Origin: a phage | Sequence record: PX880099.1 | Length of the DNA stretch: 64,000 nt | Direction: 5' to 3' (one strand) | In this document: in pieces, positions 1 through 64,000 of the stretch | Layout: each line of letters begins with the position of its first letter | Numbering within the stretch: position 1 is the stretch's first letter | Made by a program: the position numbers and the translations under genes | The notes under the pieces: generated by a model | The model's input: the letters and a program-made list of their open reading frames with translations, nothing else | Told to the model about the DNA's origin: nothing | Database searches by the model: none

Positions 1-1
1 G

Positions 2-250
2 ATCGCCCAGGATGTAACAGCCTTTATTAATGCTAATCTTGCCGCTATCTCTGAGGCAATGAGCGACGGCGCAACAGCCAACCAGATCGGGAATGATTTA
101 CATTTTACCCGTAACGGTCACGGCGTAGGATTTTGGGATCGCCCTGAAATATACACCACTAACACGGCGAACCGCCTAACAAATGCAGCTAAGTTTATGC
201 CGAACGTGTCGGCTTACATTGGTGAAGATAATTTGATTTATATTGAATAA
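2..250 (+). CDS. hypothetical protein, 3' fragment (gene starts left of window)
   Basis: Frame open from window edge (codons 2-58, no stop) through ORF 59..250. Confidence 0.4.
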   Translation: MAQDVTAFINANLAAISEAMSDGATANQIGNDLHFTRNGHGVGFWDRPEIYTTNTANRLTNAAKFMPNVSAYIGEDNLIYIE

Positions 251-256
251 AAAGTA

Positions 257-284
257 TTGACACAGATCGCCAGTGTGCTAATAT
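257..284 (+). promoter_or_regulatory. sigma70-like promoter (TTGACA-16-TAATAT) followed by conserved leader CACGTAGGGCGG and hairpin 295-313
   Basis: TTGACA 257-262, TAATAT 279-284; leader hairpin GGGCGGCAATGGTGCCGCC. Confidence 0.6.
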
Positions 285-331
285 TTACCACGTAGGGCGG
301 CAATGGTGCCGCCGATAATGAGGAAAATAAA

Positions 332-631
332 ATGGAAACTATCGCTATTGTTACCGTAGAAAAACTGGTTGTTGGTGATGTGTTCGCGTTAATGGTGCCT
401 AACAGCAGCAAACTGGGCGCTTATGAAGTGATGGACCATAAAAATGAATCATTTGGCGACGGTTGCACAATGGCGGTAAAATCCTTAAAGGATGGAATCA
501 TCCGCCAGGCTAACTGGCACAAAGGGAATCAAGTCGGTTTAATATCAGCTAATTTCTTGCCAGAAGAGCAAACGTTAGACCAACTATCAGGCGGTAAGAC
601 GTTAGCCGAACTACTGGAAACAGCGATCTAA
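332..631 (+). CDS. hypothetical protein (99 aa)
   Basis: ORF with SD GAGGAAAATAAAATG downstream of promoter 257-284. Confidence 0.55.
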   Translation: METIAIVTVEKLVVGDVFALMVPNSSKLGAYEVMDHKNESFGDGCTMAVKSLKDGIIRQANWHKGNQVGLISANFLPEEQTLDQLSGGKTLAELLETAI

Positions 632-639
632 TCAACAAA

Positions 640-655
640 GGGGCGGCAACGCCCC
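640..655 (+). other. GC-rich stem-loop GGGGCGGCAACGCCCC (intergenic; no U-tract)
   Basis: Perfect 6-bp stem with GCAA loop between ORFs; near-identical copy at 922-937. Confidence 0.5.
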
Positions 656-675
656 ACATCAGAAAGGAAAAGATT

Positions 676-912
676 ATGAGTATTGCAACAGTATTAAACG
701 CCGTTAAAACCGCTGAATCATCCGGCTTGCATGTTGAGCTTATAGATCAACCAGGTGGCGATCTCCTTGTCCAGGTTTACCCGCCGAAAGTAGGGGATGA
801 TTATTATTGGGCTTATTCTGATACGTTCGAACAAGTAGACACGAAAGCGATCACGGCTTTTATTTTAAAAGCTATTGAAGAAAATAACTTTCATCATAAC
901 ATCAATCAATAA
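676..912 (+). CDS. hypothetical protein (78 aa)
   Basis: ORF with SD AGGAAAAGATTATG. Confidence 0.5.
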   Translation: MSIATVLNAVKTAESSGLHVELIDQPGGDLLVQVYPPKVGDDYYWAYSDTFEQVDTKAITAFILKAIEENNFHHNINQ

Positions 913-921
913 ACCATAAGC

Positions 922-937
922 GGGGCGGTAACGCCCC
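922..937 (+). other. GC-rich stem-loop GGGGCGGTAACGCCCC
   Basis: Second copy of hairpin family seen at 640-655. Confidence 0.5.
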
Positions 938-966
938 ATTAAACGCAATAGGAAGAGGATAGACGC

Positions 967-1257
967 ATGAAAAACATGATCGCAGTAGTTGCCCTAGTTG
1001 TTGGTATTAACGCGCCTGTACTGGCTAATGAGTTGTCAGAATCCATCACGCTAACCGATATCAACGCAATAAACCGGATCGGCGTTAATTATCGCCTATG
1101 CCTTGCCGCTAAAACTTTCCAGGACGGCACGACAGAATACCACGGATTCGAGGGTATCCGCTGCGGTGAGCTTGCACGCGACCTTAAAGAAGATCCAGAC
1201 CTTGAGGCCATACCGATGACCGTAAACGGTAAAGCTTACGTAAACCGCCAACAATGA
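967..1257 (+). CDS. hypothetical secreted protein (N-terminal signal-peptide-like segment)
   Basis: N-terminus MKNMIAVVALVVGINAPVLA is hydrophobic and signal-like. Confidence 0.5.
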   Translation: MKNMIAVVALVVGINAPVLANELSESITLTDINAINRIGVNYRLCLAAKTFQDGTTEYHGFEGIRCGELARDLKEDPDLEAIPMTVNGKAYVNRQQ

Positions 1258-1388
1258 GAAAGGTAATCATCACAATGGGGATCGTAGTAGCAACGCTGGC
1301 GCTTATCCCCTTCATGGTTGAACATGTGCTGATCAGTGTTGTCCTTGTAGTCAGTGACCTATTGGAAACGGTTGGCACCTGGTTTTAA
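1254..1388 (+). CDS. small hydrophobic membrane peptide (44 aa)
   Basis: ATGA overlap with upstream stop; translation MRKVIITMGIVVATLALIPFMVEHVLISVVLVVSD...; below ORF-track size cutoff. Confidence 0.35.
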   Translation: MRKVIITMGIVVATLALIPFMVEHVLISVVLVVSDLLETVGTWF

Positions 1389-1562
1389 GATAATAAATAG
1401 GGCTTGCAATAGTCCTATTTTTTGTTATACTTATTGAACGGGCGGCACCTGGGAGCAGGTGAAGATAATCACCGGAAGATCCCGCTATATATCGATAGCT
1501 AATACCTATCAAACAACAAAACATCAAAGAGATAAACTATCAAATCTTTACAATCCTACCTA

Positions 1563-1591
1563 TTGACACCGGATCACGCTTACATTATTAT
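1563..1591 (+). promoter_or_regulatory. sigma70-like promoter with CACGTAGGGCGG leader and hairpin
   Basis: TTGACA 1563-1568, TATTAT-like -10, then TCACGTAGGGCGGGAATGTTTCCCGCC. Confidence 0.6.
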
Positions 1592-1639
1592 TTATCACGT
1601 AGGGCGGGAATGTTTCCCGCCTGATTTAGGAGTCATATC

Positions 1640-1873
1640 ATGATCGAACAAATTAAAAGCACTAAACCAAATGTTAACGGTAATGTTTCTCACTTTATCG
1701 GGGATAATGAAAGAGGTACACCGTACGCCGCCGTAACCGTTCAACCGAACGGGGATTATTGGTTTACCGTGTACGGATCTTACTCTTTTGGACGTTCGGC
1801 ACATGATAAGATCTTGCAAGTGGTTAAGCCTACTGGGAAGAATATCACAGCAGAAAAATTTTATAAAAAATAG
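1640..1873 (+). CDS. hypothetical protein (77 aa)
   Basis: ORF with SD AGGAGTCATATCATG after promoter 1563. Confidence 0.55.
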   Translation: MIEQIKSTKPNVNGNVSHFIGDNERGTPYAAVTVQPNGDYWFTVYGSYSFGRSAHDKILQVVKPTGKNITAEKFYKK

Positions 1874-1874
1874 C

Positions 1875-1903
1875 TTGCTTTATATACCCTGTTAACTTAT
1901 AGT
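1875..1903 (+). promoter_or_regulatory. sigma70-like promoter (TTGCTT-17-TATAGT) with GCGTAGGGCG leader
   Basis: -35 1875-1880, -10 1898-1903, leader TATTGCGTAGGGCGAGC. Confidence 0.5.
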
Positions 1904-1951
1904 TATTGCGTAGGGCGAGCAATACAGCAAGCCCACAAAGAGGAAAATAAA

Positions 1952-2320
1952 ATGAGCAAATCAGCAATTAAAGCACTTGAAAAAGCACAAGAAGTGATCG
2001 CAACGTCAACCACTGGCGCAAAGGTTAATCTCGTTTGTTATCTGACAGATGAAACTATCCGTAAAAATTGGCGTAATGCTGATTTACTGGCTTGCTTATT
2101 GATTAATAGTGTCGCTAATGCTTTCCAGTGTGAAACAGCCGAGAGCCTGGAGGAAAACTTGTTTGATAATATGGATCAAGCCATTGAAACCTATATACAA
2201 TCAAACCTGGATAGCTGGAACAGTAAAACATGGCCCGACAATTTACGCGATACAACTGATCAACTGATCCGCCTTGCCCTGATGGTTGAACGCGATAACG
2301 TTTACAACAGCACAAAGTAA
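1952..2320 (+). CDS. hypothetical protein (122 aa)
   Basis: ORF with SD GAGGAAAATAAAATG. Confidence 0.55.
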   Translation: MSKSAIKALEKAQEVIATSTTGAKVNLVCYLTDETIRKNWRNADLLACLLINSVANAFQCETAESLEENLFDNMDQAIETYIQSNLDSWNSKTWPDNLRDTTDQLIRLALMVERDNVYNSTK

Positions 2321-2330
2321 GATTATACAA

Positions 2331-2356
2331 GGGCGCACTAAGCGCCCTTTAACGTA
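2331..2356 (+). terminator. intrinsic terminator-like hairpin GGGCGCACTAAGCGCCC + TTT
   Basis: 7-bp GC stem followed by short T run; sister copy at 2895. Confidence 0.5.
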
Positions 2357-2385
2357 AAGAAATGTAAATAATGCGCTATCCCCTA

Positions 2386-2414
2386 TTGACAGGGGATCGG
2401 CGTTATATTATATT
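2386..2414 (+). promoter_or_regulatory. sigma70-like promoter (TTGACA-17-TATATT)
   Basis: TTGACA 2386-2391; TATATT 2409-2414. Confidence 0.5.
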
Positions 2415-2459
2415 TAACTTACTGGCAGCAAACAACGAAACGAAACAAAGGACAACATC

Positions 2460-2879
2460 ATGAACATTAAATCAAATAATCCAGCTTACTCCTTCGATAA
2501 CGCTTTTTGTCACGGTAGCGCCGCCAAAGGCTTCGAAATCGATGGTAAATTGGTTATCGTGAACGTTGACGGGGAAGAGGTTGCAGTGTATCCGGTAAAC
2601 GATGTTAAAAGCCGTTTACAATGCCGCATGGATGTTACCGCATATCAGCTTGATCCGGTCCGTGTAGTTGCCTTGGTGTTAGAGGAAGAGATCAAAGCAA
2701 TGCATCACAGTAATAAGTTTATTGGTGACGCGCAGGATAATATGAACGTTTGCCGCCATAAAGTTAATGAAGCATTGAAAGAATGCGGTTTTAAGGATCT
2801 GATGATTAAACGTGATGAAAAATTCCGCTTTCGTAATGACCTGGCAAACCGGATCTACTCAATCTATGAAGCGTTATAA
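2460..2879 (+). CDS. hypothetical protein (139 aa)
   Basis: ORF with SD AAAGGACAACATCATG. Confidence 0.55.
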   Translation: MNIKSNNPAYSFDNAFCHGSAAKGFEIDGKLVIVNVDGEEVAVYPVNDVKSRLQCRMDVTAYQLDPVRVVALVLEEEIKAMHHSNKFIGDAQDNMNVCRHKVNEALKECGFKDLMIKRDEKFRFRNDLANRIYSIYEAL

Positions 2880-2894
2880 TTGACAACAAAACAA

Positions 2895-2920
2895 GGGCGC
2901 ACCAAGCGCCCTTTCTTTTT
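2895..2920 (+). terminator. rho-independent terminator GGGCGCACCAAGCGCCC + TTTCTTTTT
   Basis: GC stem followed by T-rich tract; closes the left gene block. Confidence 0.65.
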
Positions 2921-3505
2921 GCCCGAACAATATTGATAGCTTTCGCCTATGAAAAACCGACACAGAACAAAACTGAATAAATCGCGGTATCGAGCTAATC
3001 AACCAGCAAACGAATAACCATACCTCCCAGGGTTACAGGCTGTTAGAGAGCCATTTAGAGCGGTTAAAATCGATCAACAACCAACAACAAACCATCAAAA
3101 ACACCCTTTTACCTCCTTTCTAGTGCAATGATAACCATTATCATCTACCCATGATTATCTATGCAATATAAGCGCATAATTATAATGTTGATAATAGTTC
3201 GCAACAACTAACCAACAAACAACATAAAACAATAAGCAAACTAATCATAATCAAAGGAATAATAGCAAGATGATTGATAACGACAAACAATCAAACCATG
3301 ATGAATACTAAGCAAGATAACGATAACACGACAAAACAACCAACTAACGAACAATAACAAACGAAACCATTAAAATAATAACTATTAGCAAAATAGTGCA
3401 TGAATGAAATCATTACAAAACGAATCATTCATAGAGTCATCATTAGCACGCTATGCCGGACACATAGCGAGCTAATAATAAGCCAACTACACCCCAACAA
3501 TCATA

Positions 3506-3568
3506 ACCATCGGTGATGGTTATTTCTTGTTACTGCGTAGCTTGCAATAATTGCAAGCGTAATGACGC
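3506..3568. repeat. cluster of short inverted repeats inside the ORF-free region
   Basis: ACCATC-GGT-GATGGT (3507-3521); GCTTGCAA-TAA-TTGCAAGC (3540-3558); GCGT-AATG-ACGC (3557-3568). Confidence 0.6.
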
Positions 3569-4200
3569 TTACACTTATTGCGCTGGCTTATTATTAGCAT
3601 TATATGTAATTACCAAGATCATAACATTAGCGCAATAACAATAATCATTGTGGTAATTACGTAAGGAAACAATTAGCATGGCAATAATTATGGGGGCAAT
3701 GGGAGGATGATTATCATCATTCCGATACATTGCACACTATGCACATAATAGAATAAAAAGCAATAATTTTGGGGGCGAAATGTTACCGCCACAGGCGGGA
3801 ATGTTGAGCAAGTTCTCTTAAACGTAAATAAAATCAGAATAATCTTGATTTATTTTAGTTTTTATGTTAATAAACGTTTAAATAATAATCATTCTCATAT
3901 AAATAATAGTCTGCTTGTCATGAGCGGGATTAGTTGACAATGTTCCGTCATATGATGAGGTTGCCAAGCCATTGATAAATAAGTGTTTGTGTGATTTATA
4001 ATCAGGTGGCCCACCTTGTCGCTATGTTGGCATGAGCCTTGCATAAGTCATTGAATACGAATGATAATTATTCTCATTCGCATGATATTTGGGAATTGTC
4101 GCTGCGTGGACCTGACGGCCCGAAAATTCGCGTTAAGCACTTCTTACGTATGCACCATGATTTTTGCCATATCATATTGATTCTATTAGATATTCTTGCC

Positions 4201-4392
4201 ATGATTGCCATGAAACAGGGTGTCCCGAAATAATCTCTCCCCGTAGATATTTTGGGTTACTTTTTATACAAGAGTGGGGTGTCAAAAATAATCGGTATAT
4301 ATGGGATAATTGATAGGAATCCCCTATGATAATTCGATTGTAATTCCCTAAGATTGATCGTATGATGTTGGTGATTAATGATTGCCATGAAA
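4201..4392. repeat. direct repeats upstream of first early gene
   Basis: ATGATTGCCATGAAA at 4201 and 4378; GGGTGTC(CCG/AAA)AAATAATC at 4218 and 4277. Confidence 0.6.
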
Positions 4393-4419
4393 GATGGCTA
4401 ACGATGAGAGGAGATTATC

Positions 4420-4794
4420 ATGCAAGAGAGTAAAAATGTTCCGTTGAGCAGTGCAACATTGCTTCGCTTCTATAAAGCATGGATTGCCAACTATCCTGCA
4501 ATGAATCGCACAACGAGTGGCTTATGTGGTTGTCTGGTAGATTATGTAGATGATTTTGTTGGTGAGACAACTAGAGAAGAAGATAGAAGATGGCGTGATC
4601 ATTTGTTGGACCGTTTGAAATATGAAATGAGGAAACAATTTACATGTGCAGGGTTGGACTACAATCTTCCGTTCAATGCAGATTGCATGGATTACCTTTC
4701 AGAGTGTATAAACTTGGCGTGTCATACCAACACGTTACGTCTTCAATGGGTGAAAGACAGAATTGAAGATGCAAATAATGCTTGCATTGAATAA
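4420..4794 (+). CDS. hypothetical protein, paralog family A (member 1 of 5)
   Basis: SD GAGAGGAGATTATCATG; shares FYKAW..GLCGCL..LPF..WVKDR motifs with 9603, 12928, 16225, 17530. Confidence 0.6.
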   Translation: MQESKNVPLSSATLLRFYKAWIANYPAMNRTTSGLCGCLVDYVDDFVGETTREEDRRWRDHLLDRLKYEMRKQFTCAGLDYNLPFNADCMDYLSECINLACHTNTLRLQWVKDRIEDANNACIE

Positions 4795-4843
4795 AGATGT
4801 TTGTATAATGGATGACATAACAGATAGCCAATGAGGAGATGAA

Positions 4844-5053
4844 ATGAAGAATTTGAAAACTGTCACAATGTTCTTGACTAATCCTACACGTGTGCAAGCA
4901 CTGGCTAAAGCCAGCCGTGTAGCTGTAGAATTCCAAAACTTTAAGCCGTCCGTTGTGACAGGCAGTGAAACGTGTGTTATCGATTTCATTAACGAATACT
5001 TCCGAGGGAATCCGGTTGGTCGTTACTTTATTAAGGGTCTGAAGGATGCATAG
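4844..5053 (+). CDS. hypothetical protein (69 aa)
   Basis: ORF with SD GAGGAGATGAAATG. Confidence 0.5.
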   Translation: MKNLKTVTMFLTNPTRVQALAKASRVAVEFQNFKPSVVTGSETCVIDFINEYFRGNPVGRYFIKGLKDA

Positions 5054-5054
5054 C

Positions 5055-5276
5055 ATGAAACGCATGAAAATTCGTATTGAGAATGATGGTGGTTATAAAG
5101 GACTTACCCGTGCAAAATTCCCACTTGTGTTGGAAGCTACGGTGGAATACAGTGGGCTTGCTCATGTGCGATTCTCGAAGATGATGGAAGTGCAGGAATG
5201 GTTTTGGGACGAGATAGATGCACGAGAAGGGGAAGATTATGTTTTCTTTCCTCACGAATATGAAATTGTTTATTAA
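5055..5276 (+). CDS. hypothetical protein (73 aa)
   Basis: ATG 5055 immediately after upstream stop, SD AAGGA 9 nt upstream; track ORF starts 5046. Confidence 0.45.
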   Translation: MKRMKIRIENDGGYKGLTRAKFPLVLEATVEYSGLAHVRFSKMMEVQEWFWDEIDAREGEDYVFFPHEYEIVY

Positions 5277-5288
5277 AGGTTGTATGCA

Positions 5289-5528
5289 ATGATCACACCA
5301 CAACAAAATGAAGCAGCAATGGATCTTCTTGATAGTTTGTATTTCGATAATTGGTACTCTGAATGTGAATGGATGAATATGCAAACTCTGAAAGAGAAGA
5401 CAAAAGCGTTGATTACAGTAGATCAATTTCTTGCAGAGACGGAAAGAATGAATTATGATATGGCATCTCGCGCACGACGCGTTTCCATTTTCAATAAAAT
5501 GTTAGCATTATGGGGAGGTAGAAAATGA
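5289..5528 (+). CDS. hypothetical protein (79 aa)
   Basis: Track ORF begins at TTG 5280; first ATG at 5289 with SD AAAGG. Confidence 0.45.
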   Translation: MITPQQNEAAMDLLDSLYFDNWYSECEWMNMQTLKEKTKALITVDQFLAETERMNYDMASRARRVSIFNKMLALWGGRK

Positions 5529-5986
5529 GACAATTCACTATACTGGCAGCTTATGTGCAATGTGTTCACGATTATGTTAGTGCTCATACAGGTTTGCTGG
5601 AAGTTACCAGTAAAATTGAAGGTAATATGGGTACTGTCTGTGTGCAACATACTTTATCCAATGTGCCGTTTAAAGTGTTCACTGTTGTAGCTGCCGATTA
5701 CAATCGTGTAGATGTGCGTTTCTTGGATCATAATTTTCGTAACGCACTAGATAATATCGAAGATTATCTTCCCGTGAAACCTTTGTCATTTCCACCAAGT
5801 CGTGCAAATAATGTAGTGACAAATCTTAATGAAAGAAATGTGGCTATGCACAAAAAAGTCCGTCAACTGAAAATGCTGATGGAAATGCAAGAAGAGATTG
5901 AAAAAGAACTGAAAGAAGATTTTGGTATGCTTCCAAAAGACGCTTTGAAATGGTATGATGAACTAGGAGGAGAAAGTTATGAATAA
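5525..5986 (+). CDS. hypothetical protein (153 aa)
   Basis: SD GGGGAGGTAGAAAATG; ATGA overlap with upstream gene. Confidence 0.55.
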   Translation: MRQFTILAAYVQCVHDYVSAHTGLLEVTSKIEGNMGTVCVQHTLSNVPFKVFTVVAADYNRVDVRFLDHNFRNALDNIEDYLPVKPLSFPPSRANNVVTNLNERNVAMHKKVRQLKMLMEMQEEIEKELKEDFGMLPKDALKWYDELGGESYE

Positions 5987-6173
5987 AGGAACTACTGTAT
6001 ATTTAGTGACTAAGAACACCCCAGGTTGGAATCAGTGCACAACGACTCCATATAAGATTTGTGCAACACTGGAACTAGCACAACGTGCAGAAGCGGAAGT
6101 TGATGCTATGCGATACAGCTACGGGGAGATCATTCCTTTCACTCTGGAACAAGAAGGAGCACATAGTGTTTAA
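5979..6173 (+). CDS. hypothetical protein (64 aa)
   Basis: SD AGGAGGAGAAAGTTATG. Confidence 0.5.
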   Translation: MNKGTTVYLVTKNTPGWNQCTTTPYKICATLELAQRAEAEVDAMRYSYGEIIPFTLEQEGAHSV

Positions 6174-6621
6174 GGTAGGGTTTACTTATAAATTCAAAAG
6201 CGTTGCTGACCAAGGAGATATGGCAACACATGACAAAGCAAATATTGCTGTTTGCCAAGCGATTGGAAACGAAGTTTTCAAAGTTATGAATACAGATGAT
6301 AAGTATGGTCATGTTCTTGAGTTTTATATCAATGGTACCCTCTATACAGCAGGTGTTACCCCAGGGTTTAATTCGTATACTTATTTGATTGATAACGAAG
6401 AATTTAAATATTTTGAAGAAGTAAAGGAGGAAACAATGGGTAAAGCAGAACCACAATGGCATGTTGTGATCGTAGGATCAGAGTGTGTAGATGTTTGTTC
6501 TAGTTTTGAAAAAGCTTCTGAAGTCGCTACAAAAGCTAAGAAGGACTATCCGTCGAAGACGGTTGAGATTTACGCTCGTGTTGCAGTAGCAAACGCCACA
6601 ATCACTATTGATAAGGAGTAA
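6166..6621 (+). CDS. hypothetical protein, tandem paralog family B (member 1 of 4)
   Basis: GTG start 6166 after SD GAAGGAG; N-terminus VFKVGFTYKFKS matches the MFKVGF.Y.FKS starts of the next three genes. Confidence 0.5.
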   Translation: MFKVGFTYKFKSVADQGDMATHDKANIAVCQAIGNEVFKVMNTDDKYGHVLEFYINGTLYTAGVTPGFNSYTYLIDNEEFKYFEEVKEETMGKAEPQWHVVIVGSECVDVCSSFEKASEVATKAKKDYPSKTVEIYARVAVANATITIDKE

Positions 6622-6626
6622 AGCCA

Positions 6627-7085
6627 ATGTTCAAAGAAGGTCATGTCTACCGTTTCCAGGATGAGGATTATATGCGACTATATTCTACCTTTGATAACAG
6701 TATTGCGGCTATCATTGGAGAGAATTTTTTCGAGGTGTTGAGCACTGATGCAAATGGTAATATCTTGTCAATGGTTGTAATAGGTATGAGAGATGGTATT
6801 ATCACTGCTGGTGATGGGGATCGTTACATAATCAATTCTGCTCATATAGATTATTTTGTTGACGGTGGTGTTCGTGGTGGTCGTGGAAAACCCCAAGAAG
6901 AACCTGTTGATACGACAAAAGAAGAGTGGTATGTTGTAATGACTGATGACACCTGTATTTCTGGATTTGAAAGTTATGAAGAAGCTTTGAAAGAAGCAGC
7001 AGAGCATAAAATGGCTAATCCTACAGAAGAGGTTGAAGTTTATAAACGTCTGGTTGTTGCTACCATCGGCGTATCTTTTGTTTAA
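6627..7085 (+). CDS. hypothetical protein, paralog family B
   Basis: N-terminus MFKEGHVYRFQD; C-terminal module WYVVM..YEEALKEA..VEVYKRLVV shared with family. Confidence 0.55.
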   Translation: MFKEGHVYRFQDEDYMRLYSTFDNSIAAIIGENFFEVLSTDANGNILSMVVIGMRDGIITAGDGDRYIINSAHIDYFVDGGVRGGRGKPQEEPVDTTKEEWYVVMTDDTCISGFESYEEALKEAAEHKMANPTEEVEVYKRLVVATIGVSFV

Positions 7086-7097
7086 AAGGGGAATGTT

Positions 7098-7883
7098 ATG
7101 TTTAAAGTAGGTTTTGTTTATAATTTCAAATCGGAAGATACCAAAAAGAATTTTGGTAAAGCTAGTATTCGTAACGCTTTCTTTGTAGGTTGCATTCAAG
7201 ATAGCAAGTTTAAAGTTTTAGATGTTGATTTTCTAGGTTCTGTGTCAAAGGTGAAGGTATTAGACACAAATAAGATCATCGAAGGTAGTTCTGGGCTTTT
7301 TCCTGAAGGCTATAAGCTTGTAAGTTGTATAGATTATAGTCGTTTTGAAGAACATCCTCCTGAAGATTATGAGGATTCTCCTACAGGAGGTTGTGTCTTT
7401 GTAGAAGGTGGTGTCTATAAGTTTGCAAGTGAACAAGATCGTAAGCTTTTCGCCAATTATATTGACGGCGGACAAACGACAAACAATGTAAACCGAAAAA
7501 TTTCCGATCTTATTGGAGATGATCCTTTCGTGATCACAAAGATGGTTGGACAAGATGTAACAGCAATCCGTAGGCTTGTATGTAATACAAATCATGTAGC
7601 AGGTGAAGGTTGGTTCAAAGAAGCTTGTGCACTGCTAATCAAAAGCGATAACCCTTACTTTAAAAATATTAAAAATGCTGTTGAGCCTAAACAAGAGGAA
7701 CCCGCAGCGAATTTTAAACACTATGCTATTGTTAAAGGTATGAATGTCCAACTGGTGTCACATTCTTACGAAGAGATCGCCACAGAAGCAAAAAAGATGA
7801 AGGAAGAATACCCAATTTCTACTGTTGAGATCTATGAGCGTATTGGTGTTGTTAGTATTGAGCCTACTGCGGTAATAAAATAA
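7098..7883 (+). CDS. hypothetical protein, paralog family B (261 aa)
   Basis: N-terminus MFKVGFVYNFKS; C-terminal ..YEEIATEAKK..VEIYERIGVV. Confidence 0.55.
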   Translation: MFKVGFVYNFKSEDTKKNFGKASIRNAFFVGCIQDSKFKVLDVDFLGSVSKVKVLDTNKIIEGSSGLFPEGYKLVSCIDYSRFEEHPPEDYEDSPTGGCVFVEGGVYKFASEQDRKLFANYIDGGQTTNNVNRKISDLIGDDPFVITKMVGQDVTAIRRLVCNTNHVAGEGWFKEACALLIKSDNPYFKNIKNAVEPKQEEPAANFKHYAIVKGMNVQLVSHSYEEIATEAKKMKEEYPISTVEIYERIGVVSIEPTAVIK

Positions 7884-7892
7884 GGAGCTATT

Positions 7893-8330
7893 ATGTTCAA
7901 AGCTAATGCTGTTTACTGTTTCAAAAGTAAAGCTGCCTGTGAAGCTTTCTCTGTGATCTCGGATGAAAATTTCAAAATGGCAGCTTTGATTGAAGGGTCT
8001 TGTTTCCGCGTCGAAGATGTTAGTGAATCAGGGTCTGTTTGCTCATTGACTTTATTGGACAGCGGGGATATTATTGAAGCTGGACAGTATCCGTTCAGAA
8101 GTTGGGAGATATTGTTAGCTCGCGGAGAGCGTAACTTTTTTATGTGTGTGTCTGCGGGGGAAGTTGTGAAAGAAACTAATGATGTTTCTGTTTACAATTC
8201 TGAATTTATAAGTTATAGTGAGTATCAACATCTGGAAGGCATTGTTGGTCACTTGTTATCTCTGATTGACGTTGAATGTGACCTGCCTGAATCATTGAAA
8301 GAAGAATTGAAAGCATTAGATCTGTTATAA
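7893..8330 (+). CDS. hypothetical protein, paralog family B (N-terminal domain only)
   Basis: N-terminus MFKANAVYCFKS. Confidence 0.55.
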   Translation: MFKANAVYCFKSKAACEAFSVISDENFKMAALIEGSCFRVEDVSESGSVCSLTLLDSGDIIEAGQYPFRSWEILLARGERNFFMCVSAGEVVKETNDVSVYNSEFISYSEYQHLEGIVGHLLSLIDVECDLPESLKEELKALDLL

Positions 8331-8357
8331 TGTTTCGCACAACGAAAGGAGAATAAG

Positions 8358-8657
8358 ATGAATCTGACCGAACAGTTACGCCGTATTGCAAAAGAAACTT
8401 CCTTCAACTTCCCTGTTGAAGAAGTGATCGAGACATGTTTTGCTGAAGCACGAGCGGGAAACTTTTCAAGGAATTTCACGCCCTCTGATTTTGGTCTGGA
8501 TAATTCCCCTACCCACCCAGGGGAGATCTACAATCAGGTGAAGTGGATGGATGAAGCAGTAGCAATTCTTCGTGAGCGTGGGCTTATTGTTTATAAAGAA
8601 ATGGATCTGAATGGGGCATACGAGTGGATCACTATTGACTGGTCGGAGGTGAAATAA
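8358..8657 (+). CDS. hypothetical protein (99 aa)
   Basis: SD AAAGGAGAATAAGATG. Confidence 0.55.
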   Translation: MNLTEQLRRIAKETSFNFPVEEVIETCFAEARAGNFSRNFTPSDFGLDNSPTHPGEIYNQVKWMDEAVAILRERGLIVYKEMDLNGAYEWITIDWSEVK

Positions 8658-8866
8658 TGGTTACTATCACATTGACAGTTACACAAGAGCAAGCAGAAGA
8701 ATTACGTGATGCAGTAGCATATATGGGGCGCTCTTATTATATGCCTCATAAATCACAAGATGTTTTTGCTACAGCCGTTGAGAAAGCTTTAAACAAATAC
8801 CGAGAAACTCATGCCGTTCCTAAAGTATCAGTAGAAGAGTTTGGCACTTGGCACGAAGTTCACTAA
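8657..8866 (+). CDS. hypothetical protein (69 aa)
   Basis: ATGA-coupled to upstream gene. Confidence 0.5.
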   Translation: MVTITLTVTQEQAEELRDAVAYMGRSYYMPHKSQDVFATAVEKALNKYRETHAVPKVSVEEFGTWHEVH

Positions 8867-8876
8867 GGAGGTTTCG

Positions 8877-9110
8877 ATGAAAGGTAACAAGATGAAAGTT
8901 AATCAGGTACCGAGCGCATACACTCTGTGGCTTGCGCGAGCGTTAAACCAGACGATCAAAAATCCTAAGAAGCCAATGAAGAGTGGGAAGAAGTTTATGT
9001 CTAAGGGCAAAACAACCTTTGGCTTCACTCGTATGTCTGTTAAGATGAAAAGACTGGGGTATAAGCCAAACTACGCTCGTTACCCTTCCGAATACAACTG
9101 GTTTGATTAA
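8877..9110 (+). CDS. hypothetical basic protein (77 aa)
   Basis: ATG 8877 after SD AAGGAGG; Lys/Arg-rich. Confidence 0.5.
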   Translation: MKGNKMKVNQVPSAYTLWLARALNQTIKNPKKPMKSGKKFMSKGKTTFGFTRMSVKMKRLGYKPNYARYPSEYNWFD

Positions 9111-9125
9111 AGAGGAGAACAAAAC

Positions 9126-9410
9126 ATGAAAACATCTATTCGCGTGAAACATGATCCAAACAGCAGTTACCCATACGCGTATGTTGAACGTCATGAAGGA
9201 GACTATTACACCATAAAACGTAAAGTCCCAACTGATACAGGGTTTAACTTCGATGTTATCGCACTGGATGATCAAGGTGTTGATAATCTGGTGAACGCAT
9301 TACTCGCATTGAAGGAAGTACGACATGAAAATCAGACTAAAGGTAAAGTGGCTTTCGATTCTTGTGATCGTTTAGCCGAAGAGATTGCCGAATGGCGTGA
9401 CACTAACTAA
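9126..9410 (+). CDS. hypothetical protein (94 aa)
   Basis: SD AGAGGAGAACAAAACATG. Confidence 0.55.
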   Translation: MKTSIRVKHDPNSSYPYAYVERHEGDYYTIKRKVPTDTGFNFDVIALDDQGVDNLVNALLALKEVRHENQTKGKVAFDSCDRLAEEIAEWRDTN

Positions 9411-9425
9411 AACAGGAGAAAGATT

Positions 9426-9602
9426 ATGGCTACTTTTCAACAACTGAAAGATGTTTCACGTTTAGTAAGAAAAATCCGAGAAGCAGACGCTGCTGTGCGA
9501 AATGCACTAACGCCAGCAGAGCGTGAAGATCTTGAAGAGGAGGTGAAAACAGCCGAGAATGCTTTTGCTGCGTATCTTTCAACACTGTATACAGGAGGTT
9601 AA
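9426..9602 (+). CDS. hypothetical protein (58 aa)
   Basis: SD AGGAGAAAGATTATG; fills gap; below ORF-track cutoff. Confidence 0.45.
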   Translation: MATFQQLKDVSRLVRKIREADAAVRNALTPAEREDLEEEVKTAENAFAAYLSTLYTGG

Positions 9603-9917
9603 ATGTCAGAAGAACTTAAAGAATTTTATCAGGCATATCATAACTGGCTATTAGCTGGTGCTCCAGATAATAATCCTTTCTGGCATGATAAAGGGTTATG
9701 TAGCTGCCTATATCTTTGGTCTGGTGGTTATGATGACCTAAATTATGAAATGCAAATGCAATTCCGCGAAGCAGGTTTGTCTGAAGAATACCCGTTTGAT
9801 GATGGGGATTGGTTTAAATATGATTTTGCACAAAGAAACGGGCTGCTACATTTGAATGCTGCTCGTATAAAATGGGTAAAAGATCATGTCACACAGGAGG
9901 ATGTGCAATGCCTATAG
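9603..9917 (+). CDS. hypothetical protein, paralog family A (member 2)
   Basis: FYQAYHNWLLAGAPDNNPF..GLCSCL..IKWVKDH. Confidence 0.6.
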   Translation: MSEELKEFYQAYHNWLLAGAPDNNPFWHDKGLCSCLYLWSGGYDDLNYEMQMQFREAGLSEEYPFDDGDWFKYDFAQRNGLLHLNAARIKWVKDHVTQEDVQCL

Positions 9918-10108
9918 TGTTTGTTTTCTTGGCAATTGTTATGGTGGTTCTTTTCGCTGTATGGCTTTGGGATTTTGACCCAGGAGCCGCGCAGCAAAGA
10001 GCTACAGACTTGAAAGAACAATGTATTGTGCTCAAACATGAACGAAATGCGGAGAAATTTCTTGACCTGGAGTGTGATCGCCTTGTAAGATACAAGCAAG
10101 ATAAATAA
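9908..10108 (+). CDS. small membrane protein (66 aa)
   Basis: ATG 9908 after SD AGGAGG; TM segment IVFVFLAIVMVVLFAVWLW. Confidence 0.5.
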   Translation: MPIVFVFLAIVMVVLFAVWLWDFDPGAAQQRATDLKEQCIVLKHERNAEKFLDLECDRLVRYKQDK

Positions 10109-10122
10109 CCTTGAGGTGCAAA

Positions 10123-10311
10123 ATGGTAATTGAGATTAAACTTGAATATGCTGGGGCTGTTGCCTTGATCGCACAAATGCTTGGAGCAAAGATTGAAGAA
10201 GTGTATATCAACGCCTGGAGCGTAGAGATTGATGTTCCTATGGACAACATTGCTAATCGCTTGCTGGTGGCAGAGTGTGAACGCACCAACATAATCTACA
10301 AAGGAACATAA
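10123..10311 (+). CDS. hypothetical protein (62 aa)
   Basis: ATG 10123 after SD GAGGTG. Confidence 0.45.
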   Translation: MVIEIKLEYAGAVALIAQMLGAKIEEVYINAWSVEIDVPMDNIANRLLVAECERTNIIYKGT

Positions 10312-10312
10312 T

Positions 10313-10534
10313 ATGAAAATTAGAGTTTGTGATGTATTGGGTTATGTTGGTTTTGAGAATGTTCAGATTCCTTTTGTTGTTGAAGCACATCTTGTTAGTG
10401 AGGATATGACAACATTCTTTGTTACGATAGAAGAAATGTCCAAAGTTGAGGGATGGGAGTGGTTTGAAGAAGATGTTTGGGAAGGTTGTGATTACGTATT
10501 TTTCTCTGACGAAGTGAATGTTCTTGCGGAGTAG
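10313..10534 (+). CDS. hypothetical protein (73 aa)
   Basis: ORF directly abutting upstream stop. Confidence 0.5.
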   Translation: MKIRVCDVLGYVGFENVQIPFVVEAHLVSEDMTTFFVTIEEMSKVEGWEWFEEDVWEGCDYVFFSDEVNVLAE

Positions 10535-10536
10535 GT

Positions 10537-10743
10537 ATGTCTTGTTTTACAAAAGCAGTCTCCATATGTAAGAAACAGTATGAAAGTGATTACGGAATAT
10601 TTAATATTCCAGTAGATCATACAGTGTATTGTTCATGTGGTGGCAGAATGAAGAAAACAGTGATTTATGCGGATAATGGAGATGAACTTGTTCCAGTTAT
10701 GGTTTGCAAAGCTTGTCATTCTGTTAAAACATTAAAAGCGTAA
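10537..10743 (+). CDS. zinc-ribbon protein (68 aa)
   Basis: CSCGG...CKAC cysteine pairs. Confidence 0.5.
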   Translation: MSCFTKAVSICKKQYESDYGIFNIPVDHTVYCSCGGRMKKTVIYADNGDELVPVMVCKACHSVKTLKA

Positions 10744-10839
10744 GGAGTCGGGACACCCGACGATTGGAGCTAAAAATTTTGCGTACAACCCTTTCCGCCC
10801 AACAGGGGGCGCATCGGGTAAACAAAGAGGAGAGTTTAT

Positions 10840-11238
10840 ATGAAAAAGATTATCGTAGGTTTATTGTTACTCATTGCATCTCTTGGAACAGCGAATGCAT
10901 CTCAAGTTTATGAGTGTGTATCAGACGTAGTTGTTAAAAATCTGAAAGGTGAAGTGATTTCTGGTCCTAAGAAAATGGCTTCTGTTGTCATTAATAAAGA
11001 CAACTCCTTTATCCTTAAAAATTCGGGTGGTGCTTTGATGAGCGGTATTCTTCAAAACACAGGAGGAAAGAGTAAAGATGGAAGTTCTATGTACGGTTCA
11101 CAGCAGTTTATTGGCACTACCGAAGTTGTGATGATGCGCACAGAGTATCGAGATACTTTAGCTTGGTTTGCATTTCTAAAAAATGATAAAACAATAACGA
11201 ATGTTCTTACTCTAGAAGCTGATTGTACGCAACGATAA
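10840..11238 (+). CDS. secreted protein with signal peptide (132 aa)
   Basis: MKKIIVGLLLLIASLGTANA signal-like N-terminus; SD AGAGGAGAG. Confidence 0.55.
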   Translation: MKKIIVGLLLLIASLGTANASQVYECVSDVVVKNLKGEVISGPKKMASVVINKDNSFILKNSGGALMSGILQNTGGKSKDGSSMYGSQQFIGTTEVVMMRTEYRDTLAWFAFLKNDKTITNVLTLEADCTQR

Positions 11239-11246
11239 GGGGATTT

Positions 11247-11693
11247 ATGACTAAAGTGAGGCATTACGCTGTAAACTGCAACGATGCTTGGCGTTTGTGT
11301 CCTGATGATCCGACAGAAGGCACATTTGTAAGATATGAGGATTATAAAGAGTTATCGGATGCTGTGATCGCATTGTTAACTGATATCCGTTCACGTTATC
11401 CAGGACAAGATTTCACTTGCCCTCACATCAAACTTCTTGCTTGTCTGGTAGAAGGTGAGAAAGAAGTGGAAGATGGCTTCAAGCGTGTAGAGTATCAAGG
11501 TGAAACTTTAGAGGTTCCTGAATTTGTTAATTATATTGCAACAGATTCGAGTGGCGAGCGTTATGGCTACAGCCATAAGCCAGAGATTCCTGATTGGATT
11601 CCCGCTTGGAGATATTCCGTTAGGACCGGAGACTATATCTTCCTTGGTGTAGGTAGTAGTAAGGATTGGCGTTTCTCTTTGACAGAGGTTTAA
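11247..11693 (+). CDS. hypothetical protein (148 aa)
   Basis: ATG 11247 after SD AAGGGGA; track start is TTG 11223. Confidence 0.5.
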   Translation: MTKVRHYAVNCNDAWRLCPDDPTEGTFVRYEDYKELSDAVIALLTDIRSRYPGQDFTCPHIKLLACLVEGEKEVEDGFKRVEYQGETLEVPEFVNYIATDSSGERYGYSHKPEIPDWIPAWRYSVRTGDYIFLGVGSSKDWRFSLTEV

Positions 11694-11697
11694 TAAT

Positions 11698-11961
11698 ATG
11701 GAAGAAACATTACCAGCAGCATATCGTTTGAATGATGAGCGTATTTGGGAGTGGACCGACGTTTCTTGTTTTTACCCTGAAATAGTTCAGTATTGGCGAG
11801 CGAAAGGGTGTGTTGTAGTTATCAACCCTTGTGGACCAGTGGATGAAGATTGCTTGTATCTCGATGGAAAGTGGCACAGTTATTGTCGCTGGCCTTTTGA
11901 GTGGATGTGTAAAGAAGATCTCCCAGAGGGTTGGGAGTATCCAAAAGCAAATAGGAGATAA
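11698..11961 (+). CDS. hypothetical Cys-rich protein (87 aa)
   Basis: ORF; several Cys/Trp. Confidence 0.5.
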   Translation: MEETLPAAYRLNDERIWEWTDVSCFYPEIVQYWRAKGCVVVINPCGPVDEDCLYLDGKWHSYCRWPFEWMCKEDLPEGWEYPKANRR

Positions 11962-11962
11962 T

Positions 11963-12325
11963 ATGTCTAAAGATTTTGTTGAAGTGTTTGTCAAAGATGA
12001 AGAAACTGGTTTAGGCACGGGTTTCATTTGTGAAGAAACTTTTAAACGTGAACAAGAAAAAGCTATCCTTATGCGAAACTATGATCATGCACTAGAACAA
12101 TGGAAAAATGCAGAACAAAAATGCAAAAACCTTTATGCAGAAAATAGAAAACTACAAGATCAAATGGAGTTGTTAGCTATCAGTTTACGATCTCTCATTT
12201 TGGCTGTAGAAGATGGTTTTAAAAATCCAGATGGTTTTCCTGTGAGCGATATTGAACATGATTTGTATCTTGCTCGTGGTGCTTACTTTTATGTTAAACA
12301 GAAGTCTGTAGAAGGAGAGAAGTGA
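11963..12325 (+). CDS. hypothetical coiled-coil protein (120 aa)
   Basis: ATG 11963 after SD AGGAGATAAT. Confidence 0.5.
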   Translation: MSKDFVEVFVKDEETGLGTGFICEETFKREQEKAILMRNYDHALEQWKNAEQKCKNLYAENRKLQDQMELLAISLRSLILAVEDGFKNPDGFPVSDIEHDLYLARGAYFYVKQKSVEGEK

Positions 12326-12522
12326 TGGAAGAAAAACTGGAACGTATTATCGAGTTAGCCATGTCTATTGGCTACGACGATTGTTTTCTCCAAACTATTG
12401 GAGAAACACAGAACGATTACGACTCTTGGGTGAAAGAGTTGGAAGAACTCAAAACTTCCTTGATTGCTGACTTTGCTGAAGCAGAGGATAAAGCGGATCG
12501 TTACAACTATCTGTGTCGATAA
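12322..12522 (+). CDS. hypothetical protein (66 aa)
   Basis: ATGA-coupled. Confidence 0.5.
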   Translation: MMEEKLERIIELAMSIGYDDCFLQTIGETQNDYDSWVKELEELKTSLIADFAEAEDKADRYNYLCR

Positions 12523-12525
12523 ACC

Positions 12526-12553
12526 TTGACATTTCTTTTATGTATGGTATACA
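12526..12553 (+). promoter_or_regulatory. sigma70-like promoter (TTGACA-16-TATACA)
   Basis: TTGACA 12526-12531; TATACA 12548-12553. Confidence 0.5.
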
Positions 12554-12583
12554 TACATTATCAACACAGATAAGGAGAGAAAA

Positions 12584-12928
12584 ATGATTAAACTCTTATG
12601 TGCAGAGTCTTCTGTCGAGTTCCTTAAAGAGGGTAAGCAGTATCTAGCTTCCCAAGTTATAGATAATCCAGGTTTGTTTTATATTACAGACGAAGAAGGG
12701 GATACCCTGTGTATCTCTTTGATTATGGATTGTGGTCGGTTTCATGTAATTGAGGATGACACTATTCGTCTCTTTGAGGTTTCCTACACAAAAGACAATG
12801 GTCCTGTCCGTAAATATCAAATTCCAGCAAAATCCGCCTTTAACGCATGTGTACGATTAGGTCAAATCTACGGGGACGATAAAGATTGTCGTGAAGATGT
12901 ATTTATCAACGTGATCGAGGTAAAATAA
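12584..12928 (+). CDS. hypothetical protein (114 aa)
   Basis: SD AAGGAGAGAAAAATG. Confidence 0.55.
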   Translation: MIKLLCAESSVEFLKEGKQYLASQVIDNPGLFYITDEEGDTLCISLIMDCGRFHVIEDDTIRLFEVSYTKDNGPVRKYQIPAKSAFNACVRLGQIYGDDKDCREDVFINVIEVK

Positions 12929-13254
12929 TGAAAACAAGTAAAGATTTGATGGAGTTTTATAAAATTTATCTAGCATGGATTGATGTTGGTGCTCCTGATG
13001 GTAAACCTTTTCGGCGGGATTGTGGTTTGTGTGCCAACTTGTTCGATTATGTGCACAGAGGTAATTACAACCCCATTATAACAACCTTGTCAGATGAAAT
13101 GCACGCACAGTTTTACCATAAAGGGTTGAATCAAGGACTCCCTTTCAATGAGAACTACGATGCATATGTCTTAGAGTCAGATGCAGATGCCTGTCACCTG
13201 AACGTGGACAGAATTAATTGGGTAAGAGATCGTATTGCAGAGGAGGATGAATAA
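12928..13254 (+). CDS. hypothetical protein, paralog family A (member 3)
   Basis: FYKIYLAWIDVGAPDGKPF..GLCANL..INWVRDR. Confidence 0.6.
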   Translation: MKTSKDLMEFYKIYLAWIDVGAPDGKPFRRDCGLCANLFDYVHRGNYNPIITTLSDEMHAQFYHKGLNQGLPFNENYDAYVLESDADACHLNVDRINWVRDRIAEEDE

Positions 13255-13481
13255 TGTCGGATTATAACTGGTATGAACTTGAAGCTGTTTGTCAGTTTTA
13301 TGATTCAATAGTTCTACGTGATCCAATCTGTCAAGAATTGAGTCGCCGTGCAAGTGCATTGGCAATCCGTGTTAAAATAAATGGTTGGAACCCAGACTTG
13401 GAAAAAGAGTTGGAATTTCTCTTAGAAACAACACGTGTCTTCCACAAAGTGTTCCCTGAATGGTTTGAGATGGAAGAATGA
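13254..13481 (+). CDS. hypothetical protein (75 aa)
   Basis: Translationally coupled ORF. Confidence 0.5.
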   Translation: MSDYNWYELEAVCQFYDSIVLRDPICQELSRRASALAIRVKINGWNPDLEKELEFLLETTRVFHKVFPEWFEMEE

Positions 13482-13699
13482 TCATGTGGATTGTGCGTCT
13501 TAAGTATGATGGCCCTAATCCTTGGGTGAGAACAGTTTGCGGATGTGATACTAAAGAGTCAGCAGATAAAGCTGGAAGAATGATAAGTGCCTTTTATAAT
13601 AGTAAACCTCTTTGTTTAGAAATGTCTGGTGTGGTTTGTATGAGCATGTTCGAATACTACTCTTATGAGATCAAAGAACACCAAGGAGAATGGAAATAA
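13478..13699 (+). CDS. hypothetical protein (73 aa)
   Basis: Coupled ORF. Confidence 0.45.
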   Translation: MIMWIVRLKYDGPNPWVRTVCGCDTKESADKAGRMISAFYNSKPLCLEMSGVVCMSMFEYYSYEIKEHQGEWK

Positions 13700-13703
13700 A
13701 TCG

Positions 13704-13732
13704 TTGACAGAAGGATCTGTCTTTGTCATAAT
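13704..13732 (+). promoter_or_regulatory. sigma70-like promoter (TTGACA-17-CATAAT)
   Basis: TTGACA 13704-13709; CATAAT 13727-13732. Confidence 0.5.
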
Positions 13733-13761
13733 CATCTCATCGAAACAAAGAGGAGAAAATC

Positions 13762-14175
13762 ATGAAAAAGTTTATTTGCACCCGTTCCACTAACAGTGAT
13801 ATCCTTGTAGGTAAGGTTATCAAAGGAGAACTCTTCCATGCAAACGGTAAGAAATATATTCTGCTGAAAGATTCTTTCAACGGGGAATATCCGCGCTGCA
13901 CTTTCTTCAATTACAACACTCCGTTTGCTTTAGAAGGAGATGCTTGGGAATGGGCTGAACTCAATCCTTGTTGTGAGGAAGAAGAATCTATGTTCTTAGG
14001 TTTAAACGTTTACCGTGTAGATTACACCATGTGCGGAGCGGAACATTCTGTTCGCGTAGAAGCCGAATCCAAACTACAAGCACCTTTCAAGGCAGGATTG
14101 ACTTTGGGTCATTGTTTGGCAAACATTGAAGATGTTGTGATCCAAAGAGTTGTTTTAGAGAAAGAGGCTATTTGA
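13762..14175 (+). CDS. hypothetical protein (137 aa)
   Basis: SD AAAGAGGAGAAAATCATG. Confidence 0.55.
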   Translation: MKKFICTRSTNSDILVGKVIKGELFHANGKKYILLKDSFNGEYPRCTFFNYNTPFALEGDAWEWAELNPCCEEEESMFLGLNVYRVDYTMCGAEHSVRVEAESKLQAPFKAGLTLGHCLANIEDVVIQRVVLEKEAI

Positions 14176-14227
14176 GAGAAGACGGCACAATATTTAAATA
14201 TAAAGATTAACCACAAAGGAGATAGAT

Positions 14228-14527
14228 ATGCAAGTTGAAGACCTGATCAAAATTTTGAATGAAGCCAAAGAGAAAGGTGCTATCAAGGACTGGAAACGTG
14301 AAACAAGTGAAGACCTATCTCACTGTTGCCGAGAATTTTACATCGAAGGTATTGCTAACGATCATTATACTATTGAATGGTATATTAACTTAATGACTCT
14401 TAAACACGGTTCATTTGAGGTTTGGTTTGATGACATTGATGTAAATGGTTTTCATCCTGGCTATAAAATCGCTATGCAGTTATCTTATCGTAGAGAAGTT
14501 GTAGCACATTTGGGTTTACATAACTAA
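14228..14527 (+). CDS. hypothetical protein (99 aa)
   Basis: SD AAAGGAGATAGATATG. Confidence 0.55.
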   Translation: MQVEDLIKILNEAKEKGAIKDWKRETSEDLSHCCREFYIEGIANDHYTIEWYINLMTLKHGSFEVWFDDIDVNGFHPGYKIAMQLSYRREVVAHLGLHN

Positions 14528-14537
14528 GGAGAAAAGA

Positions 14538-14861
14538 ATGCAAGCAGTTGTTAACGAAGCTATTATGAACTTATCCTTCTTGTTAGCTGGTTTAGGAGGT
14601 GTTCTCATAGGTTTGGCTCTTATCTGGTGTATTCGTCGATTAATCGGGTACCGACAAAAAGGTGTTTCATGTTTTGTATCTTACAATTTTACAACTGCTT
14701 ACAGCAATGAGGTTGGATCTGGTAATGCTCAAGCATTTTTACCAACATATCCTCCTACGGTGGAAGATATTCGAAACTTGGAAGTAGAACTTATGGGACT
14801 AAGTGATAACTATACATCTCTCGTTATTCAAAATATTTTTCGACTAAAACAGGAGGCGTGA
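14538..14861 (+). CDS. membrane protein (107 aa)
   Basis: TM segment LSFLLAGLGGVLIGLALIWCI. Confidence 0.5.
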   Translation: MQAVVNEAIMNLSFLLAGLGGVLIGLALIWCIRRLIGYRQKGVSCFVSYNFTTAYSNEVGSGNAQAFLPTYPPTVEDIRNLEVELMGLSDNYTSLVIQNIFRLKQEA

Positions 14862-15074
14862 ATGAAGGCACATTACCCTCATCCCTTTGATCCTAAAAAC
14901 AAAGCCGTAATTCTTCGTCAGTGGCAACGGGTTTGTCGTACTAAATGTCCAATTAATAGCCAACACAATGTGGACAAGGACTATCTTGGGACATTTGTTG
15001 AATACACTTACATAGACAAAAACAAGCGTAAACAACATGTCGAGGAATACTGTTTAAGAGTAGAATGGCTGTAA
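14862..15074 (+). CDS. hypothetical protein (70 aa)
   Basis: Coupled ORF. Confidence 0.5.
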   Translation: MKAHYPHPFDPKNKAVILRQWQRVCRTKCPINSQHNVDKDYLGTFVEYTYIDKNKRKQHVEEYCLRVEWL

Positions 15075-15086
15075 ATAATAAATACC

Positions 15087-15115
15087 TTGACAAGTGTTTA
15101 TTCGTTTTGTAAAGT
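15087..15115 (+). promoter_or_regulatory. sigma70-like promoter (TTGACA-17-TAAAGT)
   Basis: TTGACA 15087-15092; TAAAGT 15110-15115. Confidence 0.5.
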
Positions 15116-15144
15116 GAGAATACAGCAATGGTTTAGGAGTGGTT

Positions 15145-15816
15145 ATGAAAAAGTTTGTTGTTTACAGTCGTCTTTCTAAACAGAAAAAAGGTGAGGCACA
15201 ATATGGTATGGAGAGCCAAGAGAATGATATCCGTTACTTCTTAGACTCTGTGCCTGATGCGGAAGTTATTGGTCAATTTTCTGAATACTATTCTGGTAAG
15301 GGCGATTGGAAGCAACGTAAGGAACTGGTTAAAGCGGTTGAAATGTGTAAAGCTACCGGAGCAACTTTATTGGTAGCTAAAGTTGACCGCTTGGGTCGTA
15401 ACAACGCCTCCGTAGCAACTCTTCTGGAGATGATCGATGTTAAGATAGCCATCATGCCAGACGCAGATAAAATGGTTATACAGCTTCTATCTGTTCTGGC
15501 TGAACAAGAAGTTAGAGGTATTGCTGATCGTATTAAAAAGGGTCTTGCTGTAGCAAAAAGTAAAGGTGTTTTATTAGGTAGTGCTAATCCTAAAACTGCC
15601 GCTGCACGTAGAAAAGGAAAAATGGAATACAACTCTGTTAAAGCAGACGCTTTTGCAGAGACATTCCGTGAACGCTTGGAGATCCTTAGAGATTTAAATA
15701 CACCTTACAAAACTATTGCTGAAAAATTCAATAGTAAGAAAATAGCAACAGCACGTGGTGGTAAATGGGATGCTAAAACTGTTTCTCGTTTGTGTGCCAG
15801 ACTTAACATTAAATAG
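15145..15816 (+). CDS. serine recombinase (resolvase/invertase family)
   Basis: N-terminal catalytic motifs VVYSRLSKQKKGE...G.ESQ and LLVAKVDRLGRN; C-terminal recombinase-like segment GGKWDAKTVSRL. Confidence 0.8.
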   Translation: MKKFVVYSRLSKQKKGEAQYGMESQENDIRYFLDSVPDAEVIGQFSEYYSGKGDWKQRKELVKAVEMCKATGATLLVAKVDRLGRNNASVATLLEMIDVKIAIMPDADKMVIQLLSVLAEQEVRGIADRIKKGLAVAKSKGVLLGSANPKTAAARRKGKMEYNSVKADAFAETFRERLEILRDLNTPYKTIAEKFNSKKIATARGGKWDAKTVSRLCARLNIK

Positions 15817-15824
15817 GAGAGGAT

Positions 15825-16235
15825 ATGAAACAAGAAAATGAATCTGTAGATCACTTAATCATGCTGTCAACCCTTTTTGCCGGATGGGACGTATTTTTTG
15901 AAAATTTGTTCAATTCTGCTACAGATGGTTCCGATTTTATGCGGCAGTTTAAACGACGAACTGTTGAGGACTATGCTTTCTATTCAGGTCGGATTGAAAA
16001 AGGTTACGAAGATACAAATACAACACTCACCATTAAAGTTTTAGATGTGATGTTTAGTGTTATAGATGCTATCGACGAAAGTCTTCCGATCCTGGACAAT
16101 TGTAATACGAAAGCCTATGTTTACAAAATAGCCCGTGCTTATGTGTCTGCAAACAGTTGTCTTCTTTCCACGCAGATTGCCGTGAACAATCTTGCCAACT
16201 TGTTCGACGAAGGAGAAACTTTTTATGACAATTGA
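15825..16235 (+). CDS. hypothetical protein (136 aa)
   Basis: SD AGGAGAGGATATG. Confidence 0.55.
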   Translation: MKQENESVDHLIMLSTLFAGWDVFFENLFNSATDGSDFMRQFKRRTVEDYAFYSGRIEKGYEDTNTTLTIKVLDVMFSVIDAIDESLPILDNCNTKAYVYKIARAYVSANSCLLSTQIAVNNLANLFDEGETFYDN

Positions 16236-16590
16236 TTTGAAGTGTAAAAGGATTCTTTTAGATTTCTATAATAATTGGTTAGAACACCTCCGTCTCTTTC
16301 CAAGAGAAAGTGGTTACGCTGATGTTGGCTTATGCCGAGGTCTACGTATGTATATAAGTGATGAATTTCGGGCCGAGCATTCTTTAGCATATTCTGTTTA
16401 TGGTATGCAATTAGCCAGTTTTGAAAACGCTGGCTTAGATACAACTTTCCCATTTAACACAGCAAAATCTTTTGAGCAAGAGTGTAAGGAAAAACGTTGC
16501 ATGTTTAATGAAAAACGTGTACAGTGGGTTAAGGATCGAGTTAAACAACTGGAACAAGAGTTGGATTTCTTCTATGATGAGGCAGAATAA
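16225..16590 (+). CDS. hypothetical protein, paralog family A (member 4)
   Basis: ATG 16225 after SD AGGAGA; LLDFYNNWL..GLCRGL..FPF..VQWVKDR. Confidence 0.55.
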   Translation: MTIDLKCKRILLDFYNNWLEHLRLFPRESGYADVGLCRGLRMYISDEFRAEHSLAYSVYGMQLASFENAGLDTTFPFNTAKSFEQECKEKRCMFNEKRVQWVKDRVKQLEQELDFFYDEAE

Positions 16591-16862
16591 TGGATAGACA
16601 AACCTTAAAAACAATGGCAGATGCCACTAATTCCCCGTACTTTGAAAAAGTAAGTAAATTGGTAGCTCAAGCCGCAGAGGAAGGATATTATAACATAAAC
16701 ATCCACAACCCAAGTCTTATACTAGAAATGCCAAGTGATAAGAAGATACAAGAAAGTATCTGTGAAGGTATTGTTAGTTACTGGCGCGAGCGTGGGTGTG
16801 GTGCAAACATGGCTTTAGACAGTGCAAACATTGTAAGATATATAAATATTTCTTGGGGGTGA
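16590..16862 (+). CDS. hypothetical protein (90 aa)
   Basis: ATGA-coupled. Confidence 0.5.
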   Translation: MDRQTLKTMADATNSPYFEKVSKLVAQAAEEGYYNINIHNPSLILEMPSDKKIQESICEGIVSYWRERGCGANMALDSANIVRYINISWG

Positions 16863-16866
16863 TTTT

Positions 16867-17478
16867 ATGATTCAATGCACTCATATCCAAATTACTTGGA
16901 GAGATGAACTTTACCATTTGGGACAATTTACTGTAGGGGAAACATACCCTATCATTAAACATAATCCTAACATCGCAAACTTTGACAGGATGGTTCTTGT
17001 TGAGGACGATCTAGGTCAAACTTATTCTTTAGATCTAAAATATCCGTTTTCTTACGGCTACGATTGGATCGTTACTTTTGAAGACGTGGAGGAAAATAAA
17101 ACAATGAACGAAAAAAATTCTTGGTATTATCGTTGTGAACTGCCGCCAGTAGGTGAAAAGGTTATCTTTGTTCCTGATTTGGAAAGATATTCTTGGGACA
17201 GTTCTTATTCTGTTCCTAAAGAAGGCACCGAAGTTGAAGTTATTGCACATCGCACAACTTCGCATGGTAACGATGTAGCAGTTGTTTTCTGGGATGATGA
17301 AGGCGCTGCTTGTGCAGGTGGCTTTGTTGCAGGTAATTTTGAACCCCTGCCAGATCCTTTGAAGGAGGCAATTTTAGGCGTAGCTTCTTTTGGACTCTCT
17401 TACACATCTGCACAGGAGATCGTAGAAGGTATTTTAAACGGTACCGTTCCAAACGAAATTTTCAAACAGATTAAATAA
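16867..17478 (+). CDS. hypothetical protein (203 aa)
   Basis: ORF with no competing frame. Confidence 0.55.
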   Translation: MIQCTHIQITWRDELYHLGQFTVGETYPIIKHNPNIANFDRMVLVEDDLGQTYSLDLKYPFSYGYDWIVTFEDVEENKTMNEKNSWYYRCELPPVGEKVIFVPDLERYSWDSSYSVPKEGTEVEVIAHRTTSHGNDVAVVFWDDEGAACAGGFVAGNFEPLPDPLKEAILGVASFGLSYTSAQEIVEGILNGTVPNEIFKQIK

Positions 17479-17484
17479 CAGTTG

Positions 17485-17510
17485 CACCCCGTTCTTCGGG
17501 GTGTTATTGT
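17485..17510 (+). terminator. hairpin CACCCCGTTCTTCGGGGTG + TTATTGT
   Basis: 7-bp stem with UUCU loop, weak U tract. Confidence 0.45.
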
Positions 17511-17529
17511 ATACGTAAAGGAGGAGATA

Positions 17530-17868
17530 ATGTATTACACTGAAGACTACATACTGTATAACTTTTTTAAAGGCTGGTTGAAATGGGCTGAACAAGCTCC
17601 TGTCGGAGATTGTGTTTTTCCTTGGGATTCTCGTCAAGGTTTGTGTCGTTGTTTGGAAGATTGGCTTATAACCACAAACTACAACTCAGAAACTAAGAAA
17701 TCTACATCACAGAGACTAAAAATGTTATTTGAAGAAGATGGTTTAGATCCGATTTATCCTTTCGGTGAGGAAAGTTTCCACAATGGTCTTTTCCTTGGCA
17801 CTCAACATTATGATAAAGATCGTGTAGATTGGGTAAAAGAAAAGGTAGCACAGTATGAATGGGGTTAA
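17530..17868 (+). CDS. hypothetical protein, paralog family A (member 5)
   Basis: ATG 17530 after SD AAGGAGGAG; FFKGWLKWAEQAP..GLCRCL..YPF..VDWVKEK. Confidence 0.55.
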   Translation: MYYTEDYILYNFFKGWLKWAEQAPVGDCVFPWDSRQGLCRCLEDWLITTNYNSETKKSTSQRLKMLFEEDGLDPIYPFGEESFHNGLFLGTQHYDKDRVDWVKEKVAQYEWG

Positions 17869-18058
17869 GAATTATCACCGCTGGTTAGAAAGCTATCTTA
17901 AGAAATGTGAACTTGGTGTTCCAGGTTATACTTACGACACGGACGAGATTCTTGATGAAATGGAAGTTTGGTTTAAAGAGCCTCGTGAACTATTGGCAAA
18001 TATTCTAATGGCTTGGGATGGTACGGCACAAAGCATCGGAGGAGGTAGAAATGAGTAA
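17855..18058 (+). CDS. hypothetical protein (67 aa)
   Basis: Overlapping coupled ORF. Confidence 0.45.
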   Translation: MNGVKNYHRWLESYLKKCELGVPGYTYDTDEILDEMEVWFKEPRELLANILMAWDGTAQSIGGGRNE

Positions 18059-18185
18059 GAAATTGTTTAATATTCGTGAGAACCGTGATGGATCGTTCTC
18101 TGTAGTCAATGAGTTTAACGTTTCGGTTGGGACTTTTATTACTAAACGTCAAGCAGAACAAGTAAGAGATACTTTAAACAAGTAA
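18051..18185 (+). CDS. hypothetical protein (44 aa)
   Basis: Strong SD GGAGGAGGTAGAAATG; below ORF-track cutoff. Confidence 0.4.
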   Translation: MSKKLFNIRENRDGSFSVVNEFNVSVGTFITKRQAEQVRDTLNK

Positions 18186-18202
18186 GTTTTTAAGGGGGAC
18201 TT

Positions 18203-18622
18203 ATGTTAGGTAACATCAAAGCTTTTTTCAAACGTATTGTTGAAGGAAGTCCAACAGAAGGTGCATTAGGAAGATCTCTAACAGGAGAACCCCTTGCCAT
18301 AATTTCTATCAGTCGGCATGGTGGATATTCCATTCGACAAACACCTTTAGGTATAGAAGGTAGTATGCTTTCTTGGACAATATCTCAAGTTGGTGATAAC
18401 AGACTTGCAGCTATAGCGTTACTTCGTGGGGAGTATGACTATTGTTTATCAGCATCTTGTAAAAAGCACCTCATAGAGCACATTAGAGACAGAGTAGAAA
18501 GAGAAGGCGGATACTTCTTCGAAACTAAGAGAAACGAACAAGGAACTCTTGACTTCACTAAGGTTTACTGGGACAATCATACTCGTCAAACTGTTGAACA
18601 ACTTCTGGAGGAAAGATGTTAA
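18203..18622 (+). CDS. hypothetical protein (139 aa)
   Basis: SD AAGGGGGACTTATG. Confidence 0.55.
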   Translation: MLGNIKAFFKRIVEGSPTEGALGRSLTGEPLAIISISRHGGYSIRQTPLGIEGSMLSWTISQVGDNRLAAIALLRGEYDYCLSASCKKHLIEHIRDRVEREGGYFFETKRNEQGTLDFTKVYWDNHTRQTVEQLLEERC

Positions 18623-18825
18623 AAGCTTTTGCTGTATACTCTACTGTAGGATTCTTTTATTGGATTATAGTTATTGTCGGATGTTGGTTAGGTTCTTGTG
18701 TTGTGATGGGAGAATGGTTAACATACAATGTATTCGAATGGGATGTAGTTTGTAGATCATTACTTGTTATATGGACTGCTATTGTTTGTTGGATAACTGT
18801 TAGTCTAACATTAGATCTATATTGA
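18616..18825 (+). CDS. small membrane protein (69 aa, 2 TM)
   Basis: Hydrophobic stretches FFYWIIVIVGCWLGSCVV and LLVIWTAIVCWITV. Confidence 0.5.
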   Translation: MLKAFAVYSTVGFFYWIIVIVGCWLGSCVVMGEWLTYNVFEWDVVCRSLLVIWTAIVCWITVSLTLDLY

Positions 18826-19118
18826 TTAATAGATGGTAGATAGATGATCATAGTTTATCTACCTTCACTTACGTTTCATACCTCACTATCGTGAGTAACA
18901 TGAAACATTATTATATAGAAATCTACTACTCGCTATCGCTCGTAAACATATGTTTAGGGTACCATACTTTTTTGAAAAAGTCAATGGTGACTCACCTATC
19001 AATTATCTGTTTAAGATAAGTCTTACCTATCAATCTAACTCTTAACTAGTATTGCACCTATAGTAAGACTATTCCTATAGTTATTAACCCTCTTCTTCTG
19101 TAGAATGTAATTAGATCC

Positions 19119-19147
19119 TTGACAAACTCACAAAACTTGTGTTACAT
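19119..19147 (+). promoter_or_regulatory. sigma70-like promoter (TTGACA-17-TTACAT)
   Basis: TTGACA 19119-19124; TTACAT 19142-19147; in AT-rich gap 18830-19185. Confidence 0.5.
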
Positions 19148-19185
19148 TGTGTCTCACAGGTGAATAATACCGAACAGGAGGAAGA

Positions 19186-19401
19186 ATGAGTTCCAATTTT
19201 CTATACAAAGCAAAAGATTCACGAGATGGAGAGAACCATTGGTGGTTGATCACAGAAGATGGTGTTATCATCCTACCGTGGGACGGAGAGACGAAAGTTC
19301 AAATATTAGAGAAAGTAAAAGGTGTTAGTTTTAATGTTAGTCATGACATAACAACTTTCAAAGCTTTTGCTGTGAATCCTAGTCTTGTTGCTGAATGGTA
19401 A
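19186..19401 (+). CDS. hypothetical protein (71 aa)
   Basis: SD CAGGAGGAAGAATG. Confidence 0.55.
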   Translation: MSSNFLYKAKDSRDGENHWWLITEDGVIILPWDGETKVQILEKVKGVSFNVSHDITTFKAFAVNPSLVAEW

Positions 19402-19414
19402 TCCAGGAGAAAAT

Positions 19415-19633
19415 ATGACTAAAATGTATGCAGCCGTTGATAAGCTGGATGGGTCTGATTCTGTTTTTATTTTGAATAAAATGGGTGTCTTAGTTTATGC
19501 CCGAACTTCTCAAAACATAGAACACCAAGTGGAAGCAGCACAAATTTTAGAGCAAATAACCCCTCCATACCTATACTCAAATGTTGAGCGTTTTAACGAT
19601 GCACTTGGTTTGACGTTAATAGCGGAATGGTAA
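19415..19633 (+). CDS. hypothetical protein (72 aa)
   Basis: ATG 19415 after SD CAGGAGAAAAT. Confidence 0.5.
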   Translation: MTKMYAAVDKLDGSDSVFILNKMGVLVYARTSQNIEHQVEAAQILEQITPPYLYSNVERFNDALGLTLIAEW

Positions 19634-19635
19634 TA

Positions 19636-19821
19636 ATGGCGAAAATGTTGGAAATTGATAATGTCGTAACAATCAACTTTACGTCCATACCTTGCCCCTA
19701 TTGTGGTGGTGCAGGATATGTTATGGCGGATGTAGGTCAAATTTACGAGTGTAACCCGTGCAAAACCACAGGCTATATCGAAATAGAATCAGAGGAGAAA
19801 CACTATGAGCCAAAACGCTAA
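19636..19821 (+). CDS. zinc-ribbon protein (61 aa)
   Basis: CPYCGG...CNPC. Confidence 0.5.
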   Translation: MAKMLEIDNVVTINFTSIPCPYCGGAGYVMADVGQIYECNPCKTTGYIEIESEEKHYEPKR

Positions 19822-20254
19822 AGAAAAAGAAGTAATCACGGTAATCCGTCAGATGGAAGGTGCCGAAAACAACGCTTTTGTTACTAAGATTCTTCTTAAT
19901 ATCTTTGAAGATATTATTTTAAACAATCCTGGTCATAAAGATTATCAGTATGATGTTATGATGGGTGCTTTGCTTGAGATTAACAAAAACACTTTTGCTG
20001 AATATGAGCAACACATGCTTTTACCAGAGGAAGATCAGGATTATTTGTTATCTGGTGCTTTAAGTGCACAAGAAAATTTCTACCACGTTCTTAATATGGC
20101 TTATGCAGATGAACTTGCTGTTTCCCTTGAAGAGCGTATTCAAATGGTTCGTGATGTGATGAATGAACAAATCCAAGAAGTTGAAGACTTGGTAGCAGAA
20201 CCTTTAGCAGAAATTCGTGCAGCTATTGAAAAACAAAAAGGAACTCAATCATGA
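19805..20254 (+). CDS. hypothetical protein (149 aa)
   Basis: SD GAGGAGAAACACTATG. Confidence 0.55.
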   Translation: MSQNAKEKEVITVIRQMEGAENNAFVTKILLNIFEDIILNNPGHKDYQYDVMMGALLEINKNTFAEYEQHMLLPEEDQDYLLSGALSAQENFYHVLNMAYADELAVSLEERIQMVRDVMNEQIQEVEDLVAEPLAEIRAAIEKQKGTQS

Positions 20255-20418
20255 TGCAAGTAGGTGATGTGGTTTGCCTTAAAGGTGCAAACAAACAAAT
20301 GACAGTAATAGAAAGTTATGGTGAATCTTGTAAAGTAACTTGGTTCGATGAAAACGGGGAATTGCAACACGCCATATTCGATCAAAAAGCTTTGAGGAAG
20401 GTTGAAGAAAAAGAATGA
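20251..20418 (+). CDS. hypothetical protein (55 aa)
   Basis: ATGA overlap at both ends; fills coding gap; below ORF-track cutoff. Confidence 0.45.
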   Translation: MMQVGDVVCLKGANKQMTVIESYGESCKVTWFDENGELQHAIFDQKALRKVEEKE

Positions 20419-20678
20419 GCCATCCGTCAATATTTTTCTGTTTTGTAGATCTTGAAAACGAGTCTTTAATCGTTGATAGTGAGGGTTACTTCACTTATTG
20501 GGAATCCGAGCACGAAACTATAAGTGTAGTGAAAGAAATTATGCAAACCAATCCAAGCCTACCAGCGCATAAGTACGGTATTGCAAAAGTGTTTGTTACT
20601 AAAACAGAGTACACAAAAGAGCGAAGCACTTTGTACCATAATATTGAAGTGATTCACTATTTCAAAGATGTTATTTAG
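20415..20678 (+). CDS. hypothetical protein (87 aa)
   Basis: ATGA-coupled. Confidence 0.5.
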   Translation: MSHPSIFFCFVDLENESLIVDSEGYFTYWESEHETISVVKEIMQTNPSLPAHKYGIAKVFVTKTEYTKERSTLYHNIEVIHYFKDVI

Positions 20679-20686
20679 GAGGTTAT

Positions 20687-21295
20687 ATGGAAGAGAAGAT
20701 TTGGGATGGTAAAGATCCTTTAGAAGTTGGACACGTAGCGCGTGTCAAAAAATCTACTACGGGTCCTGGTTTTTCTGGTTTGTATCATATACCAGAAGAA
20801 GGTCAGCACGTTACAATTTTGGCTCGTGACAAACAAAACGGAGCAACGCCTGTGTGGATTGTTCGTTGGTATGACAAAGATCTTAACATTTGCTTGTCAC
20901 CTATTATGGCTCATTTGCTGGAAGCCCCTTGCTCTGAAGAAGCTCTCATTTTTGTTTCTGCTTTTCAGAAAGCCACAGGTTTAACATTAGATGCAAAAGA
21001 TGTGCAAAAAGCACTTGACATTATTGAGGAAGACAACGATACTACATCTAACGACGAACTGGTTGAAGTTACAATATTATCTTCAGCAGATATCCGAGAG
21101 ATTGAGAATTGTGATTTTCCAATCACATTTAAAATGTCGCAGAAAGACGTGCAGTCATCTGGAAGTTGTTTTGGCATACCTCGTTGGTTTTTTGATTCTA
21201 TCAAAAATTCTACTACAGAGGGATCAGACTATGATCAAGATGACATGCTTTGGTTCTTAAAAAACCGAGAGATTGTTCTCTCACCACTTAAGTAA
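20687..21295 (+). CDS. hypothetical protein (202 aa)
   Basis: SD AGGAGGTTATATG. Confidence 0.55.
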   Translation: MEEKIWDGKDPLEVGHVARVKKSTTGPGFSGLYHIPEEGQHVTILARDKQNGATPVWIVRWYDKDLNICLSPIMAHLLEAPCSEEALIFVSAFQKATGLTLDAKDVQKALDIIEEDNDTTSNDELVEVTILSSADIREIENCDFPITFKMSQKDVQSSGSCFGIPRWFFDSIKNSTTEGSDYDQDDMLWFLKNREIVLSPLK

Positions 21296-21304
21296 GGAGA
21301 AATA

Positions 21305-21406
21305 ATGGTTTCATTTATCGTAGGTGTAGTTGTAGGCTATCTTATTAACAAATATCAAGACGTTATCACGGCAAAAGTAAAAGACATTTTAGACTCATCT
21401 AAATAA
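21305..21406 (+). CDS. small membrane peptide (33 aa)
   Basis: SD AAGGAGAAATAATG; MVSFIVGVVVGYLI hydrophobic. Confidence 0.3.
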   Translation: MVSFIVGVVVGYLINKYQDVITAKVKDILDSSK

Positions 21407-21458
21407 TCTATCAAAGCTGCATCTTCAATAGGTGCAGCCTTTTAAAAGGAGATATGGC

Positions 21459-21632
21459 ATGACTAAACGCACTGATTTTAAATGTATGCATTGTGGGAAA
21501 TCTTTTGGGGATCATCAAGCTCGCACATTCAACTGTCCACGTAAAGGTCGCGGAAATTTTAAAGGTTTTAATCCCGCACATGTTTATTCTCCAGATTACG
21601 ATAAGCCAGAAGAAGAAAAATTTGTTATTTAA
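21459..21632 (+). CDS. zinc-binding protein (57 aa)
   Basis: ATG 21459 after SD AAAAGGAGA; CMHCGK...NCPRKG. Confidence 0.5.
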   Translation: MTKRTDFKCMHCGKSFGDHQARTFNCPRKGRGNFKGFNPAHVYSPDYDKPEEEKFVI

Positions 21633-21644
21633 TAAGGAGGTCAT

Positions 21645-21926
21645 ATGGAACTCGTTCAAGAATTGTATAATGCTTTAGGAGCAAAAGGAAAAGATTGGCC
21701 CGAACATGCGCTTATTGCTATAAGAGACTCCGATGGTGAGATTAAGTTTTCAAGCGTAAGTAAAGAGCACATCGTAGAAACAAAACTGGGTATTTACATG
21801 CGTGGAACTTATTGCTTATTCAACACCAGAATGGTAGAAGCCCCTGTTATCGAGGATGGAACAAAAGGTTGCCCCACAATCGTAACAAAATCTGAATATG
21901 AGAAGTTTTTCTACGCTAAGGCTTGA
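21645..21926 (+). CDS. hypothetical protein (93 aa)
   Basis: SD AAGGAGGTCATATG. Confidence 0.55.
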   Translation: MELVQELYNALGAKGKDWPEHALIAIRDSDGEIKFSSVSKEHIVETKLGIYMRGTYCLFNTRMVEAPVIEDGTKGCPTIVTKSEYEKFFYAKA

Positions 21927-21951
21927 CACAGAAACAATACTATAGGATAGT
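21923..21951 (+). promoter_or_regulatory. sigma70-like promoter (TTGACA-17-GATAGT) just upstream of a terminator hairpin
   Basis: TTGACA 21923-21928; GTAGCAATAG repeated at 21961 and 21999. Confidence 0.4.
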
Positions 21952-21970
21952 GATCCTATCGTAGCAATAG

Positions 21971-21992
21971 AACCCGCTTCGGCGGGTTTTTT
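21971..21992 (+). terminator. rho-independent terminator AACCCGCTTCGGCGGGTT + TTTTT
   Basis: UUCG tetraloop hairpin followed by T6. Confidence 0.7.
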
Positions 21993-22017
21993 CATATCTG
22001 TAGCAATAGGAGGTCGT

Positions 22018-22248
22018 GTGTTAAATAAAATCGAAGAAGGTTGTATGGCATTTTTGGTAGATAACCCGTTTCCCTTTATGGTTAAGGTCCATGTAGGAGA
22101 GTATTTAGGTTATGACGAATGGGATTGTAGTATCAATAGTGAAATGCACCACTACCAACCAACAATACTTAAGACGGATCAAATGGCGCGTATTACAGTA
22201 GAGGATGAATTGATCATTGAGTTATACGAGAGAGCACTACACAAGTAA
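22018..22248 (+). CDS. hypothetical protein (76 aa, GTG start)
   Basis: SD AGGAGG then GTG 22018. Confidence 0.45.
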   Translation: MLNKIEEGCMAFLVDNPFPFMVKVHVGEYLGYDEWDCSINSEMHHYQPTILKTDQMARITVEDELIIELYERALHK

Positions 22249-22293
22249 GCTAGAACCCACCTAAATCGAACAGAGACGCTCTAAAATAGAAAA

Positions 22294-22319
22294 GGCACCC
22301 ACTTGGGTGCCTTTGTTTT
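22294..22319 (+). terminator. terminator GGCACCCACTTGGGTGCC + TTTGTTTTA at the rightward/leftward block boundary
   Basis: 7-bp stem, T-rich tail; convergent transcription point. Confidence 0.7.
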
Positions 22320-22590
22320 ATTCTTCGTTAGATTGCGTCTCAGACGCGTTAAATTCGGTTTCAGTACAACTTGCTAGGTAACTTATATTTTGCATCACTA
22401 CGACTACAGGTGTTTGAAGTTTATCTTCTAGCCCCGCAGCCACTTGAGCCAAGGCATTATCAATATTTGATTTCCTAACGCCTGTTCCATGTCCTGTTGC
22501 CAAGTAAAGATTACCTTCCCCTTTTTGTGTAGCATTAGCAAAGTAGTAAACGTAATGTGCAAGGTAGTAATCACGGATTTCTTCAGTCAT
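22318..22590 (-). CDS. hypothetical protein (90 aa)
   Basis: ORF with SD AGGAG (reverse strand). Confidence 0.5.
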   Translation of the reverse strand: MTEEIRDYYLAHYVYYFANATQKGEGNLYLATGHGTGVRKSNIDNALAQVAAGLEDKLQTPVVVVMQNISYLASCTETEFNASETQSNEE

Positions 22591-22609
22591 TTTATTCTCC
22601 TAATAAGAA

Positions 22610-22625
22610 AGGGGCCGAAGCCCCT
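22610..22625 (-). other. conserved hairpin AGGGGCCGAAGCCCCT (copy 1 of 3)
   Basis: Identical 16-mer at 34715 and 40883; gives a UUCG-loop hairpin in leftward RNA. Confidence 0.6.
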
Positions 22626-22633
22626 TGAGTGGT

Positions 22634-23449
22634 TTATTTGTTTAAGTGGTCTTCGACCATTTTAATGAAACCTTCATTGCTGAAGGCTGTTGCAGCTTTT
22701 TCTCGGTAAACAAAAACTCCACGATCTTCATAGAGAAGTGTTTCTTCGTAATTAACTCCAGGGTTAACTACAACCATTTTTGTACCCATACTAAGCGCAG
22801 GGAATAATTCCCAATTAAAATTGATAACTTGGTTTGAACATCCTACTACTACAACCAAATCTTGCATGGTCAAAGTATCGAACAAGTGAGCCATATCTGC
22901 ATACAAAGGTGCAGCCTCACCAAAAAATACAACATTAGGCTTCACCCAGTTATAATCATCTATGTTTATACTATTGTAACCAATATCTACCAGTGTTTTG
23001 TAATCTCCAGGATGCATACGGTAAACTACTTCAGGAAGATATCCGTGCACGTGAATAACAGAATCTCTGTCTACACCTGCTCGCTCTAATAGATCATCAA
23101 CGTTTGTCGTCAAGTTTACTACTTGGTTAGGATATTCCTTAAACCACTTTGCTATTTGAATATGTGCAGCATTAGGTTGTACATCTTTAAGCTCAACACG
23201 TCTTTTGTTATAAAATTCGTGTGTTTTGGCATACAAATCCATACCGTTCTCGTCTACACCACCGACCACTGGAAGATCTGGAGATGTTCTAACACGATAA
23301 CCTGCTTGGAAAGCTCCAATATCGCAGACCTCTTCTAAATCATATTCTTCCCATAAGGCACGACCACTATCGGTGTCTGTTCGGAATGTTCTAATCCCAC
23401 TATCTGCACTTAAACCTGCACCGCTTACAAAAATCACTCGTCTTGGCAT
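22634..23449 (-). CDS. Sir2-family (sirtuin-like) protein
   Basis: VIFVSGAGLSADSGIRTFR (GAG..SGI.TFR), TTNVDDLLERAG (TQN.D.LHERAG-like), VIHVHG; no internal Zn-ribbon cysteines seen. Confidence 0.65.
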   Translation of the reverse strand: MPRRVIFVSGAGLSADSGIRTFRTDTDSGRALWEEYDLEEVCDIGAFQAGYRVRTSPDLPVVGGVDENGMDLYAKTHEFYNKRRVELKDVQPNAAHIQIAKWFKEYPNQVVNLTTNVDDLLERAGVDRDSVIHVHGYLPEVVYRMHPGDYKTLVDIGYNSINIDDYNWVKPNVVFFGEAAPLYADMAHLFDTLTMQDLVVVVGCSNQVINFNWELFPALSMGTKMVVVNPGVNYEETLLYEDRGVFVYREKAATAFSNEGFIKMVEDHLNK

Positions 23450-23925
23450 TCTTCCTCCTCATAATCATCATAATCTTCGTCATCCAAATCGTACACTTCG
23501 TCTTGAGAATAACTCACTTCAAAGTAAATATCAAACTCCGCAAACAAACGTAGAATGTTGGACATGCTATAATAATTATCGTAGGCAGATTCAGCTTCAT
23601 AGTAAACATAAAGCAAATGGTTAGCCTTATCATCTTCCAAATATTTCCCGTCTGCATACGCATAGTCTGCATATGCTTTACCTGCATCTTCCACAAGAGA
23701 ACGATCAAGCAGAGTAGGAAATGGTTTCTCTTTTTCTTTTAGTTTGCTCACCAACCAGTGTGCAATATCATGCCAATCTGCATCCTCTCCGCTGAAGCAG
23801 CTTGCGATTTCGCCAAACTTGGCATCTCCTAAGTCTCCGCTAATAGTGATCATGGTTGAACTATTGTAACCACAAGTTTCGCAATTTGAACAACTGTTGT
23901 GCACATGAATTTCTACTTGAAACAT
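23434..23925 (-). CDS. hypothetical protein with N-terminal Cys cluster and acidic C-terminal tail
   Basis: HNSCSNCETCGY near N-terminus; C-terminus DLDDEDYDDYEEEECQDE; stop overlaps Sir2-like start. Confidence 0.5.
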   Translation of the reverse strand: MFQVEIHVHNSCSNCETCGYNSSTMITISGDLGDAKFGEIASCFSGEDADWHDIAHWLVSKLKEKEKPFPTLLDRSLVEDAGKAYADYAYADGKYLEDDKANHLLYVYYEAESAYDNYYSMSNILRLFAEFDIYFEVSYSQDEVYDLDDEDYDDYEEEECQDE

Positions 23926-23936
23926 ATTCCCTCCTA

Positions 23937-23965
23937 TAAAAGAAAAGCCCCCTGAAACAGGAGGC
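23937..23965 (-). terminator. hairpin + U-tract on leftward strand
   Basis: Stem GCCCCCTG/CAGGAGGC (1 mismatch), followed on reverse strand by TTTTCTTTTA. Confidence 0.45.
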
Positions 23966-23983
23966 TTTGTTCAGATATCGGCA

Positions 23984-24637
23984 CTATACCAGACTTTCAA
24001 GGTATTTGTCAAGGGCTTCTTGATCACCTTGACAAACATAGCAACGGAAGTCTTGAGCCGAAGGTTGTTTATTTTCATCCCAGTCCCAATAAACATTACC
24101 CTTATAACGTGAACCAGGAAACTCAAAAGAGGCTGTATGTGTAATGTATCCTGGGCCACCAGTGAAATCACAGAATGAGAATTGGGGGTATGCCGCCTTT
24201 ACTGCCTCAATAAACCAAGCTTTACGATCTAAAGCTTCATTGATGCTATACGCATGTCTCTCCATTTCTTCCCACGTTTTCCAGACACTTCTTTCATCAG
24301 GAGAAAAGACAAGCCATTCTGGAAGGTAGAGAGTGTCATAGTAATCATCATATTCGATCTCGGAGGCGCACGAGGCTGACTCCTCCAGTCTTGAGTAATC
24401 AAAAGCAGAATATACCCACCAACCATCTTCCAGTAAGGCTTTGATAGGGACGAAGCCTTTATCAGCATATTGATCGAATTGTTTGACACGGTGGCTTGTG
24501 CAGTCTTCAAACTCACATTCTAAACGATATGACCCTTTTCGACGAGCCTCAAGACCGTGTGTACTGAAAATAACAACACTTCCTTCACCATCATTACGAT
24601 CTACTTGATAAGCAACTACTGGTTTTGAATTTGACAT
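23984..24637 (-). CDS. hypothetical protein (217 aa)
   Basis: ORF, last gene of leftward operon 23984-26651. Confidence 0.55.
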   Translation of the reverse strand: MSNSKPVVAYQVDRNDGEGSVVIFSTHGLEARRKGSYRLECEFEDCTSHRVKQFDQYADKGFVPIKALLEDGWWVYSAFDYSRLEESASCASEIEYDDYYDTLYLPEWLVFSPDERSVWKTWEEMERHAYSINEALDRKAWFIEAVKAAYPQFSFCDFTGGPGYITHTASFEFPGSRYKGNVYWDWDENKQPSAQDFRCYVCQGDQEALDKYLESLV

Positions 24638-25320
24638 TATTTCTCCTTATCTAGAAGATTATTAGACAAAAACACTGCACGGGCAAAACCACGTGCTGTT
24701 AGTGATCTAAGTTGTTTTGTTTTTGCACTAGCTCCACCTAAGCTTTTCCAACCCCAGAAGCAGCCTATATGATCTACTGGTTTCTTCACTGGTTGAACAA
24801 AACCATTGCCGTGCCAAATACAAGTTTTCTTTGTATACCCATCACGGGTAGGCATTTTAGGATGAAAGCTTCCTTCCTCTTCAAACAAATACCCACCATA
24901 CTCATAAGGATCAAAGTAAAAATCGGGTTTACGCCATAAGGTTGAAAGTTTACCTACTGGGTTCTCAATCATCCAAGGAACATTATATTTGTTACCCAAA
25001 GCTTCCACTACACGAATATTAGCTAAAGCTTCATCTAATTCCTCTGTGCTACGTTCGTGTTTGCTACCACTACCTGCTAACATAGTGCAAGGTGGAAATC
25101 CAAAAATAATATCGGGTTTAGGTATCCCATAATCTTCAGGGTTGAATGTAGAATCTATCCAGGCATTCACATAGGTTATGTTTGGGTGCTCCATCCTAAC
25201 CTCGTATTTACCGTGATCCCCTTCATCAGCGTTTACACAAAAACACTTGTGACCTGCTTCGGCATAACGTAACACCATGATCCCAGATCCGTCAAACATA
25301 GACAAAACTGTTTTACTCAT
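24637..25320 (-). CDS. C5-cytosine methyltransferase-like protein (short, about 228 aa)
   Basis: Motif I-like LSMFDGSG, motif IV-like FGFPPC, motif VI-like ENPVG; start moved to ATG 25320 (SD GGAGG). Confidence 0.45.
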   Translation of the reverse strand: MSKTVLSMFDGSGIMVLRYAEAGHKCFCVNADEGDHGKYEVRMEHPNITYVNAWIDSTFNPEDYGIPKPDIIFGFPPCTMLAGSGSKHERSTEELDEALANIRVVEALGNKYNVPWMIENPVGKLSTLWRKPDFYFDPYEYGGYLFEEEGSFHPKMPTRDGYTKKTCIWHGNGFVQPVKKPVDHIGCFWGWKSLGGASAKTKQLRSLTARGFARAVFLSNNLLDKEK

Positions 25321-25708
25321 TACCCCTCCATTCAAGACAAGCCATAACTTTACGCCAATCACTTTCTGTAAGAAAAATCTCGTTTGCTTTCTTCCACAAA
25401 TCTAAATCGTGAAGGGTTGGAATACGATATGTTAGTTCACAGAATCTATGCTCTTCTTCTGTAATATAACCAAAATGCAGAGCCACATCGTGAAACCAAC
25501 ACCAACCATGCATCTCTCGAACAACATGGTCATGTTGAGACATTGTTTTATGCCGTAAACCTAACCAACAAGGAACGGATACTTTAGTAGTCTTTAATCT
25601 GTGATCAACAGTATTAGAGTATTCAATAATAGCTGTCAGTTTCAATCGTGCTTTTTCTAAATCCTCATGCGTCACTTTGAAATAACTTTCTGAAAGATAT
25701 CCACACAT
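25313..25708 (-). CDS. hypothetical protein (131 aa)
   Basis: ATG 25708 with SD AAGGAGG 8 nt upstream; track start is TTG 25726. Confidence 0.5.
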   Translation of the reverse strand: MCGYLSESYFKVTHEDLEKARLKLTAIIEYSNTVDHRLKTTKVSVPCWLGLRHKTMSQHDHVVREMHGWCWFHDVALHFGYITEEEHRFCELTYRIPTLHDLDLWKKANEIFLTESDWRKVMACLEWRGNE

Positions 25709-25709
25709 A

Positions 25710-26651
25710 TTAATAACCTCCTTCAAAAGGCTTTACTACATGTTGATTAGCTTTAAAACGTTCAACATAGTCGTTTTCACCCATGTTTTCATATAGTTTA
25801 GTAACAACATAAAAGTTTTCCCAAGCATATTCCCTAAACCAACCACTAGTGATGGATGTGCAGACTTTAGATAAAGCCATTATAAAACTTTGCTTAGGGG
25901 TTGGACCTCCGATCTCTTCACCGAAAGGAATTTGTGAACGTTCCAAAGCCAAAACACACGCTTCTTCATAAACACCTAACAGGCGCACATGTTTTGGTTG
26001 AGCAAAAAACTTTTCTTTGCTGGTCATAACTTCACTTCCATCTTTCATATAAGATTTATATGCTGGAGCATCCATTACCGCGATTGCTTCATGGATAGAA
26101 TCATGATCATAAACATACGGAACCTCATCACCTTTAAAGAAGTCTTTACTTTTTACGTTTAAGTTTGGATGAGAGTAAGTGTATGTTTCTTTCTCACGCA
26201 ACTCATAAATACTCTTAAGATTTTCTGGGATCTTTGCGCCCAGTGATCGCATGAAATGAATATCTTTCATAGTTTTAAAGAAGTGAGGACTATCCTTTTT
26301 AAAACGATGACTCATTTTAAGAAGGTAGAGCACATCTAAAGGAGCAACAACGTGTCCAGCGTAAGTTCGACGAATATCATCAGAGTCTTCACAATAACTA
26401 ATCAAAGCTTCTGTGCTATCTCCTTGAGAAGCAATATCGTATTCCAAATGTGCACCAGCTATCATTTTGACATGGCCTTTGTTCCCTTTACGTTCTACAA
26501 GTTCAACAAACTCATCTTGAGAGAACATTTTTGATAATTCTTCCCACTCTTGTTCTGTACACAGGTAATCTAGATCTACACAAGGGCGATACAAGTCTTT
26601 TCCCATGTCCATAGCATGAATTTGTAATGCACGGCTACCAATTAACACCAT
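25710..26651 (-). CDS. hypothetical protein, possible nucleotidyltransferase-like N-terminus
   Basis: LIGSRAL...VDLD resembles GS...DxD; weak. Confidence 0.5.
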   Translation of the reverse strand: MVLIGSRALQIHAMDMGKDLYRPCVDLDYLCTEQEWEELSKMFSQDEFVELVERKGNKGHVKMIAGAHLEYDIASQGDSTEALISYCEDSDDIRRTYAGHVVAPLDVLYLLKMSHRFKKDSPHFFKTMKDIHFMRSLGAKIPENLKSIYELREKETYTYSHPNLNVKSKDFFKGDEVPYVYDHDSIHEAIAVMDAPAYKSYMKDGSEVMTSKEKFFAQPKHVRLLGVYEEACVLALERSQIPFGEEIGGPTPKQSFIMALSKVCTSITSGWFREYAWENFYVVTKLYENMGENDYVERFKANQHVVKPFEGGY

Positions 26652-26681
26652 AATATTTCTCCTCTATTGGTTGATAGGTTA

Positions 26682-26710
26682 AGTTTATCAAGCTTCCAGA
26701 TTCCTGTCAA
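26682..26710 (-). promoter_or_regulatory. leftward sigma70-like promoter (TTGACA-17-TAAACT)
   Basis: Reverse complement of 26705-26710 is TTGACA; of 26682-26687 is TAAACT. Confidence 0.5.
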
Positions 26711-26715
26711 TAAAA

Positions 26716-26733
26716 AACCCGCCGAAGCGGGTT
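26716..26733 (-). terminator. leftward terminator AACCCGC-UUCG-GCGGGUU + U5
   Basis: Hairpin with T-run on reverse strand (plus-strand AAAAA 26712-26716). Confidence 0.65.
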
Positions 26734-26741
26734 ATTATTTA

Positions 26742-27014
26742 CTAACACATTGAGGAAGAAGAGATCCAAACACCTCTTGTGGTTAAACCATTTTCATCCA
26801 ACTCTACACCATAATCTTCACAAATGAAATCAATATAGTGATCTGCGGCTGGCGTTCCTGTAGGGTAATAAGTTTCTCCGTTACCGTAGTCACCTATCCA
26901 AGCTTGTTCCTGGAACTGTTCACAAAGTTCTTCAATTTCCTTACGAAACTTTCTTTGTGCTTGTTCCATCTCTTTAACTTTCTTTTTTATCAGCAGTTCG
27001 CCTTCAGATTCCAC
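26742..27014 (-). CDS. small protein with C-terminal W-x-SSSS-x-C tail (family C, member 1)
   Basis: C-terminus TRGVWISSSSMC. Confidence 0.5.
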   Translation of the reverse strand: MESEGELLIKKKVKEMEQAQRKFRKEIEELCEQFQEQAWIGDYGNGETYYPTGTPAADHYIDFICEDYGVELDENGLTTRGVWISSSSMC

Positions 27015-27023
27015 AATCTCTCC

Positions 27024-27284
27024 TTAACAGCTACTACTGTGCCAAACGCCTTGAGAATTAACGACGAAACCATCATCACCTTCACCATAACAAGAAGAGG
27101 ATTGCCAATCTTCAAAACAGATTGCGTCATTTTCTAAACTAAGACCAAAACCAGCATCTTCAGCTTCTTTTGTAAGTTCGTCCACTAAAGCCATAATAGC
27201 TTGGGCTTTTTCAGTTAATTCTTCAACATTACGATCACTCATTAGTATTTCTCCTCCGGTTGGAAAACTGAACGACAAGCCCAC
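27024..27284 (-). CDS. small protein with C-terminal WHSSSC tail (family C, member 2)
   Basis: C-terminus SQGVWHSSSC plus internal EDWQSSSCYGEGDDGF. Confidence 0.5.
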   Translation of the reverse strand: MGLSFSFPTGGEILMSDRNVEELTEKAQAIMALVDELTKEAEDAGFGLSLENDAICFEDWQSSSCYGEGDDGFVVNSQGVWHSSSC

Positions 27285-27556
27285 ATACTAGCTTCTTTTA
27301 AATGTTTAATAGCACAACGGATTTGATCAATACGTTCGTATGCAAGATCTAATTCTTTTTCTGTGCCGTCAAAAGACCCATGATATGCTTCACAATACTC
27401 TTCCTCTAAAGCTTTGAAGATTAAACCTAAACGCTCTTCTGCATCTTTAATAGCGTTAACCTTGCCAATCTTATCGTCAGTATGCGCCTTATAACCTTTG
27501 ATATCTTCGATTCCCACTTTACCTCCTATTAACAACTTAAAGAAGATGGATGCCAA
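27242..27556 (-). CDS. hypothetical protein (104 aa)
   Basis: ORF. Confidence 0.45.
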   Translation of the reverse strand: MASIFFKLLIGGKVGIEDIKGYKAHTDDKIGKVNAIKDAEERLGLIFKALEEEYCEAYHGSFDGTEKELDLAYERIDQIRCAIKHLKEASMWACRSVFQPEEKY

Positions 27557-27726
27557 TTTGTTCCAGTATTCTCATTTTCATCTTCTGGATCATAATAACC
27601 ACCCATCCCATATTCAGGGGAGAAACGGAAACCTTTACCAGTCTCATCTGCTAACTGCTCTGCTTCCGCTAAAGCCTCATAAGCTGCTTTTACGGCTTCT
27701 TCTACTGTTTTAAACTTGGTCGTCAT
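27529..27726 (-). CDS. small protein with C-terminal WHPSSLSC tail (family C, member 3)
   Basis: C-terminus TGTNWHPSSLSC. Confidence 0.5.
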   Translation of the reverse strand: MTTKFKTVEEAVKAAYEALAEAEQLADETGKGFRFSPEYGMGGYYDPEDENENTGTNWHPSSLSC

Positions 27727-28000
27727 AAAATTTCTCCTCTCCTAAAGACATGTTGACATGAAATGCACGATATGTAAATTCGTTGTCCGTTGTGTTTGAA
27801 TAAAACTCAAATTGAACAACACCGTCTTGAGAAGACAGATACATGCCAATTTGAACTGTTCCTTCTGGTACCAGGTAAGCATACTCTGGACGTAGTGTTA
27901 CATTGTAAAAATAAAGTTCCCCAACACCCATTTCATCCCAAGCTTCCCAAGCGGTAACGAAGTTACTTTCAAAACTTGTTACTGATCCGAACTCTGCCAT
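27710..28000 (-). CDS. hypothetical protein (96 aa)
   Basis: ORF. Confidence 0.5.
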   Translation of the reverse strand: MAEFGSVTSFESNFVTAWEAWDEMGVGELYFYNVTLRPEYAYLVPEGTVQIGMYLSSQDGVVQFEFYSNTTDNEFTYRAFHVNMSLGEEKFYDDQV

Positions 28001-28491
28001 AAAACCTCCTCAATCTTGTAGTTTGACTCCATCTCCAACACATTTCCACGAACGTCTCTCCGAAGAAAGGCATAAGCTTTATTAGGTATTGTAGACTCAT
28101 ATTTAACCATATCTGGCACAGCAAAAGATACTACTACTCCTGCTGGGCTTCTGTCAAGAGCCTTATTAATATTTCTAAGGATATCGTTAGCCAAGATTTC
28201 TGCCAATTCTCCAAGAACAGTTTCGGTTATATCTTTATATCCCATTAAGTATTTGTTGATATCTTTCATCTCTGTATTGTTCAGAGTATAGTCCAAAGGA
28301 TAGAAATTCAAAGCGGAGTCACTTTTATGTGTCCACATGAAATGCACCCGATCCGAGCAGAATCGTAACCCTCTGTGAAGAATATCTTCTACAACAGGGA
28401 GAATTTCTTTTGTCACATCATTAACCATGTTGTAATCTAAGATTTCTGCCAAGTTTGTTCTTTGTTCACCACGTTTACGTTTAGGAATCAC
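27979..28491 (-). CDS. hypothetical protein (170 aa)
   Basis: ORF. Confidence 0.5.
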   Translation of the reverse strand: MIPKRKRGEQRTNLAEILDYNMVNDVTKEILPVVEDILHRGLRFCSDRVHFMWTHKSDSALNFYPLDYTLNNTEMKDINKYLMGYKDITETVLGELAEILANDILRNINKALDRSPAGVVVSFAVPDMVKYESTIPNKAYAFLRRDVRGNVLEMESNYKIEEVLWQSSDQ

Positions 28492-29062
28492 TTGTTATTG
28501 CCCTCATTACCAAAGGTCGTAGAAAATCGTAAATCTCTTGTTTTGTTTTCCCACGAATGTTTAAACAAGGAACATTATTGGCTTTAGCTATCTTCCAAGC
28601 CGTAGCTGTTCCACCTTTTGCATCTCCATGTTTATCAGTATTAGCACAAGCCAACAAGAAACATGATGGAGCAGGATTCTCCAAATCTCTACCTAACACT
28701 TGATGCACATTACGTTGGTGCAATTTTCTAGCACCCTGCTTAAGCTTTTCATAGGCTGGGTGAACATCTTTGATCCATTGCACAGAGATAGCATAGTTCA
28801 TTGTATCTGGTTTTGCAAGAACAATAACATCCCCTGGAATCTGATTACCTTTGAAATTTTCCCAAGGAACATAAATCTCCTTGTTAGTAGGATTTTCAGA
28901 CTCTTGGACACCTGTTTCAAAAGCAGAATCACTACCCTCTGCCTTCCCAGACCTTAATTTAAACCCAAGGTTTGAAAGCCATTTCCCTATGCCTACCATC
29001 AAAGCCCACTCTTCTTCGGATATGTCTCTACTTCCAACTCCCGTATAGAACAGTTCTGCCAT
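28481..29062 (-). CDS. DprA/Smf-like (SLOG-type Rossmann fold) protein
   Basis: FYTGVGSRD ... RSGKAEGSDSAFETG resembles the GxR ... SGGAxGxDxxA pattern; start at ATG 29062 (SD GAGGTG). Confidence 0.4.
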   Translation of the reverse strand: MAELFYTGVGSRDISEEEWALMVGIGKWLSNLGFKLRSGKAEGSDSAFETGVQESENPTNKEIYVPWENFKGNQIPGDVIVLAKPDTMNYAISVQWIKDVHPAYEKLKQGARKLHQRNVHQVLGRDLENPAPSCFLLACANTDKHGDAKGGTATAWKIAKANNVPCLNIRGKTKQEIYDFLRPLVMRAITSDS

Positions 29063-29069
29063 AATCACC

Positions 29070-29378
29070 TCAACAAGTAATTTCAAAAGGTGTATAGGGT
29101 TCCGTATTTCTCATGATCCAAGGACTGCTAGGATTGCTCGGATCATAAGGACCGAAAGGTTTTATGGTAGGTTGTGTTTCTTTCTTCTGAATCTCTTCAA
29201 AAATACGACGAAGTTCAGAATATTCTTGATCCACCATAAGATTCGGTGCATCTGATTCTACAGCTTGCAGGTTATTTTCCTTAAAAACAACCTCACGAAC
29301 AAGATTAACATCCTCTGTTTCTAAGATAACTTCTTTACGGATATTACCTACACTTTGAATAATTGTAATCTTATACAT
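29070..29378 (-). CDS. hypothetical protein (102 aa)
   Basis: ORF. Confidence 0.5.
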   Translation of the reverse strand: MYKITIIQSVGNIRKEVILETEDVNLVREVVFKENNLQAVESDAPNLMVDQEYSELRRIFEEIQKKETQPTIKPFGPYDPSNPSSPWIMRNTEPYTPFEITC

Positions 29379-30121
29379 TAATCCTCCTCAAGAGTTGAAT
29401 AAAATTGAAGACCACCGTCCATATCGAAATAAGCAAATGTTAAGTTATTATTGAACACAGATCCAGTATCCATATAAACACGATTCGCATTGATAATAGG
29501 TGTTTTTACATAAGAGTGTCCATGAAACACATAATCCACACCCATCACAACAGGAAGTTTCATTCCCTCTTTAGCACAGTCTACCATGTCTCTGTCCCAC
29601 ATAAGTGCTTCAGCAAAACGGTTTTCCTGTGTTTTTGTCATCTTCAAAATGTATTCTGGAATATCTGTTACAGGGAGATATTCCAAAGAAGATGGATACC
29701 CACCATGAATAAACGCAAGTTTCATGCCTCTGTAGTTAACAATGAGAACAACAGGTAAATCTTCTGTCATCATTGCTAAGGCTGTAGCTCCTTCTTCACC
29801 ACATTCTTCAAGGACCGTATATCCTCCATTTTGATACCAACACTCGAAGTAGCTACGATCTCCTTCCAGCATACCTTTAATCATCATATCTTCATGATTT
29901 CCACGAACAGCGTAGCGATTGTGTTTACGAGTAAATTCTAAAACACAACGAAAGTTTTGCTTTCCACGGTCAGTAAGATCTCCTAAAGATACAACTACAT
30001 CTGTATCTCGGATACCTAACTTTGCCTTTCCTTTTTCATACAAATTATAACAACCGTGTAGATCTCCAATTATAAAAAGATCTTGATCGCTTTTAACAGT
30101 AATTTCTCTGTGTATGATCAC
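29378..30121 (-). CDS. Ser/Thr protein phosphatase (calcineurin-like metallophosphoesterase)
   Basis: GDLHG, GDLTDRG, GNHE motifs. Confidence 0.85.
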   Translation of the reverse strand: MIIHREITVKSDQDLFIIGDLHGCYNLYEKGKAKLGIRDTDVVVSLGDLTDRGKQNFRCVLEFTRKHNRYAVRGNHEDMMIKGMLEGDRSYFECWYQNGGYTVLEECGEEGATALAMMTEDLPVVLIVNYRGMKLAFIHGGYPSSLEYLPVTDIPEYILKMTKTQENRFAEALMWDRDMVDCAKEGMKLPVVMGVDYVFHGHSYVKTPIINANRVYMDTGSVFNNNLTFAYFDMDGGLQFYSTLEED

Positions 30122-30447
30122 TTATCCTCCTCAAAATCTAAGAAAATAAAAATATTTACCTTTCCTTCAATCTCTTGTTCTAAAACAAGATCGGCAAATT
30201 CTGCATAAGCTTTCTCTTCAACTTTTTCAATATGTTCTGCGGCATCTTTAAAAGGTGTATCCCCATCCACCTTTACTAATAAGAAAAGAGATCGCATTTC
30301 GACGCTTTTACTGTTACGAGGAAGGAAATCTACAGCTTCAACAATTCTCCAACCCAAATAGCCAGGGGTTTTATGAATCTCCCCTAAATACTTTTCTAAG
30401 ATTTTACGACCCTCGTCGATAAGGGCTTGTTCTGTAGTAATTTCCAT
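30118..30447 (-). CDS. hypothetical protein (109 aa)
   Basis: ATGA-coupled ORF. Confidence 0.5.
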   Translation of the reverse strand: MEITTEQALIDEGRKILEKYLGEIHKTPGYLGWRIVEAVDFLPRNSKSVEMRSLFLLVKVDGDTPFKDAAEHIEKVEEKAYAEFADLVLEQEIEGKVNIFIFLDFEEDK

Positions 30448-30457
30448 TCCTTCCTCC

Positions 30458-31048
30458 TCAAATTATTAACGAAACCGCATGACTAAATCTTGGTTCAGAT
30501 ATAACCTCTGCTACAGTCACATATGTATCGTGCAGCCAAAAAGATTCTACTCTACAAACACAAATACCGTTGATAATGAAATCTACACAGGATTTATTAT
30601 TTTCGCACACCTGTTGACTATAAACAACCCCTAAAGAGTCATAAAGTGATCTCACTGTTGCTATCATTTCATCTGTTTCGTCTTCCTGTGAAACAAAGAA
30701 AACGAATACAGACAAGTTATTAGCGAAAGTATTGCTATTCTCTACTTCAACCGACTTACAAGGTAAAAAGGAGTAATATTTACCGCTAGGTATCAATTTC
30801 GCCTCAACCTGGTTAAGTATGCTTTGAGATGGTTTTGTTACATAAAAAAGATTTTCTGTTGGGTTTTCAACATTACTCCTTACTATGCAACGAGTGGGGT
30901 TCGAAGGATCAAAAACATGATCGAAATCGACACACACAGGTAAGTTAACAACTTTAAACTTTTTGCTAAGAATGCTTACTGCTGTAAAAATCAAACCAGC
31001 ATTTATTTTGCCAGTGAAAGTTGAACGCATAACTACTCCTCGGATCAT
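30458..31048 (-). CDS. hypothetical protein (196 aa)
   Basis: ORF. Confidence 0.5.
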   Translation of the reverse strand: MIRGVVMRSTFTGKINAGLIFTAVSILSKKFKVVNLPVCVDFDHVFDPSNPTRCIVRSNVENPTENLFYVTKPSQSILNQVEAKLIPSGKYYSFLPCKSVEVENSNTFANNLSVFVFFVSQEDETDEMIATVRSLYDSLGVVYSQQVCENNKSCVDFIINGICVCRVESFWLHDTYVTVAEVISEPRFSHAVSLII

Positions 31049-31239
31049 TCTACCAAAGAGAATTCCGCCTCTTCCAGGTAGATTACAGACCTTGTTGCAT
31101 GATATTTAACGCTCCAGAAATTACCTTCGCGCCGTAAAAGTATCTCATTCACATCAAGATTGCTTAGAAAAACCATATAACTTAAAGCTTGTTGACGCGT
31201 TGAGAATTGTTTCTCTAAAAGTTCTTCTCCGCTCTGCAT
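31045..31239 (-). CDS. hypothetical protein (64 aa)
   Basis: Coupled ORF. Confidence 0.45.
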   Translation of the reverse strand: MQSGEELLEKQFSTRQQALSYMVFLSNLDVNEILLRREGNFWSVKYHATRSVIYLEEAEFSLVE

Positions 31240-31284
31240 AATCCCTCCTTAAAATACTCCCTCCGAAAAGGGAGTATAAGTATA

Positions 31285-31488
31285 TCACGTAGTTGTTATG
31301 TTGTCTTCTTGGATACTAGAATCCACTTCTGCAAACATATCTTCTGCACTGTAATTATTTCCAGTCCAGCGTGATAAAAGGACAGCACCAATCTCTTTTG
31401 CATGAGATTCGGACTCCGCATAAACGTTAGTCCCAGTGTCACCTTTTTTCTTTTCATGTGCATAAATGCAGTAATAATTGTAAGCCAT
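31285..31488 (-). CDS. hypothetical protein (67 aa)
   Basis: ORF. Confidence 0.45.
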   Translation of the reverse strand: MAYNYYCIYAHEKKKGDTGTNVYAESESHAKEIGAVLLSRWTGNNYSAEDMFAEVDSSIQEDNITTT

Positions 31489-31724
31489 TAGTCTTCCCAG
31501 TCATTGTCCTCGGTAGAGTGAACCAAAGCTCGCACGATACCACCGTAATCTACTGCCTGATTTGCAGCATGTTCGGCATAAACTTCAATGGCTTTTTTGA
31601 AGAAAAGAGCAGTAGCTGCTTCAATATTATCCATTTCGCCATCTACATCAGTAGAAAGTGAAAGGTTGAGGCTTTCATCTACTTCATCAAAATCAATAGC
31701 CACTGTCATAATTAGTTTACCCAT
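31488..31724 (-). CDS. hypothetical acidic protein (78 aa)
   Basis: ORF. Confidence 0.45.
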   Translation of the reverse strand: MGKLIMTVAIDFDEVDESLNLSLSTDVDGEMDNIEAATALFFKKAIEVYAEHAANQAVDYGGIVRALVHSTEDNDWED

Positions 31725-31736
31725 AGTTCACACTCC

Positions 31737-32246
31737 TTAAACAAAATAAAATGGTTGAGAGAGGCCCAAACGATTCTTTGGGTCGTATACATACCAAGCG
31801 TATGCTGTCTTATCTGTTCCACCTGCAACAAACGAAGGCCGTTCTGAAAGGACTATAAGGTTCGTTGGTGGATTCTTTTGATGGAACTCTCGTCGTTTCT
31901 TTGACTCCAAGAAGCCCAACCGAAGAAGATAAATACAAACATCCGCCTCTTTTAAGCTCTTTTCCAAGAACTCCATTGCTAACTTGAATGGAGGATTTGT
32001 GATTATAATGTCGGGACGATTTTCCCATTCATGACTAAAATAATCTTTACCTTCTTCAAGTTCACAATATTCTGAACCTTCAGGAAAATGGCGATAAATC
32101 GCTTCAGCTTCACCTCTACAAGGTTCTGCAAAAACCCAACCTTCTTCCTTTAGATTTTTGAAATCTATAACACTAAACAAACTATTGATTGCTTTTTGCG
32201 GTGTCGGATAATAATCGCTCGTTGGGCGATCATAATCTAATGCCAT
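31737..32246 (-). CDS. putative DNA methyltransferase (NPPF motif, N6A/N4C class)
   Basis: DIIITNPPF (motif IV-like). Confidence 0.4.
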   Translation of the reverse strand: MALDYDRPTSDYYPTPQKAINSLFSVIDFKNLKEEGWVFAEPCRGEAEAIYRHFPEGSEYCELEEGKDYFSHEWENRPDIIITNPPFKLAMEFLEKSLKEADVCIYLLRLGFLESKKRREFHQKNPPTNLIVLSERPSFVAGGTDKTAYAWYVYDPKNRLGLSQPFYFV

Positions 32247-32664
32247 CTAAAATCTCCTCTTTTGTAATATTATCCAACTCTTTAAAGGATGAAATCTCAT
32301 TTAATAATCCTATTTGATCAGCCTCTAGAGGATAAGTGTTTTTATCTGTTTTTCTAGACAGAATATCTTCAACAAACTTATCAATAGCCAAAGAAGAATC
32401 ATAAAATTTTAAAAGTTGGTAATCCATAGGAGATATTTTGTCATCTCTTAGAAATATTTCTAACATGTTTTCAGGAGTATCGTGGTTTAGTTTATGTTCA
32501 CCAAAAATATTAACTTCGTAAACATCTTTGCCAAACCAACGTTTTTTCTTTTCAACAGTATAGGTTTTTGCCACCAGACCATCTAAACAGTTTCTTGCCC
32601 TCTTACATGTTTGACGGTAAGAGTGGATAGCGCCTTCAACAAACTTAGCAGGAACTTGTAACAT
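32230..32664 (-). CDS. hypothetical protein (144 aa)
   Basis: ORF. Confidence 0.5.
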   Translation of the reverse strand: MLQVPAKFVEGAIHSYRQTCKRARNCLDGLVAKTYTVEKKKRWFGKDVYEVNIFGEHKLNHDTPENMLEIFLRDDKISPMDYQLLKFYDSSLAIDKFVEDILSRKTDKNTYPLEADQIGLLNEISSFKELDNITKEEILDGIRL

Positions 32665-32709
32665 TATTAATCTCCTATGTTTAAGAAATGCCCCCGAAGG
32701 GGCAGTTTG

Positions 32710-33402
32710 TTAAATAGCGGTTCCTTCGAAATCCGCCACATTTACGAGATTAATATTTTCAGATTTAGAAGTCAAGTTGTTTTCTGCAACAGATTTTTCT
32801 TCAGTATCCGCCTCGTTACCTGCCACGTTACGAGGTTCTTCTTCACCGTAGGGATTACCGAATTTCAAAAGATTGATTAATTCTTCTTTGGAGAAGTTTT
32901 CTAAATCATCGTCTGTTAATTCAATAATCTCGTCTTGTTCTTCAATAAATGTTTCACCACCAGAAAAAGCATCTCGCTTTTTAGCTACTTCCATAGCCTG
33001 TTCTGGTGTTGCCCCTGCATCAAGAGCAGCTAAAGCAAAGTCTGACCCACTCCCCACTGCATAATATTCTTCATCAATCGGATATGCACGTGTTGGGTTG
33101 TTACCTTCGTGCAGGAAAATACGTCCGTCTGGATGAACAACAAGTGCAATAAACTCTTCATCTTCTTTGTCTGGATCAGAATGAATCATCAAACCAGGGA
33201 CAGCATCGCGTGCTGCTTCGCACTGTAGATTTTGTTCAAACCATTGAAAGAAAGAAAGCACGGAGGTCAGACGACCAGCACCACCTACAAGGTAATCTCC
33301 AATTTTTCGGACCTTTTTGAAATTAATAGAATCTACACGTCCACCAAAAGTTACCTTACCATCACTCAAAATCTTATTTTTGGTTGCAATAATTGTCGTC
33401 AC
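32710..33402 (-). CDS. HslV-like Ntn-hydrolase peptidase (proteasome beta-type) with acidic C-terminal extension
   Basis: MTTIIATKN (Thr right after Met), GGAG, AVGSGSDFALAAL resemble HslV TTIV...GFAGG...AIGSGG..A.AAA. Confidence 0.6.
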   Translation of the reverse strand: MTTIIATKNKILSDGKVTFGGRVDSINFKKVRKIGDYLVGGAGRLTSVLSFFQWFEQNLQCEAARDAVPGLMIHSDPDKEDEEFIALVVHPDGRIFLHEGNNPTRAYPIDEEYYAVGSGSDFALAALDAGATPEQAMEVAKKRDAFSGGETFIEEQDEIIELTDDDLENFSKEELINLLKFGNPYGEEEPRNVAGNEADTEEKSVAENNLTSKSENINLVNVADFEGTAI

Positions 33403-33905
33403 TATTCTTCCTCCTCTGTTAATGTTTTAAGAACCGCTTTCCCGCCATTCACATATTTGCAGATGTATTCTATCGCACGTAGTGTCTCTTTGTCAACAAA
33501 AATTTGATCAGACGTTGCGAGCGGGTTATTAAGAAGATCACTGCAATCACGAACAAGCAGTGCTTTCTTATTAAACAAATTACTTAAGAACAGTAACTTC
33601 GCCTCTTCTTCTGTTATATGCAGAAGGCTAGGATCGGAGCCAGCTATTCCTATTATACAATCAAACAAGCTTTCTTTACTATCAGAAAGTTCTTGAAAAT
33701 GGTTTAAAAGCCAATCTTCTCCTAGACACCAACATTTAAACATTTCCAGTTTATCTCGGAGGGTCATATTCTCTAAAGTAAGAGCAATCTCTTTTTCAAT
33801 ATGGTTTACACAAATTTGACGAAATTCGTTAGGTTTTACGAGTCCCGTTTGATAGCACTCATCTATACCGCTTCTTCCGATAGCTATTGTTGCTACACCC
33901 ATCAA
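33402..33905 (-). CDS. hypothetical protein (167 aa) upstream of HslV-like gene
   Basis: ATGA-coupled to HslV-like ORF. Confidence 0.5.
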   Translation of the reverse strand: MMGVATIAIGRSGIDECYQTGLVKPNEFRQICVNHIEKEIALTLENMTLRDKLEMFKCWCLGEDWLLNHFQELSDSKESLFDCIIGIAGSDPSLLHITEEEAKLLFLSNLFNKKALLVRDCSDLLNNPLATSDQIFVDKETLRAIEYICKYVNGGKAVLKTLTEEEE

Positions 33906-33937
33906 TCCTCCTTATAAATGGCTTCCCTGCCATGTTA

Positions 33938-34696
33938 TTAAATAAACACTTCAGTAATCAGTTTAGACAAACGTCCACGTTTATTATCGTCCGTTGTCAG
34001 TTCAACGTATCCAATAAAATCTACAATTGGCTCACGAACACCTTCTTCATTTTCTGGATACAAAAGTTCCAAAATTTGATGCAGACCATTGCTACGTTTT
34101 TTAATTGCATATGTCTGGCGAACATCGCCTAATACAATAACATGCGTATTAATACCTGCACGTTCAATAAGAAGTTTAAGTGTTTCTGTTGACATAAGTT
34201 GTGCTTCGTCAATAATGACGATTGTATTATCCAGGGTAGCCCCCAACAAATAGTTAGGAATATTCAATTCGATCTTACCTGATCCAATATCGTTTTCCAA
34301 TTTGTTGGCTGTCATGAATTGCTGGAAAATACGTTTTGTAGATTCATAGTGTGCTGCTAGTTTATCTGTTTTATCCCCAGACAAGAAACCAATCTGGTCA
34401 TCTCCGACTTCAGTAGGGTTCTTAATAAAAAGTAGTTTACGGAAGTCTCCTGAACGAAGCATCTGCAAAGCTTTCCATAAAGCAACAGAGGTTTTACCAG
34501 TCCCTGCCGGAGCATTTACAACAGTCAGATCATTCCAAATCATACTTTGAACAATCTTATTTTGGTCCCCTTCAGGCATAAATTCATCTAAACGGTAATC
34601 GTCATTACCTACCGCTTTTGCTGCATAACGGCTTTCAATCTTTGCTGAATTAGCCAGTTTCTGCCGTTGTGTTTTAGCTGCGGTTTTATTTCCCAT
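33938..34696 (-). CDS. phoH: PhoH-like ATPase
   Basis: Walker A NAPAGTGKT; Walker B IIDEAQ; start taken at ATG 34696 (MGNKTAAK). Confidence 0.85.
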   Translation of the reverse strand: MGNKTAAKTQRQKLANSAKIESRYAAKAVGNDDYRLDEFMPEGDQNKIVQSMIWNDLTVVNAPAGTGKTSVALWKALQMLRSGDFRKLLFIKNPTEVGDDQIGFLSGDKTDKLAAHYESTKRIFQQFMTANKLENDIGSGKIELNIPNYLLGATLDNTIVIIDEAQLMSTETLKLLIERAGINTHVIVLGDVRQTYAIKKRSNGLHQILELLYPENEEGVREPIVDFIGYVELTTDDNKRGRLSKLITEVFI

Positions 34697-34714
34697 AGTA
34701 GCACTCCTTTTAGA

Positions 34715-34730
34715 AGGGGCCGAAGCCCCT
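34715..34730 (-). other. conserved hairpin AGGGGCCGAAGCCCCT (copy 2 of 3)
   Basis: Between lysozyme stop and phoH start. Confidence 0.6.
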
Positions 34731-34733
34731 TTA

Positions 34734-35234
34734 TTAGTTGTAAGCATCTAAAGTTCCAGAAGTCAGAACTTTAATTACTCGTTCAGCACGGTTTGGCGTC
34801 TGGCTATACCATCGGCTTTTACGCATGTTTTTACCTGCTTGAGTATAATATGCATTGCTGATTAAAGTCAAGCTATTTTGAAACCCTTCAGCACCTTTTA
34901 ACCCCAACTGGAAAACCATGTTGATTATTCCCAATTTACGAGTATCACTAACCTTATCATAGATTGGTGATAAGATAGTACTGTTTTTTATGTCTCTCTT
35001 CACTTTTGCAACATCGTCAGCAAAGATTTGACGGGCTTCTTTTTCTGTGATAACTCCATTAGTCTTACGACCAAGAAGATTATCTAAGATTTGAATAGCC
35101 TTTGCTTTATCTTTTATTTTAGTCAGAAGGTGTCCTATGCCGACTGTCCAATAACCAAGATGGTCTTGATAAACAGTAAGCTTCAGTCCTTCATCGACTC
35201 GTAGCATATCAAACTCATCTACTACTTTAGCCAT
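34734..35234 (-). CDS. T4-type lysozyme (endolysin, GH24)
   Basis: LRVDEGLKLTVYQDHLGYWTVGIGHLLTK and C-terminal RWYSQTPNRAERVI closely match T4 lysozyme. Confidence 0.95.
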   Translation of the reverse strand: MAKVVDEFDMLRVDEGLKLTVYQDHLGYWTVGIGHLLTKIKDKAKAIQILDNLLGRKTNGVITEKEARQIFADDVAKVKRDIKNSTILSPIYDKVSDTRKLGIINMVFQLGLKGAEGFQNSLTLISNAYYTQAGKNMRKSRWYSQTPNRAERVIKVLTSGTLDAYN

Positions 35235-35241
35235 TTACTTC

Positions 35242-35391
35242 CTATTCGTCGTCTCCTACTCCGTGATCCAACTCGTTAAACAACAGATGTTCTGGAGAAG
35301 TTTCACGTTTTGGTTTCGTTTTCTTTATGTTGGACTTCAGCTCATTTGCCAAAGCACGAGAAAAGATCTTACGTTTCTGTTTACTTTTCAT
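35242..35391 (-). CDS. small basic protein (49 aa)
   Basis: MKSKQKRKIFSRALANELKSNIKKTKPKRE...; below ORF-track cutoff. Confidence 0.3.
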   Translation of the reverse strand: MKSKQKRKIFSRALANELKSNIKKTKPKRETSPEHLLFNELDHGVGDDE

Positions 35392-35396
35392 AATTG

Positions 35397-35657
35397 TTAC
35401 TCCGCAATTTGAGCCATGAGATCACGCAGTTCGGTAAAACCGCCTACGTATGTTACCTCCCCGTTCACTTCAGACAGAATTTGTGGAAATGTGCGTGGAG
35501 GAACTCCGGTAAGATCAACAACTGTTTTAGTCATTGATTCTAAATCATAGTCTTGGTCAAGACTTAAATATTCAAACTGTTTATTGCGCATAGTCAATAG
35601 TTGTTTTGACATTTCACAAAATTGACAGTTAGGTTTACCAAAAATTACAAATTCCAT
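35397..35657 (-). CDS. glutaredoxin (thioredoxin-fold)
   Basis: FGKPNCQFCEMSK CxxC active-site-like; 86 aa; adjacent to rml and nrd genes. Confidence 0.7.
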   Translation of the reverse strand: MEFVIFGKPNCQFCEMSKQLLTMRNKQFEYLSLDQDYDLESMTKTVVDLTGVPPRTFPQILSEVNGEVTYVGGFTELRDLMAQIAE

Positions 35658-36499
35658 TACCTCTCCTTATTAAGTAATACTGCTAAAGACTGTTCAATAC
35701 CTTTATTTAAATCTGATTTTGTAAGATAGTGACTGGTTACTAGTTGTGACTTCACCGGACGTGCTGCTGGAGCATTATAGGTTGAAGCTGATACCGCCGA
35801 TATCTTAACAGGTTCTGGCATCTGTGTCAAGATCTTTTCCGCAAACTCCGCCCAAGAAATAAGATGGCTTCCTGCAAAATGGTAAGTCTTAACAGACCTT
35901 GACCAACCTGTTTTTAATACTTCAAAAATAGCTTCTGCTAAATCTGGAGCATATGTTGGACAAGAGAACTGATCAGCAACAATAATAAAATCACGTTGTC
36001 CATCATTATAGCGAGACAACATGGTTTTTAGAAAGTTATTTCCAAATTCGCTATATACCGAGGCTGTTCGAATAATATATGCATTTGGGTTAACTCCTCG
36101 CACCATTTTTTCACCAAGTTCTTTCGTATACCCATAATTGTTTATTGGGTTAGGTGTAGTATCTTCAAAAATAGGATGAGAATAATTAAAAATATAGTCT
36201 GTGGAAATATGCACAAAATCAATTTTAAGTTTGCTGCACACTGCCGCAATATTTGCAGGGCCATAAGCATTAACAGCCAAAGCAGTAGCAAAATCTTGTT
36301 CGGCTTTATCTACAGCCGTATAAGCGGCGCAATTAATAACACCATCTACATAATCTTCAATAATAGCGTTTCGCACAGCTTCAAAATTTGTAATATCTAC
36401 ACGTTCTTTAGGATAAATTAAAGATACATTTGCAGGGGCAACTTTACGTAAAGCTTGTCCCAGTTGTCCATTACCACCCAATACCAAATATGTTAGCAT
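35657..36499 (-). CDS. rmlD: dTDP-4-dehydrorhamnose reductase
   Basis: N-terminal YLVLGGNGQLG Rossmann motif; 280 aa; ATGA-coupled to rmlC. Confidence 0.8.
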   Translation of the reverse strand: MLTYLVLGGNGQLGQALRKVAPANVSLIYPKERVDITNFEAVRNAIIEDYVDGVINCAAYTAVDKAEQDFATALAVNAYGPANIAAVCSKLKIDFVHISTDYIFNYSHPIFEDTTPNPINNYGYTKELGEKMVRGVNPNAYIIRTASVYSEFGNNFLKTMLSRYNDGQRDFIIVADQFSCPTYAPDLAEAIFEVLKTGWSRSVKTYHFAGSHLISWAEFAEKILTQMPEPVKISAVSASTYNAPAARPVKSQLVTSHYLTKSDLNKGIEQSLAVLLNKER

Positions 36500-37059
36500 A
36501 CACCCTCGCTACGTAACTGTTGAAAAGATTTAGCCATTGCATCTTTTGTTGATAGGATAGGTTTAAAACCTTCATCAAAAATCATATCGAAGCCCCAATC
36601 GATCCCTATATCAGGATCATCCCAACGTAAACTTTGTTCACTAGAAGGGTCGTATGGAGTTGTGCATTTGTATTCAAAGATAGCATCCATACTCAAAACT
36701 ATAAAACCATGTGCCAAACCAGGTGGAAGCCAAAACTGCGTATGGTGTCGTGCACGAAGAACAACACCGTCCCAAGCACCGTAAGTAGGACTATCTTTAC
36801 GTAAGTCTACAGCGAAATCCAATACTTCACCACTTACACAACGAACAAGCTTACCTTGCGGATTATTTGTTTGAAAGTGCATTCCTCGCAAAACACCGAA
36901 GTTTGATTTAGACATGTTATCTTGAACGAAAGTTTGTCTACCAATAATATCTTCGTATTTTTGTTCATTATATGTTTCTAAAAAGAAACCACGGTCATCT
37001 TTATAAACGTCTGGTTTGATAATTACCGCACCTTCAATTTTTGTTTTTTCTACTTTCAT
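36493..37059 (-). CDS. rmlC: dTDP-4-dehydrorhamnose 3,5-epimerase
   Basis: [25 protein letters not shown]; start at ATG 37059 overlapping rmlA stop. Confidence 0.85.
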
Positions 37060-37934
37060 TTTCCCTCCGCTAATTTGAGTAGGTATTGCCCGTACTCTGT
37101 TTTCTTCAGTGAGTTTCCATGATAGACCAAAGTCTCTAAAGAAATCCACCCTTTTTTGAAAGCAATTTCTTCCAGGCACGCAATCTTCAATCCTTGACAG
37201 TTCTCAATAGTCTGCACGAATTGACCAGCTTCCATCAGACTGGCGTGTGTTCCTGTGTCAAGCCAAGTAAATCCTCGTCCGAGAACTTCTACTTGTAACT
37301 TCCTGTCTTCGAGGTAGCTGCGATTGATATCGGTGATCTCCAGTTCTCCACGCGCGGAAGGGGTTACTTCTAATGCACGTTGAATAACAGAGTTATCATA
37401 GAAATACAAACCTGTGACAGCATAATCTGATTTAGGATTTTCAGGTTTCTCTTCAATAGAAATAACTTGACGATTACTCCCAAATTCAACCACACCGAAT
37501 CGTTCAGGATCTTTCACCAAACACCCGAAGATACAAGCTCCGCCCCAAACATCTACCATCTCACTAGCGTTAATCAGTAGTTTACCAAAGCTTTGTCCGA
37601 AGAACAGGTTGTCACCTAAAATAAGAGCAACAGAGTCTTCTCCGATAAAATCTTTACCGATGATGAAAGCGTCCGCAAGACCTCGTGGCTCGGATTGGAT
37701 TGCGTAAGTGAGTTTTATCCCAAACATAGACCCATCTCCAAGAAGATGCTCAAAGTCTTCCTGATCGCCTGGTGTGGTGATGATTAAGATATCCTTAATG
37801 TCAGCCAACATCAATACCGATAAAGGGTAGTAGATCATGGGTTTGTCATACACAGGGAGCAATTGCTTGCTCACACTGCGTGTTACCGGATGAAGGCGGG
37901 TTCCACTTCCTCCCGCCAAAATAATACCTTTCAT
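37056..37934 (-). CDS. rmlA: glucose-1-phosphate thymidylyltransferase
   Basis: [39 protein letters not shown]. Confidence 0.9.
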
Positions 37935-37942
37935 AACCCTCC

Positions 37943-38935
37943 TTAAATCTTCTCACTCCACCATTGAGGGTTGTTTAAGTACCATTCAATCGTTGAGTAG
38001 AGATCTTGTTCAAATGTAGAGTTTGCACTCCAACCCAGTTCAGACTCTATTTTAGAAGGATTGATTTCATAACGCAAGTCATGTCCTTTACGATCTTCAA
38101 CAAAAGTTATCAAGTTGGAAGAAGGGTAGGTTCCTGCTTCTGGATGTACAGCATCCATGTAGTCACAAACCATATAGATGATCTCCATATTGGTTTTGGG
38201 ATTACGTGTTCCAACATTATACGTTTGACCTGGTTCTCCACCTGTTGCCACTTGAAGAATAGCTCGCGCATGATCCTCAACAAAAAGCCAGTCTCGCACC
38301 TGATCGCCTTTACCATACACCGGAATCTCTTTATTCGTCAAGATACTTGTGATGATTTTTGGGATCAGCTTTTCTGGATGTTGATAAGGTCCAAAGTTAT
38401 TGGAGCAGTTGGTTATCACAACAGGTAAACCGTAGGTACGGTACCAAGCTTTCACAAGATGGTCAGATGCTGCCTTAGACGCACTGTACGGGCTTGAAGG
38501 GGCATAAGCTGTCTCTTCGGTAAAGGGAACGCCAGAGTCTGCCATATCGCCGTACACTTCGTCTGTGGAGACGTGTACGAACATCTTCAGTTTATTTTTT
38601 GGGAGGAGCCTTGCAGCTTCCAATAAATTGTATGTGCCAATAATATTGGAGTCGATGAAAACTCGTGGATTCTTGATAGAATTATCCACATGACTCTCTG
38701 CCGCTAAGTGAATGATGAAATCGGGATTGCACTCTACTACTAAACTTTTGACCTGGGTTTCGTTTGCCAAATCTGTTATGCTTAGTTTAACGTGAGTGAT
38801 ATCGCCTACATTCTCAATATCTGCTGCATAGCCCATCTTATCAACGACAAAAACTTCGTTATTGGGATCTTGACAAAGAGAGCGCACCACGGCACTCCCA
38901 ATAAAACCAAGACCACCTGTTACCAGATAGCGCAT
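37943..38935 (-). CDS. rmlB: dTDP-glucose 4,6-dehydratase
   Basis: [30 protein letters not shown] (YxxxK), HVSTDEVYG. Confidence 0.9.
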
Positions 38936-38944
38936 CAGTTCTCC

Positions 38945-39271
38945 TTACCAGACATGTTGAGAAATAATAGTTTCCGTTTTAATGTTATATTTTTCAAGTA
39001 GCTTTGCATAGGCTTCTTTTGCATTCTCATTCAATTGCTCAAGATCTACAGCTATGCTTCCTTCTCCGCCTTCTAAATCAAGGCCATATATGCAATAAGA
39101 CTCATCCGCATCGTAGAAAGGAGAGATGCGGCTTAAGTCAAGACCTTCTTGTAAGAACCAGTTAAAATCTCCGTCAAATTCTTCTTCAATTCTAGGATCT
39201 TCTCCTACAGCCTCTTCCCACTTATTAAAAGGTGCACCCTGTAACATACGCCATTCGATATCAATACCCAT
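38945..39271 (-). CDS. hypothetical acidic protein (108 aa)
   Basis: ORF. Confidence 0.5.
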   Translation of the reverse strand: MGIDIEWRMLQGAPFNKWEEAVGEDPRIEEEFDGDFNWFLQEGLDLSRISPFYDADESYCIYGLDLEGGEGSIAVDLEQLNENAKEAYAKLLEKYNIKTETIISQHVW

Positions 39272-39425
39272 TTTTCATCTCCTCCTCTTCTTGAGCAGCT
39301 TTAATAATTGCTTCATAAATATCGTAAGCAATGCCTCCACAACATCTAGCTTCGAAAGCTATTGCTTCTGCAATGTGATCTGTTAATTCTCGTGGAATGC
39401 GAACATACTCTTTTTCACTCTCCAT
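39261..39425 (-). CDS. small hypothetical protein (54 aa)
   Basis: MESEKEYVRIPRELTDHIAEAIAFEARCCGG...; below ORF-track cutoff. Confidence 0.3.
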   Translation of the reverse strand: MESEKEYVRIPRELTDHIAEAIAFEARCCGGIAYDIYEAIIKAAQEEEEMKNGY

Positions 39426-39567
39426 CTTCTACCTCCAACCCTTCTTTTTCAAAGACTACTACTCGTCCCTCACCATGACAATTCAGGCAAGGAAATGTTA
39501 CCATAATTTCCACTTCCATCTGTCCCGTCCCACCGCACACAGGACAAAAAATAAGTTTTTCAGCCAC
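39415..39567 (-). CDS. small zinc-ribbon protein (50 aa, GTG start)
   Basis: SD AGGAGG then GTG; CPVCGG...CLNCHG. Confidence 0.35.
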   Translation of the reverse strand: MAEKLIFCPVCGGTGQMEVEIMVTFPCLNCHGEGRVVVFEKEGLEVEDGE

Positions 39568-39776
39568 TATTCCTCCTTAATTATTTCAAATTTGGCAACA
39601 CCATTTACAATAATATGACCACAAGACATAACTCCTAGCCAAGGATCGCCGTTTTTCTTCAGGCGTTTACCGAATACATCACAAAAACCATTCTTCATTT
39701 CAGAGGCTTCATAAGAAGCCCCTTTATCAAAAACGTCTTTGAATGTGTCAATTATACCAACACATTTCAAAATCAT
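39567..39776 (-). CDS. hypothetical protein (69 aa)
   Basis: ATGA-coupled to nrdB. Confidence 0.5.
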   Translation of the reverse strand: MILKCVGIIDTFKDVFDKGASYEASEMKNGFCDVFGKRLKKNGDPWLGVMSCGHIIVNGVAKFEIIKEE

Positions 39777-40861
39777 TCGAAGTCAAGCTCCTCATCATCA
39801 GAGAGATCTTTGTTAGCTGAATTCAATTTGTAGTTAGTTAACTGAATCTCTTGGGCTGCTGACTGAATCAAATCAGGATTCAACCATTTTTCCATCCAAG
39901 CTAAAGGGCTATGTTTAGGTGCTTTAAACTTGGCTTTCATTTTCAATCGACGATAAATAGGAGCAGCATTGAAATAAACCCACTGTTTAGACAATTCGGC
40001 GTTAAGACCTACAATAAAACGACCTTCACTAAACAGGTAGTCACACCACTGTTCCTCTTGTTCAACAACAGTGTCGAGGATCAAAGTCAACTCTTCAATA
40101 TTGTCTTCGTAAATTTTACGCCAAATTGGGTCATGCATCAATGCATCAATTACAGCATAATCCATCTTAACATGCAAGATTTCATCTAGCATAATTTTCT
40201 GGATCAGTTTACAAGCCCCAACAAACAGTTGTTGTTCTGCCATAGCAAAAGTAGCAGAGAAGGAAGATATAAACTGAATACCTTCTAATCCAATTAGGGC
40301 TACCATCCCTTTAAGAATCAGCAATCGAAGTTCATCGTTAGCTTCAATCAATCCTAGAGCATACTTATGACCAGCTTCTTCCAACTGACCCATGATATCA
40401 GCAATGATACCCATACGATTGAAAATTTTATCATTAATCATAATCTGATTGATGACTTCGATTGGATCTGGAGTACATTGACGGATTATTTCAGAATACG
40501 TTAACGCATGGAGAACTTCCATTTCACTCTGCTTCATCATCATAGCACAGGCTTCATTGTTACTCAAGAATGGAGAGAACAAAGTGATGATTGATTTTGC
40601 AAGAGAATCATTTTCCCATTGGAACGATAAGTTTTTAATCATAACATCATAGTTGTTTTTAGAACAAGCTACGAAATCTTTACGTGTCTGATCCAGATTG
40701 ACTTCATTCTCATCCCAATCTTGTGCTTTTTGAAGTTTGTAGAGTTTGTGCATCTCTGGATAAGTTACGTTAACAGAATCAAAGATCCCTAATTGTTCCC
40801 CTAAAAATACTGGATATTTTCCTGTTTTGTAAACTTCATTGTGTAAATTAATTGCTGCCAT
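39773..40861 (-). CDS. nrdB: ribonucleotide reductase small (beta) subunit, class I
   Basis: LIGLEGIQFISSFSATFAMAE, acidic C-terminal tail DDEELDFE. Confidence 0.85.
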   Translation of the reverse strand: MAAINLHNEVYKTGKYPVFLGEQLGIFDSVNVTYPEMHKLYKLQKAQDWDENEVNLDQTRKDFVACSKNNYDVMIKNLSFQWENDSLAKSIITLFSPFLSNNEACAMMMKQSEMEVLHALTYSEIIRQCTPDPIEVINQIMINDKIFNRMGIIADIMGQLEEAGHKYALGLIEANDELRLLILKGMVALIGLEGIQFISSFSATFAMAEQQLFVGACKLIQKIMLDEILHVKMDYAVIDALMHDPIWRKIYEDNIEELTLILDTVVEQEEQWCDYLFSEGRFIVGLNAELSKQWVYFNAAPIYRRLKMKAKFKAPKHSPLAWMEKWLNPDLIQSAAQEIQLTNYKLNSANKDLSDDEELDFE

Positions 40862-40882
40862 TTAAAATTCTCCTCAATAAAA

Positions 40883-40898
40883 AGGGGCCGAAGCCCCT
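40883..40898 (-). other. conserved hairpin AGGGGCCGAAGCCCCT (copy 3 of 3)
   Basis: Between nrdA stop and nrdB start. Confidence 0.6.
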
Positions 40899-40905
40899 AG
40901 TTTCA

Positions 40906-43146
40906 TCACATCTTGCAAGCTTCACAACCACCATCAGAATCTTCTTGTGCTAAAGAGTCTGCTGATTTTGTTCTACTATTAAGGTAATACAATGATTTGC
41001 CACCCAGTCTAGCAAAATTCAGAATAAACTGCATCTCAGCTTTCACGGATAAACGTCCACCTACCAATTTAGAATAATCTAGCCAAGAATCACAAGAAAT
41101 TCCTTGGTCAGTAAACTTGGTAAAGATACCATACATTTCTGCAAGATCTTTAGCCGGAGTATCCCAGGCGGATTGGTAGAACATTTTCAGTTTTTCGTAG
41201 TCTGGAACAATAAATAATACACTACCTTTCTGACTCTGTTTATACATAATAGTATCACGAACAGGATACAAAGAGTTAGTAGTATTGCTTACCAAACTGC
41301 TGGACTCATTAGGTGCAATAGCAGCCAATACACTGTTACGGATACCACCTTGTTCAATGATTTCAGCACGTAAGCCTTCCCAGTCCATTTTAAGATCAAA
41401 ATTACCGATACTATCTACTGTTTTAGCATAGGTGTCAATTGGTAGCCAACCTTGAGGCCATTTGGTCTTATCGATCCATTCCGCATTACCTTTTTCCTTA
41501 GCCAGACGCAGAGAGGCTTTTGCCAACCAAAAGTAATGACGTTCTGCAAGTTCATGCATTAATTTTTTAGCATAAGCATCTGAATAATTTACAAAATTAC
41601 TTGCCAAGTAATGCGCTAAGTTTGTAATACCTACACCAATAGATCTACGTGCTTTAGCAGTTATTTCGTTATGTTTAAATGGATAATCCATTGTTTCAAT
41701 AACGTTGTCAATTGTCAATACAGTGTAGTATGCAACATCCTCATATTCTTCAGGTAATACACGACCAGCAACAATAGAAGATAAGAAGCATAAAGCCAAT
41801 TCTTGATCTTCTGTATTCTCACCAGTAAAGAGATCCGGCATACTGTGGAAAGCTTTAGTTGGCAAGAAGATCTCTTGACACAGGTTTGATTGATACACCG
41901 TATCCAGGAAAGGTGTATGGTTGTTAACGTTGTCAGCAAAGAACATGTAAATACGTCCTGTTTCTGCACGTTGAACAATAATCTCTGTCAGAAGATCACG
42001 AGCCTTAACAAATTTTTTCTTAATGCGTCGTCTACTTACTTTGTCATAAACTGCATCAAACTCTTCTTCACTTTTATATAAAGCTTCATAAAGTTCAGGA
42101 GCATCATCACAACTAACTAACATCCAGTCTTCGTTTTTTGCTGCTCGACGCAAGAACGAACGGTTAACAACAATAGAATAATCTAGTTTATCCACTCGTT
42201 TATCTATAGGTGTTGTTGGATTCTTCAGTCGAATCAGATCGTCGAAGTCTGGTTCAAGTATGGTAAAGGTAACTGTAGCACTACCTCCACGGCTTGCTTG
42301 CTTTGAAGCTCCAACACTATCTTCCATCCATTTCAGATACGGAAGAAGACCACCGTGAATAATACGATTATTCTTAACACCTTGACCTGTGGCACGAGTT
42401 TGAAGATTAACACCAATACCTGCGTTATTCAACGTATACTCATGAGCTAAGTAATTAGCAATGGCTAAAGATTCTGCCGTATCGTCTGCACGGAATAAAC
42501 AACAAGACGCACTTCCTTTGATTGGAGTTCGTAGAGTTGTCAGATACGGCGATGGCAGATTAATCTTAAGATCGCTAACATAAGTATAAAGTTTTTTAAT
42601 ATCTTCTATACGGCGTTCTTTTGGTTGGATCTCCATAACCTTCATTGCGACACCAATGAAAAGAAACTGTGGAGACTCATGCACCACATCGTTTACTGCA
42701 TCTCGAATAAGATATTTATCCACCATTTGACGTAAAACAGAATAACCATAAGTTAGATTTTTATTATGCTTTACAATCTTACCGATTTCTTTGATCTCTT
42801 CATCAGTATAATCCATTTTAGCCCAATGACCACGTTCTACCATATCATGATAAAAGGTATTCAGTGAAGGGATACTGTGGTATCCCCCATGAGCCTGTTT
42901 GTAAATCATACCTAGAAGAAGTCTTCCTGCCATATCACTGTAAGCTTGTGTTTTCTTGTCAATACACGCTGCAATCATTGCTTTATGCAGATCACGTGTA
43001 GACACACCGTCATAACACCGCTTCACAGCTTCTAATTCAATTTCAGACCAGTTTAGTTTACCTGCTGCAAATTCCGACCACTTGCGAAGTTTTTCTGGGT
43101 TAAACTCCTCTGTCTTACCATTAGATTTAGTTACAAAACGAATCAA
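40906..43146 (-). CDS. nrdA: ribonucleoside-diphosphate reductase large (alpha) subunit
   Basis: 746 aa; SNLCQEIFLPT active-site region; C-terminal CEACKM. Confidence 0.9.
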   Translation of the reverse strand: MIRFVTKSNGKTEEFNPEKLRKWSEFAAGKLNWSEIELEAVKRCYDGVSTRDLHKAMIAACIDKKTQAYSDMAGRLLLGMIYKQAHGGYHSIPSLNTFYHDMVERGHWAKMDYTDEEIKEIGKIVKHNKNLTYGYSVLRQMVDKYLIRDAVNDVVHESPQFLFIGVAMKVMEIQPKERRIEDIKKLYTYVSDLKINLPSPYLTTLRTPIKGSASCCLFRADDTAESLAIANYLAHEYTLNNAGIGVNLQTRATGQGVKNNRIIHGGLLPYLKWMEDSVGASKQASRGGSATVTFTILEPDFDDLIRLKNPTTPIDKRVDKLDYSIVVNRSFLRRAAKNEDWMLVSCDDAPELYEALYKSEEEFDAVYDKVSRRRIKKKFVKARDLLTEIIVQRAETGRIYMFFADNVNNHTPFLDTVYQSNLCQEIFLPTKAFHSMPDLFTGENTEDQELALCFLSSIVAGRVLPEEYEDVAYYTVLTIDNVIETMDYPFKHNEITAKARRSIGVGITNLAHYLASNFVNYSDAYAKKLMHELAERHYFWLAKASLRLAKEKGNAEWIDKTKWPQGWLPIDTYAKTVDSIGNFDLKMDWEGLRAEIIEQGGIRNSVLAAIAPNESSSLVSNTTNSLYPVRDTIMYKQSQKGSVLFIVPDYEKLKMFYQSAWDTPAKDLAEMYGIFTKFTDQGISCDSWLDYSKLVGGRLSVKAEMQFILNFARLGGKSLYYLNSRTKSADSLAQEDSDGGCEACKM

Positions 43147-43162
43147 CTTCTCCTCCCTATTA

Positions 43163-43417
43163 TTAATGCATATTCAAAACATCTACATCATAACCGAACT
43201 TCATTTCATTAAAAAGTCCATTAGCATATAGAAAACCTTCAAAATGAGTTATGTCATCAAACCCTTTTGCTTTTGCTCGACGATCTGCTTCTTGTCTTTT
43301 AGGAGATAAACGTTTTGAAGTGTCTAGAATTACAGTTACATTACAACCAATAGTTTCATCAAAATAGACTTCGATTTCACAGCCTTCATATTTATTATCA
43401 GTCATTGTCCCTCTCAT
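43163..43417 (-). CDS. hypothetical protein (84 aa)
   Basis: ORF. Confidence 0.5.
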   Translation of the reverse strand: MRGTMTDNKYEGCEIEVYFDETIGCNVTVILDTSKRLSPKRQEADRRAKAKGFDDITHFEGFLYANGLFNEMKFGYDVDVLNMH

Positions 43418-43857
43418 TGATTAGTATCATCTGCTTTCGCAGGATCATAAGAGTTACCGAAATCATCCATCTTAATATGTGACGCACCCCAACCTGTAAA
43501 TTCTTCATCACCAAAATGAAAAATATCATTTTCTTGATAGATTCGTTTAAAACCACAATTAGGTGAAACAGGGAAAGTGAAAAGCGTTGTATTTGCAAAC
43601 ACTACTCGCTTATCGTTATTGCTTCGGATATTCACATTACGCTCAACAGAGTAGTGTGAATCTTCAGCCATACCCAGCATTACAAGCGACGCTCTAATAA
43701 CAGCATTTTGTTTCTCGTGTGGGATATTGCCATTGTGTTTATTTGATTCTAGTTTCCAGATAGGGGTAGACATTACAGTAGACATGCTTACGGTAGCCCA
43801 AGTTGTAGTATTTACTAATGACATATTTTCTCCTTCGTTTTGAATGGGAGGACTCAC
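43414..43857 (-). CDS. hypothetical protein (147 aa)
   Basis: ORF. Confidence 0.5.
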   Translation of the reverse strand: MSPPIQNEGENMSLVNTTTWATVSMSTVMSTPIWKLESNKHNGNIPHEKQNAVIRASLVMLGMAEDSHYSVERNVNIRSNNDKRVVFANTTLFTFPVSPNCGFKRIYQENDIFHFGDEEFTGWGASHIKMDDFGNSYDPAKADDTNQ

Positions 43858-43922
43858 CTCCTCCCAGTATTGTGCTATATTATACTAAAACTAATACTAA
43901 AGTCAATAACTATTTAAACAGA

Positions 43923-44921
43923 TCACCATTTAGTATGATTTGTTAAAAGTTGACGATGTTGAATCCAACCTTTGAAATTGCCAGACCAAAACTTACCATT
44001 ACGATCTACATGGGTAATACCTGGTTCCCAAGAGTTAAAATCCCAAGGAGCATTGATAAACAAATCTTCAAAACAGTTCTCTCCGTATTGTTCGCATGTT
44101 TCTTGCATTGGGGTGGCTTGATGTTCAAACGGAGAAGCATGAACCTTGCGCCCAGTCAGCAAACGACCATAGATATCTAAAGCTTTATCTTTAGTTGCAT
44201 TTAAACGACGATAGCTAACCTGTGCACAACACGAAGCTGAAATAGCTTTGGCTTCTTCCAAAGTAAGCACGACAACTTCTCCAGATTCATCTTGAACGTA
44301 GTATCCACCAAAAACAAAATGATCGTCACCTTCTGTGCCAATATTATCATAGAAATGGTCTACATAAGGTGTGTGCCATTGCCCTGGTTTCAGCACTTCT
44401 GGTGTAGATTCTTCATACTCTTTGTGCATCTCTTTAGCCAAAGCTTCGATAGTAGGATCGGCTTCTTTGTCATCACGTAGCCACCAGAAATTTTCATATT
44501 CTGTTGCTGTCAGAACTGTTTTAATTCGTTGGAAAGGTTCCAGAAGACGGTTTGCAACTTGTTTGTGGTACCCTGCCAAAGAGAATTCTTCTGCAAAACG
44601 TGCTGCACTAAGCGCGGCAAGATCCCACCACTCTTGAGCAGTATAACCTGCATCAATAAGAGCGTCATGATCAACACCTTTATCCTGCATACCAGGTTGG
44701 TTAGCCCCAAAACGATAAGGACGAGCAGGCTGATTTCGCACCATTTCGATCAGTGTTTTAACAGGTATAGCACGGCTAGAAGCAGCGTTACGACTGAATA
44801 GGCGGTGAGTCATCAGTTCTGAATGAATAATACGTGGATATTCAAGTTCGAAAGTTACAATCTCTTTTCCGTCTTCAGTGATGGAATGTGCAATAATACT
44901 AGCCGAAATCTGTTTTGTCAT
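43923..44921 (-). CDS. thyX: flavin-dependent thymidylate synthase
   Basis: ThyX motif THRLFSRNAASSRA (RHR...S...S.R). Confidence 0.8.
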   Translation of the reverse strand: MTKQISASIIAHSITEDGKEIVTFELEYPRIIHSELMTHRLFSRNAASSRAIPVKTLIEMVRNQPARPYRFGANQPGMQDKGVDHDALIDAGYTAQEWWDLAALSAARFAEEFSLAGYHKQVANRLLEPFQRIKTVLTATEYENFWWLRDDKEADPTIEALAKEMHKEYEESTPEVLKPGQWHTPYVDHFYDNIGTEGDDHFVFGGYYVQDESGEVVVLTLEEAKAISASCCAQVSYRRLNATKDKALDIYGRLLTGRKVHASPFEHQATPMQETCEQYGENCFEDLFINAPWDFNSWEPGITHVDRNGKFWSGNFKGWIQHRQLLTNHTKW

Positions 44922-44930
44922 TTTTTCTCC

Positions 44931-45539
44931 TTAGTTTTTAAAATTGTTCAAAGTGTTAAAAACATCCAAACATGTTAGCCACTGATCTTCTAAACCTGTG
45001 ATCACAACATTTGGTTTTTTCTTTAGTTCTTCTAGATGGTTATCTTTATAAGGCGTATTAAAATATATTTTAACCACTTCATCTGGAAAATATAGTAGGT
45101 TATCAGCCCTGTCATCTATTGCTATATCACAAGGCAATAAATATTTTTCTTTCGTAGCAAAAAAGCCGTTACCAGATCCTTTGCTAAAATCAATCGTATC
45201 TAATGTTCTTAAAACATGCTTATGTTTAGAACTTAAGTGACCACCTTTTGTCACACTTGCGATCAAAAGATTGCTACCTTTCCTTGAAACATACTTTAAG
45301 AAATCTGGCATACCTGGAACAAAACCCATTGTATCATAGAGATGAGGATTATCCAGAAATCCGTAAGGATCTATATTGAACTCCTCCCTGAAACCAGGAA
45401 AGTAGTTGGTAAGATCATAGTCTGCATTTTTTGTGAATGTGTCTATCTTAACACCAAGTCCACTAATCTTATTCAACCATTCTAACCAAGCAACATCTAA
45501 TGGAGCCACAACTAAATCCCAATCACATACTATCTGCAT
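44931..45539 (-). CDS. HAD-like 5'(3')-deoxyribonucleotidase (putative)
   Basis: N-terminal IVCDWDLVVAPLD resembles the D-x-D-x-V-[LV]-A HAD motif I; about 200 aa. Confidence 0.4.
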   Translation of the reverse strand: MQIVCDWDLVVAPLDVAWLEWLNKISGLGVKIDTFTKNADYDLTNYFPGFREEFNIDPYGFLDNPHLYDTMGFVPGMPDFLKYVSRKGSNLLIASVTKGGHLSSKHKHVLRTLDTIDFSKGSGNGFFATKEKYLLPCDIAIDDRADNLLYFPDEVVKIYFNTPYKDNHLEELKKKPNVVITGLEDQWLTCLDVFNTLNNFKN

Positions 45540-45575
45540 AAAACCTCCTCTCTCTTTTAGTATAGTTATCTTATA

Positions 45576-46151
45576 CTAACTTTCAATTTCCTGCAATAGG
45601 ATTTTGACTATTTGTTTGCGGCGTTTTGCTACTGTGCTTTCAGGTTCTATTTTACGCTTCTTCAACCAAGCTTTATCTTTCTTAGCTCTACACAAAGCTA
45701 TCGCTTCTTTTTCAGCTTTTGCTTCTTCAAAAGATATGCCTTGCTTGTCTGCATAAGCAAGAATAGAGTTGCACAATTTACAAACCATTCGCAAATCTTC
45801 TTCTTTCACATAGATTAAACGGAAAACAAAAAGAGGAATATCATCAAAACATTGAAGTTGTTTTGCTGCGTGAATATGATCCACTTGGAAGTCTTTCATT
45901 CCTCCTCTATGTCCACATATTTCGCACTCACAATTCCAAACTTGTTTTGGTTTTCCAGTTTTCTTATCTATCATTACATTGCCGTCTTTATCTACACGAT
46001 CAACTTTAAAACGCCTTGCATTGATAACCTTAATTTTATTAGGGTGTCTCATCCATGCTTTTCTAAAGCATCCCCTAAGATAAGTATAAAATTCAGCTTG
46101 TGTTTTCCAGGGTGTTCCTTCACCCCACATTATTTTTGGTTCACCTGCCAA
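45576..46151 (-). CDS. HNH-endonuclease-like protein (putative)
   Basis: CECEICGH...VDHIHA...KLCN; basic C-terminus. Confidence 0.4.
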   Translation of the reverse strand: MAGEPKIMWGEGTPWKTQAEFYTYLRGCFRKAWMRHPNKIKVINARRFKVDRVDKDGNVMIDKKTGKPKQVWNCECEICGHRGGMKDFQVDHIHAAKQLQCFDDIPLFVFRLIYVKEEDLRMVCKLCNSILAYADKQGISFEEAKAEKEAIALCRAKKDKAWLKKRKIEPESTVAKRRKQIVKILLQEIES

Positions 46152-46318
46152 TATTGCTCACCTTTTTAGCTGTATATTCCCCTGGTGGGATATTATGTTT
46201 AAAAAACAAAAGGCGGTCTAACCCCGCCTTGCACATTGTTTCTGGAATAGTCAAAGTTAGTAAAAGTTTATCACCTTTTCGGTTGAATATTTTATAAACT
46301 TCTCCTGCTCCATATTGT

Positions 46319-46720
46319 TTAGTATTGCTCGCCACTAATACGTTCCTTAAGTTGTTTAATAGCTTCGATTGCATCTACATAAGAAGAGTTATACATGTGT
46401 TTCAGTGCCACTCGTATTAAAGGATCTTTTGTGAAGAAATCAATAAGAAGCATAGCTTGATCATGTTTAGCTGCATTTGTCATAGATGGATAATTTTCAC
46501 GAACCATATACGTGTTATTTTGCATAAGGGTTCTTTCTAGTTCAATACAATGGATAGCTTTATCTAGGTTAATCTGACGTTCACCTTTAATACGTGTTGC
46601 GTATTTTGCCAATTTGCAAAAACAAGGTGTGCCACCAACCAAATAAGCTAGTTCAATAGGTTGCATTGCCATTTTTGTGTAGTGATCACCGTCAACCTGA
46701 TTATCAAAAGCATTAGACAT
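46319..46720 (-). CDS. hypothetical protein (133 aa)
   Basis: ORF. Confidence 0.5.
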   Translation of the reverse strand: MSNAFDNQVDGDHYTKMAMQPIELAYLVGGTPCFCKLAKYATRIKGERQINLDKAIHCIELERTLMQNNTYMVRENYPSMTNAAKHDQAMLLIDFFTKDPLIRVALKHMYNSSYVDAIEAIKQLKERISGEQY

Positions 46721-46976
46721 AATTTTCCTCCTGAATTCCTACTGCGCCTTCTTCTGGGTAGTCTGTATAATAAGCTACCCTACCTTGATAGATAACATCA
46801 CCATCATTATTGTAGATTGCTGTATCTTCTTGAATTGTTATTTCAACATCAAGTAAATCTGGGTCTTTCTCGATGGTATAGTTCAAACCTAACATTTCAA
46901 ACAGTTCGAAAATTTCGTTACCTGTTAATGTAATGCTCATATTTCCTCCTTTTATTGTGGTTAGCAGAGTATACAC
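46713..46976 (-). CDS. hypothetical protein (87 aa)
   Basis: ORF. Confidence 0.5.
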   Translation of the reverse strand: MYTLLTTIKGGNMSITLTGNEIFELFEMLGLNYTIEKDPDLLDVEITIQEDTAIYNNDGDVIYQGRVAYYTDYPEEGAVGIQEENYV

Positions 46977-47026
46977 TAATATAAAATTTTTGTCAATAAA
47001 AAAGGGAGCAATAAGCTCCCTGATTA

Positions 47027-47986
47027 TTAGATTCCAATAATAGTTGCTGCTCGTTTATCCTTGGATCTGGTGTTTGCTCTACTACGTGACAAACCTCCGC
47101 AAGATTCACAACGAATGATATCGAAAGAACTTACCGCAGTGTGGTATTGTTTACCAGTAACAACGTGAACGTGATCACTGCCACAACGAGAACAACGGAC
47201 CTTCTCATCTGGGTAATAAGCGGATAAGTTAGGATGCTGTGGAATCCACGGAAGGATTTTCATATACAAATCACGGAGTGAAACAACATCGCCATCATTG
47301 TAAATCTGCATACGTTCAAAAGCATCACGATCACCTTCACAACATGCTTTCCATAAAGGGAACCCCTCGTTATCCAGTTTTTCACTTTCTGTTTCGAAAT
47401 ATGCTCCCATTTCTTTAAGGGAGTTGGAAGGAAGTGCAAATTGTTTCTTAGCTGCCTTCAATGTATCAACAACTACATAATTAGAAGGAGGAGCCATATC
47501 GTGATATGCAAATCGTTGGTTAATGTATGCACGGTCAAACTTATACCCGTTGTGTGCCACAACTACATCTGCCTCATTCAGAAGGTTCCAAAGATCTTGG
47601 CAAAGCTCCCAATCATCTGTATGATCGATATCGAAAAGAGGATAAGAAGATAAGTTCTTACCTTCTACTTCACCTGTATACAAATCAGCAGAAGAGTAAG
47701 ATAACAAATAACCCCTACGAATTACCTGGTCTGGAGAAATGAAGGCTTTGAATCGACGGAAAGTATATGCAATCTCTGGTGCAGTTTCAACATCAATAAT
47801 TTTAATAACTGGTTGTTTCTTTTTAACTGGCTCTTGTTTACTTGCACCGAAACGTGCAAGGAAATCATTTACTGTGCTTTTTCTTGTTGGACTACCTAAA
47901 ACAATTGCTGCAATATTGCGAGAAGACATACCCTCTGCACTCATACTAAGGATATCTGCTTTCTGCTCTTCTGTTAATCTGCTCAC
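47027..47986 (-). CDS. DEDD-type 3'-5' exonuclease with N-terminal HTH-like region and C-terminal Cys cluster
   Basis: IIDVETAP (Exo I), VVAHNGYKFD (Exo II); RCSRCGS...CESCGG. Confidence 0.55.
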   Translation of the reverse strand: MSRLTEEQKADILSMSAEGMSSRNIAAIVLGSPTRKSTVNDFLARFGASKQEPVKKKQPVIKIIDVETAPEIAYTFRRFKAFISPDQVIRRGYLLSYSSADLYTGEVEGKNLSSYPLFDIDHTDDWELCQDLWNLLNEADVVVAHNGYKFDRAYINQRFAYHDMAPPSNYVVVDTLKAAKKQFALPSNSLKEMGAYFETESEKLDNEGFPLWKACCEGDRDAFERMQIYNDGDVVSLRDLYMKILPWIPQHPNLSAYYPDEKVRCSRCGSDHVHVVTGKQYHTAVSSFDIIRCESCGGLSRSRANTRSKDKRAATIIGI

Positions 47987-49101
47987 TCTGCCTCCTGTTG
48001 TGAGATGTATGACTGAAGCATACTCTCAAATGTTGTATCGTCATTATCCCAGCGTTTCATATATACCAACTGGAAAATTGTTTCTATCCATTCATCTGTT
48101 GTCATATGGACTTCTTCTCCATCCCAAGAAGTAAAATTAACACCATCTGGGAACCACGAGTAGTAAGTATCTTTAACTGTTTGGAAAAGCTCTGCTTGAG
48201 TTTTACAAGCTGAAAGAAGATTAAAACAAGTAATATCTCCAAACTTAATATCAAAATCTTGATAAGGTCGGATACTATCTGTTTTATCTCCCATTAGCAT
48301 CTGATAGGCTAACCAATAACTTCCCCAACCTTTAACTTCTTTCTTTTTACCTTTATCTACGATCCATATGTCGCCAATAGACTCGTCAATAAGAATTATA
48401 TCTGGATTTTTAAATACTCCATCCTCTTTGTAGAAATTAAAAAGGATACTAGGAGTATGTAAACTATCTTTATCTATAGACACTACGATATAAGAAAATT
48501 TACCCGTCCTTTTATAATCTTTATAACCTTGGAAACCATACTTCTCTAACTCATCGTCAGCCTCTATTACAGTAACAACATCACCATTGTGGAACTCCAC
48601 AAGATAATCTTTGGTTTCTGAAAGCTGAAGTGGTTTGATATCTAATCGTTCAGATTTATATTCTACAGGCATTTTGAAGGCGTGTCTGAAAGTTTTTCCT
48701 ACGCCAATAACTCCGCAATATTTTTCTAAACGTAGATGTTTTAGAATACCTAAGACTTTTGTTTTAGCTGCTTGGAAGGTGTGTCCGATATCTTCTGGCG
48801 GGTATTGCTTATCAATGATTTCGAACTCTTCCTTTGTGAAGGGACGTTTGTTTTTGGAGGCTCTTTCTGCATTTGTATCTCCTAGCCAACCTCCAATTTT
48901 AGTCTTGCTTTTACCCCAAAACTCTGTCTTATTTTTAAATTCCTTTTGAGCACCTGAAGGGATGTGCTTCGCAATGATTGTTCTTTTCTCTAATGCAGAC
49001 GCTGCTTGGAAAGCAATCTGATCATAATCAATTGCAGCTATTGTTTCTTCGTTGACATATAAATGAAGATCTTCAGGTTTAATTAAAATATAACCGCTAA
49101 T
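47983..49101 (-). CDS. T4 RNase H-like 5'-3' exonuclease / flap endonuclease (putative); start codon uncertain (possibly AUU)
   Basis: IAAIDYDQIAF, IEADDE, LIDESIGD and MLMGDKTDS resemble T4 RNase H acidic motifs; frame is open 143 codons upstream of the first ATG (48672) with no ATG/GTG/TTG; ATT at 49101 sits 5 nt after AGGGGGG. Confidence 0.45.
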   Translation of the reverse strand: MSGYILIKPEDLHLYVNEETIAAIDYDQIAFQAASALEKRTIIAKHIPSGAQKEFKNKTEFWGKSKTKIGGWLGDTNAERASKNKRPFTKEEFEIIDKQYPPEDIGHTFQAAKTKVLGILKHLRLEKYCGVIGVGKTFRHAFKMPVEYKSERLDIKPLQLSETKDYLVEFHNGDVVTVIEADDELEKYGFQGYKDYKRTGKFSYIVVSIDKDSLHTPSILFNFYKEDGVFKNPDIILIDESIGDIWIVDKGKKKEVKGWGSYWLAYQMLMGDKTDSIRPYQDFDIKFGDITCFNLLSACKTQAELFQTVKDTYYSWFPDGVNFTSWDGEEVHMTTDEWIETIFQLVYMKRWDNDDTTFESMLQSYISQQEAE

Positions 49102-49114
49102 ATTTCCCCCCTAA

Positions 49115-49324
49115 TTATTCATCGTCATCCTCTGTTGAGAATGTTTTAGTATACGGACATTGACGACTTTTCGGGATTGCTATAACTTCATCTTGGTTAG
49201 CGTTAGAATAGTAGCAATATTTTGTGTTGCCATTAACTTCAGAATCAGACAAGATTAAAGTAATTTGACCTGCTGCTACTGTGAAACTAAAAGCTAAAAG
49301 AACGACTGTCAGAATCTTTTTCAT
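49115..49324 (-). CDS. small secreted protein (signal peptide)
   Basis: MKKILTVVLLAFSFTVAAGQ. Confidence 0.5.
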   Translation of the reverse strand: MKKILTVVLLAFSFTVAAGQITLILSDSEVNGNTKYCYYSNANQDEVIAIPKSRQCPYTKTFSTEDDDE

Positions 49325-49396
49325 AACGCCTCCTAAAAAGCCTACCTCATTAAGTAGGTAGGCATAATATCATAACTAATCCCGCAAGTCAAGAAC

Positions 49397-50275
49397 TTAT
49401 TTAAGGATTGTTGCTTTGGTTAAATCTTCCATCAGACCTCGAATCTCATTGAAGCACAGAAGGACTGAAGCTTCAATACTACCTTCTTCGTCTGCAAAAT
49501 ATTTCGGAAAACGTAGTTTAGAAAGTTTAAACTCTTTATCCACTACAAAATCTACAACACCGTCATATTCAAGACCGATTGCAACCACATCTTTACCATC
49601 TTCTTTTAGTTCGACAGCTTTAGACTCGTATAGGGATTCTTTACTCCAAACAACAACGCCCTCGCTATCCTCCATTTTGATATAATTTCCGAGAGTAATA
49701 CGATCTGCTTCGTGATTCTCCAGCAATTCACCAAAACCTTTTACAATAGCTTCTTCGTGCACACTAAAACCTACCGAAGGGAAAGTCCCCAGAACGGAAC
49801 GGAGGAAAGAAGTAATCTCTTCTGCAACCTTTTTACTTCCATTAAGAACATAAAGAAGATTCGTAGTTTTATCCAAGACAACATAGTTAAAGAAATCTTC
49901 AGGTTCTGTTTCAGGCAATAGTGCAAATTCAATATCTTCCTTCATTGCTTTGACTACTTCTTTATCAACATAAAACTCTTTACCTTCGCTCTCCATGTCC
50001 TGACGCATTTCTTCTAGACGTTCATTCAGAATACGTTTAACTTTCTTTTTATCTACCTTCTTCACAGATTGACCTACATTAAGCAGTTCAAGATCTGAAA
50101 ACTCTTTTACAAATTTAGAGTCATCTTCGAAACGAACAAGACCGATAGTGTGTGACTGGGAGCCTTCTGCTGTTACAAACTCCAGAGGAATATCTGTAAT
50201 GCTGTTAAGGGATGCTACAGAAGCATTGTCACCAACAACCATAGGCAGAGCGGATTTAAAAGATTTTACAAACAT
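49397..50275 (-). CDS. RdgC-like recombination-associated protein
   Basis: Central segment KEVVKAMKEDIEFALLPE...LLYVLNGSKKVAEEITSFLRSVLGTFPSVGF aligns by eye with E. coli RdgC; about 300 aa. Confidence 0.5.
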   Translation of the reverse strand: MFVKSFKSALPMVVGDNASVASLNSITDIPLEFVTAEGSQSHTIGLVRFEDDSKFVKEFSDLELLNVGQSVKKVDKKKVKRILNERLEEMRQDMESEGKEFYVDKEVVKAMKEDIEFALLPETEPEDFFNYVVLDKTTNLLYVLNGSKKVAEEITSFLRSVLGTFPSVGFSVHEEAIVKGFGELLENHEADRITLGNYIKMEDSEGVVVWSKESLYESKAVELKEDGKDVVAIGLEYDGVVDFVVDKEFKLSKLRFPKYFADEEGSIEASVLLCFNEIRGLMEDLTKATILK

Positions 50276-50331
50276 GTTTCCTCCTATTTAATACATCTCA
50301 CATTACCGCCCATAAGGGGCGGCTTACAACA

Positions 50332-51057
50332 TTACTTATTAATAATACCTGCAATATTAGGTTTGACAAAGGTCGATGGTTTCATGATCTTACCTTTATC
50401 ATCAAAGAACACATACACTTTCTGTTTTTCATTATAAACAGCATGAACACCAGTGTATGCTCCTTCTGGACGATTGGCATTTCGTTCTTCAATTGCAGTG
50501 CATTCTTGTGCAATGGCTGAATCGATATCTGAAGTTTTCCAAGTTTTCAGCAACTGTTGTTTAGTTGGATACTTGGAATCATTACTTTTCAATACCTCTT
50601 TAATAATTTTCTTTTCTGGATATTTTGAACGGATTAGAGTGTCACGAGACATACGCATAATACCAGCAGCCATTAGTGCCATTTGAACTGGTTCTGTAAA
50701 TGTTTGTTCCAAAGCATCAAAATCAGTATACACAGTTGGAGTAAAAACATCGCCTACAGCATAGTCCAAGAAATTCATCGTATGTTCTTCACCAAAGAAC
50801 ATGTAAGTCAGATAACTGGATACTACAAAAATATCCGCTGCTGCATCCAAGAGTTCTACATGATCGTTTACTTTCGCGGCTGTTTCATACTCTTTAAGCT
50901 CTTCACGAACGAACCCGATTTGGGACATAAATAGCTCTTGAGTGAATTCAGGTTGTTCACCACCTCGTGCTTTGGCATTCCAATCAATCACGTGCTTTGC
51001 TGCATTTTTGAAAAATTCAGTATCGAATTTAATATCTTTAAAAAAATTCTCGATCAT
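50332..51057 (-). CDS. hypothetical protein, possible MazG-like nucleotide pyrophosphohydrolase
   Basis: VREELKEYETAAK...VELLDAAADI resembles the EExxE...D all-alpha pattern; weak. Confidence 0.35.
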   Translation of the reverse strand: MIENFFKDIKFDTEFFKNAAKHVIDWNAKARGGEQPEFTQELFMSQIGFVREELKEYETAAKVNDHVELLDAAADIFVVSSYLTYMFFGEEHTMNFLDYAVGDVFTPTVYTDFDALEQTFTEPVQMALMAAGIMRMSRDTLIRSKYPEKKIIKEVLKSNDSKYPTKQQLLKTWKTSDIDSAIAQECTAIEERNANRPEGAYTGVHAVYNEKQKVYVFFDDKGKIMKPSTFVKPNIAGIINK

Positions 51058-51066
51058 TATAACTCC

Positions 51067-51249
51067 TTATTTAAAATAGCTTTCTAGAAAGTTGCTAATA
51101 TTTACTACAGTCTCACCCATGTAAATTCCTGCGAAACCGAAAACAAGCATACGTGGAATATTGAAATACCATTTATCCGCCGGAAAAGATGCCAGAATTA
51201 CAATAGCAATTGCTATCAACATCATAAGAATTGTTGCTAAAATTATCAT
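51067..51249 (-). CDS. small membrane protein (60 aa)
   Basis: ATG 51249 overlaps upstream stop (ATGA); MIILATILMMLIAIAIVILASF. Confidence 0.45.
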   Translation of the reverse strand: MIILATILMMLIAIAIVILASFPADKWYFNIPRMLVFGFAGIYMGETVVNISNFLESYFK

Positions 51250-51440
51250 AAAAATGCCTCCAGGTATTTTGCACAATGATAAGCTAAGAAACAAGAAACT
51301 ACCGCATACCCAACTCCAGACATACATGAATCAATCGCAACACATATGGTTCTTTTCTTTGAATTCTTAGGAAAGTTTTCAGAAGCATTCATACAATAAA
51401 AAGAAAGCACACTGAAAACGATTAAAATGGCTAAGAACAT
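51246..51440 (-). CDS. small membrane protein (64 aa)
   Basis: MFLAILIVFSVLSFY hydrophobic N-terminus. Confidence 0.45.
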   Translation of the reverse strand: MFLAILIVFSVLSFYCMNASENFPKNSKKRTICVAIDSCMSGVGYAVVSCFLAYHCAKYLEAFL

Positions 51441-51449
51441 TTTTCCTCC

Positions 51450-52577
51450 TTATTCTGCTGGTTCCCAAGTGCCTGGGATCATTTCTCGGATACGAACACC
51501 AACAGGTTTTGTTGGAATACCTTCATCTGAAAATTCTTCATACTCTATTTCAACGAACTGATTAATCAAGGTAGAAGCATTCTCTGCTTTACGATAATTG
51601 ATAGTCTCATGAGCATCTTTACGCATTAAGAATTCGACTACTTTACCATTTTCCATCTCACCTGTCAACACTCCATCGCCATTTTTATCACTTTTTGAAT
51701 TTGTTACTTTAACTTCAAGGGTGTGGCGAGGCTTACGTTTAATAACGTCATAAGAACGTTTATCAAATTCGTAAACTCCGTGAGCATTACGATATACTAC
51801 ACCTTCAGCTTTCTCAAGTAAAGCTTTTTCATAGAAAGCATCAAACTGTTCTTGGTTTTCAATATACTCTGTATGAACTACACAAATAAGCTCATCAAGA
51901 CCATAATCCTCCACTACTGCCTTAAGAGCAGTAAGAACATCAACACGTTTTTCAAACGGTAGATCTGGAACTGGAATATCGTATACGTAATAATTCAGCA
52001 AAGGCGTATTTGCATTATGCTTCTTCCAGGCACTGTTAATTTGTTGCAGACTAAGGACACCTAACCCAGCAAACACTTCACCATCAAGAGGATGACCAAC
52101 AACTTCACTAATAAAGTTTGGAATACCTTTCCAATGAGGTGGCAGGTTATACACTTCTCCAGCTTTTGATAAACACTCCCCTTTCATGTTAATCATAGAA
52201 CGTAACCCGTTCAGTTTGTATTGTGCATAACCAGGGAACACAACCCTTTCAGGATAATCTTTATAATCCTGGCATTTCATTGGTGTAGAAGGAACATGGT
52301 TTTCAGCTTCTTCTTTTGTTTTATAATAGCCATTCTTTAACTGTTTTGTCCATTTGGCAAAAGCTTCAAGTTCAGCTTGTTCTTCCGGTGTTGTTTCATT
52401 GGAACGACCAATGTTTTTTGCTTCTGCTGTATAAGATTTTTCTGTGATTTTTCCACCTACCCTTCCATGAGCTACAGTAACAACTGCACCATCTGTATAC
52501 ACTGTCCACTGTTTAAGTTTTCCTTTTGAATCTTTACCGTACAGCGTTTGATTTGTTTGTTGCATTAGTCCTCCCAT
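51450..52577 (-). CDS. ATP-dependent DNA ligase (nucleotidyltransferase superfamily)
   Basis: Motif I YKLNGLR (KxDG-like), motif III HPLDGEVF, motif IV EGVVYR, motif V VIKRK. Confidence 0.55.
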   Translation of the reverse strand: MGGLMQQTNQTLYGKDSKGKLKQWTVYTDGAVVTVAHGRVGGKITEKSYTAEAKNIGRSNETTPEEQAELEAFAKWTKQLKNGYYKTKEEAENHVPSTPMKCQDYKDYPERVVFPGYAQYKLNGLRSMINMKGECLSKAGEVYNLPPHWKGIPNFISEVVGHPLDGEVFAGLGVLSLQQINSAWKKHNANTPLLNYYVYDIPVPDLPFEKRVDVLTALKAVVEDYGLDELICVVHTEYIENQEQFDAFYEKALLEKAEGVVYRNAHGVYEFDKRSYDVIKRKPRHTLEVKVTNSKSDKNGDGVLTGEMENGKVVEFLMRKDAHETINYRKAENASTLINQFVEIEYEEFSDEGIPTKPVGVRIREMIPGTWEPAE

Positions 52578-52786
52578 TTAAAAACTGAAATTTTCAATCT
52601 GTTACACACTTCATCCAAATCTGCGTCGAGTAACGTTGTAGATGTTGCCAACATATAATCAATGCTTGTGAAACCTTGCCCTTTGGCATAGTCAAGCATA
52701 TCTTCATACATATCTTCAAGATCACCGTCATCAAAAGTAGCTAGAAAATCCTCGTCCCCGCTACGAACATAAAATGCAGTACTCAT
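52565..52786 (-). CDS. hypothetical acidic protein (73 aa)
   Basis: ORF. Confidence 0.45.
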   Translation of the reverse strand: MSTAFYVRSGDEDFLATFDDGDLEDMYEDMLDYAKGQGFTSIDYMLATSTTLLDADLDEVCNRLKISVFKWED

Positions 52787-52974
52787 TCTTCTTCATCCCA
52801 AGATTCAAAAGCACAACAATCATCGGTTTCTATAATACCAACACGTCCGCAGGTATTGCAAGTGATTTTATCCCCGTAGAATAAATAATTTTTATCACCC
52901 TTTGTGTTTACAGTTATGTCATTACTACCACAAGGGCAAGTCAGCCAACCAACAACAACGATATCTTTTTTCAT
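52783..52974 (-). CDS. zinc-ribbon protein (63 aa)
   Basis: CPCGS...CNTCGR...CC. Confidence 0.5.
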   Translation of the reverse strand: MKKDIVVVGWLTCPCGSNDITVNTKGDKNYLFYGDKITCNTCGRVGIIETDDCCAFESWDEEE

Positions 52975-52983
52975 AATCCCTCC

Positions 52984-53310
52984 TTAAGCGTTCAGTTCGT
53001 TGTTGAGTTCGTAAATCTCTTCTTGAAGAGCATCAATCTCTTCCTCCAAACGGGAGATCTCTTCTTTTAGATATACCATTTCGGATTCTTTCTCTTCTAA
53101 TTCATTTTCAAATTTTACTTTATTAGCCTCATTTTCATAATGCAGTTCAGCGTAATCATCACGCATTTGTTCAATAAGATGAATCAGAGACAAGATATAA
53201 TTGTCTCCCGTTTCATCACGCCACTCTTCACCGTGACGGAGAACGGTAATTCGTCCAGTATCTTCATCTAAAATTGTCTCATATTTACGATCATCTGTAT
53301 AAATCTGCAT
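52984..53310 (-). CDS. coiled-coil protein (108 aa)
   Basis: Heptad-like LEEKESEMVYLKEEISRLEEEIDALQEEIYELNNEL. Confidence 0.5.
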   Translation of the reverse strand: MQIYTDDRKYETILDEDTGRITVLRHGEEWRDETGDNYILSLIHLIEQMRDDYAELHYENEANKVKFENELEEKESEMVYLKEEISRLEEEIDALQEEIYELNNELNA

Positions 53311-53319
53311 TATTTCTCC

Positions 53320-53724
53320 TTATTGAAGTTTAAGTGAACCACGAAGACGTTTCTCTTGCTGATCACGGATATATTGTGGAACATCGTGAATTGAATCATT
53401 ACCGTGCCTATTTTCAACAACTAAAGAGATAACTTGATAACCAAACTCTTCAGCAAGAGCTAGATAAGGTTTAAGTTCTTTCTCTGTGGTTGAAGTATTA
53501 GAAACAATAATCTTGTTAAGATTAGATGCCATAGCATCACGAACAATACCCTGACACCATGCGTGTGCTTTACCTACATTTTCTGGCTTCCAGTCGTAAA
53601 CACCACTTTCTGTGTAATGATATTGATCTGCCTCACAGATAGGCCAATAACCTTCAGAAATAATTTCTGCTACTGTAGATTTACCAGCACCTGAAACGCC
53701 ACGTAAAATGATAAGTTGTTTCAT
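53320..53724 (-). CDS. P-loop kinase (polynucleotide/nucleotide kinase-like)
   Basis: Walker A ILRGVSGAGKST; 134 aa; abuts RNA ligase gene. Confidence 0.55.
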   Translation of the reverse strand: MKQLIILRGVSGAGKSTVAEIISEGYWPICEADQYHYTESGVYDWKPENVGKAHAWCQGIVRDAMASNLNKIIVSNTSTTEKELKPYLALAEEFGYQVISLVVENRHGNDSIHDVPQYIRDQQEKRLRGSLKLQ

Positions 53725-54657
53725 TTATCCTCCAAAAAAGTTTTCGATTTTTTCACGTCGCTCTTGCTGATTTAAAGCAGCCCATTGAGTCTTCGTAAAA
53801 TTATTTCGAATCCATTCTAACAAAGCGTAATATTCTTCGTCAACCATTTGTTTGGCATTTTTTGGATTATCCCAAATCAGATCCCACTTTTTATCTCCAC
53901 CGCGCATAAGAAACTTCTTAGTAAGATAGTGTGGTGATTTAATTTTTAAAAGTAAGTTGAACGGATAGTTTGTTTCACGAACTACAAACCCTTCGTGTTT
54001 ACAATGTTTAGACATTTCAACAACATCTGAAAACTTAACCATTGGATGAACTTCAGGACGCTTAAATTTGGTGACAGAAGCAATTCCATCAAGAGCACCT
54101 TCAGGTAACATAAAACTTGTCCCATCAGGATTTTGAATTCTGGCACCAATTAAGTATGCACCTGGTTCTTCTTCGACAATATGCGGATCAGAAGGATCAC
54201 AGATTTCAAAAAGAAAAGTTGCTTTTGCACTCTCTGTCCATTTAATGAAATGTTCTATGTCATCACACTCTGAAACAATATGATTCTTTGCAATACTTGC
54301 AAAATCTGATTCAAGGCTTCCTGTTGTCGATACAATAAGTTGACCTTTATATACACCTACAGAGGCCATAAAACCATTTACTTTACGAACCACATCTACA
54401 AGTTCATCCGCTGGTAGATCTGTGCCATTCTCAAAACGATTAAAAATCTTAGTGAAAGGCCAAATAACAACATTGTCATCAGCATCAACAACAATTCCGC
54501 GACATTCTAGAAGACGAGAATCAATGCTCCATAAGTTATCCCAGAAAACTTTGTTCTTATACTTAAGAACAGATAGACCAGAATACTCTCCTTCTCTATA
54601 TGTTTTCTTATGAACTAAACCTTTTTCAACCAAATCGTCGCAATTAAATTTAGCCAC
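53725..54657 (-). CDS. RNA ligase, T4 Rnl1-like
   Basis: LLECRGIVV (T4 Rnl1 LECRGIMF), motif I RKVNGFM, motif IV EGFVVR, motif V LLKIKSPHY. Confidence 0.6.
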   Translation of the reverse strand: MAKFNCDDLVEKGLVHKKTYREGEYSGLSVLKYKNKVFWDNLWSIDSRLLECRGIVVDADDNVVIWPFTKIFNRFENGTDLPADELVDVVRKVNGFMASVGVYKGQLIVSTTGSLESDFASIAKNHIVSECDDIEHFIKWTESAKATFLFEICDPSDPHIVEEEPGAYLIGARIQNPDGTSFMLPEGALDGIASVTKFKRPEVHPMVKFSDVVEMSKHCKHEGFVVRETNYPFNLLLKIKSPHYLTKKFLMRGGDKKWDLIWDNPKNAKQMVDEEYYALLEWIRNNFTKTQWAALNQQERREKIENFFGG

Positions 54658-54658
54658 A

Positions 54659-55210
54659 TTACTCTCCTTTGATTATTTTGTGATGGTCTACAGTCACGAT
54701 ATCTCGTTTACTCATCATAGAAATTATCTCATCAAAATGCAAGATTTTTCCGTGTGCATCCCAACCCACATCTAACATTTTACCATAAGCTTCATCAGGG
54801 AAAGATCCGTGGGAATGCCCGTGTAGCATGATTGATCCACGACCTTGTTTATTCCAGGAGGCCATAGGGTAATGGCTTAAGACGAAGAACAGCTTCTGAT
54901 ATTTCACTTCGTCATAATACACCACTTCTCCATACTCTGCAAGCACTTCTCGGTGTTTGCTGTAGTCATGGTTCCCAACACAGTAGGTGATATCTCCTTG
55001 GAGACGGGAAGCAATTTTACGGGTATCTTCTTCTGTCCCAAAACAGAAATCGCCTAAATGCCACATCTTGACACCAGGACTCGTAGCACATTTATTCCAT
55101 GCTTCGATCAGTGCTTCTGTCATGTGGTCCATATCCTCCCACGGTCGATATTCAGGAGCAAACTCTCGTATACGTTTGTGCATAAAATGCAAATCACTTG
55201 TAATAAACAT
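54659..55210 (-). CDS. calcineurin-like metallophosphoesterase
   Basis: SDLHFMH, LGDFCFG, VGNHD, LHGHSH. Confidence 0.7.
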   Translation of the reverse strand: MFITSDLHFMHKRIREFAPEYRPWEDMDHMTEALIEAWNKCATSPGVKMWHLGDFCFGTEEDTRKIASRLQGDITYCVGNHDYSKHREVLAEYGEVVYYDEVKYQKLFFVLSHYPMASWNKQGRGSIMLHGHSHGSFPDEAYGKMLDVGWDAHGKILHFDEIISMMSKRDIVTVDHHKIIKGE

Positions 55211-55566
55211 TAGTATAATCCCTCGCTAAATAGGTCACGATCATGACCATTACGTTCGTAGTCAATCTGGTCTGCGTGTTTTGCAATGATGTATGCATCT
55301 TCACGACTCCACCAATTGTAATACTGATCAATAAAACCTTGATTGTTTGGAAGACAGTGTATTTTATCAAGCACACCTGCTTCTTTCAATACATTCAATT
55401 GTGCAGATAATACAGGATTTGCATGTCGAACACAAGGAATAATTAACTCTTCACCATTATTCAAAATATACTTATTCGCAGCACAAACAATAACACGTTG
55501 CGCATAATGTCCCTCACCGATCCAAGTGAGAGGTTGGTAACAAATGTTCTGACCAATACTGCTCAT
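55210..55566 (-). CDS. hypothetical protein (118 aa)
   Basis: ATGA-coupled to phosphoesterase. Confidence 0.5.
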   Translation of the reverse strand: MSSIGQNICYQPLTWIGEGHYAQRVIVCAANKYILNNGEELIIPCVRHANPVLSAQLNVLKEAGVLDKIHCLPNNQGFIDQYYNWWSREDAYIIAKHADQIDYERNGHDRDLFSEGLY

Positions 55567-55577
55567 TAAGTTTCTCC

Positions 55578-55922
55578 TTAATAGTGAACACGCTTCATTT
55601 GAATACCATAACGCAGCATGGATTCTTTTGCAAGCATGAATTTATCCCCAGCGGCGGGATTAGAAGTATGCACGAAAATGGTAGGTGAACCAAAACAAGG
55701 TTTACCAAACGCCAGAAGTTCTTCCAGGTGCAGGAAAACATCATACCCATCTTGGTCTGACTCCATACCTAAATCATTGTCAAAAGACCACTCGGTTACT
55801 CTTCGATACAGTTTAGCAGGATCATTGAGAAAGGCCATAGCTTCTTGTGACGTTTTAAACCAAATTGCATCTTCCTGTCCATAGTCGGCTGGGTTCCGCA
55901 TATCATCTATCCAAACTTTCAT
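55578..55922 (-). CDS. hypothetical protein (114 aa), receiver-like N-terminus
   Basis: MKVWIDDMRNP...WSFDNDLG pattern; family not confidently recognised. Confidence 0.45.
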   Translation of the reverse strand: MKVWIDDMRNPADYGQEDAIWFKTSQEAMAFLNDPAKLYRRVTEWSFDNDLGMESDQDGYDVFLHLEELLAFGKPCFGSPTIFVHTSNPAAGDKFMLAKESMLRYGIQMKRVHY

Positions 55923-55932
55923 ATAACCTCCT

Positions 55933-56403
55933 TTAAGCTGGCATGATTAAAAAAGAACTTTCCACTTCAAAATGCCAATCATCAACAAGCCCTGATTCCC
56001 AATCCTTCTCTTCATGGAAAGAGCAAATCCAACGATACATACCTGGCGGTGTATTCTCAACATCTTCTGGCAACCCATAATCCAAAGCTGTCTTACCGTT
56101 CTCTGTAAAACTAGGATGGAGATTAGGAGCTTTCAATACAGAAACCCTGCCTCCAACATCTACAGCCACAATCCACTCTGTCATGTATGGGCTGTCATAT
56201 TGAGGCTCATCAGAACCTACCTCAACAGCCTCTGTGCGTAAGATGATAATAGCCTGCTCTGTGATTGGGGCTTTGACAATATAACCGTGGTCCTCAAAAA
56301 GATCGATAACCTCGAACTCATCGCCGTTTTCGACACCATAACTCTTATTCAAAGAGATAAACTTCGGGTTATCATCGTAAGCTTTAGTTACTTTAATTCT
56401 CAT
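55933..56403 (-). CDS. hypothetical protein (156 aa)
   Basis: ORF. Confidence 0.5.
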   Translation of the reverse strand: MRIKVTKAYDDNPKFISLNKSYGVENGDEFEVIDLFEDHGYIVKAPITEQAIIILRTEAVEVGSDEPQYDSPYMTEWIVAVDVGGRVSVLKAPNLHPSFTENGKTALDYGLPEDVENTPPGMYRWICSFHEEKDWESGLVDDWHFEVESSFLIMPA

Positions 56404-56624
56404 TTTTCCTCCTTCACTTTAACCTCAAATTCTACAGGCTTACCCTCAATGTAAAAACACTGATACTCTGCCTTATCATCCTCGTCACGAGGCCAAGTTA
56501 CCAAGGAGTTATAGCAATCTTCTGGTGCTTTGAAGATGGTTTTAGTCTCCACAGTAACATTCCCATTAAGTGTTGCCAATACCACCCACCCAGCTACAGT
56601 GATCATAGTGCCTCCACTTTCCAA
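56400..56624 (-). CDS. hypothetical protein (74 aa)
   Basis: ATGA-coupled. Confidence 0.45.
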   Translation of the reverse strand: MESGGTMITVAGWVVLATLNGNVTVETKTIFKAPEDCYNSLVTWPRDEDDKAEYQCFYIEGKPVEFEVKVKEEK

Positions 56625-56785
56625 GTTTTACCATTATCAACCAAGGTCTTTGCTACAGCATACTCCTTCCCATTAACAAAGAAACAATAAACGATAAAAG
56701 ATTTCCCTATTGTTACTGTCCTAGTAACCTCTACGCGTTTAACACCTTGCATGTATTTTGCCTTACCGGAATAGAGCAAAATCAT
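56603..56785 (-). CDS. hypothetical protein (60 aa)
   Basis: ORF. Confidence 0.4.
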   Translation of the reverse strand: MILLYSGKAKYMQGVKRVEVTRTVTIGKSFIVYCFFVNGKEYAVAKTLVDNGKTWKVEAL

Positions 56786-57063
56786 TTTGCATTCCTCTTG
56801 TTGTTGATAACATCCATAGCAGTATATGGTTTATTAGTGCCATGATACTCCAGAATCATTGGAGAGCCTTCTTGCACCACTTCAAAGATACCATAGACAG
56901 AGCTTTCAGCAAATACCATTTGCTTCGTGCCTTCATCGTTTACAACGAGAGAAAACTTCTTGCCTGTCCCGTTGAGGATCTCATATTTCTTGCCAACAGT
57001 GAATAATCCAGAGTACCACTCACTATCTGTTGCTTTTACACACTTCAGGAAAGTCTTGATCAT
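56782..57063 (-). CDS. hypothetical protein (93 aa)
   Basis: ATGA-coupled. Confidence 0.5.
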   Translation of the reverse strand: MIKTFLKCVKATDSEWYSGLFTVGKKYEILNGTGKKFSLVVNDEGTKQMVFAESSVYGIFEVVQEGSPMILEYHGTNKPYTAMDVINNKRNAK

Positions 57064-57413
57064 TTCTTTTTGCTCCTCTTCTTAGATTTATCATACAAAC
57101 CTAACACAGCAGCCTCTTTTGCACAAGTAGGGACTGAAGTCATTCCTCTTCGCTTTGCATCGGGCAGGTTGAGCGTCCACCATCCGAACCAGTAGATTTG
57201 GTCTTCCGTGAGTGGTTCAGCCATTGGATCTGCCTCCTGCTCCTCAAGACGTTGCAACGCTTCTTCAATCTTCTCAATTGGTGTGTCAAAGACGAATGCC
57301 TCCGTATCAAACTTATCTTTCTTAGGAACTGATTTGGCTACTTTGAGAACCTCGTTTTTCGGTTTCTTAGTAACGTTCTTTGGCTTTGATAACTTCTTCG
57401 GTGTTTTCGCCAC
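57060..57413 (-). CDS. lysine-rich basic protein (117 aa)
   Basis: N-terminus AKTPKKLSKPKNVTKKPK; C-terminus KSKKRSKKK. Confidence 0.5.
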   Translation of the reverse strand: MAKTPKKLSKPKNVTKKPKNEVLKVAKSVPKKDKFDTEAFVFDTPIEKIEEALQRLEEQEADPMAEPLTEDQIYWFGWWTLNLPDAKRRGMTSVPTCAKEAAVLGLYDKSKKRSKKK

Positions 57414-57606
57414 TTACTACCTCCATGCGATCTAAAAAGTCATTCACAAATCTCCAATAACGTTGACCTGTTCTAAGATCTTCATAGATAACAACAGGAT
57501 CAAACACTTTAGATATTCCGGCAGGTTTTGGAAATTCCACGACCGTATATAAGCCACCTTTCGATACACAAGAATAGGTTACACCTGTAATTGGATATTT
57601 GCTCAT
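57367..57606 (-). CDS. hypothetical protein (79 aa)
   Basis: ORF. Confidence 0.45.
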   Translation of the reverse strand: MSKYPITGVTYSCVSKGGLYTVVEFPKPAGISKVFDPVVIYEDLRTGQRYWRFVNDFLDRMEVVSGENTEEVIKAKERY

Positions 57607-57797
57607 TTCTTTACGTACTCCATGATTGGGGTATGGTCGCCAGTGAGCGTCACACGGTTGTAGGAAACGTTTTGTGTCTTCAACGTCTCAACCCATTCCA
57701 GGAAATGTTCTTTCGCTTCTGTGTAGTTCTGGGTGCCTTTAACAACATGAATATCATCCAGGGTGACACGGAATACCATTTGAATAACGTCTTTCAT
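57603..57797 (-). CDS. hypothetical protein (64 aa)
   Basis: ATGA-coupled. Confidence 0.45.
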   Translation of the reverse strand: MKDVIQMVFRVTLDDIHVVKGTQNYTEAKEHFLEWVETLKTQNVSYNRVTLTGDHTPIMEYVKK

Positions 57798-57893
57798 TTC
57801 TTACCTCCTTTGTTGTCAAAATAGCTTACCAGAACATCGTGAACCACACAAATGGCGAAAATCAGAACAATTGTTGCCAGGACTGGGTGCTCA

Positions 57894-58217
57894 CTAATTA
57901 GTGCTATCATCTTTAACTACCTCCAGTTGCCTTTCGAGTTTAACTTTGTTTGAGAACTGATAATGACACAGCTTACAATCAATGTCAACAATCTGATCGT
58001 GATTTAACCCTACAATTTTAACTTCCTTTGCACCATCCCACTCTAAGTATTCGAAGTCTGATAAACAACTACTCTTACTTAAAATAAAATCCACCTGTTT
58101 CCACTCCACCTGCATATCATCGATATGATAAGCTGCACAGAATACATCATGGTAGTAAAATGCTATCATAACCATCTTTTCATCAACAGCAACTACTTCC
58201 CGCCTTGTAAATCTCAT
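57894..58217 (-). CDS. hypothetical protein (107 aa), first gene of leftward block
   Basis: SD AGGAGG before ATG on reverse strand. Confidence 0.55.
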   Translation of the reverse strand: MRFTRREVVAVDEKMVMIAFYYHDVFCAAYHIDDMQVEWKQVDFILSKSSCLSDFEYLEWDGAKEVKIVGLNHDQIVDIDCKLCHYQFSNKVKLERQLEVVKDDSTN

Positions 58218-58470
58218 TCTAGCCTCCTAAACGCGTCTCTGACGCACTTTTTATATATAAGATGATAAATCACCTTACCTCATAAGTAAACTTGCTCCAC
58301 GAGCCTCTTATGAAGCTTACGTCATAGGTTATACTATTGCTACCTATTTAAGCAAGTTTTTGCACACAGAAAATAATTTTTAATAAAACTCTTGACTTTT
58401 GTGTTCGAAGTATGCTACCCTAGAAATCTATTAACGAGCGCAGCGAGTTAAGGTTTTAGGTTGTTGATGT

Positions 58471-58505
58471 AGTACTCTGTACTCAAGTACTGTACTCCGT
58501 ACTAG
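58471..58505. repeat. tandem GTACT-containing iterons
   Basis: AGTACTCTGTACTCAAGTACTGTACTCCGTACTAG; further GTACAG copies at 58562-58585 and 58659-58668. Confidence 0.6.
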
Positions 58506-58506
58506 A

Positions 58507-58546
58507 TTAATAATTATTAAATATTCATAATAAATAATTATTAGAT
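58507..58546. repeat. AT-rich block with AATAATTATT direct repeats
   Basis: AATAATTATT at 58509 and 58535. Confidence 0.5.
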
Positions 58547-58636
58547 CTAACAAATAGGTACAGTGTATCAGAACTGGTATGTACAGATCAACTTCTATCA
58601 ATTAAAAATAAAATAATAAATTATTATAAATAATAC

Positions 58637-58665
58637 TTGATTTATAGATTAGTATGAAGTACAGT
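58637..58665 (+). promoter_or_regulatory. rightward sigma70-like promoter (TTGATT-17-TACAGT)
   Basis: TTGATT 58637-58642; TACAGT 58660-58665; 33 nt before ATG 58698. Confidence 0.4.
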
Positions 58666-58697
58666 ACGAAACATCTTAACAAGAATGGAGGTGTGCA

Positions 58698-58883
58698 ATG
58701 ATTAGTGAGAATCCGTGCAAATGGCATCATGTGCCTATTAAAGATTGTATGTCTTGTAATCCACGTTCTATTTATAACATTGCATCTTATGACGATGACA
58801 ATGTGTTAGACGATGATGAAGGCTGGGAGGATTTAGATTGGACTGGTTATGAAACCAAAAAGGATAAAATTATTCCTAGTTGA
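58698..58883 (+). CDS. hypothetical Cys-containing acidic protein (61 aa)
   Basis: SD GGAGGTGTGCAATG. Confidence 0.5.
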   Translation: MISENPCKWHHVPIKDCMSCNPRSIYNIASYDDDNVLDDDEGWEDLDWTGYETKKDKIIPS

Positions 58884-58920
58884 CTTAAGATATCCTTCGT
58901 GCTAAACTAGAAGTGAGGAG

Positions 58921-59172
58921 ATGCCGATCACTCCCCATTTGGGGTTCGAAGGATATATGCAAAATAGCTTTTATTTTAGGTGCCGTGCTTGTAATAGGCA
59001 TTTGACAAACCACTCCAGACGTGATAAAAATGGAGTCATCAAGGAATCAGACCTCTGTTCTATTTGCACAGGTTTGGCTTTTGATGATAGTCCCGAAAGG
59101 GTTTATCAGCATCAATGTATAACAGACGTTCTCGTGTCAAACTTGGTAGAGGACGAACAACTAACAGATTAG
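58921..59172 (+). CDS. zinc-finger protein (83 aa)
   Basis: CRACNRH...CSICTG; SD GAGGAGATG. Confidence 0.5.
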   Translation: MPITPHLGFEGYMQNSFYFRCRACNRHLTNHSRRDKNGVIKESDLCSICTGLAFDDSPERVYQHQCITDVLVSNLVEDEQLTD

Positions 59173-59180
59173 GAGGAACA

Positions 59181-59429
59181 ATGTCTCTATTAGAAAAACA
59201 CGTGTTTGAAGATGGTAACGGCAATGCAGTTTTTCTTTTCCATCCAGAAAAATACACATCTGAAAACAATGGTACAACTTCTATTGTAATCACTAAAGAT
59301 GTTAAAGTTATTGATTTCTTGGCTCTGATGCGAGAGATGGATCTTGAAATTAATACTTTTAACGCAGAAGCTTTGGTTGTTGCTCTTCTGGAAAAGAAAG
59401 ATAGTGAAGAAGTAGCAGAATATGCTTAA
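59181..59429 (+). CDS. hypothetical protein (82 aa)
   Basis: ATG 59181 after SD AGGAGG. Confidence 0.5.
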   Translation: MSLLEKHVFEDGNGNAVFLFHPEKYTSENNGTTSIVITKDVKVIDFLALMREMDLEINTFNAEALVVALLEKKDSEEVAEYA

Positions 59430-59436
59430 ATAACTA

Positions 59437-59466
59437 TTGACAAACGTATCCTTCATATGTTAGGAT
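59437..59466 (+). promoter_or_regulatory. promoter, tRNA-cluster type (TTGACA-N11-ATGTTAGGAT)
   Basis: TTGACA 59437-59442; shares ATGTTAG(R) downstream element with promoters at 60025 and 61189. Confidence 0.5.
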
Positions 59467-59479
59467 ACGTTCATCAAGT

Positions 59480-59670
59480 GTGGTAACAGGGTCGTTGACT
59501 TTTGTTAAGAGGGGCTTGCACTGCGGATAGTGTTAGAGACTACTTCTTCAGAGGTTAGCTACCAAAGAGGAAAAGGAATAGTCTCGGCTCAAGAACTTTT
59601 ACGCTGAAAGTTGGGCTTGGTCTTAGAGAATGTAGCGGTTCTCTACAATCGTCAGCGTCTCTGTTACCAC
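59480..59670 (+). ncRNA. candidate structured small RNA / tRNA precursor leader
   Basis: GTGGTAACAG (59480-59489) is the exact reverse complement of CTGTTACCAC (59661-59670); internal stem GAGACTA/TAGTCTC (59536/59579); no ORF; sits between promoter 59437 and tRNA-Met. Confidence 0.35.
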
Positions 59671-59676
59671 ATTTAT

Positions 59677-59751
59677 GGCCCTGTAGCTCAATGGGAGAGC
59701 TGTCGGCTCATAACCGATAGGTAGCTGGATCGAAACCAGCCAGGGCCACCA
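59677..59751 (+). tRNA. tRNA-Met (CAT), elongator type or Ile-lysidine
   Basis: Hand-folded cloverleaf: acceptor GGCCCTG/CAGGGCC, anticodon loop CTCATAA, T-arm GCTGG-ATCGAAA-CCAGC, CCA encoded. Confidence 0.75.
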
Positions 59752-59753
59752 AC

Positions 59754-59828
59754 GTCTTTATGGTGTAATGGATAGCACAGGAGTCTTCTAAACTCTTAGT
59801 CAAGGTTCGATTCCTTGTAAAGACACCA
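59754..59828 (+). tRNA. tRNA-Arg (TCT)
   Basis: Acceptor GTCTTTA/TAAAGAC, anticodon loop CTTCTAA, T-arm CAAGG-TTCGATT-CCTTG, CCA encoded. Confidence 0.75.
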
Positions 59829-60024
59829 GAACATTTTAACATGAATTAGCTCAAGTGATTTGAACCCACTACTGATCATGGTGGCAGAGAATGAGGCAAG
59901 TATGTCAGAAATTATAAACAAAGGCCACGGTTATATTAGAAGACATAAATGCTCGAAGAGCACCGTTCGTGGAGAACGGGGGTTGGTGGAGTCACCATTC
60001 ATGGTAAAATGTTTTAAAAAACTA

Positions 60025-60059
60025 TTGACAACAAACATTATTTTATGTTAGATTATAAG
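60025..60059 (+). promoter_or_regulatory. promoter, tRNA-cluster type (TTGACA-N11-ATGTTAGATT)
   Basis: TTGACA 60025-60030; ATGTTAGAT 60045-60053. Confidence 0.5.
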
Positions 60060-60062
60060 TAT

Positions 60063-60153
60063 GGAAGGGCAAATCGACGTGGCGACGAAAACGGTCTTGA
60101 AAACCGCCGAGCTTGAAAGAGCCTTGGGAGTTCGACTCTCCCTCCTTCCGCCA
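60063..60153 (+). tRNA. tRNA-Ser (TGA), long variable arm, atypical D-arm
   Basis: Acceptor GGAAGGG/TCCTTCC, discriminator G, anticodon arm ACGGT-CTTGAAA-ACCGC like E. coli Ser-UGA, T-arm GGGAG-TTCGACT-CTCCC; D-stem could not be paired by hand. Confidence 0.55.
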
Positions 60154-60158
60154 GATTA

Positions 60159-60244
60159 GGTAGATTGGTGAAATGGTAGCCACAACAGTTTGCTAAACTG
60201 TAGTCGGAAACGGCGTGTAGGTTCGAGTCCTACATCTACCGCCA
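60159..60244 (+). tRNA. tRNA-Ser (GCT), type II
   Basis: Acceptor GGTAGAT/ATCTACC, anticodon loop TTGCTAA, long variable arm, T-arm GTAGG-TTCGAGT-CCTAC. Confidence 0.75.
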
Positions 60245-60415
60245 AGTTATCTTTAATGTAGCTTGTTGCTCTTAGTTGCTTGGTGTAACTTTTTGGAAGG
60301 ATGGCTGCAACCATCTTACTTTAATAGAGTAAACTTTCGGCAGATGGCCCCCACCATCTTACCGATACCTCATAGTCAGTGGTGCGAACACTGGCTATTT
60401 TAAAGATAATTTTAT

Positions 60416-60490
60416 ACATCGTTAGCCAAGCGGTAAGGCACTTGACTTTTAATCAAGGGAGCGAAGGTTCGAATCCTTCACGATGTACCA
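60416..60490 (+). tRNA. tRNA-Lys (TTT)
   Basis: Acceptor ACATCGT/ACGATGT, anticodon arm CTTGA-CTTTTAA-TCAAG, T-arm GAAGG-TTCGAAT-CCTTC. Confidence 0.7.
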
Positions 60491-60495
60491 AACAC

Positions 60496-60582
60496 GTAGG
60501 TATCGCATAGCGGCAATTGCTGGAGACTGTAAATCTCCTGCCCTTCGGGGCTTCGTTGGTTCGAGTCCAACTACCTGCACCA
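60496..60582 (+). tRNA. tRNA-Tyr (GTA), type II
   Basis: Acceptor GTAGGTA/TACCTGC, anticodon arm GGAGA-CTGTAAA-TCTCC, long variable arm, T-arm GTTGG-TTCGAGT-CCAAC. Confidence 0.75.
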
Positions 60583-60589
60583 AATTAAA

Positions 60590-60674
60590 GATGGATTGGC
60601 CTAGTGGTTGGGCGACGGACTGTTAATCCGTGAACGAAAGTTCTAGCAAGGTTCAAATCCTTGATCCATCGCCA
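60590..60674 (+). tRNA. unusual type II tRNA with anticodon GTT (Asn codons) on a Ser/Tyr-like scaffold
   Basis: Perfect acceptor GATGGAT/ATCCATC, discriminator G, 3-bp D-stem GCC/GGC, anticodon arm ACGGA-CTGTTAA-TCCGT, 15-nt extra arm GAACGAAAGTTCTAG, T-arm CAAGG-TTCAAAT-CCTTG. Confidence 0.6.
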
Positions 60675-60753
60675 AATAGTGCTTGTAGAGTTAATAGAAA
60701 CCTCTAGAATTTTCTAGAATTGTAGATATCAAATCCTACCAAGCAAATATTTT

Positions 60754-60828
60754 GCTCCTATCGTATAACGGCTATTACGGTTGCCTTGTAAGCAACTTAT
60801 CAGGGTTCGAGTCCTTGTGGGAGCACCA
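60754..60828 (+). tRNA. tRNA-Thr (TGT)
   Basis: Acceptor GCTCCTA/TGGGAGC, anticodon arm GTTGC-CTTGTAA-GCAAC, T-loop TTCGAGT. Confidence 0.7.
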
Positions 60829-60850
60829 ATTTAACTCTAAAGGAGTGTAT

Positions 60851-61174
60851 GTGACAGAAAAAGAGTTAGAGAAATATTTTAATATCAATGTTTTCGATGG
60901 TTTTGATGATATTGAAGATGTTGAAAGATATTATGAAGTAGAGTTAGATAAGGATAACATTGTAATTCTTTCTGCCACTTATGATTGTGCATATTATGAA
61001 GGTGAATCTCACGTTTATTTCTATGATATGAAAACATCTTTGTTTTATGAAGTACACGCATATCATTGTTCTTGTTATGGCTTAGAAGGTCAGTGGGAAC
61101 CTGAAGAAATAGGTGATTTGAGCTTTACGGTTGCATATCTAAACAGACGTGGTGCATCTACTATTTTAAAATAA
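60851..61174 (+). CDS. hypothetical protein inside tRNA cluster (107 aa, GTG start)
   Basis: SD TAAAGGAG then GTG 60851; track ORF (from TTG 60752) trimmed because it overlaps tRNA-Thr. Confidence 0.5.
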   Translation: MTEKELEKYFNINVFDGFDDIEDVERYYEVELDKDNIVILSATYDCAYYEGESHVYFYDMKTSLFYEVHAYHCSCYGLEGQWEPEEIGDLSFTVAYLNRRGASTILK

Positions 61175-61188
61175 ATATTAAAAGCCTC

Positions 61189-61218
61189 TTGACAAAGGGG
61201 CTAATAATATGTTAGAGT
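61189..61218 (+). promoter_or_regulatory. promoter, tRNA-cluster type (TTGACA-N11-ATGTTAGAGT)
   Basis: TTGACA 61189-61194; ATGTTAGAG 61209-61217. Confidence 0.5.
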
Positions 61219-61229
61219 AATATTGTTAA

Positions 61230-61304
61230 GCGGGTATAGTGTTAATGGTAGCATATGAGGTTTCCACCCTCCAGGTGCAGGTTCAAGTCCTGTTACTCGC
61301 TCCA
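61230..61304 (+). tRNA. tRNA-Gly (TCC)
   Basis: Acceptor GCGGGTA/TACTCGC, discriminator T, anticodon loop TTTCCAC, T-loop TTCAAGT. Confidence 0.7.
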
Positions 61305-61404
61305 AGATTATTTAAATGGAATCGCTAGAGAAAATTTCTCTTTTCGCTCATGGTTTTCTCCTTCAAACTCTAGCGGTTCTTTTTAAGTGATTTTTTAGTT
61401 TTAT

Positions 61405-61479
61405 TGGAGATTAGCCTAGTGGGAAGGCAACGGCCTTTGAAGTCGTGATGACTAGGTTCGATTCCTAGATCTCCAGCCA
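61405..61479 (+). tRNA. tRNA-Gln (TTG)
   Basis: Acceptor TGGAGAT/ATCTCCA (U1-A72 as in E. coli Gln), discriminator G, anticodon loop CTTTGAA, T-arm CTAGG-TTCGATT-CCTAG. Confidence 0.7.
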
Positions 61480-61486
61480 ATATTTA

Positions 61487-61562
61487 CAGTGCGTAGCGCA
61501 GTTGGTAGCGTGGGAGCTTTGGACGCTTCAGGTCGCAGGTTCGAGTCCTGCCGCACTGACCA
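61487..61562 (+). tRNA. tRNA-Pro (TGG)
   Basis: Acceptor CAGTGCG/CGCACTG (C1-G72), anticodon arm GGAGC-TTTGGAC-GCTTC, T-arm GCAGG-TTCGAGT-CCTGC. Confidence 0.75.
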
Positions 61563-61567
61563 AATTT

Positions 61568-61642
61568 GCAGAGATAGCTGAGACGGATTAGTGCTACCCT
61601 GAAAAGGTAGAAAGGATGGATCGTTACCATCTCTCTGCACCA
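61568..61642 (+). tRNA. tRNA-Phe (GAA), non-canonical T-loop
   Basis: Acceptor GCAGAGA/TCTCTGC, anticodon arm CTACC-CTGAAAA-GGTAG, T-arm GATGG-ATCGTTA-CCATC. Confidence 0.6.
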
Positions 61643-61719
61643 AATAACACCATCCAAGGAGTAGACTTGGTTAACTGTCAATAGCACATTGAGGCTTCTT
61701 ACAGTGGTGTACTTATTAT

Positions 61720-61804
61720 GGCTAAGTGGTGGAATGGTATACACGATACGCTTAGAACGTATTGCCCCAAGGGATTGTGAGTTCGAGTCTCACCTTAGCT
61801 ACCA
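61720..61804 (+). tRNA. tRNA-Leu (TAG), type II
   Basis: Acceptor GGCTAAG/CTTAGCT, discriminator A, anticodon arm ATACG-CTTAGAA-CGTAT, long variable arm, T-arm GTGAG-TTCGAGT-CTCAC. Confidence 0.7.
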
Positions 61805-61819
61805 AATTATTAGATGTTT

Positions 61820-61898
61820 CGCGGGATAGAGGAGTCTGGTCGTCCTCGCCAGTTTCATATGCTGGAGATCGTTGGTTCAAATCCAACTCCCGTTACCA
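61820..61898 (+). tRNA. initiator-like tRNA-fMet (CAT)
   Basis: 5' CGCGGGA like E. coli initiator CGCGGGG; 1:72 mismatch (C/U); A11:U24 in D-stem; anticodon loop TTCATAT; T-arm GTTGG-TTCAAAT-CCAAC. Confidence 0.55.
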
Positions 61899-61917
61899 AA
61901 TTTTGCAAGGAGATAAA

Positions 61918-62331
61918 GTGACAGCCAAGAAATCAGCCCAGTTGGGAATGAACGTAAGTACCGCTACGGGCAGGTTAACAAAAGATATAATGTGGCGACT
62001 GATCGTTCAGACAAATCAGAACATGTGCTTTCATTGCGGTAAAGAAATGACGAGAGAAGACTTCTCCATCGAGCACAAAGTTCCTTGGTTGGATAGTGAA
62101 AACCCACAAGACTTATTTTTTGACTTGGACAATATTGCTTTCAGTCACTTATCCTGTAATGTTGCCGCAGCACGTAAGCCGAACAAAGGTATTATTCCTC
62201 ATGGAACATCATCAGGATATGATACTCACAAATGTAGGTGTGATGCATGCAAAGCAGCAAAAGCTGCAAGACGTAAAAAAGAATACACACCAGAAAAGCG
62301 CAGAGCAACTTACGAGCGTACTGGTAAATAG
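61918..62331 (+). CDS. HNH homing-endonuclease-like protein inside tRNA cluster
   Basis: CFHCGKEM...IEHKVPW...NIAFSHLSCN; GTG 61918 after SD AGGAG; track ORF (from 61762) trimmed because it overlaps tRNA genes. Confidence 0.65.
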   Translation: MTAKKSAQLGMNVSTATGRLTKDIMWRLIVQTNQNMCFHCGKEMTREDFSIEHKVPWLDSENPQDLFFDLDNIAFSHLSCNVAAARKPNKGIIPHGTSSGYDTHKCRCDACKAAKAARRKKEYTPEKRRATYERTGK

Positions 62332-62336
62332 ATAAT

Positions 62337-62419
62337 AGCCGGGTAGATTTAAAAGAGTATGGTACTCAATATGGCTCCAAACCATAGATCAGGGGGTTCG
62401 ATTCCTCACCTTGCTGCCA
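62337..62419 (+). tRNA. tRNA-Trp (CCA)-like, irregular (possible pseudo-tRNA)
   Basis: Anticodon arm TATGG-CTCCAAA-CCATA matches E. coli Trp loop; T-arm GGGGG-TTCGATT-CCTCA; acceptor AGCCGGG/CCTTGCT has 1 mismatch; extra nt between acceptor and D-stem. Confidence 0.35.
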
Positions 62420-62424
62420 ATTAT

Positions 62425-62500
62425 TGTGGTATCGTACAGATGGTTAGTACACTCGACCGATAATCGAGAAACAACGGTTCGACTCCGTTTACCACGACCA
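62425..62500 (+). tRNA. tRNA-Ile (GAT), C33 in anticodon loop
   Basis: Acceptor TGTGGTA/TACCACG, D-arm GTAC-AGATGGTTA-GTAC, anticodon arm CTCGA-CCGATAA-TCGAG, T-arm AACGG-TTCGACT-CCGTT. Confidence 0.55.
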
Positions 62501-62614
62501 AACTCCGTGCCAGCGGTGTCTTCGAAGAACAAGCCTAGTTCCTTCTAAGATGGAGGGGTGCGACTCCTTAACGCACAATCATAATAAAGCATTTCAAATT
62601 AACAGTATTTATTG

Positions 62615-62636
62615 GCCTCCTTATTGGAGGCTTTTT
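62615..62636 (+). terminator. rho-independent terminator GCCTCC-TTATTG-GAGGC + TTTTT
   Basis: Hairpin plus T5 immediately after tRNA cluster. Confidence 0.7.
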
Positions 62637-62705
62637 GCTATCTATTGAATAAAACTTGACTTATTATTTTTTATATGTTAAGATAAAGTTTAGGAGGATT
62701 TTATT

Positions 62706-63002
62706 ATGCCTAAACTAAAACGTGGTCGTGGAAGACCAACAGCCGAAATGCAACAGATTTACGCAATGGATGCGGCGCAAGCAAGTGTAAAAGAATTATT
62801 TGCAGAGCATTATTTAGAAGCTATGCGGTATATTGTTGAACTTGTTAATGATAAGGATGCAGCAAAACCTCTCCGCTTCCAAGCAGCTAAAGCTATTAAA
62901 GAGCAAGTAGAAGAATGGTTAGAAGAACATTATGAAGCTATGGAAGAAGAAACCCCTGCCGTGCAGAATACAGATGACGTTCCTAAAAAGATCGTAATCT
63001 AA
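62706..63002 (+). CDS. hypothetical protein with N-terminal AT-hook-like KRGRGRP
   Basis: SD TAGGAGGATTTTATTATG. Confidence 0.55.
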   Translation: MPKLKRGRGRPTAEMQQIYAMDAAQASVKELFAEHYLEAMRYIVELVNDKDAAKPLRFQAAKAIKEQVEEWLEEHYEAMEEETPAVQNTDDVPKKIVI

Positions 63003-63017
63003 TCCCTCTCCTCTCTT

Positions 63018-63086
63018 GGGGCTTTGCCCCCTCCTCCTTGTTATTTTTAACACCCCTCTCCGAAAGGTTAGGGGCTTTTTATTTTT
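63018..63086 (+). terminator. tandem terminators (GGGGCTTTGCCCC...; CCCCT...AGGGGC + TTTTTATTTTT)
   Basis: Two GC hairpins each followed by T-rich tract. Confidence 0.65.
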
Positions 63087-63091
63087 AATGC

Positions 63092-63121
63092 TTGCAATTG
63101 TATATCCTTTTGTGATAAGAT
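63092..63121 (+). promoter_or_regulatory. sigma70-like promoter (TTGCAA-17/18-TAAGAT)
   Basis: TTGCAA 63092-63097; GATAAGAT 63114-63121. Confidence 0.4.
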
Positions 63122-63142
63122 CAGATATGAGGAGGATAAAAT

Positions 63143-63313
63143 ATGCGCAATTTTGTAGTTAAAAATGATTTTAACCGTTCTTCTTATCATAAAGATAAAA
63201 AGAATGATTACACACGGGCTTGGAACTTGGAGGAAGAACTTTATGATGACAGAGAAGACGTGGGAAGAGATCCTAGCGGAGGCTCAACCAATGGAAGTGA
63301 AGAAGATAGTTAA
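63143..63313 (+). CDS. hypothetical acidic protein (56 aa)
   Basis: Strong SD GAGGAGG 6-7 nt before ATG 63143; below ORF-track cutoff. Confidence 0.4.
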   Translation: MRNFVVKNDFNRSSYHKDKKNDYTRAWNLEEELYDDREDVGRDPSGGSTNGSEEDS

Positions 63314-63380
63314 TAATGCCCCTTCTCTTCCTAAAATAAAATTTTATGAGGAAGCAGAAGATAATGAATCTAAAGACTAA
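63243..63380 (+). CDS. hypothetical protein (45 aa), alternative/overlapping frame
   Basis: SD GGAGGAAG 9 nt before ATGATG 63243; part of track ORF 63165..63380; overlaps 63143-63313. Confidence 0.3.
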   Translation: MMTEKTWEEILAEAQPMEVKKIVNNAPSLPKIKFYEEAEDNESKD

Positions 63381-63756
63381 AACTGTATTAGGTTTTGTTT
63401 TAATTGTTGTTCTTATTCTTACCGGAATGTTTGCTTATAACAAGATACGTGAGTCTGGCTACAAAGATGGTGTTGCCTATCAAACGCAATTATATCAAGC
63501 AGCCCAAGCAAAAGCAAAACAGGATTTTGATGTTCTTCAAAAAAGAGCCGATGAAGAAAGAGCATTATTAAATACTCAAATAAACAACTTGTCTAAAAAC
63601 AATGCACAATTAAAAGCAGATTTAGAGAAGAAGAAACAAACGATCAATGAGGATACAACGAATTATGCAAAAACTAATTCTGGCAGTATGTCTTGCTTTG
63701 CCCCTAATGATGACGGGTTGTTCATCATCAACAAAAGTTTCCCCAGTTCTTATTGA
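63346..63756 (+). CDS. i-spanin (Rz-like: N-terminal TM anchor + coiled coil)
   Basis: TM segment TVLGFVLIVVLILTGMFAY then charged coiled-coil region; the o-spanin gene is embedded in its 3' part; alternative start ATG 63364. Confidence 0.6.
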   Translation: MRKQKIMNLKTKTVLGFVLIVVLILTGMFAYNKIRESGYKDGVAYQTQLYQAAQAKAKQDFDVLQKRADEERALLNTQINNLSKNNAQLKADLEKKKQTINEDTTNYAKTNSGSMSCFAPNDDGLFIINKSFPSSY

Positions 63757-63991
63757 TGAGTGTAAGGCCGTAGCAATAGAAAAGGTTAGAGGTCCAGATT
63801 CTGATCTGATGGATAAAGTATCGACACCTGTGCCATACACTAAAAATCAAATTGCAAAAGGGGTTAGTAGATCTGAAGTTGTTAACAACCAAACTCAAAA
63901 CAATGCTCTTTGGGAGCAAGATAGACGAAAGGTTTTAGGTTTACAAACATATATTAAAACACTGCAAGAAAAAGGTATTATTGCTGAATAA
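63647..63991 (+). CDS. o-spanin (Rz1-like outer-membrane lipoprotein)
   Basis: Lipobox LAVCLALPLMMTGC; overlaps i-spanin 3' end in another frame; alternative start ATG 63665. Confidence 0.6.
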   Translation: MRIQRIMQKLILAVCLALPLMMTGCSSSTKVSPVLIDECKAVAIEKVRGPDSDLMDKVSTPVPYTKNQIAKGVSRSEVVNNQTQNNALWEQDRRKVLGLQTYIKTLQEKGIIAE

Positions 63992-64000
63992 GGAGGGAAT

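Follow-up and report, generated by a model that had tools for sequence, protein, structure and literature searches.

The stretch of DNA that we analyzed (the window) comprises 64,000 nucleotides of sequence record PX880099.1, from a phage that is a Phapecoctavirus (phAPEC8-like, Stephanstirmvirinae). It holds a replication/recombination module in the order ligase, MazG-like pyrophosphohydrolase, RdgC-like protein, nuclease and DnaQ-like exonuclease. The nuclease gene, which encodes a predicted FEN-type 5′ nuclease, occupies 47983..49101 on the minus strand (372 codons plus TGA), and its stop overlaps, as GTGA, the GTG start of the downstream DnaQ-like 3′-5′ exonuclease gene (47984..47986, minus strand). 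On the same strand, the ORF list contains an upstream 69-aa ORF with a signal-peptide-like N-terminal segment (49115..49324; phrog_4641, 7e-27), and upstream of that a sigma70-like promoter, TTGACT-17-TATTAT (49340..49392, minus strand), abuts a terminator-like hairpin. Judging by its consensus matches only, this promoter is likely the start of the transcription unit that includes the nuclease gene.

The nuclease frame is open on the minus strand from 49110 to the TGA at 47985-47983. An in-frame TAG (49113-49111) closes it three codons upstream of an ATT (49101-49099), the order being TAG, GGG GGA AAT, ATT and AGC GGT TAT, and counted from this ATT the ORF is 372 codons long. The first ATG, GTG or TTG in the frame is the ATG at 48672-48670 (Met144), 143 codons past the ATT and 146 past the in-frame stop. 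Given the window's own codon usage (ATG, GTG and TTG together make up 5.2% of codons in its long ORFs), the chance of 146 codons free of all three is about 4e-4, and among window ORFs of at least 120 codons a leader of this kind is unique to the nuclease gene. A Shine-Dalgarno (SD) sequence, AGGGGGG (49106..49112, minus strand), in which A49112 is followed by six G (49111-49106), lies 4-5 nt upstream of the ATT; relatives carry AGGAGG or GGAGG at this place, and the G run is polymorphic in length, most of 65 relatives having 5 G, whereas the window and 3 of the 65 have 6. The TAA of the 69-aa ORF (49117-49115) lies 13 nt upstream of the ATT, and close spacing between the upstream stop and the first codon is kept in relatives. 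The original prediction, which had been made from the letters of the window, described the 143 open codons, the strong SD and the nearby upstream stop correctly, as well as the fact that the ORF list gives only the C-terminal 229 aa. Later in-frame ATT codons (49089 and 49083) were also considered as starts and were ruled out by their distance from the SD and by the conserved SGY codons that precede them. RNA folding of the start region (z -1.65) did not find significant structure, so we do not propose a structural switch.

The 372-aa protein matches PHROG 107 ‘exonuclease’ over residues 10-367 (1.4e-55). AF2 models it with a pLDDT of 96 along its whole length, the predicted structure contains a PIN-like alpha/beta core with a central parallel sheet, and a fold search with this model returned FEN-family matches. 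Searches at the sequence level were weak: the protein stayed below the thresholds of Pfam (including the gathering thresholds of PF02739 and PF01367) and NCBIfam, a single-sequence search of the PDB found nothing, as did phmmer with the distant homologue P0082 against the PDB, and a profile search of the PDB gave Taq polymerase only, at a marginal E of 0.07. PF02739 was matched by 16 of 45 aligned homologues (best E 1.7e-6). Because of this weakness, the family assignment draws on the predicted structure, a fold search and hhalign, and since the hhalign comparisons with T5 D15 and T4 RNase H began only at about residue 105, the N-terminal motif was compared by short local alignment.

All the motifs on which the original prediction had based a flap nuclease were located in the protein: IAAIDYDQIAF (residues 21-31), EADDE (180-184), DESIGD (239-244) and GDKTDS (271-276). 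In the short local alignment, Asp25 of the first motif (codon 49027..49029, minus strand), at the end of strand beta1 (model strand 16-25), aligns with Asp19 of T4 RNase H (LIDFSQIAL) and with Asp26 of T5 (MIVDGTNL), so the upstream codons do resemble FEN N-termini. Asp25 is invariant in the 45 homologues, as are E180, D182, D183, D210, D212, D272 and D275. The core motifs (48277..48660, minus strand) comprise Y148-K149..R152, E180-A-D182-D183, D210-K-D212 and G271-D272..D275; E180/D182/D183, D210/D212 and D272/D275 align with EADD, DGD and GDLGD of T5 D15 and with their equivalents in T4 RNase H and the Taq 5′ nuclease. The two catalytic metals of T5 are bound by clustered carboxylates, D26, E128, D130, D153, D155, D201 and D204. 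For the helical arch with its conserved basic residues, the 45 homologues all share Y148 and K149 and nearly all share R152, and these align with ‘YKGNR’ of T5, whose arch residues are Y82-K83 and R86, and with ‘YKKNR’ of T4.

By its predicted fold, its motifs and transitive homology, the protein is a divergent member of the FEN/5′-3′ exonuclease family, forming its own subfamily beside T5 D15, T4 RNase H, E. coli ExoIX and the Pol I 5′-3′ exonuclease domain (PF02739/PF01367). It shares only 12-20% identity with these four and is about 80-130 residues longer than they are (239-305 aa), with an insertion (residues ~40-100) that follows the beta1/alpha1 unit and separates it from the remainder, and with extra C-terminal elements. 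Its predicted activity would be the removal of Okazaki primers and 5′ flaps. In contrast to the nuclease gene of the window, T5 D15 and T4 rnh have ordinary start codons in their annotations.

The N-terminal 143 codons are coding. Differences between codons 2-143 and those of 10 relatives fall mainly on third positions, as in the C-terminal part (against Tr1, 34, 24 and 83 differences at codon positions 1, 2 and 3), and amino-acid conservation before Met144 is 60-100%. In the AF2 model, strands 16-25, 39-46, 93-100 and 127-137 all lie N-terminal to Met144. The invariant Asp25, the coding-type substitutions and these core strands together indicate that residues 1-143 are needed. Most database annotations place the start at Met144 (48670..48672, minus strand), the ATG that gene callers chose in phAPEC8 and most GenBank records, and protein databases contain a cluster of 229-aa sequences (P0019, P0029), which could be taken to mean that only the 229-aa C-terminal protein is made and that the 143 codons before it are a remnant that is not translated. 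We consider this very improbable, since the ATG at 48672 has no SD within 20 nt, the upstream codons evolve as coding sequence and the shorter product would lose Asp25 and four core strands. Moreover, the first canonical start falls at an unconserved place among relatives, anywhere from codon 17 to codon 201, and other phages as a rule have full-length homologues of about 370 aa.

The same frame was found in 65 GenBank phage genomes at 99% amino-acid identity or more, and all 40 of the matches listed show 100% identity along the full 372 residues, with the Ile codon included. Related loci were also retrieved with a 9-sequence alignment. In 27/27 distinct relatives (49-100% identity), the homologous first codon is ATT, ATC, ATA or CTG; none of these 27 has ATG, GTG or TTG at this codon, and all have a GGAGG-like SD 4-5 nt upstream of it. 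The near-cognate start and its SD are thus conserved clade-wide among all relatives examined, and the near-cognate start extends to uncultivated relatives with as little as about 50% identity. Four of the relatives (L015, L039, L040 and L042) have an in-frame TAA immediately 5′ of their ATC first codon. The codons that immediately follow the first one already differ synonymously (AGC GGT TAT ATT TTA against AGC GGG TAC ATT TTA, GGC TAT ATT CTA and others). The proposal that no codon other than the ATT at 49101 is a plausible initiator gained support here, as a near-cognate codon with an SD occupies the same place in all clade relatives and in-frame stops stand directly upstream in some of them.

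These comparisons also bear on whether the missing start could be a sequencing or assembly error, or the mark of a decaying pseudogene in the window isolate. Just upstream there is indeed a G homopolymer whose reported length varies, but the same frame and codon recur in 65 independently sequenced genomes, with no error or strain variation yielding the ATG or GTG that the original prediction had asked about, and the feature is also present in the uncultivated relatives. The frame has no disruptions and is under purifying selection along its whole length, which argues against a pseudogene, and we regard either explanation as having a negligible chance of being correct.

Outgroup homologues (30-42% identity) start at about the equivalent position with ATG (CR3, PAK_P3, L029, L031), GTG (GAP31, ICP1) or TTG (CM1), and in the alignment of starts their M-GYP or V-GYP stands opposite I-SGY of the clade. 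Three relatives that are more distant (L033-L035) carry, 9 codons downstream, an ATG that is a possible alternative start. That the first codon is not an internal one follows from the in-frame stops 0-4 codons upstream, which are the sole evidence on this point. With ATT, ATC and ATA all encoding Ile and CTG being a conservative change, an internal codon would show the same variation. Independent third-position changes are few, so the missing ATG is by itself statistically weak as evidence of selection against a strong start.

An identical CDS, running from the ATT to the same stop and accompanied by an RBS feature, is annotated in Escherichia phage ESCO13 (ESCO13_00118; KX552041.2 / NC_047770.1). 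This is an annotation only, and the accompanying paper (PMC5374246) does not mention the ATT start. Among the rows listed for relatives, the two ESCO13 records are the only ones in which a nuclease CDS is annotated over the start region; other inspected records cut the gene short at a downstream canonical start. Our search of the literature on phAPEC8 and ESCO13 start codons and on ATT-start phage exonucleases found no description of the nuclease gene, and no proteomic or ribosome-profiling data mapping its N-terminus were found. The locus exposes a systematic annotation error that affects most GenBank/RefSeq records of Phapecoctavirus, Justusliebigvirus and related phages and takes the form of truncated nucleases (229-344 aa), spurious filler ORFs or a false fusion in which TAG is read as sense.

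A real fusion would join the nuclease to the 69-aa ORF, with ribosomes passing the TAA/TAG and the G run by stop readthrough or programmed frameshifting. The 5-G variants and the KP2025-like group have both ORFs in one frame with a single stop between them, and the G run that separates them is slippery. However, the relative frame is 0, +1 or -1 among relatives and the ORFs are out of frame in the window, two in-frame stops intervene in L015, L039, L040 and L042, and the upstream gene of L033 is a different one. The signal-peptide-like N-terminus would, in addition, direct a DNA nuclease to export. One gene caller did give a product of this kind (P0005, 444 aa), which was rejected as evidence as it arises from a TAG read as Gln. 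A fused protein is therefore, in our judgment, highly unlikely.

The upstream ORF could matter in another way, as its TAA lies only 13 nt before the AUU, making translational coupling possible. The nuclease might be made mainly by ribosomes that finish the 69-aa ORF and restart at the AUU rather than by free 30S subunits, in which case translation of the upstream gene would set the nuclease level; this is a variant of initiation at the AUU and compatible with it. The distance from the upstream stop to the first codon is 0-16 nt in all relatives, with the stop often overlapping the SD (TAGGAGG), and an SD and a short intercistronic distance are both known to favor re-initiation (PMC2268962). 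On the other hand, the SD has the strength needed for initiation de novo, and L033 keeps its ATT start behind a different upstream gene, a DNA methyltransferase. Initiator tRNA is required for re-initiation too, and IF3 inhibits the process (PMC2268962), so that a non-canonical codon would still be a handicap. We hold re-initiation as the main route to be possible but doubtful.

Taken together, the nuclease gene shows what is expected of a near-cognate start, namely no canonical start before required sequence, an SD at the right spacing and evolutionary conservation. The flap nuclease gene almost certainly lacks a normal start codon and is translated from a weak AUU behind a strong SD, and we give a probability of about 0.82 to the reading that the product is a full-length 372-residue FEN-family 5′ nuclease translated from the AUU at 49101-49099 (minus strand). 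Inferred from the sequence, initiation in vivo would proceed as follows: the strong SD (AGGGGG, 4-5 nt upstream) would position the 30S subunit at the AUU, initiator fMet-tRNA would read this codon as near-cognate, and the protein would begin with fMet. Ribosomes terminating on the 69-aa ORF may add initiation by coupling.

AUU, AUC, AUA and CUG initiate at about 0.02-3% of the AUG level in E. coli, where infC and pcnB are the only confirmed AUU genes (bioRxiv 10.1101/063800), and IF3 inhibits non-canonical starts (PMC2268962). Because near-cognate codons are weak and discriminated against by IF3, the AUU would hold the nuclease level low despite the strong SD and the early-type promoter, and nuclease synthesis would be sensitive to IF3 activity and ribosome state. 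We infer from this that low dosage may be a selected property and that synthesis of the nuclease may depend on IF3; the translational regulation that the original prediction had suggested is reasonable in view of how AUU initiation is known to behave. A more tentative idea, which we think less likely than not to be correct, is that the weak start has been selected across the Stephanstirmvirinae-like clade as a regulatory device that reports the IF3/ribosome state of the host (growth rate, temperature, ppGpp) and holds the nuclease at catalytic amounts. If so, the gene would represent, in a phage, translational control of the infC/pcnB type, acting on a potentially genome-damaging nuclease, and a phage mutant with the ATT changed to ATG would pay a fitness cost.

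Well-supported non-canonical starts are few, and the nuclease gene adds a phage case with unusually clean comparative evidence. Throughout the clade, a replication nuclease that looks essential keeps AUU, AUC, AUA or CUG as its start, whereas sister clades use ATG, GTG or TTG. With tractable hosts and phages and a single-base change, this is a testable system for why weak starts persist, be it through the dosage of a toxic nuclease or through IF3-linked regulation.

Like the nuclease gene, E. coli infC, which encodes IF3, has a conserved AUU behind an SD, functional in infC and of the codon class that IF3 discriminates against (bioRxiv 10.1101/063800; PMC2268962). Control of infC is autoregulatory, its product being the discriminator itself, whereas the phage product is a DNA nuclease, so that IF3 dependence would read the state of the host rather than provide feedback. 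A second parallel is pcnB, which encodes poly(A) polymerase I, an enzyme that is harmful in excess and whose dosage is limited because of this toxicity; an inefficient AUU keeps it low, and we propose the same for the nuclease. The start codons of both genes vary by lineage, canonical in some and AUU in others. The nuclease differs from pcnB in being encoded by a phage and in that its near-cognate state is clade-wide, cycling among AUU, AUC, AUA and CUG.

The nuclease frame ends at a TGA (47985-47983, minus strand) and is closed at its 5′ side by an in-frame TAG (49113-49111), after which the codons read GGG GGA AAT ATT AGC GGT TAT ATT TTA ATT AAA CCT, with the first ATT at 49101-49099. Counting this ATT as codon 1, the first in-frame ATG, GTG, or TTG is the ATG at 48672, codon 144. 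These triplets make up 5.2% of the codons of long ORFs in the window, so that, with the window's own codon usage, 146 codons without any of them would occur by chance with a probability of ~4e-4, and no other window ORF of at least 120 codons has a comparable leader. A Shine-Dalgarno (SD) sequence, AGGGGGG (49112-49106), is found 4-5 nt 5′ of the ATT, the TAA (49117-49115) of the preceding 69-aa ORF lies 13 nt 5′ of it, and no purine-rich SD is present within 20 nt upstream of ATG 48672. The original prediction had described this arrangement exactly, from the lack of canonical starts before 48672 to the ATT behind AGGGGGG and the adjacent upstream stop. Folding of the start region was no better than that of shuffled sequences (z -1.65), and thus an RNA switch is not indicated there.

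Using tblastn against phage genomes, we assigned the window to a phAPEC8-like phage (Phapecoctavirus, Stephanstirmvirinae) and found the 372-codon frame at an identity of at least 99% in 65 records. Among the matches listed, 40 records show 100% identity, the Ile codon of the putative start included, and over the 90-nt start region identity is 97.8-100% in 65/65 records. This region varies commonly only in the G run of the SD (49106-49111, minus strand), whose length differs among near-identical phages, with five Gs in most of the 65 GenBank relatives and six in the window and three records; the BI-EHEC record aligns over 91 bases against the 90-base query. Either slippage or homopolymer sequencing noise could explain this variation. 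In the five-G variants, the 69-aa ORF and the nuclease ORF share a frame with one TAA between them. Three records with 100% identity in the nuclease gene bear the names "Campylobacter phage B15," "Klebsiella phage ZCKP1," and "Acinetobacter phage vB_AbaM_ABPW7," host labels that look doubtful for a coliphage genus.

Substitution pattern, homologue length, and structure all indicate that the upstream 143 codons are translated. In codon alignments with ten relatives, codons 2-143 differ mainly at third positions (e.g., 34/24/83 at positions 1/2/3 versus phage Tr1 and 34/18/65 versus the related locus L014), a pattern shared with the C-terminal 229 codons. Synonymous differences begin right after the start (AGC GGT TAT, AGC GGG TAC, GGC TAT), indicating that the codons directly following ATT are translated. 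Homologues from other phage groups are full-length (~360-380 aa), and their N-termini align with the upstream region. AlphaFold2, run with a 45-sequence alignment, gave a single compact domain covering all 372 residues (pLDDT 96.1, pTM 0.89), in which core strands 16-25, 39-46, 93-100, and 127-137 are all N-terminal to Met144; according to this model, a 229-aa product would be without half of the central sheet.

Searches of Pfam, NCBIfam, and, with the single sequence, the PDB returned no match for the 372-aa protein; PHROG 107, "exonuclease," matched at 1.4e-55, and 16/45 homologues reached Pfam PF02739. All 13 Foldseek matches of the model at E <= 1e-3 belong to the 5′ nuclease family. In profile comparison, Y148-K149..R152, E180-A-D182-D183, D210-K-D212, and G271-D272..D275 align with YKGNR, EADD, DGD, and GDLGD of T5 D15, as well as with the T4 RNase H and Taq equivalents, and these catalytic residues are invariant among the 45 homologues (R152 nearly so). 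The N-terminal motif proposed in the original prediction was also recovered, as IAAID25YDQIAF aligns locally with T4 RNase H ICLID19FSQIAL and T5 LMIVD26GTNL; D25 is invariant and located at the end of beta1. Because structural neighbours, catalytic motifs, and N-terminal motif agree, the nuclease is a divergent member of the FEN/5′-3′ exonuclease superfamily, with extra sequence inserted past its first beta-alpha unit. T4 RNase H is no nearer to it than the other members are. The 229-aa product was rejected: it has no SD and would be missing the invariant Asp25 as well as half of the fold.

Start regions from GenBank phages, IMG/VR, metagenomes, and assemblies were compared in register, giving 27 distinct sequences with 49-100% protein identity. 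None (0/27) has ATG, GTG, or TTG at the codon homologous to ATT 49101, and all 27 have a GGAGG-like SD 4-5 nt 5′ of a near-cognate codon: ATT in phAPEC8-like phages, Tr1, Justusliebigvirus, and loci L017-24 and L033; ATC in KP2025, L014-16, and L038-42; ATA in L025, L034, L035, L043, and L044; and CTG in L026. These are the four best-initiating near-cognate codons behind the canonical three. The first canonical codons in relatives are scattered and non-homologous (codons 17 to 201). In L015, L039, L040, and L042, no same-frame start is possible upstream, because an in-frame TAA abuts the ATC. For L033-L035, the start picked by gene callers is an ATG lying nine codons further downstream and lacking an SD; conservation nonetheless extends to the preceding peptide, x-[ST]-x-K-F-x-T-I-S, and to the SD plus ATT/ATA layout. 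Outgroups (30-42% identity) start at the equivalent position (M-GYP, V-GYP versus I-SGY), with ATG in CR3, L027, L029, L031, and PAK_P3, GTG in GAP31 and ICP1, and TTG in the rV5-like CM1. The metagenomic loci L017-L022 and L024 (~1492-1545) carry an out-of-frame ATG right after the SD (GGAGGATGTTATT), opening a 17-codon ORF that overlaps the ATT start; its SD spacing is too short for normal initiation.

The 69-aa ORF (49115-49324, minus strand; phrog_4641) encodes a signal-peptide-like N-terminal segment, MKKILTVVLLAFSFTVAAG, and a small homologue of it lies ahead of the nuclease gene in those close relatives that were inspected (ESCO13, Tr1, ESCO9, JohannJBalmer, and KP2025, where it is annotated "pili assembly chaperone"). 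Readthrough or frameshifting from this ORF is not tenable as the source of the nuclease: the two are out of frame in the window, their relative frame is 0, +1, or -1 depending on the relative, some relatives have two stops between them, the upstream protein bears an export signal, and in L033 a DNA methyltransferase gene takes its place. The 444-aa "fusion" P0005 from KP2025-like contigs (corresponding to window 47983-49324) is an artefact, apparently provoked by the lack of a canonical start, in which the gene caller decoded the TAG between the two ORFs as Gln and so joined them. Reinitiation after termination at the adjacent upstream stop plausibly contributes, and the sequence by itself does not distinguish it from de novo initiation.

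Transcription of the nuclease gene appears to belong to a unit with a near-consensus sigma70-type promoter (TTGACT-17-TATTAT, with TG; 49392-49364, minus strand) abutting a terminator-like hairpin with a T-run (GCCTACCT...AGGTAGGC TTTTT; both within 49340-49392), in the interval that separates the RdgC-like gene from the 69-aa ORF. Downstream, the GTG of a DnaQ-like 3′-5′ exonuclease overlaps the nuclease TGA (GTGA, 47983-47986, minus strand) with GGAGG 5 nt upstream, and the two genes are probably translationally coupled. Together with a ligase and a MazG-like pyrophosphohydrolase (both per phAPEC8 annotation), this neighbourhood fits a role in replication or recombination.

The 229-aa C-terminal part is all that is annotated in the phAPEC8 RefSeq entry and in most other records; an internal GTG serves as the start in Justusliebigvirus records, and internal ATGs do so in the Tr1 and KP2025 records. 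Some records add a spurious 40-aa ORF in a different frame; in phAPEC8 (NC_020079.1), this "hypothetical protein," G377_gp266 (2730-2852, window 48750-48872), lies within the nuclease N-terminal coding region and was most likely called to fill what looked like a gap. ESCO13 (KX552041.2/NC_047770.1) has the CDS annotated from exactly ATT 49101 with an RBS feature, and its accompanying paper does not mention the ATT start. Apart from this GenBank annotation, no description of this ATT start was found in the literature searched, where the clade-wide near-cognate pattern also appears unreported. The ATT start corrects a widespread mis-annotation.

The case for AUU initiation rests on start-site anatomy and the comparative pattern. 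We propose that the strong SD would recruit the 30S subunit and that initiator fMet-tRNA would decode AUU 49101-49099. The start has stayed near-cognate over ~50% protein divergence, which suggests selection for a weak start and not mere tolerance of it; independent changes at this codon are not numerous enough to argue the point statistically. Initiation at AUU, AUC, AUA, and CUG in E. coli reaches ~1-2% of that at AUG (range 0.02-3%), and the confirmed AUU genes there are infC and pcnB alone (bioRxiv 10.1101/063800); non-canonical starts are disfavoured by IF3 (PMC2268962), and near-cognate use varies with temperature, nutrients, and ppGpp (PMC5499595). The nuclease level is likely low and possibly condition-dependent, and the enzyme in excess could damage DNA. 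As a phage gene whose non-canonical start is conserved, it is a clean and testable example. Its enzymatic kin are T5 D15, T4 RNase H, and ExoIX, and in function it would resemble infC in having an IF3-sensitive AUU and pcnB, whose dosage is limited on account of toxicity, in dosage limitation.

Follow-up and report, generated by a model that had tools for sequence, protein, structure and literature searches.

A compact block of five leftward genes in a Phapecoctavirus genome

The DNA analysed here, a stretch of 64,000 nt from sequence record PX880099.1 (the window), belongs to a Phapecoctavirus, a member of the phAPEC8 coliphage group, and is about 96% identical to many genomes in GenBank. Between positions 53320 and 55922 it carries five tightly packed ORFs on the minus strand, at the coordinates given by the original prediction, and these are predicted to encode a P-loop kinase (53320–53724, 134 aa), an Rnl1-clade ligase (53725–54657, 310 aa, GTG start), a calcineurin-type metallophosphoesterase (54659–55210, 183 aa), a protein of the T4 Arn.3 family (55210–55566, 118 aa), and a cREC domain protein (55578–55922, 114 aa). 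In some of the GenBank relatives, the genes are already labelled RNA ligase, polynucleotide kinase, and phosphoesterase. Each of the five genes is preceded by a Shine-Dalgarno sequence. The junction between the ligase and kinase genes reads TAAATG, a gap of 1 nt separates the phosphoesterase gene from the ligase gene, and the 118-aa gene and the phosphoesterase gene overlap by 1 nt (ATG/TAA). The tight, coupled junctions that had been predicted are therefore present, but unrelated genes downstream (a hol-like gene, Lar, a 73-aa gene, and a DNA ligase gene) are also only 9 nt apart or overlap, so that spacing by itself says little about function.

The ligase belongs to the Rnl1 clade

The product of 53725–54657 consists of a nucleotidyltransferase core and a short helical C-terminal region of about 65 aa. 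It matched the Pfam family RNA_lig_T4_1 (PF09511; 3.7e-15; score 56.8 bits, cut-off 28.3; profile positions 1–227), and the profile of its family (A4) detected T4 Rnl1 (2C5U) at 4.9e-18 over Rnl1 residues 51–250. In the profile alignment the Rnl1 motifs ECRG, PxxKxFN, KxxG, FE, EGF/Y, and KxKS are all aligned in the ligase, with motifs I, III, IV, and V facing KEDG, FE, EGY, and KIKS of T4 Rnl1. No variation was seen in 41 homologues at K92 (in KVNG), E151, E222-G223, or K238/K240 and, upstream of motif I, R53/G54 and K70/N73, which align with ECRG and PMEKFFN of T4, are invariant as well. This invariance of catalytic residues in more than 40 diverged homologues argues for an active ligase.

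An AF2 model of the ligase (pLDDT 95.1) was compared with PDB folds by Foldseek, and the ligase domains of Trl1 (Trl1-LIG) together with T4 Rnl1 were the top matches, with E-values of 1e-12 to 9e-12 and query-normalised TM-scores of 0.60–0.69. Matches to Rnl3 were weaker (1e-9 to 1e-6) and those to Rnl2, Rnl5, and DNA ligases weaker again (1e-5 or worse); the ligase structure of Clostridium thermocellum Pnkp (CthPnkp) was absent from both the sequence and the fold matches. Profile, motifs, and modelled fold thus give good support to the assignment of this protein as an Rnl1-clade ATP-dependent RNA ligase. The match to the NCBIfam equivalog of T4 RnlA (TIGR02308) reached 24 bits, below the cut-off of 242.25, and covered residues 43–166 only. 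As the profile alignment with T4 Rnl1 stops at motif V (Rnl1 residue 250), short of the Rnl1 C-terminal domain, tRNA specificity of the window ligase should not be assumed.

These results bear on a reading in which the kinase and the phosphoesterase would clean 3'-phosphate/5'-OH breaks, made by host nucleases, for a DNA ligase, and the RNA-ligase-like protein would work elsewhere, for example in tail-fibre attachment, a function attributed to T4 gp63. GenBank and PHROG labels on the ligase ('tail fiber protein attachment catalyst') agree with such a role, but they were taken from T4 gp63 through homology alone, and both the invariant catalytic residues and the closest solved folds, which are tRNA/RNA ligases with DNA ligases far behind, speak against it. 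An ATP-dependent DNA ligase is encoded 1.1 kb downstream of the cassette (51450–52577), and PaP1, phiPsa397, Liucustia, and Bas49 likewise have a DNA ligase gene no more than a few kb from theirs. Because of this synteny in other lineages some room is left for healing of DNA ends, which we regard as very improbable.

A stand-alone protein resembling polynucleotide kinases

The product of 53320–53724 matched AAA_33 in Pfam (2.7e-10) and two PHROG families, phrog_2071 and phrog_505, both annotated as 'polynucleotide kinase'. Its P-loop, GVSGAGKST, contains K15, and in homologues residues G12, G14, K15, T17, and D33 are invariant and R106 nearly so. D33 aligns with the catalytic Asp of Pnkp1 (vnrDDf) and of the CthPnkp kinase (CthPnk; ssDf). 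When the profile of the kinase family (A2) was searched against the PDB, the best match was Pnkp1 (4XRP, 8e-7), followed by the kinase of Mucorales Trl1 (9D8A, 3.6e-5), CthPnk (4GP7, 6.8e-5), and T4 Pnk (1LY1/1LTQ, 2-3e-4), while gluconate, adenylate, and dNMP kinases gave weaker matches than polynucleotide kinases or matched at the P-loop only. On sequence grounds the assignment as a stand-alone P-loop protein of polynucleotide-5'-kinase type is well supported. A PHROG dNMP-kinase match covers only residues 1–35, at the P-loop.

The metallophosphoesterase is of the aq_1665 clade

The protein encoded at 54659–55210 matched Metallophos (PF00149) at 2.2e-5 (25.4 bits, cut-off 21.5), Metallophos_2 at 1.9e-5 (25.1 bits, slightly under the cut-off of 27), and phrog_547 at 8.7e-56. 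In 36 homologues D6, H8, G53-D54, G79-N80-H81, H113, G131-H132, and H134 are invariant; all motifs originally quoted for ligase, kinase, and phosphoesterase were found, and they are invariant or nearly so in homologues. The family profile (A3) matched aq_1665 (1XM7) at 5.8e-23, and neither the CthPnkp phosphatase (4J6O) nor lambda phosphatase was among its solved matches. The protein is thus placed by its profile in the aq_1665 clade of binuclear enzymes and not in the lambda-phosphatase/CthPnkp clade, and it is a candidate for the healing of ends that carry a 3'-phosphate or a 2',3'-cyclic phosphate. The likeness to bacterial Pnkp that had been proposed consequently holds as an analogy but does not extend to the clade of the phosphoesterase. 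1XM7, its only close solved relative, is a structural-genomics protein without assigned function; more distant solved relatives are the small-molecule phosphodiesterases GpdQ (2DXL) and Rv0805 (2HYP). PdeM, a ligase-associated phosphoesterase whose likeness would suit a role at DNA ends, was matched at an E-value of 0.0044, but the score was 16 bits where the cut-off is 150.

The cREC and Arn.3-family genes

Two genes of the block had been described as uncharacterised, and both could be placed in families. The 114-aa protein (55578–55922) matched cREC (PF20274) at 6.8e-17 (62.4 bits, cut-off 27), and its acidic residues of REC type in WIDDMR (a DD pair) and FDNDLG, together with HTSNP, are conserved in the counterpart from the Vequintavirus Bas49. 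The Bas49 orthologue (57% identity) adjoins the ligase gene; here the cREC gene is two genes away from it, so that the domain keeps company with an RNA ligase and not with a histidine kinase. Domains of this kind were defined by Iyer et al. (2021, Viruses 13:63). Operons that combine them with RNA ligases are on record (PMC7824862), and cREC is predicted to open the cyclic phosphate of 2',3'-cyclic ends or of ADPr cyclic phosphate and also to process cyclic ADPr species (PMC7824862, PMC9503650).

The 118-aa protein (55210–55566) is a homologue of T4 Arn.3. Its model is confident and it contains invariant Arg-His, Gln, Asp, and Ser/Tyr residues, and the model had no match among solved folds. 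The GenBank label T4 Arn (anti-restriction) on this gene was also considered and was rejected, as homology to T4 Arn was not found. In T4 and in Kuttervirus the Arn.3 family sits among unrelated early genes and a conserved link to RNA repair is absent, so that the membership of this gene in the module, to which the original prediction had described it as coupled, is uncertain.

Ligase, kinase, and phosphoesterase are linked across phage lineages

Genes for the ligase, the kinase, and the aq_1665-clade phosphoesterase family cluster within 3 kb in seven phage lineages (Phapecoctavirus, Vequintavirus, Pakpunavirus, Otagovirus, Thalassavirus, Shenzhenvirus, and Saclayvirus). The kinase gene is immediately beside the ligase gene in six of the seven sampled lineages, and in phiPsa397 one small gene lies between them. 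For each host genus, ligase and kinase occur in almost the same number of phage records (Escherichia 199/198, Pseudomonas 177/173, Klebsiella 36/36, Acinetobacter 24/24). Among 150 relatives of the ligase, fusions were found in the order Pnk-Rnl (P0331, P0379, P0403, P0420) and in the reverse order Rnl-Pnk (P0334, P0425), and the fused kinase domains belong to the family of the window kinase (E about 1e-20 to 1e-48). Fusion to RNA ligase and not to DNA ligase speaks further against a DNA-end role of the kinase. The ligase relatives also include kinase-Metallophos-ligase proteins of 700–812 aa, in which the ligase domain is about 40% identical to the window ligase. The phosphatase domain of one such three-domain fusion (P0418) matches CthPnkp (4J6O) at 6e-14, and profile A3 matched none of the phosphoesterase domains fused to ligases, which belong to other clades.

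The distribution of the phosphoesterase is broader. Its family was found in 1412 phage records against 728 for the ligase family, and it includes phages of Staphylococcus, Listeria, and Bacillus, genera that are not principal hosts for phages with ligase matches. This roughly twofold excess would fit a reading in which kinase, phosphoesterase, and cREC act mainly on small molecules and less on RNA ends, degrading or modifying cyclic nucleotide/ADPr immune signals or feeding nucleotide metabolism, with the ligase as an independent neighbour in the early block; the distant relationship to GpdQ and Rv0805, the predicted action of cREC on cyclic ADPr species, the generic packing of the block, and the proximity of a MazG pyrophosphohydrolase are in line with it. 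However, the same kinase family is fused to ligases in both orders, the solved structures nearest to the kinase are polynucleotide and not nucleotide kinases, and ligase and kinase are adjacent in most lineages with almost matching record counts, and we therefore consider this reading improbable.

The wider neighbourhood and its published counterpart

Further genes of the window have relatives in a neighbourhood type of rV5 and Mydo phages that was described computationally (Iyer, Burroughs, Anantharaman, and Aravind, 2022, Viruses 14:1977, section 3.7.3; PMC9503650). Its components are a T4-like tRNA ligase, cREC, a nucleotide kinase, MazG, which is listed as part of the repair neighbourhood, a calcineurin-like phosphoesterase, and a distinct sirtuin (PMC9503650), and orthologues of all six are present in the window, with identities to the Bas49 proteins of 48% (ligase), 57% (cREC), 44% (kinase), 35% (phosphoesterase), 47% (sirtuin), and 31% (MazG). 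The MazG-like nucleotide pyrophosphohydrolase is encoded at 50332–51057 on the minus strand (PRA-PH 3e-6; phrog_671), and the rV5-type sirtuin at 22634–23449, also on the minus strand (SIR2, PF02146, 1.3e-22). In Vequintavirus the contiguous order is ligase, cREC, sirtuin, and MazG; the Bas49 sirtuin gene is two genes from the ligase gene and is directly followed by the MazG gene. In the window, by contrast, the sirtuin gene is 30 kb from the cassette, within the same leftward gene block, whereas the other components all lie within 50.3–55.9 kb. Two more differences are that the cassette genes are co-directional here, whereas kinase and phosphoesterase genes of Bas49 are divergent from the ligase gene, and that an Arn.3-family gene is inserted between the cREC and phosphoesterase genes. 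The cassette is hence already known: it is common in phages, it has been annotated before, and comparative genomics has described it. That its architecture was new, as had been claimed, is not supported. A literature search found no experimental paper on the five cassette proteins or close homologues.

A tRNA gene cluster adjoins the cassette in the window, in Bas49, and in BRock. The window cluster (59677–62500, plus strand) holds 14 genes according to ARAGORN, and the same 14 were obtained with Rfam (RF00005), in place of the 16 that had been counted. The first seven are Met, Arg-UCU, Ser-GCU, Lys-UUU, Tyr-GUA, Asn, and Thr-UGU, and the last seven are Gly-UCC, Gln-UUG, Pro-UGG, Phe, Leu-UAG, Met, and Ile-GAU.

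Comparison with known end-healing and sealing systems

T4 Pnkp and Rnl1 form a tRNA repair pathway that counters the anticodon nuclease PrrC, and the same three chemistries (5' kinase, removal of 3'/cyclic phosphate, ATP-dependent sealing) are predicted for the window cassette. The ligases are of the same clade, with 310 aa in the window against 374 aa in T4, and the kinase domain of T4 Pnk is homologous to the window kinase, which stands alone without a fused HAD (DxDxT) phosphatase. In T4 the phosphatase is of HAD type, whereas a binuclear metallophosphoesterase is found here, and we know of no counterpart of cREC in the T4 pathway. Profile and structure searches thus bear out the predicted combination of an Rnl1-like ligase with a separate kinase and a metallophosphoesterase, and the contrast drawn with the fused T4 Pnkp is correct. 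Bacterial Pnkp systems (C. thermocellum Pnkp/Hen1; Capnocytophaga Pnkp1-Rnl-Hen1) combine the same kinase, metallophosphoesterase, and ligase activities, but in one polypeptide instead of three separate genes, with a lambda-phosphatase-like phosphoesterase instead of one of the aq_1665 clade, and with Hen1 as partner; no Hen1/methyltransferase was detected with Pfam and PHROGs among the genes at 50.3–56.4 kb or in annotated relatives.

Fungal and plant Trl1 (LIG-KIN-CPD) provides the closest folds to the ligase model (6N0T, 9QW7, 9R3W; E about 1e-12, TM-score up to 0.69), the fungal ligase domains scoring marginally better than T4 Rnl1, but its 2H cyclic phosphodiesterase domain is without counterpart in the window, where the components are separate proteins. 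In such systems Tpt1/KptA removes the junction 2'-phosphate using NAD+. An NAD+-dependent route of the fungal/plant type could accordingly be envisaged for the phage, in which cREC or the phosphoesterase would open the cyclic phosphate to 2'-phosphate/3'-OH, the ligase would seal, and the sirtuin would strip the junction 2'-phosphate, as proposed by Iyer et al. (2022; PMC9503650). The ADP-ribose cyclic phosphate by-product would then be cleared by cREC, the phosphoesterase, or MazG. We regard this route as unlikely. Apart from the Trl1-like fold, the sirtuin orthologue in the window and the contiguity of ligase, cREC, sirtuin, and MazG genes in Vequintavirus are consistent with this route, as are the NAD+ salvage genes (NAMPT, PRPP synthetase) that adjoin the cassette or lie within about 7 kb of it in PaP1, phiPsa397, ABurr, Akh-2, and Liucustia. 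However, their nearness may reflect only a shared early-gene region, the window contains no NAMPT or Prs gene, its sirtuin gene is distant, and the 2'-phosphotransferase activity of the sirtuin is a prediction. Moreover, a binuclear phosphoesterase could take off both cyclic and linear phosphate, which would make the NAD+ step needless; one report (PMC2190708) describes CthPnkp as removing both. Somewhat more doubtful is the extended proposal that the cassette would be the first prokaryotic or viral Trl1-style NAD+-dependent route, with cREC, a Trl1-like ligase, and the sirtuin as Tpt1 analogue, and with the Arn.3-family protein perhaps as an unrecognised enzyme of the pathway.

A proposed heal-and-seal pathway for phage RNA

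The family assignments, the intact catalytic motifs, the conserved linkage of the genes, and the fusions of kinase to ligase together point to a phage cassette for heal-and-seal repair of RNA, chiefly tRNA, a reading to which we assign a probability of roughly 0.7; we infer its substrates, the way in which cREC and phosphoesterase would share the work, and its role against host defence. [quoted passage not shown] The cassette would thereby do the job of T4 Pnkp and Rnl1 with healing split over separate proteins and a metallophosphoesterase replacing the HAD phosphatase, and it is plausible that in these phages it acts against the anticodon nucleases of their hosts.

Organization of the cassette and its occurrence in related genomes

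The five minus-strand open reading frames noted at 53320-55922, three of which had been proposed to form an RNA-repair module, were all confirmed at exactly these positions. The ligase and kinase genes are joined at the sequence TAAATG, a 1-nt gap separates the phosphoesterase gene from the ligase gene, which starts with GTG, a gene for a protein of 118 aa overlaps the phosphoesterase gene by 1 nt, and 11 nt lie between the cREC gene and the 118-aa gene; a Shine-Dalgarno sequence is present before every gene. Since intergenic distances are equally short among unrelated neighbours (hol-like, Lar, a 73-aa ORF, DNA ligase), spacing carries no evidence of function at the cassette. A scan for promoters and terminators gave background-level signals and a search with PADLOC no meaningful match.

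More than 50 deposited genomes of Phapecoctavirus (phAPEC8, ESCO5 and ESCO13 group, Stephanstirmvirinae) share about 96% identity with the 2.6-kb region, and about 60 further genomes, Justusliebigvirus among them, match it at 80-90% identity. In these relatives the cassette genes carry GenBank labels such as 'putative RNA ligase/RNA repair', 'putative polynucleotide kinase', 'ATPase', 'metallophosphatase' and 'anti-restriction nuclease'. Comparison of positions 55566-55578 with 6254-6397 of locus L001 from a relative reveals a 148-bp indel: between their cREC and Arn.3-family genes, ESCO5, SKA64 and most relatives possess an ORF for a very acidic product of 47 aa (MHHSVWSEQEEDEGYF...), which the phage of PX880099.1 lacks, having only the 11-nt spacer instead. 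Downstream of the cassette, at a distance of 1.1 kb, an ATP-dependent DNA ligase of 375 aa is encoded (51450-52577, minus strand), with a Lar-family restriction-alleviation protein of 63 aa (52783-52974, minus strand) in between; in PaP1, phiPsa397, Liucustia and Bas49, too, the DNA ligase gene lies no more than a few kb from the RNA ligase gene. About 23 records of a 'Campylobacter phage' (H9, H78, H154, H164; MG0656xx), with C. jejuni given as host, are 86-96% identical to coliphage Phapecoctavirus or Vequintavirus sequences, and their host labels look doubtful.

Assignment of the ligase, kinase and phosphoesterase

Single-sequence searches of the PDB with the ligase and the kinase gave uninformative E-values of about 0.01-0.1, and family profiles were needed. 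The ligase (53725-54657, minus strand) was assigned to the Rnl1 clade of RNA ligases. It matches Pfam RNA_lig_T4_1 at 3.7e-15 over the entire profile. Among 1.84 billion cluster representatives searched, 2125 relatives were found at E up to 0.001, the best 150 of which have a median length of 307 aa, and an alignment of 41 relatives shows R53, G54, K70, N73, K92, G95, E151, H159, E222, G223, K238 and K240 to be invariant. The family profile matched residues 51-250 of T4 Rnl1 (2C5U) at 4.9e-18 with all nucleotidyltransferase motifs in register, followed by Rnl3-type enzymes at 1e-5 to 1e-4. An AlphaFold model of the ligase (pLDDT 95.1) is closest in fold to fungal Trl1 ligase domains and T4 Rnl1 (E about 1e-12, query-normalised TM-score 0.60-0.69), with weaker matches to Rnl3 (about 1e-9) and to Rnl2, Rnl5 and DNA ligases (1e-5 or worse). 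Whereas T4 Rnl1 has its C-terminal domain past motif V, only about 65 helical residues are found there in the phage ligase. Orthology with T4 RnlA was rejected, the score being 24 bits and the equivalog cut-off 242.

When the putative kinase (53320-53724, minus strand) was used in single-sequence searches, only generic P-loop matches were obtained. With the family profile, the best-scoring solved relatives are polynucleotide kinases, namely Capnocytophaga Pnkp1 (8e-7), a Mucorales Trl1-type kinase (3.6e-5), CthPnk (6.8e-5) and T4 Pnk (2-3e-4), and D33 is aligned with their catalytic Asp. Among 34 homologues, residues G12, G14, K15, T17, D33, N76, T77 and E104 are invariant and R106 is nearly so. 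The sole dNMP-kinase signal is confined to the P-loop.

The third protein (54659-55210, minus strand) was identified from its motifs and its family profile as a metallophosphoesterase of the aq_1665 clade. All motifs of the binuclear centre are invariant in 36 homologues, and the profile matched aq_1665 from Aquifex (1XM7) at 5.8e-23, the next and weak matches being GpdQ, a COG0622 protein and Rv0805; neither the phosphatase of CthPnkp from Clostridium thermocellum nor lambda phosphatase was matched. In T4 Pnkp a kinase and a DxDxT phosphatase are fused (PMC3592404), whereas CthPnkp contains a metallophosphoesterase with both 2',3'-cyclic phosphodiesterase and monoesterase activity (PMC2190708). 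The proposed likeness to bacterial Pnkp thus holds as a functional analogy inside the superfamily but not as orthology, because the profile matches aq_1665 and not the CthPnkp or lambda phosphatases.

The cREC, Arn.3-family and sirtuin genes

Both genes regarded as uncharacterised could be assigned to families. The gene at 55578-55922 (minus strand) encodes a cREC domain (PF20274, 6.8e-17), which Aravind and co-workers defined as a divergent receiver domain, reported never to occur with histidine kinases and to be operon-linked to RNA ligases, and predicted to open 2',3'-cyclic phosphates or ADPr cyclic phosphates (PMC7824862, PMC9503650). In several GenBank records this 114-aa gene (e.g. L001 6407-6751, ESCO5 gp119) is called 'putative RNA ligase and tail attachment protein', probably a mis-annotation that spread from the neighbouring ligase.

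The gene at 55210-55566 (minus strand) encodes a homologue of T4 Arn.3 and not of Arn, so the GenBank label 'anti-restriction nuclease' was rejected. The family occurs in 1578 phage records, mainly from T4-like phages and Kuttervirus, and the protein has markedly conserved polar residues, namely R47-H48, Q76-G-F-x-D80, R88, S114 and Y118. In T4 and Kuttervirus no linkage of Arn.3 to RNA repair genes was found, the gene lying among unrelated early genes; in Akh-2 it is located 2.3 kb from the phosphoesterase gene. The Arn.3-family gene is a candidate, yet unproven, member of the module.

Iyer et al. (2022; PMC9503650, section 3.7.3) have described a gene neighbourhood with Escherichia phage V5 and Proteus phage Mydo as its prototypes, in which a KptA/Tpt1-like role was proposed for the sirtuin. 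On comparison with the Vequintavirus Bas49, all six components of this type of neighbourhood have orthologues in the window, with identities of 48% for the ligase, 57% for cREC, 44% for the kinase, 35% for the phosphoesterase, 31% for MazG and 47% for the sirtuin. The sirtuin gene (22634-23449, minus strand; SIR2, 1.3e-22), an orthologue of the one associated with RNA repair in rV5-type phages, shares a leftward gene block with the ligase gene but lies at the opposite end of it, 30 kb away, and three of four scanned genes among its same-strand neighbours gave no Pfam match.

In Pakpunavirus, Thalassavirus, Otagovirus, Shenzhenvirus and Saclayvirus the cassette adjoins, or lies within about 7 kb of, the NAD+ salvage genes for nicotinamide phosphoribosyltransferase (NAMPT) and PRPP synthetase (Prs; relatives' loci L006 9322-12148, L007 10741-13747, L008 9499-13398, L009 15560-16864 and L010 13443-16543), and in two of these five lineages an Rnl2-type ligase is also close by. 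A search of the window for the NAMPT, Prs, Rnl2 and HD-domain genes that neighbour the cassette in PaP1, ABurr and Liucustia found none of them.

Conservation of the genes as a unit

Linkage was analyzed by scanning six-frame ORFs with the family profiles at ligase loci from seven diverged lineages: Phapecoctavirus, Vequintavirus (Bas49), Pakpunavirus PaP1, Otagovirus phiPsa397, Thalassavirus ABurr, Shenzhenvirus Akh-2 and Saclayvirus Liucustia. Ligase, kinase-family and phosphoesterase-family genes lie within 3 kb of each other in all seven, and ligase and kinase genes are directly adjacent in six, one small gene intervening in phiPsa397. Streptomyces phage BRock, which possesses a tRNA cluster, an RNA ligase, a metallophosphatase and a MazG-like gene, was left out of this count; family profiles and single-sequence searches found none of its proteins at E below 1e-3. 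Phage records number 728 for the ligase, 625 for the kinase, 348 for cREC and 1412 for the phosphoesterase, with ligase and kinase counts nearly equal per host genus.

Fusions with the same kinase family were detected among the best 150 of the 2125 ligase relatives, in the order Pnk-Rnl (P0331, P0379, P0403, P0420) or Rnl-Pnk (P0334, P0425). Uncharacterised kinase-Metallophos-ligase proteins of 700-812 aa (P0349, P0378, P0418 and similar) resemble Pnkp in architecture and carry an Rnl1-type ligase domain (PF09511) that shares about 40% identity with the phage ligase; with P0418, no CthPnkp ligase structure was matched at E below 0.01. The phosphatase domain of P0418 matches that of CthPnkp at 6e-14, and the phosphoesterase domains of the fusion proteins fall outside the aq_1665 clade.

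tRNA genes, proposed role and significance

The tRNA cluster beside the cassette (59677-62500) consists of 14 genes according to both ARAGORN and Rfam, and not of 16 as first counted, and includes Lys-UUU, Tyr-GUA and Thr-UGU, isoacceptors that are targets of known defence tRNases. This set is consistent with a cassette protecting translation, a fit that proves nothing. In the proposed mechanism, the kinase would provide a 5'-phosphate at the break, which the ligase would then seal via a lysyl-AMP intermediate on K92; these steps follow from family membership and established chemistry, the substrates and the sharing of 3'-end healing between cREC and the phosphoesterase are putative, and the route may be T4-like or Trl1-like.

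The cassette observation is real, and reading it as a repair module agrees with what is essentially an accepted prediction. The claim of an undescribed architecture fails, since the prediction is already contained in Iyer et al. (2022; PMC9503650) and in GenBank annotations, and the cassette is no new kind of system. No experimental study of it was found in the literature.

Defences that cleave tRNA are numerous, PrrC, RloC, PARIS, retron-Septu and OLD among them. To our knowledge, experiments on phage tRNA repair have almost all been performed in T4. Among large Gram-negative phages the split cassette is far commoner than the arrangement of T4 (728 phage records for the ligase), which makes it a good and tractable target for studying tRNA restoration outside the T4 group. 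It also offers a route to first measured activities for cREC and aq_1665-type phosphoesterases. These activities, the sirtuin's role and the Arn.3 fold are the points of experimental interest.

Follow-up and report, generated by a model that had tools for sequence, protein, structure and literature searches.

Promoter candidates, a repeated mini-hairpin module and A/T-rich DNA in the divergent gap of a phAPEC8-like phage: a candidate early transcription hub and replication origin

The primary origin of phage T7 consists of the promoters phi1.1A and phi1.1B followed by an A/T-rich region, and the same genome carries the replication promoters phiOL and phiOR; in phage T4, oriF and oriG combine a middle promoter with a downstream unwinding element. 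Iterons, as in lambda ori and plasmid oriV, are helically phased repeats of 17-22 bp that lie in or beside an initiator gene, and lambda ori also depends on transcription through or near it. Hairpins are known from untranslated early leaders as well, as the RNase III sites of the T7 early mRNA and of the lambda N leader.

DNA mini-hairpins of the GCGNAGC/GCGNNAGC class are found at the primase sites of G4, St-1 and alpha3, in ssiA of RSF1010 and in the vRNAP promoters of N4; they act in single-stranded or supercoil-extruded DNA and are read by dedicated primases or by the N4 RNA polymerase (PMC13037366). The PeSL cassettes of T4-type phages join an early sigma70 promoter to a stem-loop (PMC2839356). 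In the related phage rV5, host-type promoters were inferred, including bidirectional ones at the divergence point; they are sigma70-like, many with an extended -10, and the shifts in GC/AT skew only track the orientation of transcription (PMC3606486). Our search of the literature on Phapecoctavirus and Stephanstirmvirinae returned nothing on origins, transcription starts or transcriptomes.

Divergent promoter candidates and their setting

The source phage is a phAPEC8-like Phapecoctavirus (subfamily Stephanstirmvirinae) that infects E. coli and has a genome of about 152-153 kb. We analysed a window of 64,000 nucleotides of this genome (record PX880099.1), to which positions refer, and within it the 480-bp non-coding gap at 58218-58697, which shows 96-97% identity among about 65 relatives. 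The gap lies between a leftward and a rightward gene block and, as the preliminary description had it, transcription diverges there. The flanking genes, the leftward leader hairpin and the promoter candidates (-35 hexamer, spacer, -10 hexamer) are:

57894-58217, minus strand: 107-aa ORF of unknown function (PHROG 14390), which opens the 36-kb leftward block
58233-58245, minus strand: small hairpin GCGTC-AGA-GACGC of the leftward 5' leader, immediately preceding the Shine-Dalgarno sequence, invariant in 11 relatives
58262-58290, minus strand: P_L1, leftward sigma70-type promoter candidate, TTTACT (58285-58290), 17 nt, TATCAT (58262-58267)
58328-58355, minus strand: P_L2, weaker leftward candidate read from the sequence, TTGCTT (58350-58355), 16 nt, TATAAC (58328-58333)
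58392-58421, plus strand: P1, rightward extended -10 promoter candidate, TTGACT, 18 nt, TGc-TACCCT
58637-58665, plus strand: P2, rightward promoter candidate, TTGATT, 17 nt, TACAGT, with TAGATT in the spacer
58698-58883, plus strand: 61-aa ORF of unknown function, 100% conserved, first gene of the rightward block, Shine-Dalgarno GGAGG at 58687-58691

The gap DNA is better conserved than the gene to its left: the 107-aa ORF is present as an allele with only 78% amino acid identity to most relatives, which places a mosaic boundary at the 5' end of that ORF. The leftward Shine-Dalgarno sequence appears as CCTCC on the plus strand (58223-58227), and the leader hairpin next to it, which scores as terminator-like when read on the plus strand, is the only intrinsic terminator-like element within the gap. 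Downstream of the 61-aa ORF lie 14 tRNA genes (59677-62500). Neither flanking ORF contains a Pfam domain, and PHROG matches are only to families of unknown function; no recognisable initiator gene was found beside the gap, no DNA-binding protein could be identified among the flanking genes, and no credible small ORF spans the GTACT array on the plus strand. An IMG/VR protein-anchored search with the 107-aa ORF gave no relatives, a search of E. coli genomes with the gap gave no similarity, and the Rfam 15 covariance models run against 58000-59700 gave nothing near gathering score. The Seunavirus homologue of the 61-aa ORF sits away from any divergent gap.

The divergent promoter pair proposed earlier is borne out at the level of motifs: both strands carry -35 and -10 hexamers of consensus quality at spacings of 16-18 nt, and these are kept in relatives. 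P_L1 was picked up by a consensus scan, and its -35 and spacer (58269-58282, ATCACCTTACCTCA) are kept across genera, even in phi92 and phiWec188; the -10 of P_L2 reads TATAGC in most relatives. P1 has a predicted start at ~58428 and falls into a family of early promoters that the phage itself carries, TTGACA-N14-TATGTTAGAnTA, of which other members lie at 58880, 59437, 60025, 61189 and 62656; the pattern TTGAC-N-TACCCT has 2 matches in the window, where 0.09 are expected. Its weakness is the -10, since TACCCT matches consensus at three of six positions and a simple scan did not list P1, but it has the extended TG. P1 and the mini-hairpin that follows it are invariant among 11 relatives, and the P1 element is also present in phi92, FKP3 and phiWec188. 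P2 reads TTGACT...TATGTAGAGT in relatives, and in the EP57 record its -10 and leader are deleted. The order of P1, hairpin, variable spacer, A/T block and P2 is kept in phi92, FKP3 and phiWec188, with spacer sequences that cannot be aligned.

A module in three copies

P1 and the mini-hairpin form a module that occurs three times per genome: in the gap, in module B and in module C. The elements that bear on it are:

58431-58451, plus strand: strand-specific mini-hairpin TTAA-CGAGCGCAGCGAG-TTAA, core GC-GCA-GC with tandem G.A pairs on both sides
58542-58549, either strand: TAGATCTA palindrome; it and two TAGATT half-sites (58503, 58645) make up one of the genome's three densest TAGAT/ATCTA clusters
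18929-18984, minus strand: module B, the second copy, TTGACT...TGgTACCCT...CGAGCGATAGCGAG

The GCGCAGC core of the gap copy (58438-58444) obeys the GC-GNA-GC / GC-GNNA-GC rule of the DNA mini-hairpin class. Other copies have GAA, GATA and GGGA loops, and this set of variants, GCA included, suits the DNA rule better than the GNRA rule of RNA. The flanks covary between copies: among 65 distinct instances, the stem is extended by at least three pairs in 26%, compared with 5.7% in 2000 shuffles, whose maximum stayed below 26%. This covariation is comparative evidence that the mini-hairpin forms, in DNA or in RNA. Nearest-neighbour folding gave it no notable stability, since neither GNA loops nor sheared G.A pairs are represented in the energy model. 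The likeness to the G4/St-1/alpha3, RSF1010 and N4 elements lies in the core rule, in strand specificity and in the position at a site where synthesis starts. Unlike them, the phage hairpin belongs to duplex DNA, with a predicted sigma70 promoter 10-30 nt upstream of it, and tandem G.A pairs and covarying flanks lengthen its stem; it could equally act in RNA.

The three densest TAGAT/ATCTA clusters of the genome (152 kb) are exactly the leaders of the three modules, and the densest of all (18753-18921) follows module B. The motif is nearly balanced between strands (11:7). Module B is an orphan promoter without a gene, predicted to run antisense into the 3' end of a plus-strand gene, and its leader contains hairpins, read from the sequence, whose stems covary in relatives. 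In Justusliebigvirus, module copies lie ~85 nt upstream of a gene start, which suggests that they are ordinary mRNA promoters there. The composite of promoter, mini-hairpin and TAGAT cluster is unannotated in deposited genomes, has no Rfam entry and found no match in the literature searched. We rejected, as a firm claim, kinship with TACCCT/mini-hairpin matches in unrelated IMG/VR contigs, because outside two real families their count is about that expected by chance on a rough estimate. The module resembles PeSL cassettes in being a conserved composite of promoter and stem-loop repeated within one genome; unlike PeSL, it has three copies only, and its tiny hairpin lies downstream of the promoter, has no U tract and is not found at the borders of shuffled ORFs.

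The GTACT array and the A/T tract

Between the mini-hairpin and P2 lie:

58449-58463, plus strand: short repeat AAGGTTT(T), two units here, three in anhysbys and UP17
58459-58515, plus strand: predicted imperfect RNA hairpin of 20 bp, array units 1/5 and 2/4 plus flanks
58471-58505, plus strand: GTACT array, starts at 58472, 58479, 58487, 58492 and 58499, two units being AGTACT palindromes
58506-58545, either strand: A/T block 1, with AATAATTATT twice (58509-58518, 58533-58542)
58546-58597, either strand: central segment, with GTACAG at 58558 and 58581
58598-58636, plus strand: A/T block 2, abutting the P2 -35 on its upstream side (the UP-element position)

The preliminary description had reported five tandem GTACT units, further GTACAG copies and direct repeats in the A/T stretch. 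The five units are there, but they do not form a regular tandem array: they are spaced by 7, 8, 5 and 7 bp and go uncalled by Tandem Repeats Finder. The GTACAG copies (starts 58558, 58581 and 58659) and the AATAATTATT repeats of block 1 were found as described, and one further GTAC lies at 58664. This brings nine GTAC within 196 bp, five of them within 32 bp, a density reached in 0 of 20,000 random placements (Poisson P ~1e-12 for a 200-bp cluster). Over 153 kb, GTAC is the most depleted of the 256 tetramers, with an observed/expected ratio of 0.34; the window contains 63, where 173-225 are expected.

Over 66 nt, 62 of the 65 relatives match the array at 95% identity or more (39 are identical), a conservation equal to that of P1 (98.7%), and the copy number of the array does not vary. 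In three of the 65 records (BI-EHEC, KKP 3954 and dw-ec) it is eroded; these isolates, otherwise ~98% identical, have purged GTAC from the array as well as from the rest of the genome. In BI-EHEC the changes turn GTAC into ATAC on the plus strand only, and may be either real or a base-calling artefact at a modified site. GTACT units are absent from the same position in the sister clade phiWec188 and in phi92, and modules B and C have none. TACT alone recurs at the array position in other clades (13, compared with 2.5 expected), and in phiWec188 palindromes of AGATCT type take the position that AGTACT has in this clade.

The predicted RNA hairpin of the array has a folding energy (dG) of -19.8 and z of -3.0 (-3.95 for a 51-nt version), with z of -0.8 on the minus strand; its plus-strand specificity is due to G.U pairs. 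It is weakened in BI-EHEC (-4.3 kcal/mol) and KKP 3954 (-7.7) and was not seen in phi92. BI-EHEC shows one compensatory pair for a pairing of units 1 and 3 (G58472A with C58490T), but its nested minimum-free-energy fold is broken; the unit 1/unit 3 pairing is itself broken in phAPEC8 and KKP 3954. If the RNA folds this way in vivo, it would resemble the RNase III sites of T7 and lambda N in being an imperfect hairpin of ~20 bp in an untranslated early leader, between promoter and first gene; unlike those sites, it is built of repeated GUAC palindromes and is not kept in other genera.

With 83% A+T, the segment 58505-58654 has the lowest stability of any 150 bp in the ~152-kb genome: -1.018 kcal/mol per bp, where the mean is -1.283, a deviation of ~5.5 sd. 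A/T block 2 is placed alike in phi92, FKP3 and phiWec188, and phage nieznany has a natural deletion of 58561-58627, which includes part of the tract. An inverted repeat of 56 nt (58487-58542 with 58612-58667) is only 73% complementary and lies in low-complexity A/T sequence; the only tandem repeat called in the gap is an A/T repeat of period 17.

The label of iterons, which the units had been given, does not fit them. Like iteron origins, the repeats adjoin an A/T-rich tract that could serve as an unwinding element; unlike them, they are irregular units of 5 bp spaced by 5-8 bp in place of phased repeats of 17-22 bp, they have no initiator gene nearby with which they could be co-conserved, and they are missing from phiWec188 and phi92 and mutated, hence dispensable, in the three eroded isolates. 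On these comparisons we read the GTACT array as modulatory, dispensable and particular to its clade, and not as iterons for an initiator.

Proposed transcription hub, possible replication origin and other explanations

We propose that the gap may be the phage's principal early transcription hub in both directions, a reading in which we place roughly even confidence. Host sigma70 RNA polymerase would start leftward at P_L1, with P_L2 as a possible helper, and rightward at P1 and then again at P2, with A/T block 2 acting as the UP element of P2. The P1 unit would comprise an extended -10 promoter, a small, invariant hairpin at the transcript's 5' end and ~200 nt of leader in which TAGAT/TAGATCTA abounds; to this the gap copy adds the GTACT array with its 20-bp plus-strand RNA hairpin, of a size that would suit RNase III processing or attenuation. 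The likeliest operators for a putative phage regulator would be the TAGAT, AGATCT and AGTACT palindromes, of which the P2 spacer contains one. The four-block genome layout and the sigma70-like promoters at the divergence point are shared with rV5, which belongs to another subfamily and in which the P1/mini-hairpin module, the GTACT array and an extreme A/T tract are undescribed. Several observations speak against the hub: the -10 of P1 is weak, the mini-hairpin loops suit the DNA rule better than the RNA rule, a leader of ~270 nt with an internal second promoter would be a strange arrangement for a 61-aa ORF, the array hairpin is not kept in BI-EHEC and KKP 3954 and was not seen in phi92, and the meltability of the A/T tract exceeds what an UP element needs. 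The long leader with its internal promoter, together with the gene-less module B, suggests a role for the modules in addition to mRNA synthesis.

The gap is also a reasonable candidate replication origin, as far as its motifs and their conservation go, and the main rival to the hub is a transcription-activated origin of the T7 primary or T4 oriF/oriG type, which would not require the GTACT array and which we take seriously while thinking it somewhat improbable. Transcription from P1 would enter the A/T tract, where the RNA would prime DNA synthesis or form an R-loop; the displaced non-template strand would fold the CGAGCG-N-AGCGAG DNA mini-hairpin, which would mark a loading or priming site for a gp4-like primase-helicase, and three modules would then mean three origins. 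As in T7 and T4, the DNA that melts most easily follows directly on a promoter (here 85 bp downstream of P1, an order kept in four clades), and there are several copies per genome; as in T7, the genome encodes a gp4-like primase-helicase (Toprim + DnaB_C) and a Pol I-type polymerase, along with SSB, and the orphan promoter of module B would by analogy correspond to phiOL and phiOR. The strand-specific hairpin, with loops that obey the DNA rule and flanks that covary, and a non-coding gap better conserved than the neighbouring gene argue in the same direction. Unlike in the T7 and T4 origins, the promoter candidates here are of host sigma70 type, and promoter and A/T tract have between them an invariant, strand-specific mini-hairpin, which to our knowledge has no counterpart in T7 or T4. 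Against an origin, the extreme A/T tract is missing from modules B and C, some modules in other genera directly precede genes as plain promoters, phage nieznany dispenses with part of the tract, the mini-hairpin is not notably stable by nearest-neighbour folding (which omits the terms given above), and neither a recognisable initiator gene nearby nor a cluster of DnaA boxes was found: TTWTNCACA occurs 10 times in the window, where 10.6 are expected, and once in the gap. GC skew does have an inflection at the gap, which coincides with the coding-strand switch; it tracks the four gene blocks and has two equal minima, at 58 kb of the window and at G1 114.5 kb, the latter at the other divergence point. 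We therefore rejected skew as an origin marker, confounded as it is with gene orientation, a confounding that the rV5 authors also met (PMC3606486). A more specific form of the origin, in which the three P1 + CGAGCG-N-AGCGAG + TAGAT modules are replication origins or priming sites of Stephanstirmvirinae and the gap copy is the primary one, we regard as doubtful. Host RNA polymerase would open the DNA, the displaced strand would snap into an unusually stable mini-hairpin of G4/N4 type, and the gp4-like primase-helicase would load on it, with the most meltable DNA of the genome adjoining the gap copy.

Between the two rightward promoters, short palindromes cluster (AGTACT twice, AGATCT and TAGATCTA), and they could be a double-stranded operator array, the regulator-binding array of the preliminary description, with GTACT/AGTACT and AGATCT/TAGATCTA together binding a putative phage-encoded dimeric regulator that would roadblock P1 and repress P2 at the early-to-middle switch. 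The replacement of AGTACT by AGATCT-type palindromes in phiWec188, and the TAGAT(CT) carried within the P2 spacer in three clades would suit such an array, and the low strand bias of TAGAT/ATCTA would suit duplex recognition, but the flanking genes lack an identifiable DNA-binding protein, spacings of 5-8 bp put successive sites on different helix faces and make them overlap, most GTAC sites are mutated in three isolates and modules B and C lack GTACT, so that we consider such an array distinctly unlikely. That the array arose neutrally by replication slippage and the A/T richness is ordinary phage intergenic DNA is very improbable: slippage is seen a few bases away, in the copy-number polymorphism of AAGGTTT(T), and sister clades lack the array and three isolates have it eroded, but 62 of 65 records keep it at 95% identity or more despite strong selection against GTAC in the clade, and it is as conserved as P1, with no change in copy number; TACT repeats recur at its position in other genera, and an A/T tract 5.5 sd from the mean is atypical of intergenic DNA. 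Least credible of all is a pac site of P1 type, in which two groups of a putatively methylatable GTAC palindrome (five on the left, two on the right) would flank a cleavage region. The groups do lie around ~155 bp (58472-58503 and 58659-58667), GTAC is excluded from the remaining genome, the terminase large subunit gene is in the same rightward block, and a group of marine contigs has a TACCCT/mini-hairpin pair right upstream of terL. However, the palindrome groups of a P1-type pac lie in or beside a small terminase gene, and here none is adjacent; the distance to terL is 4.4 kb, an interval that contains 14 tRNA genes as well as lysis genes, no deposited genome has ends that map to the gap for biological reasons, viable isolates have lost the GTAC sites, and no Pfam family matches the annotated methyltransferase.

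Phages of the phi92, phAPEC8 and rV5 types are widely used in therapy cocktails, and the gap offers a concrete, conserved 480-bp target in which the P1/mini-hairpin module, the GTACT array and the A/T tract can be mutated separately. The concentration of the most avoided tetramer in one non-coding array, from which three isolates have purged it along with the rest of their genomes, is a clean natural experiment, which sets restriction avoidance against regulatory constraint. Should the modules prove to be origins or priming sites, the single-stranded DNA priming signal of microviruses, RSF1010 and N4 would be extended to large double-stranded DNA phages.

Conserved layout and candidate promoters of the gap

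The window derives from a Phapecoctavirus (Stephanstirmvirinae), an E. coli myovirus with a genome of ~150 kb, and over 57800-59200 it shares 98.4% identity with phage vB_Ec-G1 and ~94% with about 60 further members. The genes of this genome form four blocks, which meet at two points of divergence and two of convergence. The non-coding gap at 58218-58697 is flanked on the left by a 107-aa ORF (- strand) and on the right by a 61-aa ORF (+ strand); 14 tRNA genes lie to its right (59677-62500), and the vB_Ec-G1 annotation places the lysis genes and the large terminase gene ~4.4 kb further on. In deposited genomes, the sole annotation within the gap is a 'repeat_region' that marks one of the two arms of an A/T-rich inverted repeat. 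The divergent promoter pair proposed in the preliminary description is supported by both sequence and conservation, the latter extending to the sister clades of phi92, Klebsiella phage FKP3 and phiWec188.

Candidate promoters and associated elements, with promoter activity inferred from sequence
58262-58290, - strand: candidate promoter P_L1, TTTACT-17-TATCAT; -35 and spacer also present in phi92 and phiWec188
58328-58355, - strand: weaker candidate promoter P_L2
58392-58421, + strand: candidate promoter P1, TTGACT-18-TGcTACCCT
58431-58451, + strand: mini-hairpin TTAA-CGAGCGCAGCGAG-TTAA, 10 bases past the P1 -10 hexamer
Downstream of the mini-hairpin, in order: AAGGTTT(T) repeat, GTACT array, A/T block 1
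58542: TAGATCTA palindrome, after A/T block 1
Between the TAGATCTA palindrome and A/T block 2: central segment with two GTACAG
Abutting the P2 -35: A/T block 2
58637-58665, + strand: candidate promoter P2, TTGATT-17-TACAGT, followed by a Shine-Dalgarno sequence and the 61-aa ORF
58880-58909, 59437-59467, 60025-60055, 61189-61219, 62656-62685: near-identical extended -10 promoters of the family ctaTTGACA-N14-TATGTTAGAnTA, in the small-ORF and tRNA block

The P1 pattern occurs twice in the window (0.09 expected), and P1 belongs to a promoter family of the phage itself, ctaTTGACA-N14-TATGTTAGAnTA, whose distribution across the tRNA block suggests that the tRNA genes have several strong early starts independent of one another. 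The P_L1 spacer (58269-58282; ATCACCTTACCTCA, read on the - strand as TGAGGTAAGGTGAT) resembles an extended Shine-Dalgarno sequence. Promoter spacers are seldom kept over such distances, yet this one is conserved as far as phi92 and phiWec188; it may serve as an operator, or act in the leftward leader at the RNA level.

Across 56 records the non-coding DNA of the gap is 96-97% identical, while the protein encoded by the left-hand 107-aa gene is only 78% identical in most of them, indicating that the gap is under purifying selection and that a recombination boundary lies at its left edge. A mosaic boundary falls where the 107-aa gene starts (57894-58217 vs 58218-58697). The 61-aa ORF is 100% identical. 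Aligned across 11 genomes, P1, the hairpin, the array and A/T block 1 each show 97-99% conservation. Natural variation indicates which pieces tolerate loss: nieznany carries a natural deletion of 58561-58627, the EP57 record is missing the P2 -10 and leader, and anhysbys and UP17 have one additional AAGGTTT(T) unit. phi92, FKP3 and phiWec188 all share the succession of P1, hairpin, variable spacer, A/T block and P2, though the spacer between hairpin and A/T block is unalignable among them.

A three-copy promoter, mini-hairpin and TAGAT module

The unit of P1 and hairpin is present in three copies per genome, and other Stephanstirmvirinae genomes in IMG/VR likewise give three matches each.

Copies of the module
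Copy A: P1 and hairpin in the gap
Copy B: window 18984-18929, - strand
Copy C: ~112.75 kb of vB_Ec-G1

The mini-hairpin core is GC-GCA-GC with a tandem G.A box (5'-CGAG-3' / 5'-CGAG-3') on each side, and the loops across instances are GCA, GAA, GATA and GGGA. Bases flanking the core pair above chance: at least 3 extra pairs are found in 26% of 65 distinct instances vs 5.7% in shuffles, a value reached by 0 of 2000 shuffles. In sequence the core conforms to the GCGNAGC/GCGNNAGC 'mini-hairpin DNA' class, which a 2026 review (PMC13037366) locates at the G4/St-1/alpha3 primase sites, RSF1010 ssiA and the N4 virion-polymerase promoters.

Copy B, a P1-type promoter with a CGAGCGATAGCGAG mini-hairpin, is an orphan within a 360-bp gap between + strand genes, running antisense to the + strand gene of a 69-aa membrane protein (18616-18825), whose 3' end it enters, and 97-100% conserved within the genus. 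It is followed (region 18753-18984) by two more hairpins and the genome's densest TAGAT/ATCTA cluster, and has the appearance either of a promoter without a gene or of a structured-RNA gene of ~110-130 nt. In a genome-wide scan, the three module leaders turned out to be the three densest TAGAT/ATCTA clusters; the 215 nt past each hairpin contain 11 TAGAT in total (0.8 expected), and each leader has one TAGATCTA palindrome, accounting for 3 of the genome's 8. In other genera the TAGAT association is only partial, and some modules lie ~85 nt upstream of a gene start, thus behaving as ordinary mRNA promoters. The module is unannotated, with no Rfam match and no description in the literature searched.

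Locus L011 (2024-2161) and about 20 IMG/VR contigs like it, from environmental and apparently marine phages, have two divergently oriented TACCCTAT-CCCCCCC-CGAGCGAAGCGAG elements immediately before genes for a large terminase and an SU10-type portal; these elements are either kin to the coliphage module or a coincidence. The remaining IMG/VR matches to the module pattern are about as numerous as chance predicts.

The GTACT array and avoidance of GTAC

The preliminary description of this sequence was correct and statistically strong. The five GTACT units start at 58472, 58479, 58487, 58492 and 58499, the GTACAG copies at 58558, 58581 and 58659, and the AATAATTATT direct repeats at 58509 and 58533. 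Nine GTAC fall in 196 bp of the gap, a density matched by 0 of 20,000 random placements, in a window with 63 GTAC vs 173-225 expected; none of the other 255 tetramers is as depleted as GTAC over 153 kb (O/E 0.34). The A/T stretch (58505-58654, 83% A+T) is the genome-wide minimum of stability for 150 bp, 5.5 sd off the mean. The next least stable such stretches, window ~3800-3950 and ~120.5 kb of vB_Ec-G1 (L088 29517-29760), are both intergenic within small-gene early blocks.

Only copy A has the array, and only in the phAPEC8-like clade. In its place are AGATCT-type palindromes in phiWec188, ATACT in phi92 and a mix in FKP3; the motif common to these lineages is only TACT (13 vs 2.5 expected), so the G that creates GTAC is clade-specific. 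Strong GTAC avoidance is likewise specific to the window's clade.

Observed/expected GTAC
Window genome / vB_Ec-G1: 0.33-0.34
BI-EHEC (50 kb): 0.13
KKP 3954 (45 kb): 0.18
phiWec-like loci (sample): 0.62
phi92-like loci (sample): 0.77
FKP3-like loci (sample): 0.79

In the phiWec-like clade, CTAG is absent (0 vs ~72 expected in 34 kb sampled; L004, L005, L016, L069, L077) while GTAC is only mildly depleted, indicating that tetramer avoidance is clade-specific within one phage genus.

Array identity is at least 95% in 62 of 65 records (39 identical); the array is eroded in KKP 3954 (L098), BI-EHEC (L095) and dw-ec. KKP 3954 shows a genome-wide GTAC purge with varied substitutions, retaining 18 of 34 aligned sites vs 92-95% for most control tetramers (CTAG 78%). 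BI-EHEC has lost 21 of 36 aligned sites, 20 of the 21 by + strand G-to-A irrespective of coding strand, a strand asymmetry; 6 of its 14 coding changes at GTAC are non-synonymous. Either a genuine mutational signature or miscalled bases at a modified GTAC could explain this loss. Sugar modification of DNA, raised as speculation by Olsen et al. (PMC7552041), could be relevant to the GTAC anomalies. Four glycosyltransferase genes adjoin those for primase-helicase, polymerase and a protein annotated as a DNA methyltransferase, though it matches no Pfam entry, in vB_Ec-G1 (87.9-91.1 kb; L087/L088) and KKP 3954 (115.8-119.1 kb; L098), and this DNA-metabolism block also holds a complete dTDP-rhamnose pathway.

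Since the array-eroded phages could be isolated and propagated, a phage can do without GTAC identity and without the exact array. Together with the 5-bp units and their irregular spacing (7, 8, 5 and 7 bp; no tandem array was called by TRF), this argues against initiator iterons, and the 'iteron' label is not supported.

The + strand RNA of the array and its flanks is predicted to form a 20-bp imperfect hairpin (dG -19.8 kcal/mol, z -3.0; z -3.95 for a 51-nt version; z -0.8 for the - strand), which would match in size an RNase III site of an early leader. The predicted hairpin is weaker in BI-EHEC and KKP 3954, and phi92 lacks an equivalent.

Proposed roles of the gap in transcription and replication

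The main rival to a transcriptional role, a transcription-activated replication origin of the T7/T4 type, is in our judgment a possibility of lesser weight. It would account for the genome's most meltable DNA lying just downstream of a conserved promoter, for a strand-specific hairpin from a class known at priming sites and for the conservation of the non-coding DNA; the orphan promoter of module B and a T7-like replisome (Toprim + DnaB_C primase-helicase, Pol I-type polymerase, SSB) also fit it. However, GC skew, suggested earlier as a check, merely follows gene orientation and has an equal second minimum at the other divergence point, the same dead end met by the rV5 authors (PMC3606486). 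DnaA boxes are at chance level, and no initiator gene is recognisable near the gap. The A/T tract, moreover, is absent from modules B and C and partly lost in nieznany, and in other genera the module appears to act as a plain gene promoter.

On balance, the gap most likely functions in early transcription, as a hub whose P1 leader is structured and regulated; we give this reading about an even chance. The two roles are not mutually exclusive: a hub of early transcription may also be a transcription-activated origin.
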